Assembly (NCBI GenBank): GCA_904063045.1
Contig: CAJFCJ010000015.1
Location: 248,001-312,000, forward strand
Length of the DNA stretch: 64,000 bases
Direction of reading: 5' to 3'
Source of the DNA: Dimorphilus gyrociliatus
Taxonomy: Eukaryota > Animalia > Annelida
This document shows positions 1 to 64,000 of the stretch, piece after piece (the first letter of the stretch is position 1; every line of letters starts with the position of its first letter). The notes beneath the pieces are model-generated. The model was not told the origin of the DNA. It saw only the letters and a list, made by a program, of their open reading frames with translations, and did not search any database. Made by a program: the position numbers and the translations under genes.

Positions 1-1235
1 GCTTTAATATCTTGTAAGTTCTGCTCAATTTGTTGTAAATAGGTTTTCGATGTCTTGGAATTATTGTTGGTATTGAAACAGCTGGCAACTTCCTTATACT
101 TGTCTTTGGCTAGTTGAGAATAGTCCGCCTGATATTTTATATATGGAAATAAACAACATTTAATAAATTCGATCCTTAAGTCATAAAAGAGAGGCAATTC
201 TGTCAATAGCTTGTTATTCTCTTCTTCATACTCTTTCTTAGCTTTATCCAAAAGTTTCTCATTCTTTATTTATAATAAAATTATATATACAGTATTATTA
301 CTGATACGTTCAGTATATATCAACTCGTAACTTACGTTTCTAAGTTTGACCAAATTACTCCCTGTTCTCTCTCTTTGCTGATACTTTTGTACTTTATTAA
401 AGTGTTTAGTATATTCCTGCAAAGAAAATTACGAAAATGATTCAGTTTTAAGAATAAATGAACAGAAATAGGCAATAATAATTAAAAAAAACGCTCACGG
501 ATAGTAATTGGTTCCTTTTCTGTACTGAGCTGATGGCGAAAGGAATCATTGCGCTGAATCTAAAGAATATGAATAATATAAAGGAAAATTCATATTTAAT
601 AATAAAAAGTAACTTTTTCAAAGGGTCCATTAAATCCCTATTCAGATGATTAGTCTGTTCAGGAGCTGTCAAAAAAGATACTTGATATTGCCAAGTTTCA
701 AAGAGACTTTTTAACTCTTCTATATCTTTACTGTTATTTGTTAACTCTTTTAACATCCTTATTTCTAGTTTTGCTTGTTCTAAAATAAATAGTATTGATT
801 TATAATCTAGTTAAAAAAACGAGTAGAGCTAATAACAACCGTTAGCCTGTTCATCTGTTATCTTCATATCCTTACATAGTTTATGACAAGATTCTTGTAA
901 GCTTTAGTTTCAGGAAGAAAAAGTTGATCAATCAATAGTGTTGGTAGAGAAAAACCAATTCAGTGAAGTTTAAAAATATTACCTTTCAAGCCGACGTACT
1001 AGCTTGCCAAAATCGTTTTCCTCCTACAAAGAAAAACGTACTGTTAAAGCTGTCATCCTTATCAGTACCAATATAGATATTAGATATACTGTTACCGTCT
1101 TAGTTATAGCATTACTTCTAGGTATCGTAATATGCTTATGGAAGATATTCCTGTTTTATTTAGATCACTTATATTAAATATTCCAGTAAACAGGAGTTTT
1201 AAACTAATTCTAACGTAAAATTTTTACCAATTCAT
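1..1235 (-). CDS. BIN3: Bridging integrator 3 (BAR-domain protein), multi-exon, 3' end runs off the window
   Basis: Spliced translation MNWNIFHKHITIPRSNAITKTEENDFGKLVRRLE...NHLNRDLMDPLKK...EYTKHFNKVQKYQQRERTGSNLVKLRN...EYEEENNKLLTELPLFYDLRIEF parallels BIN3 (MSWIPFK...IEPLKKF...KVEKYEEKEKTG...NRQLLEEMPRFYGSRLDYF). ATG at 1235 with GT-AG introns. Confidence 0.87.
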
Positions 1236-1592
1236 AACAAATCGTTGATTGTTTGGATTCTTAAGATAACGTATTTACGTCAAATAAACTATTTAAATAG
1301 TAGATATGTCTGCTAGGAAATCGATCAGGTAGTCTGACTAATTTTGGGCGGTAACTTTGAAAATCGTAGGCAAGTTGCTCTTTGAAGTCTCGTTTGAAAT
1401 ATACAAGAATTAGGCTAATAAAATTTAATGACATTTTTTTTTACAAATTGGTAATAAAAGTAGGAAAGAGCGGTGTTTGCTATAGCATATCAACTATAGG
1501 CTGAAGAAATTAAACAGAAATTTTTCTCTTAAGTAGTCTACATAAGTTATACACATAATGTTTTATTTCAAGGACATTCGAAGTTAGAAAAG

Positions 1593-3146
1593 TTAGTCAT
1601 CGTCTGAGAAACTGAGATCAAGTTCTTCGGGATTTTTATCGGGATCGTCATTCGTATTTGTCTCGGTTGACTGCTTGAAAACTCTTTTCCTTCCTTTTAT
1701 TTCTGATATTGGATCCCTTATTCCTACCATATCGCAGAATAGGTCCGTTTGTGGGTTATAATATACTGTGGGATAATTGCTTTGATAAAAGTTTCCGTTA
1801 GGATTTTCGCAAGGTGGAGCTGTCATTTCAAAGTTTTCTGGTATAAAAAAGTTTCCACCAAAGTCATCTTCCACTGCTCTTTTCTGCGCCTCAGTTGCTT
1901 CGAAATCAGAGGCTTCATCTGAATTCCTTCCAGGCATGTAATTTACAGATCTTTGAATGCTTAATAAATGGTCAGTGTTCCGTAATATTGTTATCCATTC
2001 CCTATCAAGCTGTAATCTAAAATCGTCCGAATCATTTTCTACATCCATAATCTGTAGAAATCTTCTTCTCGGTAGACACTGCAACAGTTAAAGAAATTGA
2101 TAATACAACGCAAAATGTTACTTTTGAAGAAACAAACCTTATCAAGAGCTAAAAAGTTTGTTATTGATTTATCTTCATGTTCTATTACAGCAGAGAATTT
2201 TGTATGTAAATGGGCAGAAAACCAATATTTTGGTTTTAAATATCTAAGTAGTTCCATAGCAGGAGGTGAGCCCAAAGTTCCTTGATGAACTTCGTCAGCG
2301 AAATGAGGCTTATGTCGAAGTAAACTATGCCATGGGCCGTGATCAGCAACGCCAGCTGGCCAATCATGCGTTATGAATATATCTATTTCTTTCGGCTTCA
2401 GTTGATTCATTCTAAAGAATTGCAATTGTCTATAATGATAGACTGATCTAAGCGAGCTTTGGTTATAAGGCACGGATTCGTGTAATCCGTGAAAAAAGTC
2501 GTTTGGTTTAAATATACCAGATATTCCGCCAATTCGGAGATTTCCAACTTTCAAAACGTTAGCCTGACCTAGATGTGTAAAGGAAGCATAGAGTAAATTT
2601 AACTAGAACATTGTGTATTATTATTTTACCCATAAAATAAATGTTCGGAGCAACCCATCCGCCGTAAGGAAGCTCTTGCATATAATTAGAAGCTTCGTGA
2701 TTTCCTCCAACGAATATTGTTAGAATTGGAGCTTTTTTTTCTCCATTGTAGTACCTAAATCGAGTTTTAAATGTTTAAATATATTAGAATTATTTATATT
2801 AATCGATTCTTACTTGTAGAATGTTTTTAATTCCTTATATTTGTTTGGAACGGCCATACAATGCAGATCACTCCAGTTACGTACGGCTTGAAAGTCGCCA
2901 CATATTATAAGAAGATCAACCTGAGTAAGAGTTCAATATATAGATATACAACTACTACTACTGTATATACGATTAGCTTAATAATTTAAGATGTAGTTCA
3001 CAAGTTAATTGTTTTAAAATTATACATATATCTGAATTTATCATAAAGGATTATACCTTAATATTATCGTGTTTTTCAATTTCTTCTATACATTCGTAGA
3101 TTTGATCTAAATCTCCGTGACAGCATCCTTCGACCGCTATTTTCAT
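1593..3146 (-). CDS. DBR1: RNA lariat debranching enzyme (metallophosphoesterase), multi-exon
   Basis: [65 protein letters not shown] motifs and an acidic C-terminus; ORFs 2039-2554 and 1593-2084 are its last exons. Confidence 0.97.
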
Positions 3147-3446
3147 TATTTCTTCTCGAGGGCGATAATGCGATTTAATAAAAAAATGTCGATAATTCCT
3201 TAACTTTTCGATAAGGGGGGGTTAGAGTCTCTTATGTGTATTTTGTTTGTAACAATTATTTATAGATTACATTAATTTTAAAAAACTCGAACAATTCGCA
3301 TTCGCTATTTCTCAAATTCAAGCGAACAGCTTAAATATCTGACAAAACCTGGTACCAGTCTGTGTGTTACTCTAATTTGTACCTTCGTTTAAATAGTGAA
3401 TATTATCACTAAAATCGTTTATAAGCTTCTTAAACGTATTGGGACT

Positions 3447-4270
3447 ATGGATTCAGCCGAAATAGAATTTTTTGCAGAAAATGAAGAAGTAACTATAGTT
3501 CCTAACTTTTCAAAAGACAAATTATTCTTAATAAGGGTATGTGAACGATAATGAAATAACGCGGGAAATCCTTGAATTTCTATTGAGACCTTAATATTCC
3601 ACTTTAGGGTGACGTTGGCCCTTTTAATGCATCGATGCCTGTTACAGTACCGGTTTGGTTGGCGGTAAGTTTAAGACAACAGCAAAGATGTCGAATTATT
3701 CCACCACCCTGGATGGATGTTGGTAAGTTATGTTCTTCAATAGCAAACTATAATATTAAAAAAAATGCAACTACCAGAAAAGCTGACTGAAAAGAAAGAG
3801 GAGGAAACATCAACTGATATATTTACTCAAATGCCTTGCGAATATTATATGGAAGTTGCTCAGTTATTATTAAACTGGTAAGAAAAAGTATTACAAAAGT
3901 TCATTTAAACATCAATATTTAAAATTTTCCATTTTCAAGTGCATCAGACGATATTCCATACGCTCACAAGATAAGAACTCTTATTAAAGACATTTGGGAT
4001 GCTAGAATGTCTAAATTACGAAGTTCTATACAAACATTTTTAACAAGTGACGCTACACACGCTAAGGTTGAACGCATTACAATATAGCATTACATTCTAT
4101 TATTATTTACAAAAGATTCTATATTTTTACAGTTGAATCACCTGACAAGATTAGAAATTAATACAATGAGACCGATTTTAATTGGAGCATTAAATCAAAC
4201 TCATTCTCTTCGTAGCAATTTAATAAATTCCAGCTTAGTATCAAGTTCATTGAATGATACTCTTAATTAA
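3447..4270 (+). CDS. GINS2: DNA replication complex GINS subunit Psf2, 5 exons
   Basis: [69 protein letters not shown]; head-to-head with DBR1 across about 300 bp. Confidence 0.97.
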
Positions 4271-4678
4271 AAATATTCAGTGGCCTATATACATAGGGTT
4301 AGTTGAGACAAATTAGCATATTAAATCATTATATTATCTATTCTCTCAATATAGAAAGCTATCGACTTATACATCAACAATTAATTGAGCTGAATTTGAG
4401 ATTTTATTCTAAATTTGGAGTTATTGAATATCTTCTTATTCTTATTCAACTATGCTGAATGCATTTATAGAGTTTTACGTTAGAAAATAAAATAAAATGA
4501 AGATAAATTGATGATTTACAGTCTTCAAAGATCTGAAGCGATAGAGAGTAATAATTTATTTAAATTGATTGAAATCTTAAAATAAATAAAGCAACATAAA
4601 GAATATGTGAAATGAAGAGAAGAACATTTTGAATTCCCTAATGACCTTATAACTATATATATATCTACTGTACATATG

Positions 4679-4700
4679 TATATATATATATATATATATA
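4679..4700. repeat. (TA)n microsatellite
   Basis: About 11 contiguous TA units. Confidence 0.9.
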
Positions 4701-5253
4701 CAGTATATAGACCGTAAAATTTAATCAATTCTTTTTATACATTTAGGGGAAATTGGACGGAACTAGATAAAGGCTAAAAATAAATAATAAAATACCAGAA
4801 TTTATATTTAAAGTCAATTTTTATCAAATAATAATTATTTCTTGCCAATCTTACTTCTTTTCGTTTATTTCTTAGAATAAACTATACATAATATTCTATT
4901 CATCTAATGAAAGCATTTTCCTTCGTTTTACGTGATATTTTATGGTAAATTTTCCCAGCAAATGAAAGTCTTTACCGATTTCTATTTATAGCGATAGCAT
5001 CTTCTTCCAGTGACATTTACTATTTAGCTTATATTTGCTTCAAGGCTTGCACTATACTAATTTCAATACAACTGCATGCTTTTCTCTTCATTTTTTCTTT
5101 ACCATTACTGAAACGTGTGTAACTGTGCCAGAAGATGCAAAAACGTTCTTTTCCTCTTGTTTAATAATATACGCTTTACGCGTTGTTTGTCATTTAAAAA
5201 CCGTTACGACGCGGTTGGCCGTTACGACTTATTTATTCAAAATTTTTTATATT

Positions 5254-5267
5254 GTTTCCATGGTAAT
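5254..5267. promoter_or_regulatory. RFX X-box-like element upstream of MDM1
   Basis: GTTTCCATGGTAAT closely matches the X-box GTTNCCATGGNAAC, about 510 bp upstream of the ATG of a centriole/cilium gene; TCACGTGA palindrome at 5401-5408. Confidence 0.35.
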
Positions 5268-5777
5268 TTTATGTACATTTTAAAAACCATTATATATTGA
5301 AATATTCTAGAATATTTGAGTGTGTTTTCTCGTAAACTGTATATTTATATTTAAATAAGTTATGAATGAACTATAACTCTTTGGAACAGACTTGTCTCTA
5401 TCACGTGATTTTAAACAGACTGGTATCCTGTTCGAATTTCATTATTCAATACAAAAATAATATGAGGATGATGACGCACAACTAAATTCCATTTGTAAAG
5501 GTATCGAACAGAAGTAGGTATAAACATTACTTAATTGCATAATGTTAACTGCAATATTACTATCTTAATTTTTTACGGATAAATCAATTTTATAATTTTA
5601 AGTATATAGCCGTTCAAAGTCTTAGAAAGTTTCTGAAATGAACAGAACTTGTTCCTTTTTAAAATGATTAGCGGTAAACTTGATTAGGCTTGTTTCATTC
5701 GGTGATTATTACAGTGAATTCACTAAAAAATTGTTAAAGCAGATTATTTGAAGAAAACTAACTAATCGAAGAGTAAA

Positions 5778-7908
5778 ATGCCGGCTCGGTTAGATGTAAG
5801 TTATCAATAATTATTTATTAAATTTGTGTGCATTAAATAGATTTTGCATTATTGAAATTTCAGGCCGAAAGTCAATATCAAAAGGATTTTAAATGGCAAC
5901 CAGACTTCCTTAAATTTGCGCCAAAATATCTCAACGAAGAGGATATGAACTATGCTGGAGTATCTTCGGCCAAACTAGGTTTGTTTTATATAATAGATGG
6001 TGTAAACAAAGTAGACAAACAATTTATAGTTCTTCTGACAATTTAAAGGAAATAAAATTCCTTCGATAATTTCTCTGTTTTATTCTTTATAGCAAACACT
6101 TTTGAGCCTCCAATACAACGTAAAAAGAGAACTGTCTTTGAGAAAGCTGATGATGATGAGTACATGCTATTAGGAGATCAAGCAAAATTCGGGCAGAGTA
6201 TTGTTTATAGAACAAGAAGATCGGTTTCCTGTTCTCGTGAAAGAAGCCTACCCAAGGAACCTATTGAAGAGAAAAAAGAGAAAAAAGACGAAGAAATTCA
6301 AGTAAAACCCGCTCCAGTAGTAATTGTTGACACTGGCGCAAAAAAATCAGAGACTAAGCCTACAAAAGATAAAGAAATATTTGCCGATCGCCTTGTTGAG
6401 AAACTCCATGAAGTAGATGAAAACAGAAAAAAAGAGAAGAGTAAAGAAAAGACTGTTAGCCATGTTAGAGAAAGTAGAAACGATAAACGCAATAAAGAGA
6501 ATATTAAGATCTTAAAGAAGGCTAAAGAGAATAAAAGAGTAAGACCAATCAAGAAAGATAAATTAGTTAAGGAAGTTGTCGCATCAGTTGAGGAAAAGAG
6601 GCCGGTAGAGATTGAAAAACCGGCAGAAAAAGATTACATTTTAAAATACAAAGCTGGAATAGCCCCCACAAGACCGAAATTTAAAAGATTATCTGAATAT
6701 CAACGACAATTTAATTGGAAAACAGCACTACACGCATCTCCTATTCTCCAAGCGGAGCAGGTAGAAGCTTTAATTTTACAAGCCTATTGTAGTAGTATTA
6801 ATATTTTCCCAAAAGGTTGTTTTTAACTCGGATGCCAGCCTACATCCTCCGAAATTAAAGGAAAGGGTAGAGAGTGAATATTGCAAGCAGTATAACGAGT
6901 CTGCTGAAGTAGCAAAAGAAGAGACCAAGTTAAGAAGATCAAAGAGTGAATGTAAAATTAAAATTTGATTGTATATTCTTAATTATAATTTGATTGATCT
7001 CTAATTTCTCCAGCAATGATAGCTGCTCCAGGATCAAAGCCATCTATTACAGTAGACAATAAACGACTGATTAAGGAATCAGCCAATCCGTTGACTCCTT
7101 TCTTTCCTACGAAATCTGCAACGTGAGTTATTTTACGATGTTAACTTTTAAGGATGATTTTCTATTTCATTCTATCAGTTTCTATCGATCCGAATATGAT
7201 CAACAATATAAACCTCCTCAAGTCTACGACTATGAGGACGGTTGCTGGAAAAGGTCTGCTCCAAAGACTTCTGAGATTAGTTCCTCTTGGTATCAAGAAG
7301 TTATCGAACTTCGCAAATTGGCAACTGCGTATAAGAATCGCGGCTACGGAATTGGTGCCAAGACTAGAAGCCCTCCATACGAAGAATATGATATTTCCTC
7401 CATTTCCGATGTTGAAGCAACGACTATTGAGAATTCTAGTAATATCAAAAGCTCTGATAACAACGACGCTAGAAAAGAAGCTTGGACCTGGAAAAAGTTT
7501 ACACCAAACTCGGAAGAGTCAAATAGTTCGCAACCGCCAACACCTGCTCCTTCTGCTGAGGAGAGTGACGAGGAAGGTCGAGTTCCCACTCCTGTTCTCA
7601 AGTCGAGCGTCGTAGAAAGGCGGCATCATTTGGATCGCACTACACCGGCGGTAGGTGGAGCTTTGCTTGTTGCAAAGAGTAAAGGATCGGAGAAAGTTGC
7701 CTGCGAAGATAAGGCCATTTATGTAGACATGCCCGAACCGAATGAAGAAAGAGTAGTTCCAAAGTCCTGGGAAGATAAATGGAGTCAAGTTCCTAGAAAG
7801 ATTGATAAGCATACGTCTTTATCGACTAGATCGTTGGCATCTAGCTATTCAATTGCCTCAGCTTGTTTGGAAAGAGCTAAGCAAAGGGAAAACTTTTGGA
7901 AAAATTAA
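5778..7908 (+). CDS. MDM1: Nuclear protein MDM1 (centriolar microtubule-binding protein), multi-exon
   Basis: N-terminus MPARLD|AESQYQKDFKW matches MDM1 MPVRFKGLSEYQRNFLW; repeated SEY-type motifs (SEYQRQFNW, SEYCKQY, SEYDQQY); C-terminus ERAKQRENFWKN matches the MDM1 ending. Confidence 0.87.
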
Positions 7909-8219
7909 GACAAAAAGACGTTGAGAGATGTATTTTTTATTATTATTATAATCCGTATAAGAATAATGATTTTTTTTTCTTCGTGGTCGACATATAGTTT
8001 CAAATAAATTAACTAGAATTCTTAAAAAGTTGTCCGGAAACGTTTCCTTTCCTAGTCCTAGGAAATTAATTAATGCTAATAACGCATTATAGTATTTAGC
8101 GCAGGGAAACGGAAATTCTTTAATGTTTAAAGTTTTTGTTTTGTTGATCCAATTTAAGGTAATTTATTATGAGGGAAAGAGGAAATTAGAATGAAAAAAA
8201 AGACAGTTAAGGAGCTTTT

Positions 8220-10353
8220 CTAATCAACTTTATGCGGTTTAATAATCACTTTTCCAATATTCTTGCGCTCGTTCATCTGCGCCATTGCGTCTCCAATCTG
8301 TATAGTAGGGAATAATTAAATCGAGTATTAATAAATATTTACTATAAATAATATAGTTTACGATGTTTAAATAATTTAAATATCAACCTTATCGAATGAC
8401 CAAACAGAATCAATTCTAGGTTTGATTTTTCCTTCCTTATACAGAGCAATCAAATCGAGAACAGCTGATGTTACAAGCTCTTTCTCGTGAGTTAAATGCC
8501 CTAGATGATATCCTGCTACACATTTATTTTGTCTCATCAAACCTAATGGATTAACATTCTTTGTCTTCCACCAAGTAGCAGCAACACTGAATAAGCTTCT
8601 TGTTTTTCCAGTTACCATATTTGCTGCTCCTAATTGAGAAATTAATTCGCATTAATATTCATGTAAATTAAGAGGAGTAAAGTCTTTATAAATAATAAAG
8701 AAATGGTTAATTAACATAATATACAATCAAGAAACATGGGCCAAATTTTATCATATGTTTGTGGCAGGAGAAAAAATAACCGCATTATTTCAGCCTAACA
8801 AACTGTCCTAGACACTGTATTTTCTTATCGATTTGGGTCTGATTACTATTTTCTATTTAAGATATGGATAACGTAAACTTTATCATTATACAGCACATAT
8901 TTAACCTTCTTTCCTTACATACTGCGTATTATTGTAATTTATGAACAATAAATCGCCTGAGAACGGATTTTAGAAAGACTGTTGTCATGCTTACCTTGTT
9001 TCAAATTCCCTCAATTTTAGTTCCATTTTACTAAATACTAGTTCTAGAATTCTTGCTTTCGACTGCAATAATTAGACGAAAAGAAAATAGTACTTAGCGA
9101 ATATTAAAAGGGAAAAAAACTGTGATCGAATTGATCGAACCGTCTCTTTTTATCCCTAATATAATACTCTCCTACCCTTCTTTCTCTCTCTCTCTCTCTA
9201 TATATATATATTAGTATATATATATATGTATATATCTATTGTATATCTGTATGTCTGACTACCTATCTGTCTATCTGTCTGTATATCCCTGATAATGACT
9301 ACAGCTTAACATTTTTGATATCTTATATTGGTTTTCATCCAGCCTACGTCTAATATAAAAAGGATGAAATTGTCGTTTTAAACCCTTTTAGAATCTCATT
9401 TTTTAGGATATTTTTTTCTAAAGTTTTAGTACTTTTGGTATGTGTTGTGAGTAATAATCAAAAAATTTGTTTACCAAAGTGAACGATCGTTCCAAGCGGT
9501 TTTAGTAGATCGAAACCTTTATTAGAATCATCTCCAGAAAGCGGGTCAAGAACAATATCAACACCTGAAAAGAAATAGAACAGCTATAAAAAAGATTAGT
9601 AATTTAATATACAGTATATATATATATAAAAACAATCAATTTTCTTAGATTAGAGTGTATTTTTTATCTAATTGTTCAATCGGAAAGAAGCTGCGGAAAA
9701 TTTATCAAAATAAGATGCTAACCCTTTGGCGAAATAGCTCTAATTTCCTGTACGTAATCCTTAGTCCTGTAATCAATCGGATAGTCGACGCCCATTTCCT
9801 TTATAATGTCGTGCTTGCCGGCAGATGCTGTACCGTAGACTGTCACGTTTTCAACGGTCTTACATAGTTGAGTGGCAGCAATACCCACTCCACCGGCTGC
9901 CATATGAATTAGAACAGACTTATTCTTTCGCAAGCTACCCATGTCGAAAAGCATATGATAAGCTGTGATATAATTAACGGGAATCGCAGCGGCCTCTTCC
10001 ATTGTCATTTCATCGGGTATAACAAAGCATTGATCTGCATCAACAATAGCATATTCGGTCCATAAACCGAAGGCTTTTAAACAGAGAACTCTGTCTCCCT
10101 TTCGAAGCGACTTTACCTCGCTACCTAAAGAACTGATGATTCCTGCTCCTTCTAGACCCAACACACCGGGTAGTTTCGGTGCATTATCATACAGGCCTTG
10201 TCTGCACATCAGCTCAGCAAAGTTAATGCCTGATGCCTGAATATTGACCTCGACTTCATTTGGTCCTGGATCCTTTCTCGGCAAATCTTGTACTTCTAAT
10301 TTTTCATATCCACCAAATCCGGTTAAGACGACAGTTTTAGTTGTTTCTGGCAT
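8220..10353 (-). CDS. VAT1: Synaptic vesicle membrane protein VAT-1 homolog (MDR/quinone oxidoreductase family), 4 exons
   Basis: VVLTGFGGYEKL, GINFAELMCRQGLYD, IPVNYITAYHMLF, VLIHMAAGGVG, GVDIVLDPL, IKPRIDSVWSF, MNERKNIGKVII; exons 10353-9723, about 9565-9475, about 8632-8388, about 8297-8220. VAT1 versus VAT1L not resolved. Confidence 0.92.
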
Positions 10354-10676
10354 TGTTTCTGATATTTTATAACAATCTACAGAAGTACTTTTCCTATCTA
10401 CTCTCCAAACCGGTTCAATTCTAATAGACAAATGACGGTTTCTGGCCGACTAGTGGCGCTAGCTGGAAATGATACAAATCAATATATAGGCTTAAAAAAG
10501 CAAAGTATAGGCTGATAAAAAATGGGCTTTCATAAACAACACAAAAGAACTTTGTATTAAAGCGAATTTTTTTTATTCATTTTCCAAGAAATACTTTTAC
10601 TCTTTCATAAGTTTATTGTATATTTTTTCTCTTTATTTTTATATTTCGCTTTCAATATGAACTTGTCATCTCTTCA

Positions 10677-10702
10677 TCTATCTATCTATCTATCTATCTA
10701 TC
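10677..10702. repeat. (TCTA)n tetranucleotide microsatellite
   Basis: About 6 contiguous TCTA units. Confidence 0.85.
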
Positions 10703-11669
10703 TGTCTCTCTTTGGACATCCTTAAAACGGAAGGAGAGTGAACAAAAATAGATAGATATTGCATAGTGCTAGATTATGATAAAGTCAACGTGATGTTGCA
10801 GTTTTAGTTATAACATCATATACAATCAGTCTTATTATTGGTGCATAGTCTAAAATTATTCAAAGAGATATAAAATGATATTTATTGCCTAAAGCAGATA
10901 GTAGAATAAGTAAAAATAGTATAAATTGCCAGTACTTTGTTATTATTCTTATGATCTTTTGAATAAATGTATAAGCCGGTGTGTTGTCTATTACCTTCAA
11001 GCTCATCAGCTCTCGCATAAAAAGATTAATTTTCCTGGAATATGGCAAAAGAGGAAACTGTAGAATATTTTTATTATTATTAAAGAAGTTTATTATAGGA
11101 AAAGGGACAGGGGGCAAGCAGAGAATATTTCAATACTTCTTTTCGTAATATTAGATGAGAAGAATTGTTATTAAATGTAAGATCTCAATGTATAATTCCT
11201 AACTCGCTCTCTCCGAACGGGTTTGAAGAGAAAGATAAAGTATAAAAGGAGCATATATTACTCAAACTCCTTTTAATATTATTATTTCAATATGGGAGTA
11301 TAAAGTTAATTATTAGTAAACTTTCCACAGGATATTGTAATAAAATCTGTTATTAATAGGAATAATAAAATTCGTGTTAATTCGTAGAGTTCTTTAATAA
11401 TACTTACGCTCTATTCCTTTATTCTTTTGCAAATCTATAACTGACACATTTATCTTCTGTTGTAAGAGAAAGAAAATAGGATAAAATCTATCAAATAACT
11501 CAATTTGTTTAGTATTTAATCAAATCATGTGTAGTGTATATTAAATAGAGTAGCATTTAGTGTACTTTTTAAAACTTACGGTTACCATTTTCCTGCTTTT
11601 TGTCAGTCAACAACTTTTACAATGAAATTGCATGAGTTGTCCATTACAAAGATAGAAATTGCGAATAAT

Positions 11670-11706
<37 letters not shown>
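11670..11706. repeat. (GA)n microsatellite
   Basis: About 17 GA units with one interruption. Confidence 0.9.
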
Positions 11707-11710
<4 letters not shown>

Positions 11711-12288
11711 AAATAATTACATCTGAAATTAGCAGCCCACACGAATGCTTAATCAGGCAGCAAGTGTGAATTTCTTTCTTTACCAACTTTTATCTGTTCC
11801 CTATATACTGTATATACAATATATAAAGAATATATGAACAAACACTTCAATAAATGTAGAATAACTTAATAAATAATAGGAAGGTGTCTCAAAATCTTTT
11901 ACAATTGTCTATATATGTATAAATATTGCATTAAAAAAACAAATGATCAAAAATTTCTTTTCTATCAAGTGAAATAGCTATAAATTAACTTAATATACAT
12001 ATTGAATAATGATACATTATTGTTCATTGTTTGTCTTTTAAAACAAAAAAGAAAAAACAAGCACTTAGGGTTAAGTAAAAGCCTAGATGTCTTCCTTTTT
12101 TTGTCAACTTATGTATTAGAGAATATTCTTATTCTTTTTTTGTTTTGATAGCACCGTTATTGAGACATTTTGAAATGCCTCGGTTTTTTTTCCTTCAACG
12201 TCTTCTTTTTAACTAGTATTATTATTGTCCATTCGGAATATTATAAAAGCAAAATTGAAGATGAAAAACATTTTCTCATTCATTTTTT

Positions 12289-13710
12289 TTATGAACAGAC
12301 AAAATCGTTATCCTCAATATCCGATAAGTCAACATTTTCCAGGAGAGAAGTTTTCTTCTTTATTTGCGGTTCGTCGTTTAGTTGTATCAACAGTTCTTCT
12401 GAAGATAAATTATGACGACGGTGTAGTCGAGGAGAATGCTGCAATTCTTTTAATTCTATTCTATCATTATCATGAGTTTTCTCGTCATCTTCCTGTGATC
12501 CAATACCATTTTCTACGCAAATACCTAATGCTTTTAGTTCTTTTTCCAATTGTGCAACGAGAAGTTGTTGATTTGCAGCGTTATTGCATAAATCGACAAA
12601 TTCTTTGTGAAGTGTAGAGTTTAAATTCATTATGTGTTCTTCTTGCATCTTTGAGAGGTCTTTAAGGCTCGTACTGTAATTACATTTAAGTTAATCACAA
12701 AATGCTTTAAAAGTAAAATTAAAAATGTATTACTGATATTCTGATGAAACTTCATTAAAAACTGAGTTGGAATTGGTGATTAGAGGAGATGTCGATTTAA
12801 CGTATCTAGGTATATACTGTTCCACTTTTTTTTGGTTATTTCTTTGTCCTAAATTAATAATTCTCAATGGAAGAGAATGAAAATAATCCCTGTTTTAAGT
12901 ATAATTTTCATGATTAGATCATTAGCTTTGTACTTTAAGAATGAATATTTACTTTTTCTTCACTCGAAAGTCAAAGTTGCATGAATTTACGTCACTATCA
13001 TCTGTCGCACTAGGGATTACTAATCCGAAAAGGAAATTATCTAAATCTTTACGAGCGTATTCGGCAAATTTAAGGTGTAACGCTTGTTCTCGAAAACTCA
13101 TACGACTTGTAGAATTATGACGACAAGTAAACCATCCAATTATATCCTTTTTCTCTTTATTATCTAGTAGACTTTGCAATTTATTTTTTTTCACCTGACC
13201 AGTTCTATCTGAGAAGGAGTAATAGCTTTCGCACGTTAGAATCTTCGTTATATCTGCAATATAGGACAACTATAGCCAAGTTCTAAATTATTATTTTCCT
13301 TGTAATTTTAACTAGGAAGTAATATCATTAAATGATTATATTCGGTTAACTATATTTAAAAAAAAAAGAAAAATTTCTATTGATGTATGGCCATGCTTTA
13401 TTCATTGACGGGTAATGAGAAATTCTTCTGATAGCAACTCAAAGAAAATGTCAGTATCAACTTACGTATTCTTATATCTTCCTTCCTCTCATTTATATCA
13501 TCATCAGTTATTTCGTCTTGTAAACTTTTTACAACTTCCCCAAACAGAATACCCTCCTATTGTGTTGATCATGTAAACAGAATATCATATGAGTTATCAA
13601 CATTAGTCATTTAAACATTCACATCCAAAACTGATACTTACAGCGTTATTTACTGTACAGTCGTGTAGTAATTGGGATAAAATTGTTCCGTTGATTTCAA
13701 CTATCGCCAT
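12289..13710 (-). CDS. Abraxas/FAM175 family MPN- scaffold of BRCC36 complexes (BRISC/BRCA1-A), multi-exon
   Basis: MAIVEINGTILSQLL..|EGILFGEV, YYSFSDRTGQV, KDIIGWFTCRHNS, MSFREQALH match the Abraxas MPN domain. Ends in DFVCS without the ABRAXAS1 SPTF BRCT-binding motif, so paralogue assignment is left open. Confidence 0.87.
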
Positions 13711-13770
13711 TTTGTTCTTTTCGTAACTTACCGTTTCAATTGTTTTCGTTTTTAATGTTACGAAAGCTAC

Positions 13771-13782
13771 TAGCGACATCTA
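13771..13782 (-). promoter_or_regulatory. CTCF-like motif in Abraxas/POLDIP3 bidirectional promoter
   Basis: Reverse complement TAGATGTCGCTA. Confidence 0.5.
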
Positions 13783-13917
13783 TTAAAAATGAACTGGTGT
13801 AATAGAGAAGTGAAATATTCAAACAGGAAACGGAACCGCTGGAAAGCAATCTCTTAGCTTGCCTCTACGTGCAAAAATCGCCACTAAGTTACAGATAAAG
13901 ATAATACATTACAAATC

Positions 13918-15602
13918 ATGGATGTGCGACGGAGAATAGGCATTCAAAAACATCGTATACTAGATGCTAGACAAAAGTTAAACACAAAAACAACTTTGAA
14001 AGATGCTAGATTCCGTTTAGTAAACAAAAGAAAATTTTCAAATCAGCTTGCTGATGCACGGGCAAAACTTGTTAAAAAAGGTTTATCCGATGCGAGGTAT
14101 TTATTGAAAAAGAAATCACCTGGTAACGGAGCAAACATTAAAATAAAAGTTGACAACAAATCTGTAAGTGATTAGCTATTTAAATTTGTCTTAAATACCT
14201 TATTTTTGTTTTACTACGATAAAGGGGAAAGGAAAACCAGCCGAAATGAAAAATTTTCAAATAATTGCAAAAAACGACAAAAATAAAAAGGTATAATAAG
14301 AGATTAATTTTTGATTCTCTATTTTTGTTTCTAAATTAAAAAAGAAAATAGCAAGATTAAGTGCAGGATTAAACTTGAACTTGAAGTCAATAAAGATATA
14401 TTATTATTCAAAATTAAATTATACACACATACATAAATACATATGGGAAAGAAAGTTATGCTTAATTAAGCCAGTTCATTAATTTTATATAGTAGTTATC
14501 AATAAATGTTTTAATGAGATAGAAACAATTATTTAAATATTTACACCTTTTATTATCAATCTCTAGATTCTCCCTGGTCCTAGCGGCTTTCCAAAGTTTC
14601 GGATTGAAAATGAAAAATTTAAAACAAATATTACAATATCGCGAGGTGTTGCTAGGAAAAGACCGTTTACCAAAAAAATTACTGAAGCGGATGAGGAGGA
14701 GGAAGAAGAATACGAAGATGATGATAATTTTGGGAAAATCCGTATGAAAGGAGTAATAGCAGTAAGTTATTAAAAGTCAAAATGATTTTTCTTAATAATA
14801 ATCAATCATTATATTATTTTCATAGGAAGATGAAGATGAAATTGACAATATAATCCCGATGAAAAACAGACTAATAGTAAATCATATTTATTTTTAGTAA
14901 TAAAAGGTCCATTAAATATATCCATTTATTGCTTTAGGCTAAGAAACCTAAAACTATTCAACGAAAGATGGAAAGTACTTCTTATGAAGAATATGTTAGT
15001 CCTATTCAAGGCTTTCGAATAGCTGTTAGTAATCTACATAGAAAAGTAACACATGACGACATTGTAGTAAGTAATTTAGTAAGAAAAATAGTAATTTAAT
15101 CTATGTGAAAAATGAACTATCTATAGGAATTATTTGGTAATATTGGCACTTTAAAGAGAGCAAGATTAATTAAGGAGGGAATTGCTGAAGCGGTATTTGT
15201 CAACAAATCTGACGCCATAGAGGCAGTAAATAGATATCATATGAGAGAATTGGATGGTAGGCTTTTATTAAATGATAATTAAGTTGAAAAAATTTTACAA
15301 TTCTATTAATCTCTGTCATTTTTTATAGCTCAACCAATGCATGTAACCTTAACAACTGTTGGCAAGCCGTTTCCCAAGCAAAAGTTATCCTTCACTTATA
15401 AAAGGTATCTTTAGTTCTAAAACAAAAAAAGCATTAATAATTTCAGTTAAATTAAAATACGTTCATATTTAGATCCTCAAATGAAATTCTCAACGTCGAT
15501 CCAAAGATTGCTCATCAAGTTCTATTTGGATGCACTTCAAGGAATGATCCAGCTAATAGACCTGTCAGTTTTACGGTTAAATTGGATGTAGATGAGGATT
15601 GA
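13918..15602 (+). CDS. POLDIP3: Polymerase delta-interacting protein 3 (SKAR)-like RRM protein, many short exons
   Basis: N-terminal repeated DAR motifs (LDARQKL, KDARFRL, ADARAKL, SDARYLL), RRM GFRIAVSNLHRKVTHDDIVELFGNIGTLKRARL...AVNRYHMRELD, C-terminal PVSFTVKL. Confidence 0.85.
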
Positions 15603-15844
15603 GATAAATTAGAATTGATATTAGTCACTTTTTATTGTTGAAATAAAAATTCTTTTTGTTTATTTACATTTCTGTACGTCTATGCTGTCCCTTATTTCGT
15701 TGTTATTATGAACATTCTTGAACAGATTAAAGCAATGTAAACTTTTCTTAAACATTTATAAATTGTAAAATTTTTTTGTATTGTTTATAGGGATTTGTTT
15801 GACGAGAAATAAAAGTGTTTTTTATTCTTATGTAGATATATTGG

Positions 15845-15859
15845 AGTGACATCTAGTGG
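15845..15859 (-). promoter_or_regulatory. CTCF-like motif between POLDIP3 and LZIC
   Basis: Reverse complement CCACTAGATGTCACT. Confidence 0.55.
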
Positions 15860-15914
15860 TAATTCTTAGAATGATTTACTTGACAAATTTCGTTCGATTC
15901 TCTCTAGTCGATAA

Positions 15915-17033
<1,119 letters not shown>

Positions 17034-17232
17034 TAAACTACAAATTGGATTACACATCTGTCATCATGAAAAACGGAAATAAAAAACCCAAAACATTTTG
17101 ATTCGTTTCCCTTATTTCTATAAAAAATTACTTGTTTATACATATATATAAATATTTTCTAGCAAATAATTTAATCTAATAAAAAAATGTAACTTTATTT
17201 CAACAAAAACTTTTCATAAACATGCTATAGGC

Positions 17233-18080
17233 TTAACTATTATTAACTTTTGAGACTACATATTCTGATAGATTATACTTTTTATAATCATAAAAATTCT
17301 CACATATACTAATTAAACAAATACCTTTAATTATATTAATGAGAATTGCGTACTTTGGTGCGTTCAAGTCAACTTTATTACTGCTGTTAAAACCTTTAAC
17401 AACTTCTGTTATGGCATCTAGAATAAAACTTCTTCCAATTTTTGAATTATTTCTAGACTTGAATACTATACTATAAGTTACTCCGTCGTCTTGTTTGAAA
17501 TATTTCTCTAAAACGTTCTCGGCCCCTTTCTTTATTTCTGAGTCGGTCGCTGCTGTTGTTAGTAAAACTGGTAAGAATCTCATCACAAATTTACATGGTT
17601 TATTTTCTGTATTCTCGAAAACTTTCTGACATATCGTATTTGGTTCTTCTAATGTTGTTCTAACGAAAAGACAATTGTTTGCTCCACAATCGATTTTTTG
17701 GAACCTCCTTTCTTTTTTCTCCTTTAGACCATCTGCGAAATTAAGGATTATTTTCTGATATTGTTTTCAATTTTAAATGTAAAGTTTATTAATAAACCTA
17801 TTTCTTTCGCGATCGCCTTTTCTATATCCTCTTCTTCTTCTTCTTCTGATCCTGATTCTTCCGGATCTTCTGGTCCGTAAAGGTTGTCAGCGGCATCATT
17901 AAGGAATCCATAACCTTCTCTCAAAGCTTCTCGTTCCCTCCGATTATGAGTTATAAAAAATCCTTTAATACCGCTTTTCAAGGTATAATCAATTCTAGAT
18001 TGTTTTCCTTGCTTGCTACATTTTATATAATATGACTTGGGTCTTTTTTTACCCCTTTTAGCGGCTTTATTATCTGACAT
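17233..18080 (-). CDS. THUMPD1: THUMP domain-containing protein 1 (Tan1; tRNA ac4C adaptor)
   Basis: GIKGFFITHNRREREALREGYGFL, acidic stretch EDIEKAIAKEI, RFLPV, TYSIVFKSRNNS, KVDLNAPKYAILINIIKGICLIS, KKYNL. Confidence 0.9.
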
Positions 18081-19327
18081 AATCGCGAAAACAAAGTTTC
18101 CACGTTTCCCAACGAAAATTGGACTTTATAGACTGGTATACTAGTGCGAGTACTTTGTAGATATACTCAAAGGTAAAAGAACCACCACTCAATATCTATG
18201 AAAGTAAATCATATCTACGTCTTGAAAAATGTTCCATTGAAATGCTAAAAGAAGTCTACAGTACTATCTCTAATCAAAGAAGATAAAGTTAAGTATTATA
18301 AATAAGTGTTTAATATTATGTTTTTGTTTTTACAAATAAATATTTTCTTGCAGCAAGTACTTTTGTATTCATTTACTATCAAAAACTATTTAACAATCGT
18401 TTCTAAACATTAAAGTATTGTATATAAGTTTACTTAATAGCAATATAGATAGCTTAGCCTACAAATTTTACCATGTTTTATATTGTACTGTCGGTCATGC
18501 ACCTTTTAAAGAAAAAGCTTGAATAATATACAAAAAAATTCATTAATCTTTCTATAAAGAAAAAATATTCTTGTTCTTTTAATGCAGAATTTCTTTTGTA
18601 GTTATAAATTTATATTACTTAATCTTTTTTGGTCGGAAATAAAATTTAATGAAAAAATAATAAAATAATAAAAATTACTTTTAATAAAGAACATTTTCTG
18701 TTCTTGTTTTAGAATGTTAGCTATGGGAGGCTGTATCTATAAACTATTGCAAATGTACACAGTATTTCGTAATAAGTATCCTTATTAAGTGTTGTACTTT
18801 TTTTTTGCTGATAGTATTACTTTGAAATGTGACTAAGTATTGAAAATTTTCCATTCATTCTTAGCTAATCAAAATCTTTATCTATTTATTCAAATAGCTG
18901 AGGAGAGTTATCTCTATTTTACTTATTAAAATAATTCATAGTAAGGAACTTTTTACTATTCAATAAACAAATATAAAAATTCCTTCCTTATTAGTATTGT
19001 GATAGATAGGACTATAAAAATTTTTCAAAGGTTCAAAAATACCGAATATTTAGGGAATAATGGAATAGAAAATTTATAGGTTTTGGTATCTGAACAAGTA
19101 TATAAATGAATTAAATTACAATGTATATATATTTATAATATACATATATATAAATATAATATAATATATTTATCACGTATTTGAGAAGATTGTAGCAGAT
19201 TTCTACCAAAAATCATTAAATATTTTAATGTACTAGGTCAAATTATAGATTGTCATACAACGATGAGCCTCTTTTAATTCTAGCAGACTTTTAGCAGAAA
19301 AGTCGTCCATTATGACCTTGGCCATTT

Positions 19328-22300
19328 ATGTACATATCTCAATCCACAGGCCTATTATCGCTCACTCCTCCTTCTCTTATGCTCTCAATTCCAGTAGCGT
19401 TTCATTTACTGAAAAGAGCTCTCATGACTGAATCGATGGCAGACAAGGTATGTAGATCATTCTTTACGCGAAGTTGTCATTCGACGATTATTATTATTTT
19501 ATCAATATTTTTCAATTTTTAATTTTTGCTTTCTTAAAGACTACTGAGTAACACGTGTAAAATATAAGATCTATGTAGTAAAAGGTTTGATCAGGTGAAG
19601 AATTAGGTTGTTCGTATAACTCTGTGTAAATAACTAATGGAAAGGGATACTGAGTTGAAAAAATTGACTCAGACATCATACAGACAAATATATTTTATCA
19701 CAAATCGATTATTCATTAATTGAAGGTTACTATATCTGCTCATGAATATTCAAACTAAATACTGCATAGCTTGATACTACTCGATCCATATTATAAAAAG
19801 TCAAACATTAGTACGATTCGTCAAAGTATTTTCATACTTATTCAGCCTTTTAGTAGACCACTTCCTTTTTTTGACATTTCCTGTGGAAAATGACTATAGA
19901 ATCGGTAAGTTTAGTGATATTTATTTTAAAAAAACACACATGTATTAAATTGATAAACAGTTGTTTTAACAAATAACTAGCTTTATTGTTGTAATTGTTA
20001 CTTTAAACGATAGATTTTAACATCTTGGAACAAACTATAAAAAATTAGCTTACCATATAAATTTATATATATGTATAAAGTATGGAAATCTGATATGGAA
20101 ACATTTCTATTTGTCCGGAATCGCTTTTAGTGTATTATTGTAGTTTATTACTTAAAATGGGACTAATTAGTGCAAATCTTTTATCCAGATCATGTAATGT
20201 GAGTTGAATTAGGAATTTATCGCAAATAATGGTTTGTTTCTAGTTCAAATTTTCTTAATAGTAATCACAAATAATGAAAACTTCCGGGTTTTATATGTTA
20301 CTTTTATCTTTATAAATAGACTGTTCAACTCATGATGTGATGGACATTGATTTTTATTCGTTATCTCTAAAAATAGCACAGTGATTTTTGATATAATATG
20401 TTTAGCAAATAATTCTACAGTTATGACTAATAACTTCCACATTATCGTCTTTTTCGATTTTGTGATCGTTAGGATAAGTCTTATTATACAATTCACCTAA
20501 GAGACTTTATACTTTATTCTTCAATAAACTTCAAAAGTGTTACTTAGTAATAAGCTCTTCCGATAAAATCACTACATTTAATTGAAAATTTCATATGTGC
20601 TCTCATGCTATAAATAGAGGCTTTTCTAGATTCATTTCCATTACTTGTTTTCTATTTTTAGATTGACAATATAATCAAGCCACTTCTATTGGAGGATGAG
20701 ACCTATACGAAGATAGGCAGGCTTCTTGAACAAGAAATGGCAAAAGGATTATCCAAAACAACTAATCCTTCCGCAAAGGTTAAAATGCTCCCTACTTACG
20801 TAAGAGCATTACCCAATGGGTTAGAGGAAGGAAATTTCTTGGCTTTGGATTTAGGTGGAACCAATTTTAGAGTTTTGCTTATATCTTTGAGCAAAGAAAG
20901 TGGAGTTAGAATGGAAAACAAAATCTATCCTGTTCCAGAAAAAATAATGACAGGAACTGGCAAAGAACTTTTTGACCATATTGCTTATTGTATATCTGAC
21001 TTTATACATGAGCATAACATTCAGGGGCAGGTCATTAGATAATTATCTATTCTTAAATAAATCTATTCAAATCAGTCTTTCTATTTTAATAGCATCTACC
21101 TTTGGGCTTTACTTTCTCTTTCCCATGCAAACAAGAAAGTTTATCTGTAGGACGCCTTATCTCATGGACAAAAGGTTTCAGCTGCTCTGATGTAGAGGGA
21201 GAAAATGTTGTAGATCTTCTCCATGCAGCTATCAAAAGGAGAAATGATATCAGCGTTGAATGCGTTGCAATTCTTAATGATACTGTTGGTTGTCTAATGT
21301 CTTGTGCTTATTTGGATCACGATGCTGAAATAGGCGTTATTCTTGGTACAGGTACAAATGCCTGTTACATGGAAAAGTTAGATAAAGTAGAATTATGGGA
21401 TCAGGATAAGGCTGAACCTAGTCAAGTTGTCATCAATACAGAATGGGGAGCATTTGGGGACGATGGTTGTCTGGACTTTATCCGTACTGACTATGACTTT
21501 CAAATTGATGAACGGTCATTAAATAGGGGTCGACAGCTGTAAGTTATTAATTGTTTCCCCTATATTTATAATAGACCTTTAATTAGTATTACGCATTCGA
21601 TATAGAAATAACGTTTAAAACAATACTTTCAAAATGAGTGAATAGAAACTGTATCTAACAATAATATTGTTTTATTAAATAACCAGACAAAATATCATAA
21701 AATAAATAATAATATGCTCTATTTCCGGGTAAGAAGTACTAGATTATATTGAATTTTTGATAAAGAGTCTATTTCTCAATTACAAAATTTTCAGTACGAG
21801 TCAATAAATAGTTGAGATATCGTGCAATTCTGATGAAATTTTTTATACAGGTTCGAAAAAATGATATCCGGAATGTACATGGGTGAAATTGTACGCTTGG
21901 TTGTTGTTGAATGTGTGCGTACGAGTCTCATGTTTTCTGGAGTTTTAGGACGTTTTAAAGAAAGAGATTGTTTCAAGACGAAGTACGTCTCAGCTGTTGA
22001 GAAAGATCATGGCAGAGGATCATTTGAAAATACAAAAAGAATTATTGAACAAATGGGCATAAAGGAATTCACTGATAGTGATTGTAGCGCCCTCTTTCGC
22101 ATTTGCCAGGCTGTCTCTATTAGAGCGGCCAAGTTGTCTTCCGCTGGTATATAATTTTTCAAATTATTATATGATTATAGTACTTTAATTGAAATTTTCC
22201 TCGTTTCCTACACAGCAATCGTAACATTAATGAATCGAATAAATAGGCCGAATATCACAGTAGCCGTCGATGGCAGTTTATTTCGCTTTCATCCAAGATT

Positions 22301-22436
22301 TGAGGGTGTAATGAAAGAAACTATTGCCGAAATGTATAATTTTGGGCATCAATTCAAATTAATGCTATCGGAAGACGGTAGTGGTAAAGGAGCCGCTTTG
22401 GTCGCAGCAGTTGCTCACCGACTAAAAAATAACTGA
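19328..22436 (+). CDS. HK: Hexokinase (single ~50 kDa domain), with two alternative first coding exons
   Basis: LALDLGGTNFRV, LGFTFSFPC, LNDTVG, GVILGTGTNACY, INTEWGAFG, FEKMISGMYMGE, DGSLF, SEDGSGKGAA. The common exon starts at 20662; first exons 19328-19447 or 19890-19904 both end in phase 0 at GT donors. Confidence 0.97.
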
Positions 22437-22917
22437 ACAACAGTACGAATGAGCTAAACGAGTTATTATTTACTAATTTCGGCTTTCTAATAGCTCATTG
22501 TATTAGTGATATTAGACAGTCTTATGCAGAATAAGTCTATTTTTTTCTCGTCCAGAAAAAATTTACCATTTTTAAAAGATAATTATTTTTTCCTCCTGCT
22601 TAATTCTTTTCTTTTCATTGAAATCTAATTGCACCCGGATACAATTGCTTTTTTTTGAGCAATTGGTTAAAAGCATAAACAATGGGAGGATGAATCTCTA
22701 ATTTTTCCTGCATGAAAACTTTACTGTAGTGCATCTCTAATCCCTCCTAGTAAACAGATTTTATCCTGTTGTCTCTTTTAATGTTTAACGTTTGTGGAAA
22801 TAAAGTTAATACAGGAAAATAGACTAGACTGTTGTAATATTTATTGGTAATTATAAAATACACATTCTCATTCTATTAATAGATTAAGGATACAATGAGT
22901 TTCGATGATTTTTAATA

Positions 22918-23810
22918 TCATTTTTTTGCTAAGGCAAACCCTAGTCCAATCAAACCACCTAGAACAGCTACAGCAGCTCCACCCGCAACAGCGGCACCAA
23001 TCAAGCCCTCTATATGAGAGAAGTTTAAGAATATAGTTGATGTTTTAATAAACAGTAGCTATTTACCTTTATTTCTTCGTTTTGTGATGTATTCATGCAA
23101 TTGGTGCGATTGGGAATTTTTAGGTTCAACTTTAAGTATAGCTTCTGTATAGTTTAAAGCCTTGTTATATTCCTGAAATTAAAAACAAATAATTTATCAT
23201 TTCAATCACTTGAATAGAGTATTTCACAGTGGCTTATATCTTGAATCGAATAAGGTTTATACAAATAAGCTATCAATATTGGTAGTGAGGAAATATTGAG
23301 AACAGAATATATTTTACCCCAATTCTAGTATTTCCAATAGCTAAATAAAATAGATAATCACGTTTTTCATCATTTTCACCCGACTTTTTGTACAAGTCTG
23401 TGAGAATTATACATTAAATCAAAATACATCTCTTTGGTAATTTACAAGTTTACCTTCTAGTAATTTCACGCCTTCTCTAACCCGTGACATGCTCTCACTT
23501 CGGATCAGACACCAAGAATAGTCAAATTGCGTTGTTGGAGGTACGAATCCATTCTTTAATGCGCTTAGATATTTGGCTTCAAATTTCTAAGAATAAAACA
23601 GAAATGAAATTGTTTTTAAATAGCTTTCAATTTTATGTCAATTGAAACACGTAGAGCGATAATATAATACTTGTAAAAATATCTGGTAAAACAGATTTCT
23701 AGACCGATAACAGTTCATGAATAATAAACATGGAATATTCTAAAACAATTATATACCCTTAGATCTTCGGGTGATACTCGATCTTCAACAATACTCTCCA
23801 TCATATTCAT
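22918..23810 (-). CDS. FIS1: Mitochondrial fission 1 protein, 5 short exons (not in ORF track)
   Basis: (MNM)MESIVEDRVSPEDLR|KFEAKY...TQFDYSWCLIRS...REGVKLLE|DLYKKSGENDEKRDYLFYLAIGNTRIG|EYNKALNY...VEPKNSQ...|EGLIGAAVAGGAAVAVLGGLIGLGFALAKK*: TPR fold plus C-terminal tail anchor. Confidence 0.96.
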
Positions 23811-25317
23811 ATTTTCCGATACGCTTTCTACGTAAGTATTACTTAATCGGGTATTACTAAATACCAATGAAAACTTTCATTTGGAATTTTTAGTCATTTA
23901 GTTTATTGTGTTTGTTTTTTAAATGATAAAATTGAAAACTCTTTTAAAAGCAATGATCTATAAGAAAACGTTAAGTAAACTATGAATAGAATGAAGATAT
24001 TGGAAATTATCTTTATGTTCAACAAACTAATTTGTATTTTAAGAAAAATTGAACTGTTGGCGAGGGGATGTAAGGCTAGATTATAGAACTATTTACTGAA
24101 TAGCACTCTATTATGGTCATATTTAATGTTATTTTTAATTCTTGATATATATATATATTTATTCTTATTTTTAGAATATTTGCTAAAAAGTCAAATAGTA
24201 TCCTTTGAAAAGAGAAGGTAAGAAAGGACACAGTGTTTTTTACACTAGCAGACTATTGTATAATTTGTAACAAGAAGTAAAACTACGCAGCGATATTTTG
24301 ATATAAGTTACGATTAGAGTATTTGATAATTTTAGGTAATTAATTACGTCACTAAGATGGAATTTGCCAGATTTCGTATGTAATTTAGATTGTTTATTTT
24401 TTCTTCCTGTAACAAATAGCAAGCAGTTAATATAAGCTCAGCTGGTTGTAGTTAAAAGATTATAGCCTTCTTAAAACAAATAAACTTTTTTGCGACGATC
24501 TAAAAGAACACATTAGAAAGAAGTCTAATTATAAGCTATATTCCTATATCTAGTTAATTTTATATAAGCAAATATAGCATTATATAAATAATTTATGTTT
24601 GTTAATAAAAGTAAATTCGAAAATGGCATTTTTTTATCAAAAAAAAAAAAAGAAGAGTAATTCAATGCATAAATAATAATATTTTGATCCAAGCAATTTG
24701 TTCTAGAATATAGAACTTTTTTTCTGTTCTTTTAATAGAACGTTTTTACGAGAATTTCTAAAATTATTAATATTTTCCCCTTGTTTTATAGGAAATATCT
24801 GAAAAGGAAAATAGAATTTCCTTTCTTATTAAGGAGATATTGGATCTTGATTGAGAAGAATTGATTTTTTTAAAACCTGTCAAAGTTATTAGAATCGACT
24901 TTTCTTCTAAATTGAGCTACAATAATTTTGTTACAGTTTTAAACAATTTTTCTATTTTTCACTCTAATTATTTAATAATTGTTTTAATTAAATAATGATT
25001 AAAAAATACTTGAACAATCTGGTTTTTTTTATAGTCTTCCTTTTTTTAAAACATCCTTGTGGAGAGAGAATGCTTGCTTTTATATATGTACACTATTATT
25101 TATTTAAATAATTGGTACAAGTTTATCGATTGAAACATGCGTAAATGCTTTTTATAAGGGGAGTTTCTTTTCTCTCAGGAATTATGTTGAATGATAATTT
25201 GCCAAGGTTATCTGGATAGGATACCGTACTAAACAAAAAAAAGGCTATGTCGTAACGAGTTATTTACCACCCGGAAGTGGACTTTTAAATCTCATTCTTT
25301 ATTCTTTTATAGAATTA

Positions 25318-25640
25318 ATGAGGATATTTTTTATTATATTTTATCTAGTTTGCGTACTTTAACGTAATCTAAAAGGTGGTTATCTATGAAAAAGATTCTT
25401 CAATAAAAATTTTATTAGTCCTTTGAAGAAAAAAATATGGACATTCCAAAGGATAAACGCTTAGAATATTTAGAATGGTATAGTTTCTTTTGTGAAGGAA
25501 AGAGTACTTTTGATTATCAATACTTTGAATCTGGGGAAGAAATTTTTCAAGATTTCCAAACTAAAATTAGAAAAATAATTAAGGAAAAGGTTAATGAAGA
25601 ACTTTTAAATCGTTCGAAATCAAAATCCTTTGATTGTTGA
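25318..25640 (+). CDS. Hypothetical small protein (possible 2-exon, 85 aa) or terminal exon of a decayed gene
   Basis: Acceptor TTTTATTAG at 25418 opens a 73-codon frame (SFEEKNMDIPKDKRLEYLEWYSFFC...SFDC*). A phase-0 upstream exon 25318-25353 (MRIFFIIFYLVC) would fit but has a weak GTACTT donor. No recognisable homology. Confidence 0.3.
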
Positions 25641-26890
25641 GTGTTAAAAGATAAAAAATTGTATATTTTTATGGATTTTTGATGTATCTTTTTAAAAATA
25701 CGTTATGATAAATTACGTTATCAGATTATTTATCGCTTGGTAACAATTACAATAATTAGAGCATTAGATAAGAACCAATTGAAAAAAATGAAAATAAAGA
25801 ATAACTTATCAAATACACTATATTCTGTAAAGCTATAGGCGATTATATTACAAGAGTTTCGAGGAAGCTCTCCCTTCCTTACAATGTGAAAATCGAATTA
25901 ATTTGACTTAGCCATTCTTGAGCAAAAAATTTAATTGATACAGTAGTTTTTTAATGATTTAAGTTTGAAAATAAACTGGAGAAAAGTCATTGAAATTGTT
26001 ATTAATTATAAGTCTTTTCTATGCGTTAAAAATTCTCTCCAATTTCTCAAGTTCTGCAAACAATACAATTAATACATACTTGAAGACGGATAGAAAGAAA
26101 GGGAGAAACTTTTATTATGTATATATAATGTTATATACAAAGCAATCAAAATAATAATGTCCGTTAAAAACAACTAATTGAAAACTACCCCACTTCTAGG
26201 TTAACTGTCTAATGTTGATCAACACCAAACAAAAGATGTCTTTCAGCATGGGAAAATTTTTTTTTATTTTAAGGATTATAAAGAATGGTGGCTGAATATA
26301 TTAAATATTAAAGGGATACAATTTTATTGAACGAGTTTGATGACCTTAAGCTATTAAATACAATAATTACAATAAATATTTCGTTTACTGATTATTCCTT
26401 TTTCGCTCTCATTTTAGAAATGAGCAAAGGTTAAAGTTTATAAATTACAATCTTTCCAATTGCAAGTCAATCTTCATTAAAAGATTACCCGATTTCCATT
26501 AATAATACTTTATCCGTCTCGGTGTTAATCTTTATTTATTACCAAGAGGAGAATTTTTTTTTACTTGTTTCAATCAGCCATTCTTTATCTTTAATAAGGC
26601 AATAAAAGCTTTAGAATGCCGTGAAGGAAATGCTAATATCATAAAATATGAACAAAGTATAAAGCTACACATTTTTTTTTTGTAGTTCAAAACCAGGTCG
26701 TTCAACCAAGTTCTCCGTAAAAAAATCTAAGCTGTCAACACTTGGGAAGAGACTTGAAAAAAGCATTAATATTTATTGAATTGCATAATTGTTTGATATA
26801 GAAATCTCTTTTCTTGTATAATAGCAGAGTGTATTGAGTACAGGAATATAGATTTATGTACGATATTTAAAAGAGAAGAGAAATAGGGAA

Positions 26891-26894
<4 letters not shown>

Positions 26895-26943
<49 letters not shown>
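26895..26943. repeat. Compound (TA)n(GA)n microsatellite
   Basis: About 18 TA units followed by about 6 GA units. Confidence 0.9.
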
Positions 26944-28682
26944 TAGAAGGATATATATAATATATACAGTATATGTATTATATATATTAGGTATAGACTG
27001 AATAGATCTATTTTTTGTAGTCTGTGAACTGTTAGGCATAAATTTTTTAAAACATAAATTTCGTTATGAAGAATTGTAGTATTAATCCTATTAAAAGTTA
27101 TTAACTAAAATCAATGAAGGTAGAATTAATGCTTATATCGACTAGTTTAGGGTTGACCATTTAGTTATCGTATAGCCATTTTTTTTTTCTTTTTGGAAGT
27201 TATTCTCCTAACTAAAACATTAATCGTGTTTGTCTAACCAACAGCAAATATTTAAATACTTTCGACTTATTATAAACAAGGACCTCATGGCGAAAAAAAA
27301 TAATTTTCTGCAAACTCCTTTTCATTCATTCATTCATATCATTCATTCGTTTATTTCTTCTATTCATTCTCTTTTATTTTTCGCTTGAATGTAAACTATA
27401 CCTGAGGATAAAAAAATTCAATAATCTCGTAGGTTAATCGATAACTACACTACAAGGCAAACTAATATTGATTACTTCTATTTTAGAGAGCACTGTACGC
27501 CAGAAGATATAAACAATGGCTTTTTTTTTCTAAATTTCTCTTAGGGAAAAGAAAGGAGAGTGACCTTTTCAATGGCATTGACCCTTTTCTAGGGCAAAAA
27601 ATTATATTAATCTATAAGAAATCCTCTCTAGTTGAGGTGAAAAAAAAAACAAAAATCAAAGCTAACTTACTTAGATTGGTAGCTCAGAGATATATTACAT
27701 ATATTGTACGGTATATGTATATATAAATAATGTACTTTTTATCACTAAAATAAGCACAAGAAACCATTTATTTATTACTTTTTGTTTACAAATAATAAAC
27801 AAGAGTAAAAATTTTATATATACAAATTGACAGATTTGTTTACGCCGTTAATTCTCCCTCAGTGTTGAAATCTAAGCTAAATTCTTGAATTAACTGAATT
27901 TTTTATTTTATATAAATACTGTATGTATGTATGAGAATATGAATATTAATGAATAGTTTGTTAATTTAACCTTTTTTTTAATAGGATGTTATATGGTTAT
28001 CATACAGTTTATAACTGAATTAGATTATGTTAATCTGTGTGTCTGTGTGTCTGTCTGTCTCTTTTTATGAACATAGTATTCAGCTGATTCGACAAATATT
28101 TAAGTATTAAAGAAGAAATGACTTACAGAAGCTAAAAATCGCTAAACCACAAATATTCATTATTCTCTTTATGATCTATTGTATAAACATGTTATTTTAA
28201 AATACTATATACATGTATTTCAAATTCTCTCGCATGTACAATATATGAAGCAACATTTCCCAGGTAACGGCTAGGTCATGAAATATAAATAATAAAAGCA
28301 TATCTTCCCTTGTTGCCCCTCCCCCCCCCAACCCTACTTTATTTCTTCTCAGATTGTTCAAGTTGGCTAATAATTCTCCTCTTATTAAATCAAAAAGAAA
28401 TTCTTTTTAAAGCAAAAGAATTTTTTACGTCTCTTTTATAACTAAAATTAGAATTAAATAGCTAATATTTGAATTTTGTAAATATTTGAATTATACAAAA
28501 ATATTCTGTCAAGCGTTTCAGACCTACAATTTGTACGATAGTCTGGGAAAATGATCTGTTATATACATACATGTACAATATATATAAACAAACAGACAAG
28601 GTCAAGTACAAGTTGGCAACCTCTTCAGCAAAAATTCAAAAAGAGAAAGCAAGTTTTTGTTTTGTTTTGTGTGCTTTTTTCT

Positions 28683-30903
28683 TTATATAGTTGTATCTTG
28701 ATTGGGATCTACAATAGTTCGTTTCTTTGTTAATTTCATATCATTAGGAGCATATAATCCGCTCAGATCGTTAGACGTTCCAGAGCTTTGCAATAAATGT
28801 GTCTGACTTCCTGACGGTGATTTGGGTTCCTTTTTGTGAGAAACAGCAGGTAATTTCGTTGGTTGAGTAAATGGTGCGGAAGATGATATTTCTGGATTAG
28901 ACGGTTTATGATCCAATGCAGGTAATCTCATTGGTGGGACTGTAACTTCAGACATTTCCAAAGATTCTTCGTCCTTTCGTTTCTTCTTCTTCTTTTTTTT
29001 CTTCTTTTTTGTATCTTCGGGTAGGTCTACGTCTATAGTCTCCTTCCGGCGTTTCTTCTTCTTTTTTGGTTTATGAATTTCAATAGAACCTCTACCCGAA
29101 TCTTCTGCCACCCTATCTCCCTCTACAACTTCGTCATTCCGATTCTTCTCCTCTTCCTCTGCCTCCACCTCTTTCCTCTCAACTTCGTCCTCTTCCCTTT
29201 CATCCAGCTTATTTATCTCTTGGGAATTATTCCTCTTTTTACGCCTCTTTTCACCAGTACCGTTGCAAGATTCAACCCCGGAATCTTGTATTAATGAGTT
29301 TGGCCTACTCCTTTGCACTTCTGTTTGGGGAGCTTGTTTCATTCGTTGCTCATTCTCTTTATTTTCTTCCTCTCCCTGCGAATCGTAATCGCTGGTGTCA
29401 TCTTGAACGTCGCATTTCTTTTTTGTTATCTCTTCATCATCAGTTTCACGACTCTTGACGAACATTCCGTCACCCGTTGCGTAAAGAACCTAAGTATAGT
29501 ACAATTTTTTATAAGTATAAGCAAGAAAATATGACTCATAATATTCAGTTTCATTACTCACCGGAACGTGAATACTTGAAGCTGACGCCCCATTAGAATT
29601 TCCCGCTTGAGCGTCCCCATTATGGCGGGGGGATGTTCTGGGGCTAGAATCATTAATTAGGTTTGATTTCCGGCAGAGAACTTTATTCTTTAGTTTCTGC
29701 CATACTTCCTTCCTCCAGGAGAGCGTTAAAAGAGGTACAACCATAGTATAACTAAACTTCATCCACGTAAAAGCTATTTGACAACCGGATACTAGTTTAG
29801 GACCACCGAAAATCTCTATAAAATCCATAACTATATAGGGTCCCTCTAATATGCACCAAACGAGGAAGAGAAAAGCAACGAATTTTGCAGTATTCAAGTC
29901 CTTTCTAAGACGATCGTCGTTAGGATCAATCCTCGTCTGAGATTCTAATTGAGAGAATGACTCCGGTTGAGCCGGTTCAGGTAACATTTTATTGACAGCC
30001 TCCTTAAGGATGATACAGAGGAGGACAAGGGTCACCAAAAATGGTAGACCGTAGCATATACCCAACAAAAAACCATTATAAATGGAGGGGCTCTTGGTCA
30101 CATGACATAATGATCTAAAGAACAAAAGAAAACAAAAACAATTAATATATAATTAATTGAAAGAAATCAAAGACTATAAAAATTAGTGGACAGGTCAATT
30201 GATAAGATTCAATATCGCACTAGATCTTATTCCTGAACATTATTTAATTTATATATGAAAATACGATTTTTCCCTATTGACTGCTTAGAGAGAAATGACT
30301 AAACTTGATATCTCTTATAGGCTGTCACGTATTACACGATTCTAATGTAATACTGATTGATTCAATTCTTTTTTCTAGTGTTTACAATGAAATTATATAC
30401 CTTTTGGAGTTTGCTTCAACATCCGTAACCTGAGAAATGAACAAGGGTATGGCAAAAACAGTAGGAAAAAGCCATATAATGGCAATAAAAATGATGGCTC
30501 TATGGCTTTTTGTCCCGTCTGGAGGAGCTTTTAAAACGGTTACAGTTCGTTCTAATACCAAGAGGAAAAGGCTGAATAAAACTGTTGAGGTGGTAATTTG
30601 AATAAGAGCTGCATTTAGACGACAAGCAAAATCTCCTAGATCCCAAGTATCCCTTACAGTATAACTTAACATTATCGGCATAATACAACCACAGTTTATA
30701 ATATTTGCTGCAGCAATGCTCAATAGGAAGCGATTAATCTCCGAACTCCTGAGTCTTTTCGATTGAGCTATTATAGCCACTAATAAGCAATTGCTTACGA
30801 ATCCAACTATTAAAAATACTGATAAAAATATGGCTCGAATTGTTAAACTTCCTCTATCATCTGCAACGGGACCACCCGTTGATTCAACTTCTGAACTATC
30901 CAT
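28683..30903 (-). CDS. Orphan rhodopsin-class (class A) GPCR with long charged C-terminal tail, 3 exons
   Basis: Seven hydrophobic segments; ECL1 W-x-L-G-x-x-x-C (WDLGDFAC), LER at end of TM3, W4.50/P (IIWLFP), ECL2 Cys, YGLP in TM5, helix-8 RKEVWQKL. Phases join correctly: NSKR|SLCH and IHVP|VLYAT. Confidence 0.9.
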
Positions 30904-31328
30904 ATCACAGAAATTTGATTTTGGACGGATTAAAATCGCCGGGAAAACGGCCTTCTATTCGATAATTCCTTCCTCTCACATACTTGCTTCTCCGGTATGA
31001 GAGAATTACGTATGCAAATAAGTACAGGTAGAGCCAACCAATCAAATCTCTAATTCGTCTATTTAATTTATTAATTTTACTCCCTCTTATAGAGTTTCTT
31101 CTAATTTCATACAATTTTTTAATTTCTAGAAATTTTAATACTTTACTAAAAAATAAAGAAAATCCAAATAAGCTCTTTCGTCTTTCAACAGAATATTATA
31201 GTATTAACTAAGTTGTTGAACGGTAATATGACAATTTTAATACCAGTTTTCATAATATATGCATATTTTTCTAGGCGTCTGTAGAAACGGTTAGGTAAAG
31301 AATTTCTTTCATATTACAATTTTTAAGT

Positions 31329-33522
31329 ATGGGTATTGTTGAAGGACCGTTGTTTACTCCTTCAAATTATAACAATTCTTTTATACGTAAGTTGTTAATT
31401 CATATTAGAGAATAAATAAATATAAAGCACTATTTCGTAGTCAATCTATTTAATCCTTCGTATTTTGATCACCCGCACAGAATGAAATCCAATTTTTTTC
31501 TTAATGTTCTTACAAATACAAAAGATACAAAGGGAAGCATCTGTCCCTACTGATGCTATCAATACCTTATTTACAATGTTTTTGTTTTGTTTTGTATTCT
31601 ATTCAAAAAAAGAAAAAGAATAAAGAAGAAGAACGTTCCATTATTCTATTCCATTCTTTTCTCTTTAATTGTTGATTTTATATTTAAATATCTAAAGAAT
31701 AAAGTCTTTTTTATTTCCGGTTAATAATTGTCTGTCTTTCTCCTTATTTAAATAGTTGTTTGTACAATTTATCATTTTTACAGCTTTAAAAGTTGTTTTA
31801 ACTGAATATTTTCATTTCTTTCTTTTCTTACTTTTAGGCCGACAATAAAGTCATTATCAGTGAAAAAAGCATATACTCTGTATTAATTTTCTTTTAAGAA
31901 TTCTGGGAAATGAGCAGTGCTTTTTATTTTTTCTTTGTTTATTTTAGGTTAGTTCTTTCCCTTTTTTCTCACTAAATCCACGTTTAACTCTACAGCGCAG
32001 TCCGCGTCTTAATACTCCCTGCCTAGCTTTTTTCTTCTTACTTTTCTTTCTATCCTCTCATGCTCTTTACTCTCATATTAAATTTAATGATCTATTGTTG
32101 ATTAATTAACAGTCGAGTCTCATCTTCATTCACCACTTTGGGAAAATGAAAAAGATCTCATTAAGTTAACTGACGACGTTTGCGGCTTATTTGTTTATTT
32201 CGAATGTTTATGCAGGCGCCAGACTCTCAAATCGAATTCGCAGCAGTTTACCAATTTTCCCCAAGCTTTCAAAACAGATGCTGACCTTTTGGTAGATAAG
32301 ATAAGAACTAAGATTTCAGATATTTCTAAGAAAACGTTAGAAGAGATTGCTAATAGTAACGAATGTAGAACTTTGTTTCCGTTTATTGGAAAATATCTAT
32401 TGAATCATCAAGCAAACGAAAGAGATAGAACATTAACAGATGGTAAAGTAATTAGCATTTAAATTAATTAATCCTAATTATTTCCTTATATTTCGTAGAG
32501 TACTTTCGAAAATGCTCAACGATGCAACAGATAATCTCTTTAGCGCATCAGATCAATTGTGATGTTATTCAATATACGAATATCAAGTATATAGCCCATC
32601 AATTGGCTTTACTTTATGTAAATTAAATTATTTAAGCACTAATAATATTATTAATTAACCAATAAATTAATGCTTCTCTTTCTCCCTCCAGCAATCATTA
32701 ACACCTTTTGAAACTGATAGTGAAATAAAGCCACTTAAACGTTTGTAGTTTATTGTCTTCTATCTTTTGTTTGGCTAGTTTTTTTTCCTTTTCGTTCCAT
32801 ATTCTTTCACTCTTCTTCTTCTTTCTCTTTTCATCCATTTATCTTTAAGAAGAACAATGTAAAATGTATTCTCACATACAACTTTTGTATATACTGTATA
32901 TATATATATACAGTATGTATGTTCATATATCTTTACAATTATTTCCTCTGAGCGGATAAAGAAAAACAGATATAAAAGAGAAGTCTGCGTAAATTATAGT
33001 TTATTCACATGTAACATTGATTTAGCTTTATAAATGTACATTACGTTAGATAAAAAAAATATACACATTATCTCTTGTTCTTATCAAATAAGAGCAAGGC
33101 TTTCATTATTTCAAACTTCCTTTTCACTCTCTCTCTCTCTGTTTCAATTTATCTCTCCATTCTATCTACTTATCTCATTTGTTCAAGTGATAAAAGTAAC
33201 ATATTTATGCCGATTTGAAGTAGATTAATTGTATTTAAATAGGGAACATTGAAGAGAATTTCGAAGGGGTGAGAGAACAAATAGGAGATGAAGAGAATGT
33301 AGATCTCTCTGAGGAGTATATTACATGGTAGATATATTTGTACCAATAAGGATAAAGAAACGTTCCACGTCAAATACTAAATCTTGGTATCTTCCAAATA
33401 GGGTTCTAGAGATAACTAGTCGAATAGTCAAAAGAGTGCAGAAGATTTCGACGGAAAGCTCGATAAATTTCTATTCTCATCTGTCAAACTTTCGTAGAAT
33501 GTTATCACCTAATTTAAAATAA
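31329..33522 (+). CDS. Uncharacterised 253-aa protein, 6 exons (mostly absent from ORF track)
   Basis: Exons 31329-31386, 32113-32442, 32499-32617, 32692-32740, 33243-33327, 33402-33522 all have GT/AG boundaries, matching phases (1,1,0,1,2) and total 762 nt with no internal stop. Confidence 0.8.
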
Positions 33523-34524
33523 AATTACATCCTATTTATCAAAGTATTCATGTTGTCGACTCTCGTCACACACACAGCCTTCGAATTGAAGTCAACAGAA
33601 GATGGCGGCACTGAAGAATGGGGAAAGTATAGAAAAATATTAAGACATAGTCAGCCAATTCATTTCATTATATACTCTTATATATGTATATATGTATATA
33701 CAGTATCTCGTCTAGCTTTCTGTCTGTTTCTATGTATAACTTTATATATTCGTATATATAAATAATACAATGCTTTCATTTTTCAGGACAGAAAAATTTT
33801 ATTTGTAAAAGATAAAACATTCGCTACAGATGCATAGCAAAGCAATAAAAAAGCGCCTATTAAAGCTCAAACAAACAGTATAATATAGTTAGACTAGTTG
33901 ATACCGGTTTAAATTTTTCTTTGCATACATACATTAATTATACTAAGAGTATTCATAGGACTCTACAATACTAAAAGAACGCAAACAAAACAAAACTCAA
34001 AATATAGATGTAAAAAGCGTGTATAGAAATATATATATATATATATATTTATATATATTTATATACTTCATCGTAGCAAACGTTAAAAAAAGATATATGG
34101 AAAACATCAAAATTTGCATAATAGATAATAATTATAGGAGAAAGGCAAGCAACAGAACTGAGCTCTTCGAGATGAGCACCAAAAGCGTAAAAAAACCAGC
34201 TGAAAGCGAAATTTTTTTTCGTTTAAGTGTACAAATATAAATATGTATAAAAATGGAATATTTCATCTTTTTTCTTTTTTTTTTTTCCTTTTTTCACAAT
34301 TTAGCGGCAGAAAAAAACCATAAATTTCTTTAATATTGCACGAAAAACAAATATTTTTTCCTTTTTCTTTTGTACAGAAAATTATTTTCAAGTTTTTACA
34401 ACTAAATTCGTTGATAAATAAAAAGTTAAATGCTTAATAAAAACAATTAAAACGCGTTGACGGATTAAAAAGCTTTTTTAAAAGGTAAAATCTTAAGTTT
34501 GCCTATTTCTGAAATCGGGAAATT

Positions 34525-37500
34525 TTATTCGGTTTGCTGCGCTTCTCCAGCGTTATTCTCTTCTGAAGTAGTTTCGGCGGCTTTTGGTTCTTCCGCCGGT
34601 ACAGCTTTAGTTTCTTCTACTTCAATTTTTGGCTCCTCTTTGGCTACTTCGGCCGGTTTTTCTTCAGTTTTTGGAGCTTCTACTTTTGGCTCTTCAGCAG
34701 CCTATTTTTATGGGAAAAAATAGAACTTGAACAATTAAACAGCTTAAAAAGGAATAGAAATTGGATCCACTTTGTTTACAATGGATTAAACTTATAAAAA
34801 AAAGGCTAAGCGGTGTTTTCGATATCTTATCTTACAAATCTTTTACTTCAAAGAAACAAACCTTTTCTTCGGTTTTAGTGGCGGCGGGAGTCGATTCTCC
34901 GTTCTCAGCCGCTGGTTTATCGCTTTCGTTTGGCTTAGGCTTTAAAGTGGACAGGAAAAAAGAAAACAATACATTAATAACAATGGAAATAGGAATGGTT
35001 AAGATCAAAGATAAGATCTACTAGACACACAAAACAAGCTAGCCAATGCTAGTGTAGTTATTTTAGTTACCTTGCCATTTCCATTCGTGGTAGCTTCACC
35101 ATTTGCCGTGCCGTTCGCTTCGCCGTTTGCTTCGCCATTAGTTTCACCATTAGCTTCACCATTGGTTTCTCCATTAGCATCGCCGTTGGTGGCGCCGTTG
35201 GTTTCACCTTTTTCGTCCGTTGATTTCGACCTGTTCGGCCCTTGATACTTTTTAGCTTTTTTAACGTATTCCATATCAATAAGGGAATAACACATAAGCT
35301 TAATAGCCTCTTCAATATTTTCGGGTTCGGGCTCGAATTCAAGATCCTTCATCTATAAATGAGAGTAAACAGGTATTATAATCAATCAGAGGTCAAAAAG
35401 TTAAAAAAGTTGGCTCATGTCATTTTTCATTTTCAACAAAAAAACAAAGTATTAGTAATCAAATATATAAATCAACTTGTCCTCATCTATTGTCTTTCAA
35501 GTATAATATTTAATGTGAAACAGATATGATCGACCTTTTAACAAAATGTGCATTTCGTGTTTATCGAGCCTCGCCCAGATGAATTAATTACTCGGTTTAC
35601 TATTTTAAGTATATACATGCTTACTGTTAAATGAAACAGCTATGAAAATACTGTAAATTAATACGAGGAATGTCTACGAAATTTAAGAATACAATAACAA
35701 ATAAGCCGCTTACTTTCTGACTTTCCATTTTCCAAACTTTTCCAACTCGCGGTAAAACGTCGTTCTTTGTATTTTTGTTAAATAAACCCTTCGCTTTCAA
35801 AAGGAAAAGCGGAGAATTTGATGTTGGAACACTGTAACCTGATTCCATTCAAAAAGAAAAGAAAATTCGGGATTAAATACAAATAAAATGAAATTTGTTA
35901 AGGAATAAAGATAAAAATAGAATCGACAAAAAAATTGAAGAAAAGCATACCTTGGGTTTTGAATTCCTTCGAAATCACCTGAGAGACCTCGTTGAGGAAC
36001 ATTCCCTTTGAAGCAACGATGTGACGACTTCCAACTGCTGCATTTGAATTCAAAGCCTTGACAACTAGTTTGACCAAATCTCTAACGTCTACAACGTAAA
36101 CGTAGATTTTCGGAACTCCAACGAAACTCTTTGATTTCAAGAGATGCTTGATGAACTGAAAAATTTAAAACGAACATTGATTAATGAGAGTATTAAAAGC
36201 GCCCTTTGAAAGGCTGTTCTGCTATAGCGCCCCCTAATGAATTTTGTCATCCGGAAATTGCTTTAAATAGCATTTTCCAGACTAAATAGTTCAATTAGTC
36301 TGTAGCCTCACTAAGCAGTCCAATATTAAGCTCATTCTTCATTATCTATAATTATTTGGCTTAATATCCAGGCTGCTTAATGTATTTAACGTAGGTGGAA
36401 GAATTATGCGTACGGGTTGTATCGCTAAAAAGCTATTCATTGTCTGACCGTTTGTAGGCTTATCAAATGTAAATTTCCTTATCTACCGCCTTTTCGGCAG
36501 GAGATGGGTTTACGTTAAGAATGTCTTATCGGTGTCTAAATGTAGGTAAAGTAAGAAAAGAACTAAAGAAAACATACTGTCACATTAGCATCTTCTCGAC
36601 CAGCTTGATGTGGCAACAAGATAGGTCCAACAGAATATTGAGGATTTAAAATAGCGACTTGGACTTTATCGTCACTTTCATTCTCCTTGTCGAAATCTAG
36701 AGCAGCTCTCTCAACAGCCAAATTAACTTTATGATTTAAATTGCTAATTTTGTCCGCTTCGGCTTCGTCTTCTTCAGTGTAAACTTTTCCTTCGGTATCG
36801 TCGGGTAGAGATCCAGTAATTGTCGTTGAGGTTGATGTCATAACAACCCTCTAAAAGTAAATTTAAAAAAAACTTGTATAGATATACATTGTATAGATTT
36901 AAATGAATATGAATATATACTTAGTAAACAATAAAACAACAATAGAACAAAACAAAGAAATATAATATATTTTAAATAATTTTTAACCTCTCCTTCAGGC
37001 TACCATCGTGATATTATAGGAAACATAAAGCTTTAGAATACGTAATTATATACCTTTGTTGCGAAAATATAGAAAATTACTTTACCAATGTCAATTAATG
37101 AGTTGATAAGGAGAGTTCAATTAATAAAATTCATGCTCTTTATACATTTTTCCCTTACAATTATTAAAGTTATATTGTTACCAGTTATAAATGATTAATC
37201 ATCTGATACTAATCGAGTATGGCGTATAAAAAAAAATCTAAACATTTTCATTTATTACTATTTAATAACGTCTGTGTTTTTTATTTAACTACGCTGTTAT
37301 ATATATCCTTAAGCTAATATATTTTGCAACAAAGCTTATATGTTAGAGTTATTCGACTCTTTGCTAAAGTTTGTATGGAAAAAACAATTAAGTGAATACA
37401 TATATAAAAAAAAACCTATTCTCATCATTAATTGTTTTACTTGCATTAGCGACTATTTTTCGCTCCTATTTCTACTTATTTAATACCAATGCTATACAGT

Positions 37501-40500
37501 CTGATTTACGACCGTTTCGACATTTTATTAGCCCGTATTAAGAATTTAACTCCCTTTTAAATATGCCAAGTTAATTCAATGTAAAATACTGCTTACCTTA
37601 ACCCGAGCATTTTTACAAGCAGTCATAAACTTGGTAGTAGATTCTGCAGCCTTTTTAGCTATGTCGACATCGCCGTTCTCTGCTACCCAAGTAGTAGATG
37701 CAGCCACGACATGCGACACATCTTTTAAGGCCTCCTCCCAACCATTCTCGGCTTCGTAATCAACCTTACAAAATTCCAAAGGAACCTCCGTCTCCTTAAC
37801 GATACCCTTTAGTGGTTCGGTCTCATCTTCTTTCTCAGGATCTACCACCGCAACGCGAACCTTCAGATTATTTTCTTGAAGTTCACGGATTGCGTGGCTT
37901 CCTACAAATGAAGTTGCTCCGAGTACAAGAACTCCTGCAAAGTAAGAAAACCTGTATTGTTTTTATAAGCAAAAACGTATGCATAACAAAAATCTCTGCC
38001 CCGATTGCGGGCTATATAAACTAAATATAAATATTGAAAAAACCCGGATAATTATACAAACTTATTAGTTGCGCTACACACGGGAATAAACTTTGGACTT
38101 TTCTTCCCATTTATCTTTCTTTTTTTACGCACGCGCTAGTCAACAGTAACTTAATAGGATCTTTATTCGAGAGATAAGAGAAAGAGTTGGACATTTGAAC
38201 TCAAAAACAAGAGAGGGTGAAGAAAGAGGGGGTAGTGATGGAAGAGTGTTGTCAAAAGAATAGAACGAACGACTGAGGGTAAAGAAAAAAAGACAAAAAG
38301 CAAACAAAAAGAGAATGAAAAATTAGTAAAAGCAAACAAAACTAAACAAAAGAAAAGAAACCCTTAAGATGTTAGCAACAGGTTGTAACTTATAATAAAT
38401 TGAAGTAGGGACAGCTTGCGCTATGTATACTTCATCATGCTCAACAAATAAGCAAATTTTATGATGTATTCGCTAAGTTTATTTTGTATTGTAAGAGGCG
38501 ATGAAAAACGCGTATGTTTATTCTTGTTTTATCGTTAAACCTATATAAAGTCGTCCATATTTTTAAATGATTCTATCAGCTGCGCTAAAAATTTAATCAA
38601 TTTTTATTAGCTTACTTTCTAAGTATAACACTTCGATTATTAATGAATAAAAACTAGCAGAGCGAAAACGGCTAATCGCTTTTATTCCTGAAATTTAATT
38701 ACGTACTAACAAAAAAAAAAAAAAAAGAGAAGAAACGGCTGTAAAATGTCTTAATTTATTATTCAAAGCCGGATATGAGGTTTTCTATTAAAAAAAGGAA
38801 AGAGTAGCGAAGGACGTGCTCAAGATCCAATATCTATTGGATAGTAAAAAAAGGACTTGTCGAGAGAGTGGTAAGATGAGGGTGTTAAATGAGGTAGTAA
38901 GAGGGAATATCCTATAACGAATTGACATTCGAGAAAAAGAAAAGATAATTTTCTTTATGTTTTCTTTGAAAAATTATCTAAACAATATTTCGTAAGGAAT
39001 AACTAAAGAGATTAGATTCAAAAGAAAACACGAACTTATTCTAACCTTCTACCATAGTTAAAGTATAAAATCTCCAACTGCCATTCCCTCCTGCTTTCCT
39101 CCCTCTCTCTCACTCTCTTCAACTATTGCTACTGGTACTATATACATTTTGTACCATTATGTCTATCATCAGTTTATGTTCTCAATAGAATTTAAAGAAT
39201 TTTTCTCCCTCCCTTTTATTCGAGGAAAACCGACGCGATAGCCATACTACTGAAAATTCTATTTTTAGCTCTTTGACTAATGCGTCGACCGCTGCGTTTT
39301 AGGCAGTTTTCTTTTTTTCCGTTGGTCTAAAAATATACAAAGTCGCCTATAATTAAAGGCTATATGCCGGTCACGTAGAATTTCTTTTCTTAAAATGAGT
39401 TGAGCCTATAATGATTAATTGAACATTCCTCGAAGATGATTAACGACTGAGTTTTCGACAGATAACCCTTATCTGAGGATAATCGTGTGAGTTGATCAAT
39501 GCCAGATGGCAGCCTTTGTAACACCCAACACAAAGAAGCAGGTTATAAACGCTCGCAAAAAGTAAAAAATTAAGAAATCTGTGTAAATTACAATCCGTTT
39601 TCTTTAATTGGGCCATAAAAATGGTCGACATTCTTCCAGACGTTAACCCTCTGATGCCTGGTACCGACCAGACAGAGACGCTTATCCTCTAATTCGGTAC
39701 CCGATTCCATTCAAGGTCGATATTAGCAACATTGAGGAATAAACGTACGTAGCCATACTACGCATTCTAGGGGTGAGTAGGTCAATGCGCAAGAGCGTCT
39801 AATATCAAGCAAATTTATTTATAGCTGCCAAGAGTCGGATTCTTAGAAGGCGCAATAAATTTAAGTGTATTTTGACTAGGAAAAGGGTTTGTAGTCATAA
39901 AATTAACCAAAAAAGGTGGGGTTGATAGCCCAAAGAAAAAATCTTATTTAAATTAAGTTTTATTCAAGTAGAATAACGTTACGGTCATAAATTAGGCGAG
40001 AGGTTTTTCAACTCAAAAAATTCCAAGAATGTAGACAGGTATACTTTTACATCACCCCAAAACATTTTCTTAAAGAGTAGCTTTTAGTTTTTCTACTATT
40101 TTTCGACAAGTATAAAAGTGAACATACTCAACAAATATATACAAAGTTCAAAGTTCCAATAGCTTAATCTTATGTACTTAACACTTTAATTAAATAAGAG
40201 AATAAAATGTCGTTTTTATTATTAAATAGATATTGAAAGAAAATACTAATTTAATAGTTAAACTTTATAAAAGAACAATAGAACACAATGTTCGAAATTC
40301 TTTTGTTATTCGTTTCGTTCTTTGTTCATTTTTTTAAATATTATTTTTAAATATTGTTATCTTCGTAATTTTTTTGGTGTGAATTTCTTAATATATTAAA
40401 AACATTTTATTAACGTAATACAATTGAATGAAAAATATTTCATGAATTAAAAAAATATCAATTATGCTATAAATATAAGATCTGTTTAGCGAATGAATAA

Positions 40501-42804
40501 ATGTATATATTGTTTAGGATACTTCCAGATATGTAGCAAGCTTATTATACTATCACTCTTCCTTCTATATATATCACTTACTTAGTGAAAAACAATAAGA
40601 TAAAGCGCCCAATCGGCAGTGATTCAACAAACATTCAATAAAAAACTAGGGAAAAAACGCTATATAATTAGGATGTCAAACATTTCAAGGGAATCGCAGC
40701 AACACGAGTTGGGTTGCATGCGTGCTTCCATTGAAAGGAACTGTTAATTAATTAAAATCGACTGACCCCTATGACACGGAAGATAGAGAGTGAAAGAGAG
40801 AGAGGATGGAAGTTGGGTGCGGTCCAATAAAAAAAATAAAAGGCTAATAATTGTATACATTATCGTTGATAATTTCGCGTACACTGAAGCAATTTTTTCA
40901 TTATTACTATGGCATTTTTATTTAAGTTAAGGAAAACGTGTTGTTTGTCAGACGGCGTAGCGTTAGGAGGAAGGTTGTTTATCTATTTATCGGACTGCCA
41001 CTGATAAAGTTCTCTTATCATAGTCTAGACGTTCTAAAAGTAGAGAATAAAAGGAATGATGAGGGTGAAAATTCCACGCTGTCAAAGTGGAACCTTCGAA
41101 CCTGTTTTTGTGTATGGTAGGCGTATTTACGCTTCTTGTTTATAAAATAGCCGCAACAATTTAGGCGTCTGATACTCGTCAAGAAGTAGGAACGATAAAG
41201 CTTTGTGCTTTCCGGCAGTTTTTTCAAGTAATTGCCTAAAATGTTAAAAAAGGGGAAAAACTCTATTGACTGTTTCGCACATTTTTCCTTTCTTTACAAA
41301 CAGACATTTCTTTGTCATTTTTTCCCCCACGCGTAACCGCGGAACTAGTAACGCTTAAGGCTGTATAAAAATAGTAAATACTAAGAGATATTCTAAACGG
41401 AAAACGACTTTAGACGACCGACCGCCAGACAAGACGATTACGTTGGAAAGAGGAAATAGTATTTTTTTTGTTTTCCTTTTCCGGTACTTGAAAGTTTAGC
41501 AATATTTTATAAAATGGATGAGTAACGAAAGATCTAACCGAAGGAAAAAAAACCAGGAAGGAGTTGACTTGAAAGGCGGTTGGTGGTATAAAAATAAGTG
41601 AATAATCATAATTTAATAAATTACACGTCAGAATGAAAAAGACTTTACGTAGATCGCTCCAGGGTATGCTCCGTTTAATGAATATGTCTATATTAATTTA
41701 TCTGATACGAATCAAGGTCTTTATCATAACGTGAATATGCTGGTTAGAAACCTGTAATTATACGGTTTACACCGTTTTTTCTTATCAGCTCGGAACGCCA
41801 TACGCATGCGGGAAGGGTAGAGTATTTTTAAGTTTCCGTCGGAAAACGCGCCGTGTTCGCAGATAAATATGGCGACTAAAGCTGTTAAAACACTAGTTAA
41901 TTTTCCGTTTTATCGACGTTTTTCGGTTTATTTTACACAATAATTGGGAGGGGGGCATTTAAAGTACACCAATCTATGATTTGGGATATAACGGTTTGAA
42001 ATACAAGCATAAAAGAAAATGGAGACAAAGCGGAAGCACGTGAAATGGGCAAAACGTTACCAGAGTGTGTTTGCTCTAACCGGGATTGATTTTTTCCTCT
42101 CTTACTCGACGATTATACGCTTCCAGAGGAACCGGTTAAAAAAGAATATTCTGGAACAAAGAGACGCCCGAAAGAGAAAAATCGATAGGCGACAACGTGT
42201 CGCCGTCCCGGCTGTTTTTAACCCTCCATTTCTCCTTAAAAAAGATTTAGATAAAGACGTCTTCTACGTTATGTAAGTCTGGTCAAGTCCAGTTCGTCAG
42301 TTCATATGACGTCATAATTCAGTCATGACGTCATCTTTCCGACCAAGCCGGTATAAAAGTACAGTTTGTACATTTAAGGCCACCATGGGAAGTATATAAT
42401 TAGCTAATTTCCTACTTATATTGACTTATTTAGCTAGAGCAATTTTTTCATAGCTAACTAATATGACAAACCATAAAAAATGTTTGCGGTGAGGAGCAAA
42501 AAAGTGAGTCATATCGCGTTTAATCATCAACATTATTTATGCGTTCGACAAACATATAGAATATAACGTAACAATTAATAAGGAAAAAGAAGAAAAAACT
42601 AGTATAAATAATACATAACGTCTGCTAATTAGGCGGCTTTTTGAATATTACTCAAAATACGCGTTAAAACTGCTTGAAATTAGTTAAGCATTGCAGTATT
42701 TAATTTTAACTATCCTAAACTTAAAAGTTTGAGGCAAAAAGTCGAAAAAAACAACTATAAAACGAATAAAGAAACTTACGAGAAATTTCGTCCGCGCTCG
42801 CCAT
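34525..42804 (-). CDS. Extended SDR / NAD-dependent epimerase (DFR/CCR-like fold) lacking catalytic residues, fused to an acidic low-complexity tail; 8 exons, about 500 aa
   Basis: Exons 42804-42780, 37934-37597, 36850-36578, 36155-35951, 35838-35714, 35352-35071, 34939-34862, 34701-34525 sum to 1503 nt in phase. Motifs RVLVLGATSFVGSH, RVVMTST, VYTEED, ILNPQYSVGP, VDVRDL typical of the DFR-like extended SDRs. Confidence 0.87.
35071..35208 (-). repeat. In-frame 12-nt tandem repeat encoding (x-[A/T]-N-G)n
   Basis: GETNGATNGDANGETNGEANGETNGEANGEANGTANGEATTNGNGK with synonymous codon variation. Confidence 0.9.
36225..36236 (-). promoter_or_regulatory. CTCF-like motif (intronic)
   Basis: Reverse complement TAGGGGGCGCTA. 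Confidence 0.5.
42305..42334. promoter_or_regulatory. Pair of full palindromic CRE (ATF/CREB) sites
   Basis: TATGACGTCATA at 42305-42316 and ATGACGTCAT at 42325-42334, followed by TATAAAAG at 42352. Confidence 0.6.
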
Positions 42805-43147
42805 TGCGCCTTTATCCACCGAATGGAAGCTGAATAGCAACACGTGACCGAGTATATGTTAATGAGTATTGCCATCGCGTCGTCTCGATCATAGCGCCCT
42901 CTTACAAAATTTTCAAGTAACATTTAGGAAAAAAATATCTGTTTTTCAAAATCTTGCTACTTTTTTATTATTTATATATATTAGTATATATTCATATATA
43001 TATATATTAGTATATATATATATATATATACTAATATATATACATTTATATATGTGTATATATTTTTAAAACGTGTACTAATCGCATACTTTAAATAATC
43101 AATATAAAAGTCAGTTTTAGTAGCATTTTTGTTTCTGTTCAAATTAT

Positions 43148-46100
43148 TCAGCAAGAATCCTTTACAGCCCTTAAAATCACGTTTGCTTGATGTACAAGGT
43201 AGTTAGCGCTAATGAACACTTCATTCTTCAGCCTTTTAACAATGGAATAAATAAATATATATATATAATATTAATAAATAATGAAAGGATAATTATAAAA
43301 CTAACTTTTTTTGTTTATCTCTAAAGAAATCTTTGAGGGTATGGCTAAATTTTTTCGAATATTTAACAAATTCCCGTTTCTTCAAATCAAGAGCCTAAGA
43401 AAAAGTAAATCGATTAGAATGAATATATTATATATATATATATAGTTTCTTTAATTAATGAATTATTAATATAAATGTTTGTAGCGTATAAATATTATAT
43501 ATTACGGATTGATGTCATTTTTTCTAGTTATTATAAGAGAATTTAATAGTACTTCTTTCTGATAAAGAGCTTTTTTTCCCCCTATATAACACGAAATATA
43601 GAAATGAATCATTATCCTAAATGAAGAAATTTTTTCCATTAATGTTTATCAATGATGGATAGAAAGTTTTTCCTGTTTTTTTAGACTATATAGCACACTC
43701 GCACATTTGTACGCAAATTTATATATATATATCTGCTACCAATATACTATGAACAGTTAGTGTGATTTAGTGCTAAATTGGTTTGGAATACACAGAGATG
43801 CAAAAAAACGAACAAGATAATTGAGAGAGATTGATAGAAATTTATGAAAAACCAACAAAAATAGTAGAGATTTATGTTTCCTTCTGTAATGCAATCACTC
43901 TAGAAAATAAGTTGAAAAAGTTAAATGTATTTATAGAAGATGAAGTAAGAGTAAAAACAATTAATCATTCATCTAATACATGATTCATTTAGTCATTAAT
44001 TATAATATTTTATAATTTCAATAAAAGAGAATTGGGGAACGAAAATATCCTATGTCTATCAATCTCTGTTTAGTAATAGTTTTCCTTAACGAAAACAACT
44101 ATTCAAAAGTTTTAATTAATTGTAGAAAAATCTCGTTGATTATTAATATAACTATAATTACAAGAAATAAAATAACATACATATTAATCATATCTCTTAT
44201 AATTACGAATAATTAAGCAAACCTTTTCTTTATATTTAAATAAATTTTATAAAGTTGACAAGCTTAAAGGTATTTTTAGTATTTTTAAGATTACGGGTCT
44301 TTTTAATTACCAATTGTAAGAGTACATAATGTTCAAAGTCCATCAAAAAACAATATCATACGCAAAGTTACACCCTGTTCTATAGCATTACTCTTTGGAA
44401 ACAATGTATAATTAACTTTCAGACCATTAATTGTGTATTCAATCTATATTGAAGTTCTTCTATATATAGTTTGGTCTGAATTATAGACTTATCTTCGATT
44501 GCTATCTAAATAGTGTGCGTGGTGAAAAAAAGGTTCGTGCTAAAGAATGTATGTTTAAACATAATTACTCTCTTTTGTTCTTCCTCTTGAATGAACGATA
44601 GTACGTCGTCAACGGATTTTAACAATATCCTTATCGCGCTTGCAATTTCCCTAAATCAAAAGTTCAAAGGTAAATATAAAAAAACAAGCATAAAAACAAA
44701 GAAAGTAAAAAAACAAGAAACAAAAAGATGTCTATGTATCGAAAATGTTGTAAAGATTTGTATTTACTTTATCGTTTCCAAAAACTTCTTCCGGTCGTCG
44801 ATTTCATCTGGAATTCGACCAAGTATCCTTTTCAGGCTTGTTGTTCTTTCATTAATCTGTAAGAAAGCATTCTCATTCCTAGTTATTCGTAGTTCTGATT
44901 CTGAAAATGAAAAAGTAAGTTTTTTAGCTTTGTTTTCGCAATGATCTCTATCTTATCGTAATACACCATATTTCATACCAGAAAGCTCATTTTCGGGCTC
45001 TAGGCGTAGAAGGAGTTCGGGCAAATTCACCTCGTTTTCAATATCTGCTTTTGCCATTATCGATTTGATAAAGTCCGCCGTAAAACCCGGAATTTCCTCT
45101 TCCATCTGTATTCATGAAACGAACATTCCTATTAGGTAGTTAAATAAATAGCCAGAATGCAGCTATTCTTAGTTCGCATTAAATAAGCGTAACATGGGTG
45201 GATTAGCCAATTTCGCTACCCCCTACACTCGTTTCACCATCAAAGTCTTTACGCTTCATCACTATTTCTCGCCCCTATGCGTTTTTATAGAGAAAGAATT
45301 GATAAGCGAAAACTATACGTTTGTATGCAAGGTATTTAACTTTTGCTTATCTAAACTGTCGATCGACTGAACGGTAAACAACGCGGGCTTAAATTCCATA
45401 CATTTTATCAAACGATTATAGACGCTCCTTTTACTACCTACTTCTATTATTAAACATTAGTAATGGTCTGTCTCAAGCTTGCTTAAATGCGATAGTATCA
45501 CAGGCTTTTCTTTTCTTTGTATATATATATTGCTTAGAAAAGAAGCCTCTAAAGTAGAAATCTACAAGTGACTTAAGGGATAGGAGTTATTCAATACTTG
45601 TTGCTGTTGCTCTAAAATATATGTGATAATAATATCTACCCTCACTCTAAGTATTCCTAAAGTTAATACTACAACACGGATTTTATAGCAGGACGTCATG
45701 AAAACTATATTAACTTCTAAATTTAGATTGTGATTAATTCTTTTAAAGAAACTGATTCATTTATAAGATAAGTTGTCCAGAATGTCAAACACAGCATTCT
45801 ATAATGGTATCTATCTTTTTAATTAAACATCTTACCTTCTCCGTCTTTAATAGTATTAACAATACTATCGTTTATACTTTAGGTATAGGATTATGAATAA
45901 TATTTGTATTTAGTAAAATTTCCCTTGTAGTATATAGAAACCAATACTACGATACTATTAAAATGAATAATAGGTCTTAAAGTGAAATAAGGCGTTTCTC
46001 TTTTAGAAAATGGCGAATATTATAGAGAAACATTAGTGAGGATAATAAATTATGTATTTTTCTTATAATAAATATCGTACCTGCTCAAATGCTGTTTTTA

Positions 46101-46271
46101 ATTCATTACTTGACTCTGCATCAGTCTTCTCGAGCTGTATTTTTTTAACACATACGTGAATTATAATTTAAGATAGAAAAATTTATAAATAATCAAAACC
46201 TTTTTTAAAACTGGTTTTAGAAGAGTAGGAAAAGCCATACTTATCAACCAACTGTCTTCTCCCATTGTCAT
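43148..46271 (-). CDS. PDCD10: Programmed cell death protein 10 / CCM3, 7 exons (not in ORF track)
   Basis: MTMGEDSWLISMAFPTLLKPVLKK|LEKTDAESSNELKTAFEQ|MEEEIPGFT...NLPELLLR|...LKRILGRIPDEIDDRKKFLETIK|EIASAIRILL|ALDLKKREFVKYSKKFSHTLKDFF|...VFISANYLVHQANVIL. Confidence 0.96.
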
Positions 46272-46510
46272 TATGAATCAAAAGCGATATTCTGAATGAT
46301 AATCTGAAAGTGTAAACATAGGCGTGACTACAACTTCATGTTACGCTCCAGATATTATATTTACCGAATTATTCTAAATTAATCACGAACTAAAACTTCA
46401 CCAGAATAAACTTAGTTCTTTACTTATCAGATAAAAAAATTTTTTCAGATCCTTATTTCTTTATTTAGTTAAAAAATTAATAGAAAATTAGTTCAGGAAG
46501 TTAAACTAAG

Positions 46511-46521
46511 GCGCATGCGCA
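46511..46521. promoter_or_regulatory. NRF1/Ewg palindrome upstream of PDCD10
   Basis: GCGCATGCGCA, about 240 bp upstream of the PDCD10 ATG. Confidence 0.6.
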
Positions 46522-46669
46522 ATATAAATATTTTCGTATATCTTCAAAATATTTTATTCATATAAAAATAGGCTATATTACATTATTATGTATTTAAAAC
46601 TATTAAAATACGTTTTGTTTCACATAAATAAAAAATACGTAATTTTGTAAGATAACATAAAACTGATAA

Positions 46670-46681
46670 TAGGTGGCACTG
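46670..46681 (+). promoter_or_regulatory. CTCF-like motif upstream of PDCD10
   Basis: TAGGTGGCACTG. Confidence 0.5.
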
Positions 46682-49059
46682 TAGTTTAGTTTTTTGGCAG
46701 AACATCCTTAGATCATTTTAAAAGTTTACCAGGAACCAATTACACAAAGATTGAAAATGTCAATTAAGAACTAATTTATCAATTCAGCTTAAAAAAATAT
46801 TCCCAATTGTTCGAAAGAAACTAAATACTTCCGTTCTTGGTGGGTTTAGAACTAAAAAAGAAAAAAATTTATGTATCTTAGTATTGTAGTCTGATACATG
46901 GTATTTTAATGCGAAGTAATAAAAAGCTTGTCTAAGGATAAATATATAAAAGAATTGTGAAAGAAGGAGGTATATTAAACAAATATGTGACTTTTACAAC
47001 TATTCAGTATATCTTTTTTTGTCACTTGAACAAAATAAGAATCTTGACTCTCTTTCTCTCTTTCTCTCACTCTCTCTCTCTCTGTCCCTCTCTCTTTATG
47101 TATATATACTGCGTATGTATACATATCATGAAATTTTTAATTAATAGAAGACTTACTTTTTATACTAAAGAGAAAAAAGCTTTTATTAAAATCGGAAAGC
47201 TTAGACTTATGAAAGATTACAAATAGGATTAATTGGAAAGACCTATGGTCCATAATTTGTGTAATAGCGGCCACATATGGCTTAAGAGAATCAATGATTA
47301 AATGGTGCCTGGAACATGGAAATTTCTTCTTTATAGCCATATCTTACAAATAGATATGACAGATAAAGTATACATTTTAACAAAAGCTTATAGATGAACA
47401 ACCTCATCCTTTTCAATCCTTCCACCTTAGAAATTTTTTTTTGCTTTCGAATATCTTAAAAACAAATAAAGAGAACCATTTTTAAAGTTCTTTCCTCTCT
47501 CTCTCTCTCTCTTTCTAGTTTTTAACCAGTAAACATATTACGTAACTTTTCTTTTGTTTTTCGTATAGGAAGGATATAGTTAACGTTTTTTTTACAATTT
47601 ATTCTCTTATCAATTGTATTTAAATCGAATTCAAATAAACAATTAAAGATTTAGTATAGTAAAGAAGAAAGAAAGAAGATTTAAGGAGAACAAAGAGCGT
47701 TTAAATGATATATTATTGCTTTATCGTATACAATCATGAGTGACGATACGAACTTGGCACCTTAGTTGTTGTTGTTGTCATTTAACTATATTTTAATCAT
47801 GATTCTCTTGAAAAACTTGAAAATAAATGAGGGAACAAGTAAAATGGTCGTTAAAACTGGCAGTTGGCACTTACAATAAATTATAGATCGTTACCATTTT
47901 TGGAGGTAATTTCGCGCTGATTGTAATCATTTCTCTTGTTCATTGTCATTGAACAATAAGGATAATCAATACATTTTGGAGCATAAGAGAGAGGGGAGAA
48001 GAAGTTGACTAGAACAAAGTACACTAGATTAATGTAGAACTGTATCTTAGCGGAGAATAGATATGTAATACAACAGTACTAGTCACTTGTAATAGGTACT
48101 ATTAAAGTAGCAGAAAAGAGGCGTTTATCACTAATTACTGGCCATCGGTTCTTACATAAAATGTTCTTCCCTACTAATCATAGAGAGAAAAATCAATACG
48201 TAAACGACGTAATTATTTCATTCTCGTAAGGAGGAACAAATATCGTTTAGGGCATCTGACTTTCTTACATATCCGATATTTTTTTTCCTCTCTACAATTT
48301 ATAGCTGTATTACAGTGATTATTTATAATTTCGGCCTATAAACATCATTACTATATTATACGAAATGTAAAGATATTGTATTTGAATTTACTATTATATT
48401 TATATCATTTTGGCAACATTTACGAAGCAATTTGCATATGAATAATTACGTTTTTATTATCTTAAATTTCTTTATCAAATTGATTTTTCTTCATAAGAAA
48501 AAAGGAATGAAAATTTATTTTTTTTATTATTTCAGTCTTTTTTTATTATTAAATTTTGCTGTATTACTGACAGGGAAAATCAATTTTCAATTCTCAAGAG
48601 ATACTTGTACAACGAACTGATGAGTTTGCTAATTTCGGCAATAGATGGCATTGAAAACAAGGACTAAAATATATGACGAATTTGTTTAGAAAATATTCAT
48701 GAAGAAAATATTTAAAGTACTTTTAGTTAATTAGTTAAAAAAAAAATAATAATTTTTACATTCCCCTTTCGAAGAAATATATCCAGAGATTTTATTAACA
48801 TAACCTTGAAAAGTTAATTACGACCTTTTCGTTTTATAATAGACTCTTTCCCTTCCTCCCTCCTGTCTTCAACAAATTCTTCTTTTATCTATAAGATATA
48901 ATCTAGTCTTATTTTATTAAATTTTCTCACATGTACAAGTAATATTTAACGATTATTTCATGATAAAATTTCGCTAAATGTTTTAATACAAGATGTCACT
49001 ATGGAAACAGAATCAATTAAAAAAGTTAAAAAAAGAAAACGAGACAGGGGAACAGAGGC

Positions 49060-49060
<1 letters not shown>

Positions 49061-49090
<30 letters not shown>

Positions 49091-49248
49091 GGAGGGAGAG
49101 AGAAAAAAAAGAGAAAGAGGGAAAGTGCGAGTTATTGAAGAAGAATAGGGAAAAAGCTGAACAGAAAAGAGATAAAAACTCTGCATGTTTATGTGTGAGA
49201 AAGAAAGAAATAGATCAACAAACTAGACAGATTGAGAGCGATTGAGAA

Positions 49249-49280
<32 letters not shown>
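49061..49280. repeat. Two (GA)n tracts within a purine-rich stretch
   Basis: GA repeats at about 49061-49102 and 49249-49280. Confidence 0.85.
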
Positions 49281-50046
49281 GGAAAAGTGAATAGAAACAA
49301 AAATACATATCTACATCGGAAATAGAACAAAACTATTAAATTAAAAAATATGATGAATAAGGTAAAAAAAGAAAAAACCCCGAAAATATTATTAATTATA
49401 TATTGTATTTACAAAATAACAAAAAATATTGAACGAAGGTGAATAAACACTTTTTTTTTAATGAATTAATTTATTCTGTGAATAACTTTCATCAGTTTTT
49501 ACGTTGAGGATAGTCATTGTTTTTTTTCTGTTTTTTTTTTTCAACACAGCATCATTGCATATCATTCTCTTCCTTTTCCTATTCCTTTACTATTCTATTT
49601 AGTAATTTTTTTACCCTCTCCTTCCTTCTTCCTCTTCAAGTCCTCTACCAGTTTCTTCTTTTTATTATTTTTTCTTATTGTCCCTTAACCGTCTTTTCTA
49701 TTCTTTCATCTCTTCCCATTTGTATTTATATAGTAAGTAATCCGTATATTCTCCCCCCTATTCCAAGATAAGATAAGAGTATAGCTTCATAAAAGTAATT
49801 ACATATGTATATAGCTGTGTATATATAATATATATATTTATTTTCTAGTATTAATGCAAAATTACGCAATTGATTAGAAAACTCTTTTTAAGTAGAAAAG
49901 GAAAGAAAGGAAAGGAAATGCTAAAATGGAAGAAAGGAAAGAAAAGGGAAAAAAGTGAATTTTTTTTATTCTTTTCCCTTTTTTTTATTAAAAAAAAATA
50001 ATTTATTATAATTATTTACTTTTATGGTAAATTAGAAATTTTATTT

Positions 50047-50059
50047 ACTAGATGGCGCT
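50047..50059 (+). promoter_or_regulatory. CTCF-like motif upstream of calmodulin-like gene
   Basis: ACTAGATGGCGCT, about 250 bp upstream of the ATG. Confidence 0.55.
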
Positions 50060-50298
50060 TTGAAAAAAAGCCAATCAAACTAAGGCAATTAATGATCATA
50101 CCTCCGTCAAGTCGTTCGTACATTTTACACTGAAGAAGGCGGTGCCGAAAGATGGATGTCCGTAAGACAACGTTGATATAGTTGAAAGTTTTCGATCAAT
50201 AGGCGTAAAGAATAGCTTAGGCCTGTAAACAACCCACTAGAGGTTTGGTAATGTCAATACAGTAATTCAGAATTTGATCATGTCAGTCTGATTTCAAC

Positions 50299-51669
<1,371 letters not shown>

Positions 51670-52768
51670 TGATATTAACTAACTAAATAAAAGAAGAATA
51701 CTTAAGTTGCCATCTCATTGTTTTATTCCTTGTTTGTGCTGTTTTGTTCTTTCTTATCTATTTTTCCCAGTCTATAAGCCCCTTTTTACATTATGAATTC
51801 ATCTATAGATATTTAATCTATTGCATTATATTTCATATGCTATATATATGCATATATATTTATATATATATAAATTTATATAAATTGAAATATGTAGCAT
51901 TTTAATACTTATATTTATATATTATATATAAATATATATAAATTTATATAGTTATATATATATATATATAACTGAAAAATGTTTTTGTCTAAGATTCCAG
52001 ACTTAATCTTACAAAATAAACGAAGATAGATCTCTCTCTCTTTCTTTCTTACATTTTCTTTTAAAAAAAAAAGAATTAGATTTAAAATAAGACTGATTAA
52101 CCGAAATTCAAATGTATGTTTTAGAGCTGTCAATATGAGAAAAATATAAAATGAGATATTTATTATAGTGAACGAAACGCCCTCTTTCATTCAAATCAAT
52201 TGAATTTTTACGGGCTTATTTTTCATTTAAAGCATACTATAATAATAATTCTTTAGTGTATATATATGTGGTTTATATTTGGATTGTTTACTTTAGGCCT
52301 ATAATAATTTTTTATACTAAGAAAATCCGGATTAAATGAAGGCCAAAAAGTAAATTCTTTTTGCGTATAAATATATATATATATACTGTATATTAGTACA
52401 TATAAAATATTCTTTTTTCATATTTGTCTAACGTTTATATATATGAATGGCACTAGACAAAAGAATGGGAAGGAAAATAAACTCGAAAAAGAGATAAGTG
52501 ATAAGGAATATCCTATTTATTCCGAGATACACAAAACTTTAAACTATCCTAAATGGTGGGGAAATATCCCACATAAGGATCTTCTATATCAGCCACTTAA
52601 CGCCGTAAGCCTTTTACCAATTGAAGAGGGGGAAAATAGATAATATTTTTCTTTTCTTTATATCGGGAAAGGCTACATAATTTCGCAAAAAATGTGTTGA
52701 AAACATTGAAGCTGTCAAGTTATTAGTTCGAGTGTAGTAGTATAATTTAATCTTCGTGTAGTTTGGGG

Positions 52769-54926
52769 TCAGCGAATCCTGTCGCGATTTTCTAGTTCCA
52801 CATAGTCATAGGGATATGGAGCGCGAATAGAGGAAACGTCATCCAGCTCTTTTATCTTTCAGAATTGTAATTAATAAATGGTTAGCTTTGAAGTGGCTAT
52901 TTTTTTTCTATATACAAACCTCATCAATACTTAAACTCCAACCGCTGCCTGAATTATAATTATCTTCTAAATGTTTTACAGTTCTTGCGCCAATAACTAC
53001 TGATGGAACGTTTTCTTTTTCTAAAAGCCAACGTATTGCTACTTGGGGCACAGATTTTCCCTTAGCTTTCGATATTTCTTCGCACTTCTCTATTACTTTT
53101 AAAGCCCTTTGGGTATCCTCTTTAAACCAACTTGCGTCTGGATGGCTATTAGACGCCCTACCTTCACCAGAACTCGCCCAATCGATTCTAGAGCCTTTCT
53201 TAGGCTTCAGGGTGTCCTTGTCAATATTACCGCTCAACCATCCTCTGTAATATTCCTAAAGGGTTATTTTCTCTATCGACGGAAAAAACCTAACAACGCA
53301 ATTTACTGCCTATTCAATAAATAGTTAGAGAGGTACATTCATCACGATGGAAAACTGTCTTTTTTCTCAAAAGTAAAATAAGCTAAAAAAGAGAGTAAAA
53401 TTTACTTTGACGACCAAACTAAAATATTTGGACAAAGAAAGGAGTAGAGTTTTTCTACAGTATAGGCGTAATAAAGTAGTCATTCTCTCCTTCACTTTCT
53501 AGTTTAGTTCTATTTATTTTGTACTGTTTTACAAAGAATTTTGTTTTGCCTTTTTCTTTCCTCTTTCTTTCTCTTTGACGTATTTCGATTTTTTAAGAAC
53601 TTTTATCAATTGTTGGATTTTTTGTGTTAATCCATCGAGTTATTCTATATATAAATAATAAATCTTTTATTTTTTCTTATAACATAGAAATTAGATGAAG
53701 AATATGATCTGAGTAACTAAATATCACAGTAGATTTCTAACACTGTAATAATATATACTTTCCTAGATCGGACAACGTTATTAGAAAGACTTCTTTATGA
53801 GTAAAATTTCAATACTTTACATCAACAAAAAAACTATGTTCTCACTTTTTGTCTTTGTTACATTGATAGAAGACAAAACTTATATCTAAAAATATGATAA
53901 ATAATGATTATCTATTAACGAATTTCTGGCGGGAAAATTGTTTAAACGTGTGTAACAAATAATTAAATAGTAGAATATATTTACCTAATTCTATTATCAA
54001 ATACCTTATAAATTAGAATTCAAAAGATTGAATTTGATTAAATATTAATGTCTAATTATATGATTTAATTGAATTACCAGCATAAAGTAGTATATATTAT
54101 TATAATTACCCTTTCAAAGGACTCCATGGTAGCAGTGCAATTCCTTCGTTTCGACAAACTTCGGCTACTTCCCATTCGGTTGAACGACATAATAAATTAT
54201 ATTGCTGCTGTAAAGCAGCGATAGGATGCCAGTTTCGCTGTCTAGTTAGCTCGGCCGCTTTCTGCAGCTGCCAACCCTTAAGATTACTTAAGCCGATATA
54301 TCGAACTTTTCCATTTGATACTAAATCGTTCATAGCTTGTAAGCTTTCTTCTAGTGGAACACCAGCATCCCAAATATGAAGCTATTTTAAAAGGACATAA
54401 CTAATATTTATTCAGTCAAAACGTTATTACTACAAACGTAATATATGTCCAAATAAGATGTGCCTAATCTTTCTAAGGTTTGATCAATGCTCCACATAAT
54501 GTGTCTTCTACTAGCACCCATGCAATTTGGATTATTCGGATCCCAAATGCGACGAAACTTGCTAGCAATAACATACTTATTTCTATCTTTGTTTTCCAAC
54601 CACTTTCCAATTATTTTTTCTGAATCACCGTGTTGATAGGAATCGGCAGTATCGATAAAGTTACCGCCCCATGCAGTGTATTTGTCCAATATTTCAAAAG
54701 ATTCGTCCAAACCGCTATAAGGCCTATTACCCTGCGATAAGATTAAGATACCAATAAAAGAAACTGCGCGAAATTGGAATCATTAATATGAAAATCTTTG
54801 TTTGAAGTTAATATTGATATATTTAGAAATGCTTACAGGATGCCGTCCAAAAGTTAACGTTCCGAGGCATATGTTGGAGACTTTTAATCCACTTCTTCCC
54901 AACCAATTATAAACGCATTTACTCAT
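52769..54926 (-). CDS. Aldo-keto reductase (YajO / aryl-alcohol dehydrogenase-like subfamily), 5 exons
   Basis: LGRSGLKVSNICLGTLTFG, GGNFIDTADSY, IASK, SIDQTLERLGTSYLDIYY|LH, GKVRYIGLSN, LQQQYNLLCR, LPWSPLKGGWL, QVAIRWLL, IGARTVKHLEDN. Asp/Tyr/Lys/His tetrad present. Confidence 0.95.
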
Positions 54927-55352
54927 TATTATTCTTTATCGTAACACTTTTATTCCTGGATGACGTCAATGATAGTAAGACAAAATAAAACAATAAACAA
55001 TTTTCAAATTAAATCAAGCATGCAATACCATTATTATAGTTGATTTAATCGGTTAATTATAAGATAATTAATAAGAATAATATAACTAAACAACAATATA
55101 ACTATATCTGTATTTAAATTTAAACTCTTAAAAACTCTATTGCTAGAATAGATTTACTACAATCTCTTACAAAAAGCTAGAAATTTTAAAGAAAAATATC
55201 TTTGTGGCTCTCTATCAATTACGCAATACAGTATATTGAATACGAAAGAAGAAATATAAGCAAAACGCAGTAAAGAGAAAATCTTTTATATAATAAACTT
55301 TTTTTTTCTTAAAAAGAAACGTAACGATAATTCACGGAAAATACGAATTTGA

Positions 55353-55355
<3 letters not shown>

Positions 55356-55387
<32 letters not shown>
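55356..55387. repeat. (AT)n microsatellite
   Basis: About 16 AT units. Confidence 0.9.
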
Positions 55388-55390
<3 letters not shown>

Positions 55391-55867
55391 GTATATTTAT
55401 ATTCCCGATCTAGTATTCTTCTACTATTATTGTTATAGTAGTAATACCCTATATTTTTCACTTTGTTCAAAAAGTTATGATTTATTATGCTAACTATAGA
55501 AAAAAGTATCAATTTGATATTAACAATTGTTAATTTATTATTAATGGAAAAACTTTCTAGTTATTCTCGTTCAGAGGGGAAATTTAACCTTTTATTATAA
55601 TATTTATTTTTATAAGGTATTAGGTCTAAAACTAGTTCAATTTTTTTTAAAGCTAAGGACAATAGAATTTTAGAACATTTCCATATATCATTGTGTCGCC
55701 ACCTATGCATTAGTTTTGTACTTATATCCGGTTTTTGTTAAGGTAACCTTTCGTAATATATTTTACTTTTTCTTATTAATTTCCAGGAAACTTTCTTCTC
55801 TATAAAGGTGCAGCATACTCTTATTATATAATACTTGTAAATCAATAGGATATTTTATAGTTTAAGA

Positions 55868-56408
55868 ATGTCTCAGAGAAATTATAGTAAGGAAATAATA
55901 AATCTTCTCGGTTTGTGAAAGTTGCTTTTCGTTTTTGTTTTATTTTTCACTTTTTCATATAGAAAAAGGTGAAATAAAGAAGAATCAAAGCCCAATTTCG
56001 CGGGAAAAAGAAAAAGTTAGCAGAGAATTAAATATGAAAGAACGAAATGATTTTCAACAAGTTCAGGATACCATGACAGATTTAATTAGGAAACATGGAG
56101 ACAAATCTACAGGTGCACTTCTACCAAGATCTTTAAGGAAAGTTTGCAATGCGATTCCTTCAGTAAAATTTAGTGAAAGACTAACAAACGATTTAAAGTT
56201 ATATGTTATAACTAGCCTATCGGAAATTCAAGCTAATGAAGATTCTGAAAATACAAAAGTAACTTCTGAAAGTGTGGAAGTTAATTTACAGGATCCTAGA
56301 ACAAGACCAGTGGATTTCGATACTAGAGACATTTACTTATTAGTACCTAATTTCCAATCAGAAGTTGACTTTAATAGGCCAAGACAAATGACATATTTGG
56401 ATTGTTAA
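55868..56408 (+). CDS. Uncharacterised 162-aa protein, 2 exons
   Basis: Exon 55868-55910 (MSQRNYSKEIINLL, phase 1) joins via a 52-nt GT-AG intron to 55963-56408, an open frame of about 148 codons with normal globular composition. Confidence 0.6.
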
Positions 56409-56540
56409 TCTCAGTGAGTACTTAGAATATTAAAGACATGGTTTTGAAAGAGACATTTTGAAAAATTGTATTTTTTATTCGACAAAACAAAATATAATTA
56501 CGACAATTAATATAAGTTTTCAAGCTGAATTGTGATCCTT

Positions 56541-59500
56541 TTATTCATTGAACATTTTTCTATGTTCTTTATACATTTTAATATGTTTGAGGAAAACTTT
56601 TTCAACTTGTCGAAAAGGAGATTCTAGTGTTGCGCTGATAATGACGGAAAATAGGAGAGTTGCCGTCATGAAGGCAAGAAAGAAAGCCACCTGTAACAAA
56701 AATATTACATACAGAGTAAAATTTTACAGTAGGTAGTCGTATTTTAGAAAATACCAATGCTGAGTCGTCGACAATTAAATTGCTTTTAAGGGCTACTGCA
56801 TATGTCGTCATTATTATTGGGTGACTTAGGTAGGCGGCGTATGTCAATCTACTTGGTACCGTCCAGCCTTTCCAAGACAAGATTGAGTTGACTATTCCTC
56901 CATAGCCAGAGACACAACAAACAAGCACCCAGGATACGCATAAAGCCCATGCGGGTCTGTTCAGTGAATTATACAAAATTGAGGCAATAAGAGGTTGTTT
57001 AAATCCTCTGTTTTCTTCAATAGGTCCGTAAAATATGGCAAGTGCTACTGCAGTTGCAGTACACCATCCCAAAAGAGCTACAAATCTATTTATTTTAACT
57101 TTTAGATCGTATTTATATAGTATATAGCCCGTTAATATTCCAACTATATAAGCTCCAATTCTAGTCCATGGTGGTATGTAAAGTTGTCTCATATATTCTG
57201 TTGAACCACTGCAATAATAATATAAATATCATAAATATATTAAGGAAATATTTTTACTACTAACCCCATTGATATCATAGACATTGGAAACTTAAAGTGA
57301 CCCGAAATCACTGCTGAAACAATAATACTCGATGTTAAAACAAAAATATTTATGGCAATTCCTAATTTCGGTTTTCTGTATAAAGAGGAATTGTTTAGTA
57401 TAATTGTAAAAGCGAATATAAGATATCTAAATTAAGAACCTGTATAGAGGATAAATAAAAATTGGACTTAAAATGTAAAATTGCATGTCGTTGGCCAAAT
57501 ACCAAGCCCACCCGAAACACTATTGAAAAAAAAGAGAATTACTTGGATGATTTTTTTCAATTTATTATAACCTATTATTTTATATTACCTGCATTGCTGA
57601 TGATTCCCATTTTCCAAATGCTATGTTATTCAAGTAGAGTAAATTTTGCCACCACATACTATAGCATTTAGGAGCCAAGCCGACGTTATTGGGATAGAGT
57701 GGACCAGTCGCCCAATAACGTGAGAGAGTTGTCATTGCAGCCAATAGAAGCATGTACATTGGCGTCAGTCTATATTTACATTATAAAGTGTAATATAAAA
57801 AATTATCATATTATTCATCAAATTACCTCCAAAATCTGTGAAAATAATAATAAAACCAATTAACTCCACCTTTCTTTAATTCTTTTAATGTTAAGTAAGC
57901 GACCAAGGTTCCACTAAAAAGTAGAAGAAAAATAAGGAATAATAGTGATTTTTTTTTTGATTTAGAAACCAAATTTACCTCATCATAAAAAATGTATCTA
58001 CTGACGGTGTTGCATTTGCAATAGGTTGGAATGACCATCTTTTGAAAAGAGTTAAAAGAAAAATAGGATTTCCAATCGCACTTAAGACAAACAAAAACGT
58101 ATGCCCCAAAACTACCCATGATAAACTAATAAATCGTATTCCGTGTAGACAAGCGACATCAGATTGTGCGTCACTTACCAACAAAGACCGTAAATTTTTT
58201 ATAAGCGAAAAAGATAAAATCGAATCCTGAACAATTCCTAATTTGTTTTGTGAAAAATACACCCGGAAATTAGAATTTGTATTATTGATTTCCGGAAAAT
58301 CATTAATTGAGGTGGTATCTTCTGCAATGAGATGTTCTGTATCTTCGGTTTTCTTACTTTGAAAATATGCTCCAAAAAAATCATAAATTGTTGCAATCAA
58401 TACCAGAAAACCTAAGATTGCAAATATAGCTCTGAAAATAATATAAAAGGATATTATTGTTTTTAAGTACAATTAATAAAAAAGGAACTACTACTGTATA
58501 TTTAAATTATTAACTATGAAATATTAAAGTTAATGTCAGTATCATAGAGGTTTTCATCTATTATTCTAAATTAATAAGAAAATACATACATAGTTGCTTT
58601 GGCTCCATTATCTAACGGTGGGATTTCTGCTTTGGTGACACTACCAACATGATATGATGAGTTGAATGGTAAGAGAACTATAAGAAAAAACAAATAAGTG
58701 AAAGGTGTTTAACTGTTCATTACTTGTATGTATATACATACAATTTACGTAATTGAATACTTCGATGTTTGTGCATGTATCAGGTAGGCATATTCCAATA
58801 ACTGGTGCTAGAAAAGGTAAAGAACTCTGTTCGCCAAGAAAAAAGAAAGAGTTCAAAAGGTTAAACAAAGTTCAAAAACTAGGAGACTTATCTACCGGTA
58901 TGTTTTTACCCTAGAATAGGGGCATACAACATCTGATTAACATTTAATAACTAAATGAAATGTATCTTGATGAACTAGTTAGATAATATTATTTAACTTT
59001 AGTATCTATCAATAAACAACATTTCGCAATATTCTATGCGTCATCGAAATGTGACTAAGACTGTACGCTATTTTAAGAAGCATATTAGAATTCTCTTATT
59101 CTTTACCTTCGATTTTTTGGCAAACCCAATTGTGAAATAGTTAACATCAAAGTTTGTCAGATTCGTTCGTGGAACATTAACGCCTTTACATTGTGGAAAG
59201 CTACCTTTAACTATAATGTGTCCTTGAAGAATTCCAGGTGGAAGTTTAGCCCACGAATCGAAAACTAGAAAAAAAATGTAAACAAACAAAATCAAAGCAA
59301 TAAAATGATATTAGAAAACATATAAATAATTAAAATAATAAATTTACCTTCAATAGCCCATTTTTGTCGTTTTGAAGCACTTAAACCGATATTTTTGAGA
59401 TCAAGAAGACATGTGTTATTTAGATTTTTATTTTTTATACTTTTAAGAGTGTTTTCAGCCTGCTTTTGATAATCATCAGCTTTTAAAAATGATAGTGCAT

Positions 59501-59684
59501 TCTTTAAAGATTTATGATTTTCAATATCTTGCAAACTATTTTCCAGATTTCTAATAAACTGATGTGCTCCAATGTAGATATTATCCTTTAGTAAAGGATG
59601 AAGCGGCTTATCATTTGTAAATAATTCTTTGCCATTACATTGTAAAATACTGATGACGAAAATTAAGTAGACGCCAACATACAT
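56541..59684 (-). CDS. Nose-resistant-to-fluoxetine-6 / O-acyltransferase-like protein (signal peptide, NRF domain, Acyl_transf_3 membrane domain), many exons
   Basis: Signal peptide MYVGVYLIFVISILQCNG; FDSWAKLPPGILQG...GSFPQC; ICLPDTCT; LHGIRFISLSWVVLGHT; VDTFFMMS; HRFWRLTP; WWQNLLYLNN; WAWYLANDMQFY; PWTRIGAYIVG; SRLTYAAYLSHP; LESPF. Confidence 0.93.
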
Positions 59685-60964
59685 ATCTATTTTAATCAAT
59701 AATATATTTGTTAACTCCTTTTATTTAATGATGATTTCGATTAAAAACAACGCATTTGCTCTTAACACTACTAAAAACGAACGATAGGAGGCGCTAATTC
59801 GTCGAAAATTGTTTAGAATGTTTGAAGTCCACAAATGGCGGATACAAAAGAGAGAGATTTTCTGCTAAAATATTCTCTTATTCTTATTAGTCATCGATTA
59901 TATAGGACTTTTAAAAATTAATATAGGTCTCATTACTTTGAAATTGTTAACATATGCTACATTTTTACCCTTATAAGGGCATTTCATATTAGAGAATAGG
60001 AATAATATGAAATTAAATCTATTTCATATTCGTAACGCTATATGCTTTGTTCATGTGTTTTTTGTTTAGATTTTGAGGTCATTGAACGACTGAACTTTGA
60101 ATCTACATTACGTAGTATAATTTCGTAAATCAAAGCACCTAAAACGCTATTTTCTATTGTGTATATATATTTTATTACTTTTATTGATAGAAAACAGCAG
60201 TAGTTAATAAGTTTAATAGTATATTTTGTATTTAGTAATAAGAAGTATAAAGTACCAGAGTTCAGCTATTAAAGTATTCTTTTTCTAATTTATTTTTATT
60301 GTTATTTAATCAAATATCGTAACTCTAAAGTTTAAAATGTGAAAAAAGTATATAAAGGAAGATAAGATGTGTGTTTTTACTACAAATCGTTACAAGTTCG
60401 ATAAGAAAATAGTCTGCAATTGTTGTAGATGACGCCACTATATATCGAAAACGTTTCTTCATAAATCTCTAGGCTATTGCAACGTCCCGGATTAGCGTGG
60501 TGTCAGAAGATTCTATTTGCCGATATTAGGTAATAATATGAAAAATTGTAGCAAGAACAATATTTCAAAAAGGTCAAACACATTGATTTTAAGTATAATT
60601 ATGTAATTATATCCCTAAGCAATTCTAAGAGAACAAACTTTAGAGAACAAAATATTTCAAGGTTATAATTATTCTTCTCACGTCCTATGATGAAATTTTA
60701 TATAATCGACTATATAAAAGATATAAATATAAGCATTATACGTATAACTCTTGGATCAAACGTATCATAGTTGTTAATCTTTTGTCTCAGTGAACTTAGC
60801 GATGTATGTTTCTAATTGTTTTTAGAATTAACTATTAAACAAATATGTATAAAGTAATTTGAAATTATTAAATTATTCAACTGCTTTATCAAAACTAATT
60901 TGATAATTATTATTTAATTTATTATTAATCAATGAATCTATTTGTTTAAGCTTTACGTATCATT

Positions 60965-63102
60965 ATGGAATTTCCGGCAAAGTCGAATGTAAAACACTGG
61001 ATACAGACGTTAAATGATATAAGAGAATATAAAGAGTACATTAAAGCAGGATCATTAGAAATAGATGGTGAAACTTTAACAATATCAAAACTCTATGCAA
61101 TGACCTTCAAACCTAGTTTTGAATGTTCAATTACGGAGAAGTGCTGTGATAAAATGAAAAAGAATTATGAGTTTTTCACTGATTTATTAAAATCTGGAAA
61201 AGTTGTCTACGGTGCAAATACCGGTTATGGTGGTAGTGCTAATGTTCGATACGAGAGCGTTGCTAAAGTTCAGGAATATTTGGTTAGTCATCTGAAAGCT
61301 GGTTTTGGTAGAAAAGCGCCTACAGAATTGATTCGAGGTATATTTGAAATTACACAAATAATTAAAAGTTCTATTAAATTACTTCTTCTTTTAGGTGTTA
61401 TGGTTCAAAGGGCTAATAGTCTTTCTAAGGCACGTTCTGCTGTCCGCGAAGAGGTTCCGTTACTATTATTAGAAATGGTACGCAAAGACATCGTTCCTAT
61501 AGTTCCTCTCAGAGGAACTGTTTCCGCAAGCGGAGATTTAATGCCAAGTTCATATATTGCTGCTGCAATGATGAATATGAAAGGATCAAGAGTTCTACAC
61601 AAAGGTGTTGAAATGGAGGCCAGCGAAGCATTCCAGTTAGCTTCTGTTAAACCTGTAGAGTTCCACGCGAAAGAAGCTTTGGCTGTTGTTAATTCATCTT
61701 CATTTGCCGCTTCATTAGGCAGTTGCATGTTGTTCGAAGCCAACGTTTGTGCCATACTTGTACAAATATGCACAGCATTAATAGCCGAATCTTTGGAAGG
61801 TCATTTAGAATCTTTCCACTCACTTTTGCATGAATCAATGCCTCATCCTGGCCAATTGGAGTGTGCTGCTAATTTATCATCACTTCTGAATAATTCTAAA
61901 ATGTCAATAACTGATCTAGAAATGAGAAGGGAGGATTCCAAAGGACTTAAGCAGGTATATCTTATTAAAGAATGATTTTTACAATCTGGTTAATATAGAT
62001 CTTTTCTAATAGGATCGTTATGCTTTAAGAACATCACCGCAGTGGGTAGCACCAGTACTAGATACACTATTAAGATCAAGAGAAAAACTGGAAATAGAAC
62101 TAAATAGTTCAAACGACAATCCTTTAATTGATGACGAAAGAGGTGTTGTAATTCACGGTGGAAACTTTCAAGGAATATCTGTATCTATGGGTTTGGATCA
62201 CGCACGACAAGCAATTCAATTGTGTGGAAAATTGCTACACGGTCAATTTCAAGAACTCGTGAATGGTTCAATGAATGGCAATCTTACCCCAAATTTATGT
62301 GGTTCGGATTATAATGTAGATATGGGATTCAAGGTTTTTTATTAAATTATTTATTGAATATAAAATAAATTAATAATCAATTTTGTCTTTGACATTCTTA
62401 CAATCAGGGTTGCGATACTGCAATGGCAGCGTATTGCTCTGAACTTGACGGCTTAGCAAATCCAGTTACAAATCATGTATTGAGTGCCGAACTCCATAAT
62501 CAAGCCATTAACTCAATGGGATTTTTGTCGGCTCGAAAACTTGAAGAATCAATAGAAGTTCTAAAACAAATGATTGTACAGAGCCTAGTAGCAACCTGTC
62601 AGGCAATTGACTTGAGATATCTTAAAAATTATGCTGAGGCCATCATTAAGACAATTTTAAATGAGCACAAACTAAACGAAAAGACATTCTACAGAGTATG
62701 CCCTTGGTGGGTGTTGGTTTTTTCACCTCCAGAAGCTGAAGTGAGACTGAAAGAGATATCTCCTTTCATGAATGGCCTAAGATTTAAAGACTTTTTAAGT
62801 GAGTTTGAAGAAGTGGCTAAGCCCGTTTTGGAGAGTATAAAAAATGGAACACTTGTTGATCGAATATCCGATGAATTAGGATATGGTAACATGCATATAA
62901 TTTCTTTATTATATAATTTTGGTTATAATTTATTAATTTCATTTTAGGTACAAAAAAGGTTTATCGATTTCTTCGTCAAGAACTTAATATTAAATTTAAT
63001 ATAGGAGCAAATAGTCTTGATAAAGATATGGAAAAAGTTCTTTCTTGTATCAATTCTCAAAAAATACTCGACCTACTCCAAGAAATTGAGTTATACAGTT
63101 AA
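60965..63102 (+). CDS. PAL: MIO-dependent aromatic amino acid ammonia-lyase/aminomutase of PAL/TAL type (not histidase), 5 exons, 628 aa
   Basis: Exons 60965-61337, 61395-61954, 62013-62333, 62408-62885, 62948-63102 (1887 nt). VYGANTGYGG lid Tyr, GTVSASGDL MIO triad, KEALAVVN, HPGQLE, KQDRYALRTSPQW, NSSNDNPLID, HGGNFQG, GFKG, AAYCSEL, LANPVTNHV, SAELHNQAINSMG, CQAIDLR, VYRFLRQEL. Confidence 0.95.
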
Positions 63103-64000
63103 CAAAAACACATTCTAATTGTTTCCAAAGTAATTACAAAAACAATTATATTATTAATTATAATTGCCTTAGTTTAAATTCATAAACTGGTTCTTGCAAG
63201 ATTTTGATAGAAGTATTTTTCTCAGGTCAAACGATTTCTTAATATTTCCTGTCACTCGCAATATTTTATTTTGCTATATTTATATTAAAATTATCGTATT
63301 GGATTATTTACTTTTTGTCTGAATGAAGCTCAAAACTCATTTTATGTTTTTGCTGTATATCCATTTTGAAATTTTAAAAGATGAATTACTTTTACTTTGG
63401 AGATACTTAATGAAAATATAGAATATCATGAAATATCATATTCATCTGTTTTTAATTATTTCTTACAAAAATAAGGGAAGGTTTATTACAGGTCGAATAT
63501 AAGAATATATTGGTTGATTCTTAATACTCTCTATATATGCTAGACTAGATATAGAAACATTATATTCACAATGAATATTCAACAACAAAATAGATACAGG
63601 CTAAAGGCATACAATGTTGTTTTCTATGCATATATATTTCTATCCTAATTACTTTGTATTGTAACTTAGAGCAATAGAGAGAAAACAACGAGAAGACCTC
63701 TCATTTAAATGAGATTTGTCACTGCTCAACCTATCGAAACTTATTTAAATGAAAGTGTTACGAGTTGTGTTTATCAGTTTCCCTCAGTAAACGACTTTAA
63801 TAATGAATATTGACTCAAAGGAAAAGGAAAATGTGATTTCTCGCATAACATATCTTGTTTTCGTGTATGAAAATAGTAGAATTGATAATTTTTATTAAAT
63901 ACATTAAGGAAATAAGTCCAGAACAAAAAAGAAAGGAAGCAACATTACAATTGTAAATAAGATAAATTATATTGTAATTATTTCAATAGATTACTGATGT

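What the first reader, a model, noticed from the sequence alone, without database searches (positions are those of the whole stretch)
61283..61300. His-Leu selectivity switch predicts tyrosine acceptance (bifunctional PTAL)
Seen: QEYLVSHLKAG, with His at 61289-61291 and Leu at 61292-61294, and a Glu in SAELHNQ. Established: this residue pair is Phe-Leu in strict PALs (parsley F137/L138), His-Leu in Rhodobacter TAL (H89) and grass PTALs, His-Gln in Rhodotorula PAL/TAL, and Ser-His in histidases. The Glu equivalent to parsley E484 is PAL-type, whereas bacterial TAL/TAM have Asn. Inference: His-Leu plus Glu is the combination of bifunctional PTALs, which would give p-coumarate directly from Tyr without a cinnamate 4-hydroxylase. 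The usual NGT motif reads NSS here, a further active-site deviation.
Basis: partly seen in the sequence, partly recalled or inferred. Interest (0 to 1): 0.72.

Follow-up and report, generated by a model that had tools for sequence, protein, structure and literature searches.

The report
Worm tyrosine-type ammonia-lyase: His/Thr pocket
A tiny marine worm transcribes and splices a gene for a plant/fungal-type enzyme that strips ammonia from aromatic amino acids, and two coupled pocket residues (His109 and Thr422) predict, without proving, that it accepts tyrosine and would make p-coumaric acid, a compound animals are not known to make.

Summary
Codons 61289-61294 encode His109-Leu110 of a five-coding-exon gene (60965-63102, +). 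The product is identical to public protein DgyrCDS10259 of Dimorphilus gyrociliatus (628 aa). Alignments place the pair on sorghum PTAL H123-L124, parsley PAL F137-L138 and histidase Ser-His. A public contig skips all four coding introns exactly, so the gene is transcribed. The worm also has a separate canonical histidase.

His at the switch is the accepted marker of tyrosine acceptance. I found a second signal: Thr422, at parsley I460, the residue that blocks para-substituted rings. Across 135 relatives His and Thr change together (about 11:1 independent pairs, p about 0.006). Paralogs in annelids, bivalves and Lingula carry either His..Thr or Leu/Phe..Ile.

The supporting arguments fail. Glu is present in all 134 of the 135 tabulated PAL-type sequences that cover the column, so it says nothing. 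NSS is typical of the animal clade. The protein is not a grass PTAL, and nothing tests activity on Phe. His looks like the common, probably older, state outside plants.

An earlier follow-up of this scan (s1-080617) already reported the gene family. New here are the pocket analysis and the coupling. Substrate choice remains a prediction.

The parts
60470..60529 (+). Non-coding 5' exon (the start is only as far as the public contig reaches)
   Evidence: The 58-nt loose 5' end of the spliced contig maps at 60498-60527. The donor reads ...GATATTAG|gtaata.
60530..60950 (+). 5'-UTR intron, 421 nt, GT..AG
   Evidence: acceptor ...gtttaag|CTTT.
60951..61337 (+). First coding exon (ATG at 60965; residues 1-124 plus the first base of G125). 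It holds catalytic Tyr82 and the switch.
61289..61294 (+). Selectivity-switch codons His109-Leu110 (PcPAL F137-L138; SbPTAL H123-L124)
   Evidence: Alignments; family table.
61338..61394 (+). Intron 1, 57 nt, in frame and free of stops
   Evidence: The contig joint skips 57 nt, GT..AG. The ORF reads through it.
61395..61954 (+). Coding exon 2 (residues 125-311), with the MIO triad and N224-S225-S226
61526..61534 (+). Ala169-Ser170-Gly171, precursor of the MIO cofactor
   Evidence: Aligned to SASGDL of PAL structures. S170 and G171 are invariant and A169 nearly invariant in the 54-sequence alignment.
61691..61699 (+). Asn224-Ser225-Ser226 (NGT in plant and fungal PAL). Asn is kept.
61955..62012 (+). 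Intron 2, 58 nt
62013..62333 (+). Coding exon 3 (residues 312-418): Tyr314, Arg317, Asn347, Phe363, Lys418
62334..62407 (+). Intron 3, 74 nt
62408..62885 (+). Coding exon 4 (residues 419-577 plus the first base of G578)
62417..62419 (+). Thr422, at the PcPAL I460 para-pocket position, coupled to the switch His
62489..62491 (+). Glu446 (PcPAL E484), universal in eukaryotic PAL-type enzymes
62886..62947 (+). Intron 4, 62 nt
62948..63102 (+). Last coding exon (residues 578-628, TAA at 63100-63102)
   Evidence: The contig covers it up to 63064.

Best explanation
The gene encodes a cytosolic, MIO-dependent aromatic amino-acid ammonia-lyase of the eukaryotic PAL type. It belongs to a clade found in annelids, bivalves and a brachiopod. 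Ala169-Ser170-Gly171 should cyclise into the MIO electrophile. Tyr82, Tyr314, Arg317, Asn224, Asn347, Phe363, Asn449 and Gln450 are all in place for ammonia elimination. The ring pocket carries His109 where strict PALs have Phe, and Thr422 where they have Ile. Together these give a hydrogen-bond partner and extra room at the para position. I therefore infer that the enzyme accepts L-tyrosine and releases p-coumarate plus ammonia, probably with some activity on L-phenylalanine as well. Shown here: gene structure, transcription, family, residue correspondences, and the His/Thr coupling. Inferred: substrate, product and physiological role.
For: Gene model and transcription: the five exon translations are identical to DgyrCDS10259, 628 aa. 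A 1,923-nt public contig skips all four introns exactly, with no mismatches. Family: PF00221 matches on four exons. TIGR01226 phe_am_lyase scores 500.5 bits, far above PAM at 343 and HAL at 285. The AF2 model has pLDDT 91.6 and matches PcPAL, SbPAL, TcPAM and RtPAL at TM 0.82-0.88. Catalytic residues are all conserved. Switch: H109 aligns with SbPTAL H123 and PcPAL F137. The closest relative fragment keeps SHLKAG. Second determinant: Thr-460 occurs in 30 of 51 His-type animal sequences and in 2 of 30 non-His ones. In independent pairs the changes go the same way about 11:1 (p about 0.006) over all rows and about 8:1 (p about 0.04) in animals. Column 422 is the column most associated with the His state. 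The Lingula tandem array holds H-I..T, H-I..T and L-I..I copies. Literature: His marks (P)TALs, and F144/I469/E493 of AtPAL1 are the three pocket determinants. PcPAL I460T raises kcat/KM on p-methoxy-Phe from 0.007 to 0.617 and keeps Phe activity. The worm has a separate canonical histidase.
Against: No enzyme assay or metabolite data exist. Solved or cited His-type enzymes keep Ile at 460 (Rhodotorula P0027; the Joinvillea PAL crystallised with tyrosine), so the His+Thr pocket is uncharacterised. The preprint shows that PAL-like enzymes with unusual pockets can have unexpected substrates, or none of the known ones. Several further pocket-side differences (S108, K111, S225/S226, C420, L447) have unknown effect. 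The protein sits on a long branch (1.26), which suggests fast evolution. TIGR01226 falls just below its curated cut-off. No obvious downstream user of p-coumarate was found: no type III PKS, no phenolic-acid decarboxylase, and no recurrent gene neighbour.
Confidence: 0.55

Rival explanations
1. The physiological substrate is another ring-substituted aromatic amino acid, such as L-DOPA, a 3-substituted or halogenated tyrosine, or O-methyl-tyrosine. The His/Thr pocket would then be tuned to that ring and not to plain tyrosine.
For: Thr at the 460 position opens the para pocket to a group larger than OH (the p-methoxy result). AtPAL3 shows that small pocket changes redirect these enzymes to 3-carboxy-tyrosine, and PAL3-like enzymes have unknown substrates. 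The pocket differs from every characterised PTAL at several positions.
Against: Wherever it has been tested, His at the switch goes with activity on plain Tyr. Nothing in the genome context points to a special substrate.
Confidence: 0.2
2. It is in practice a phenylalanine ammonia-lyase. His109 would be an inherited state with little effect, so Tyr turnover is negligible.
For: His is widespread in fungi, a chytrid and unnamed fusion proteins, so it looks like the older state outside plants and not an adaptation of this worm. PcPAL I460T keeps full Phe activity. Glu446 is the residue required for PAL activity in AtPAL1.
Against: In the animal clade His has repeatedly been replaced by Leu or Phe, together with Thr to Ile, in paralogs. 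This is hard to explain if the His state were functionally equivalent.
Confidence: 0.12
3. It is an aminomutase that makes a beta-amino acid (beta-tyrosine or beta-phenylalanine) and not a lyase.
For: The fold matches Taxus phenylalanine aminomutase as well as it matches PAL (TM 0.85-0.88). A Lamellibrachia relative carries an automatic 'aminomutase' name.
Against: The PAL model outscores the PAM model on the whole protein (500 against 343 bits) and on every exon. The automatic name only reflects a best hit. Lyase and mutase cannot be told apart from sequence with these tools.
Confidence: 0.06
4. It is the worm's histidase, or an inactive relic.
For: The Pfam family is the same.
Against: A separate gene with the Ser-His motif and an animal HAL-type layout lies on contig C9. 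The HAL models score only 285 bits. All catalytic residues are intact, and the gene is spliced and transcribed.
Confidence: 0.03

Closest known systems
Grass bifunctional phenylalanine/tyrosine ammonia-lyase (PTAL), e.g. Sorghum bicolor SbPAL1, PDB 6at7
   Same: His-Leu at the switch, aligned residue for residue. Glu at the E484 position. MIO triad and all catalytic residues. Eukaryotic PAL fold (TM 0.85).
   Different: About 32% identity. It lies in a separate animal clade. It has Thr, not Ile, at the 460 position, NSS not NGT, L447 not Gln, and S108/K111 flanking the switch. It is about 75 aa shorter, and its C-terminal 120 residues are not matched by the PAL profile.
Fungal PAL/TAL, e.g. 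Rhodosporidium toruloides PAL (PDB 1y2m/1t6j)
   Same: Best PDB sequence match for exon 2. His at the switch. Glu484. Fungi make up one of the neighbouring clades in the tree.
   Different: The Rhodotorula type is His-Gln with Ile at 460. Only a few uncharacterised fungal sequences (Cronartium, Chytriomyces, Clohesyomyces) share the H-L..T pocket.
Parsley PAL (PcPAL, 1w27/6f6t) and its engineered I460T variant
   Same: Best structural match, with identical catalytic machinery. The I460T variant mimics the worm's Thr422 and accepts para-substituted Phe.
   Different: PcPAL has Phe137 and is a strict PAL. The worm enzyme has His.
Bacterial tyrosine ammonia-lyase (Rhodobacter sphaeroides TAL, 2o6y)
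   Same: His-Leu switch (H89 by position arithmetic).
   Different: Only a weak sequence match (E 0.25-0.74). RsTAL is a short enzyme of about 520 aa without the eukaryotic C-terminal region.
Animal histidine ammonia-lyase
   Same: Same superfamily and MIO chemistry, and present in the same genome.
   Different: It carries Ser-His at the switch, is a different gene on contig C9, and scores much lower against the window protein.

Membership tests
MIO-dependent aromatic amino-acid lyase/aminomutase superfamily (Pfam PF00221) | Domain match above the curated cut-off | tested here: met
   Four exons each score above the 27.3-bit cut-off (51 to 162 bits) at consecutive profile positions 1-450.
MIO-dependent aromatic amino-acid lyase/aminomutase superfamily (Pfam PF00221) | Ala-Ser-Gly triad that forms MIO | tested here: met
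   A169-S170-G171 aligns to SASGDL of PAL structures.
MIO-dependent aromatic amino-acid lyase/aminomutase superfamily (Pfam PF00221) | Catalytic and carboxylate-binding residues (PcPAL Y110, N260, Y351, R354, N384, F400, N487, Q488) | tested here: met
   Y82, N224, Y314, R317, N347, F363, N449 and Q450 are present.
Phenylalanine ammonia-lyase equivalog (NCBIfam TIGR01226) | Whole-protein score of at least 519.15 bits | tested here: not met
   The score is 500.5 bits, the best family by far but just under the cut-off. The match covers profile positions 22-517 of 680, so the C-terminal part is not matched.
Phenylalanine ammonia-lyase equivalog (NCBIfam TIGR01226) | Phe at the substrate-specificity site (PcPAL F137) | tested here: not met
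   His109 occupies the site.
Grass PTAL (bifunctional PAL/TAL) | His at the specificity site within a PAL-type (Glu484) active site | tested here: met
   H109 aligns with SbPAL1 H123, and E446 with E484. Glu is universal, however, and so not informative.
Grass PTAL (bifunctional PAL/TAL) | Descent within the monocot/plant PAL clade | tested here: not met
   The protein lies in a 99%-supported animal clade, separate from the plant sequences.
Grass PTAL (bifunctional PAL/TAL) | Measured activity on both L-Phe and L-Tyr | not testable with these tools
   This needs an enzyme assay.
Bacterial TAL/TAM type | Short architecture of about 500-540 aa with Asn at the E484 position | tested here: not met
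   The protein has 628 aa and Glu446. The BagA/FlxA TAL and Tyr 2,3-mutase models score 235-260 bits against cut-offs of 501-1000.
Histidine ammonia-lyase | Ser-His at the specificity site | tested here: not met
   The pair is His-Leu. The Ser-His gene is elsewhere in the genome.

The most novel reading that the evidence does not exclude
Lophotrochozoan animals run their own entry step into hydroxycinnamate chemistry. Under this reading they carry two functional classes of PAL-type enzymes: a tyrosine-type (His137 with Thr460) and a phenylalanine-type (Leu/Phe137 with Ile/Leu460). These classes have interconverted repeatedly through a coupled two-residue switch in tandem paralogs. The compact D. 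gyrociliatus genome keeps only the tyrosine-type, so this worm would make p-coumarate, or a related ring-substituted cinnamate, directly from an amino acid without a cinnamate 4-hydroxylase.
Probability: 0.35. Interest if true: 0.75.

Novelty: new member of a known kind. Interest (0 to 1): 0.55.

Why it matters
Textbooks place PAL/TAL in plants, fungi and some bacteria, and animals are thought to have only the histidase branch. An animal enzyme that is transcribed, conserved across lineages and built to take tyrosine would mean some invertebrates make hydroxycinnamic acids themselves. That bears on their UV screens, on cross-linked secreted materials, on phenolic defence compounds, and on possible ring precursors of other metabolites. 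The His137/Thr460 coupling is also a testable two-residue rule for predicting substrate choice in uncharacterised PAL-like sequences. Natural paralog pairs in Capitella, Lamellibrachia, Mytilus and Lingula offer ready-made experiments. My literature searches found no description of the animal clade. They covered only open-access full text and bioRxiv.

Tried and rejected
1. Joined spliced protein. All window searches were exon by exon and by reference. The full-length analyses used the public record P0194 after showing that each exon translation is an exact substring of it.

2. Word search from the window. The longest stop-free reference is 336 aa, so it cannot reach relatives of 600-720 aa. 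I used the representative search instead, then the word search with relative P0003.

3. Encoding contigs. The look-up of encoding contigs had no record for P0194 or P0197.

4. Gene neighbourhood as a clue to the pathway. Only tandem PAL-type copies recur. An O-methyltransferase lies beside the Owenia pair, but the worm's only Methyltransf_2 gene is on another contig. The window neighbours are an NRF-6-type acyltransferase, an aldo-keto reductase and a calmodulin-like gene. I found no support for a biosynthetic cluster.

5. Downstream enzymes. The genome shows no type III polyketide synthase (PF00195) and no phenolic-acid decarboxylase (PF05870).

6. Papers on an animal PAL/TAL. Four searches found nothing relevant.

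7. Residue-level structural superposition on PcPAL or RsTAL. The fold tools return no coordinates or per-residue alignment, so the register rests on sequence alignments, which agree with one another.

8. RsTAL alignment. The match is too weak to be printed, so H109 = H89 rests on position arithmetic. The statement that bacterial TAL/TAM carry Asn at the Glu position was not tested.

9. RNA evidence. Only one run holds the gene, its library type is not on record, and it is kept as contigs. Expression level, tissue and stage are therefore unknown.

Full report
**What is there.** The finding lies in a + strand gene with short GT..AG introns.
- The coding exons are 60965-61337, 61395-61954, 62013-62333, 62408-62885 and 62948-63102.
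- Pfam PF00221 (Lyase_aromatic) matches exons 1-4 at consecutive profile positions 1-88, 90-257, 269-377 and 379-450.
- Each exon translation is an exact substring of the public protein DgyrCDS10259 of Dimorphilus gyrociliatus (P0194, 628 aa), with Gly at the two split codons.
P0194 served as the referable full-length protein.
- A 1,923-nt contig from a public 2017 run skips exactly the four introns (57, 58, 74 and 62 nt) with no mismatch. It also carries 58 further 5' letters, the last 30 of which match 60498-60527. This reveals a non-coding first exon ending at 60529 and a 421-nt UTR intron.
- The gene is therefore real, spliced as modelled and transcribed.

**The observation.** Codons 61289-61294 are His109-Leu110, and the register is right.
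- Query SHLKAG aligns to RHLNAG of sorghum PTAL 6at7, to RFLNAG of parsley PAL, and to RSHSSG of a histidase. His109 thus falls on H123, on F137 and on Ser.
- By position arithmetic it also falls on RsTAL H89.
- SAELHNQ aligns to SAEQHNQ of plant PAL, so Glu446 equals E484.
- VVNSSS aligns to LVNGT.
- All catalytic positions are present: Y82, A169-S170-G171, N224, Y314, R317, N347, F363, K418, N449 and Q450.

**It is not the histidase.** The genome holds exactly two MIO-family genes.
- The second, on contig C9, reads ELQENLIRSHSAG, the Ser-His signature.
- The window protein scores 500.5 bits on the PAL equivalog TIGR01226 (cut-off 519.15). It scores 343 on Taxus PAM, 285 on HAL and 235-260 on bacterial TAL/TAM models.
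- An AlphaFold2 model (pLDDT 91.6, pTM 0.93) matches parsley PAL, sorghum PAL, Taxus PAM and Rhodosporidium PAL at TM 0.82-0.88.
- The PAL profile does not cover residues 505-628, so the C-terminal region is divergent.

**The family.**
- The representative search and the word search with relative P0003 find close relatives of about 570-680 aa.
- These come from annelids (Ridgeia, Capitella, Lamellibrachia, Owenia, Helobdella), bivalves (Mytilus, Mya, Dreissena, Pinctada, Ruditapes, Mercenaria, Mactra) and the brachiopod Lingula.
- They are followed by fungal and plant PALs at about 40-45% identity to P0003. The worm protein itself is 30-35% identical to those fungal and plant sequences.
- In a tree of 135 sequences built without the trait columns, the animal sequences form one clade with 99% support.
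- The worm protein sits on a long branch (1.26) at the base of the annelid subclade.
- This agrees with an earlier follow-up of this scan (s1-080617), which had already reported the family. I re-derived it independently.

1. *Glu.* Every eukaryotic PAL-type sequence that covers the column has Glu at the E484 position, whatever its switch residue. 'His-Leu plus Glu' therefore carries no more information than His-Leu alone.
2. *NSS.* Most annelid and many bivalve members read N-[S/A]-x, while venerid bivalves, fungi and plants keep NGT. NSS is a clade trait, and the catalytic Asn is kept.
3. *His.* Within animals the switch pair is HL (the commonest), HV, HI, HS, LL, FL, LV, SV, AV, VL, TL, LM or FM. 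Many fungi, a chytrid and some unnamed long fusion proteins also have His. His therefore looks like the common, probably older, state outside plants and not an innovation of this worm. The closest relative fragment (P0012, 60% identical) keeps SHLKAG.

**A second determinant.** The column most associated with the His state in animals is the worm's position 422, which corresponds to PcPAL I460.
- Thr occurs in 30 of 51 His-type sequences and in only 2 of 30 others.
- On phylogenetically independent pairs, Thr follows His about 11 to 1 over all rows (median p 0.006) and about 8 to 1 within animals (p 0.04).
- Recent paralog pairs switch both residues together, for example Capitella a/b, Mytilus b against a/c, and P0157 against P0156.
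- The Lingula tandem array has two H-I..T copies and one L-I..I copy.
- The worm has His109 and Thr422.

**What the literature says about these positions.**
- A 2026 preprint shows by mutagenesis that AtPAL1 F144, I469 and E493 set substrate choice. These equal PcPAL F137, I460 and E484. It also shows that His marks (P)TALs, and that enzymes with unusual pockets can have unexpected substrates (3-carboxy-tyrosine) or unknown ones.
- Saturation mutagenesis of parsley PAL shows that I460 sterically excludes para-substituted rings. I460T raises kcat/KM on p-methoxy-Phe from 0.007 to 0.617 while keeping Phe efficiency at 6.33 against 6.30.
- The H89F switch of Rhodobacter TAL is cited in PMC9002059.

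**Interpretation.**
- The most likely reading is a lyase whose pocket is adapted to a para-substituted ring. His109 would act as hydrogen-bond partner and Thr422 would give room. That makes L-Tyr to p-coumarate the likeliest reaction, probably with Phe also turned over.
- The His+Thr pocket is uncharacterised. The solved or cited His-type enzymes for which I could read the 460 column keep Ile there (Rhodotorula P0027, and the Joinvillea PAL crystallised with tyrosine).
- Another ring-substituted amino acid therefore remains a serious alternative, and aminomutase activity cannot be excluded from sequence.

**Context.**
- No neighbour other than tandem PAL-type copies recurs across species.
- The window neighbours are ordinary animal genes.
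- The genome shows no type III PKS or phenolic-acid decarboxylase.
- The fate of the product is unknown.
- Four literature searches found no description of an animal PAL/TAL. The library covers only open-access papers and bioRxiv.

**Verdict.** The enzyme is a new member of a known enzyme kind, in an unusual host lineage. The tyrosine prediction is now backed by a second, coupled pocket residue, but it remains untested biochemically.

Noticed in passing
G000:C9:2134971-2136693 (-), locus L002: This is the worm's canonical histidine ammonia-lyase. It reads ELQENLIRSHSAG and GASGDLAPL, with an N-terminal extension exon. The genome therefore holds exactly two MIO-family genes.
   Followed up: partly
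window 61338-61394: Intron 1 is 57 nt, in frame and free of stop codons. If retained it would insert 19 residues just after the switch helix. The one transcript contig available has it spliced out.
   Followed up: partly
proteins P0002, P0014, P0019, P0023, P0036, P0070, P0087: These very long proteins (1,150-2,535 aa) carry a PAL-type domain. One, from a Candidatus Omnitrophota MAG, has two matched stretches. The switch reads HL, HH, FL or ME in five of them and was not read in two. P0002, P0019 and P0023 group near the animal and fungal clades in the tree. Their other domains were not examined.
   Followed up: no
L010:10001-11494 and L012:10001-11809: Orthologues P0160 and P0170 are single uninterrupted ORFs on Mb-scale ENA contigs, so they are apparently intronless. 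The Dimorphilus, Owenia, Lingula and Ridgeia genes have introns.
   Followed up: no
L008 (Owenia fusiformis), 18732-22586 (-): A plant-COMT/ASMT-type O-methyltransferase (PF08100 + PF00891) lies about 6 kb from a tandem pair of PAL-type genes. This was not seen at the other loci, and the Dimorphilus Methyltransf_2 gene is on another contig.
   Followed up: partly
proteins P0010, P0203/P0229, P0181/P0192: Several animal members have odd catalytic columns. Owenia P0010 has Phe at the catalytic Tyr351 position. The Pinctada copies have Ser-Ser-Gly in place of Ala-Ser-Gly. Two Mytilus copies have Glu at Gln348. These may have altered or lost activity.
   Followed up: no
window 56602-59699 (-): An NRF-6-type (Acyl_transf_3) membrane acyltransferase gene lies head-to-head with the lyase, about 770 bp from the lyase's 5' exon. 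An aldo-keto reductase lies at about 52900-54710 (-) and a calmodulin-like gene at 51430-51669 (+). I found no evidence that they act together with the lyase.
   Followed up: partly
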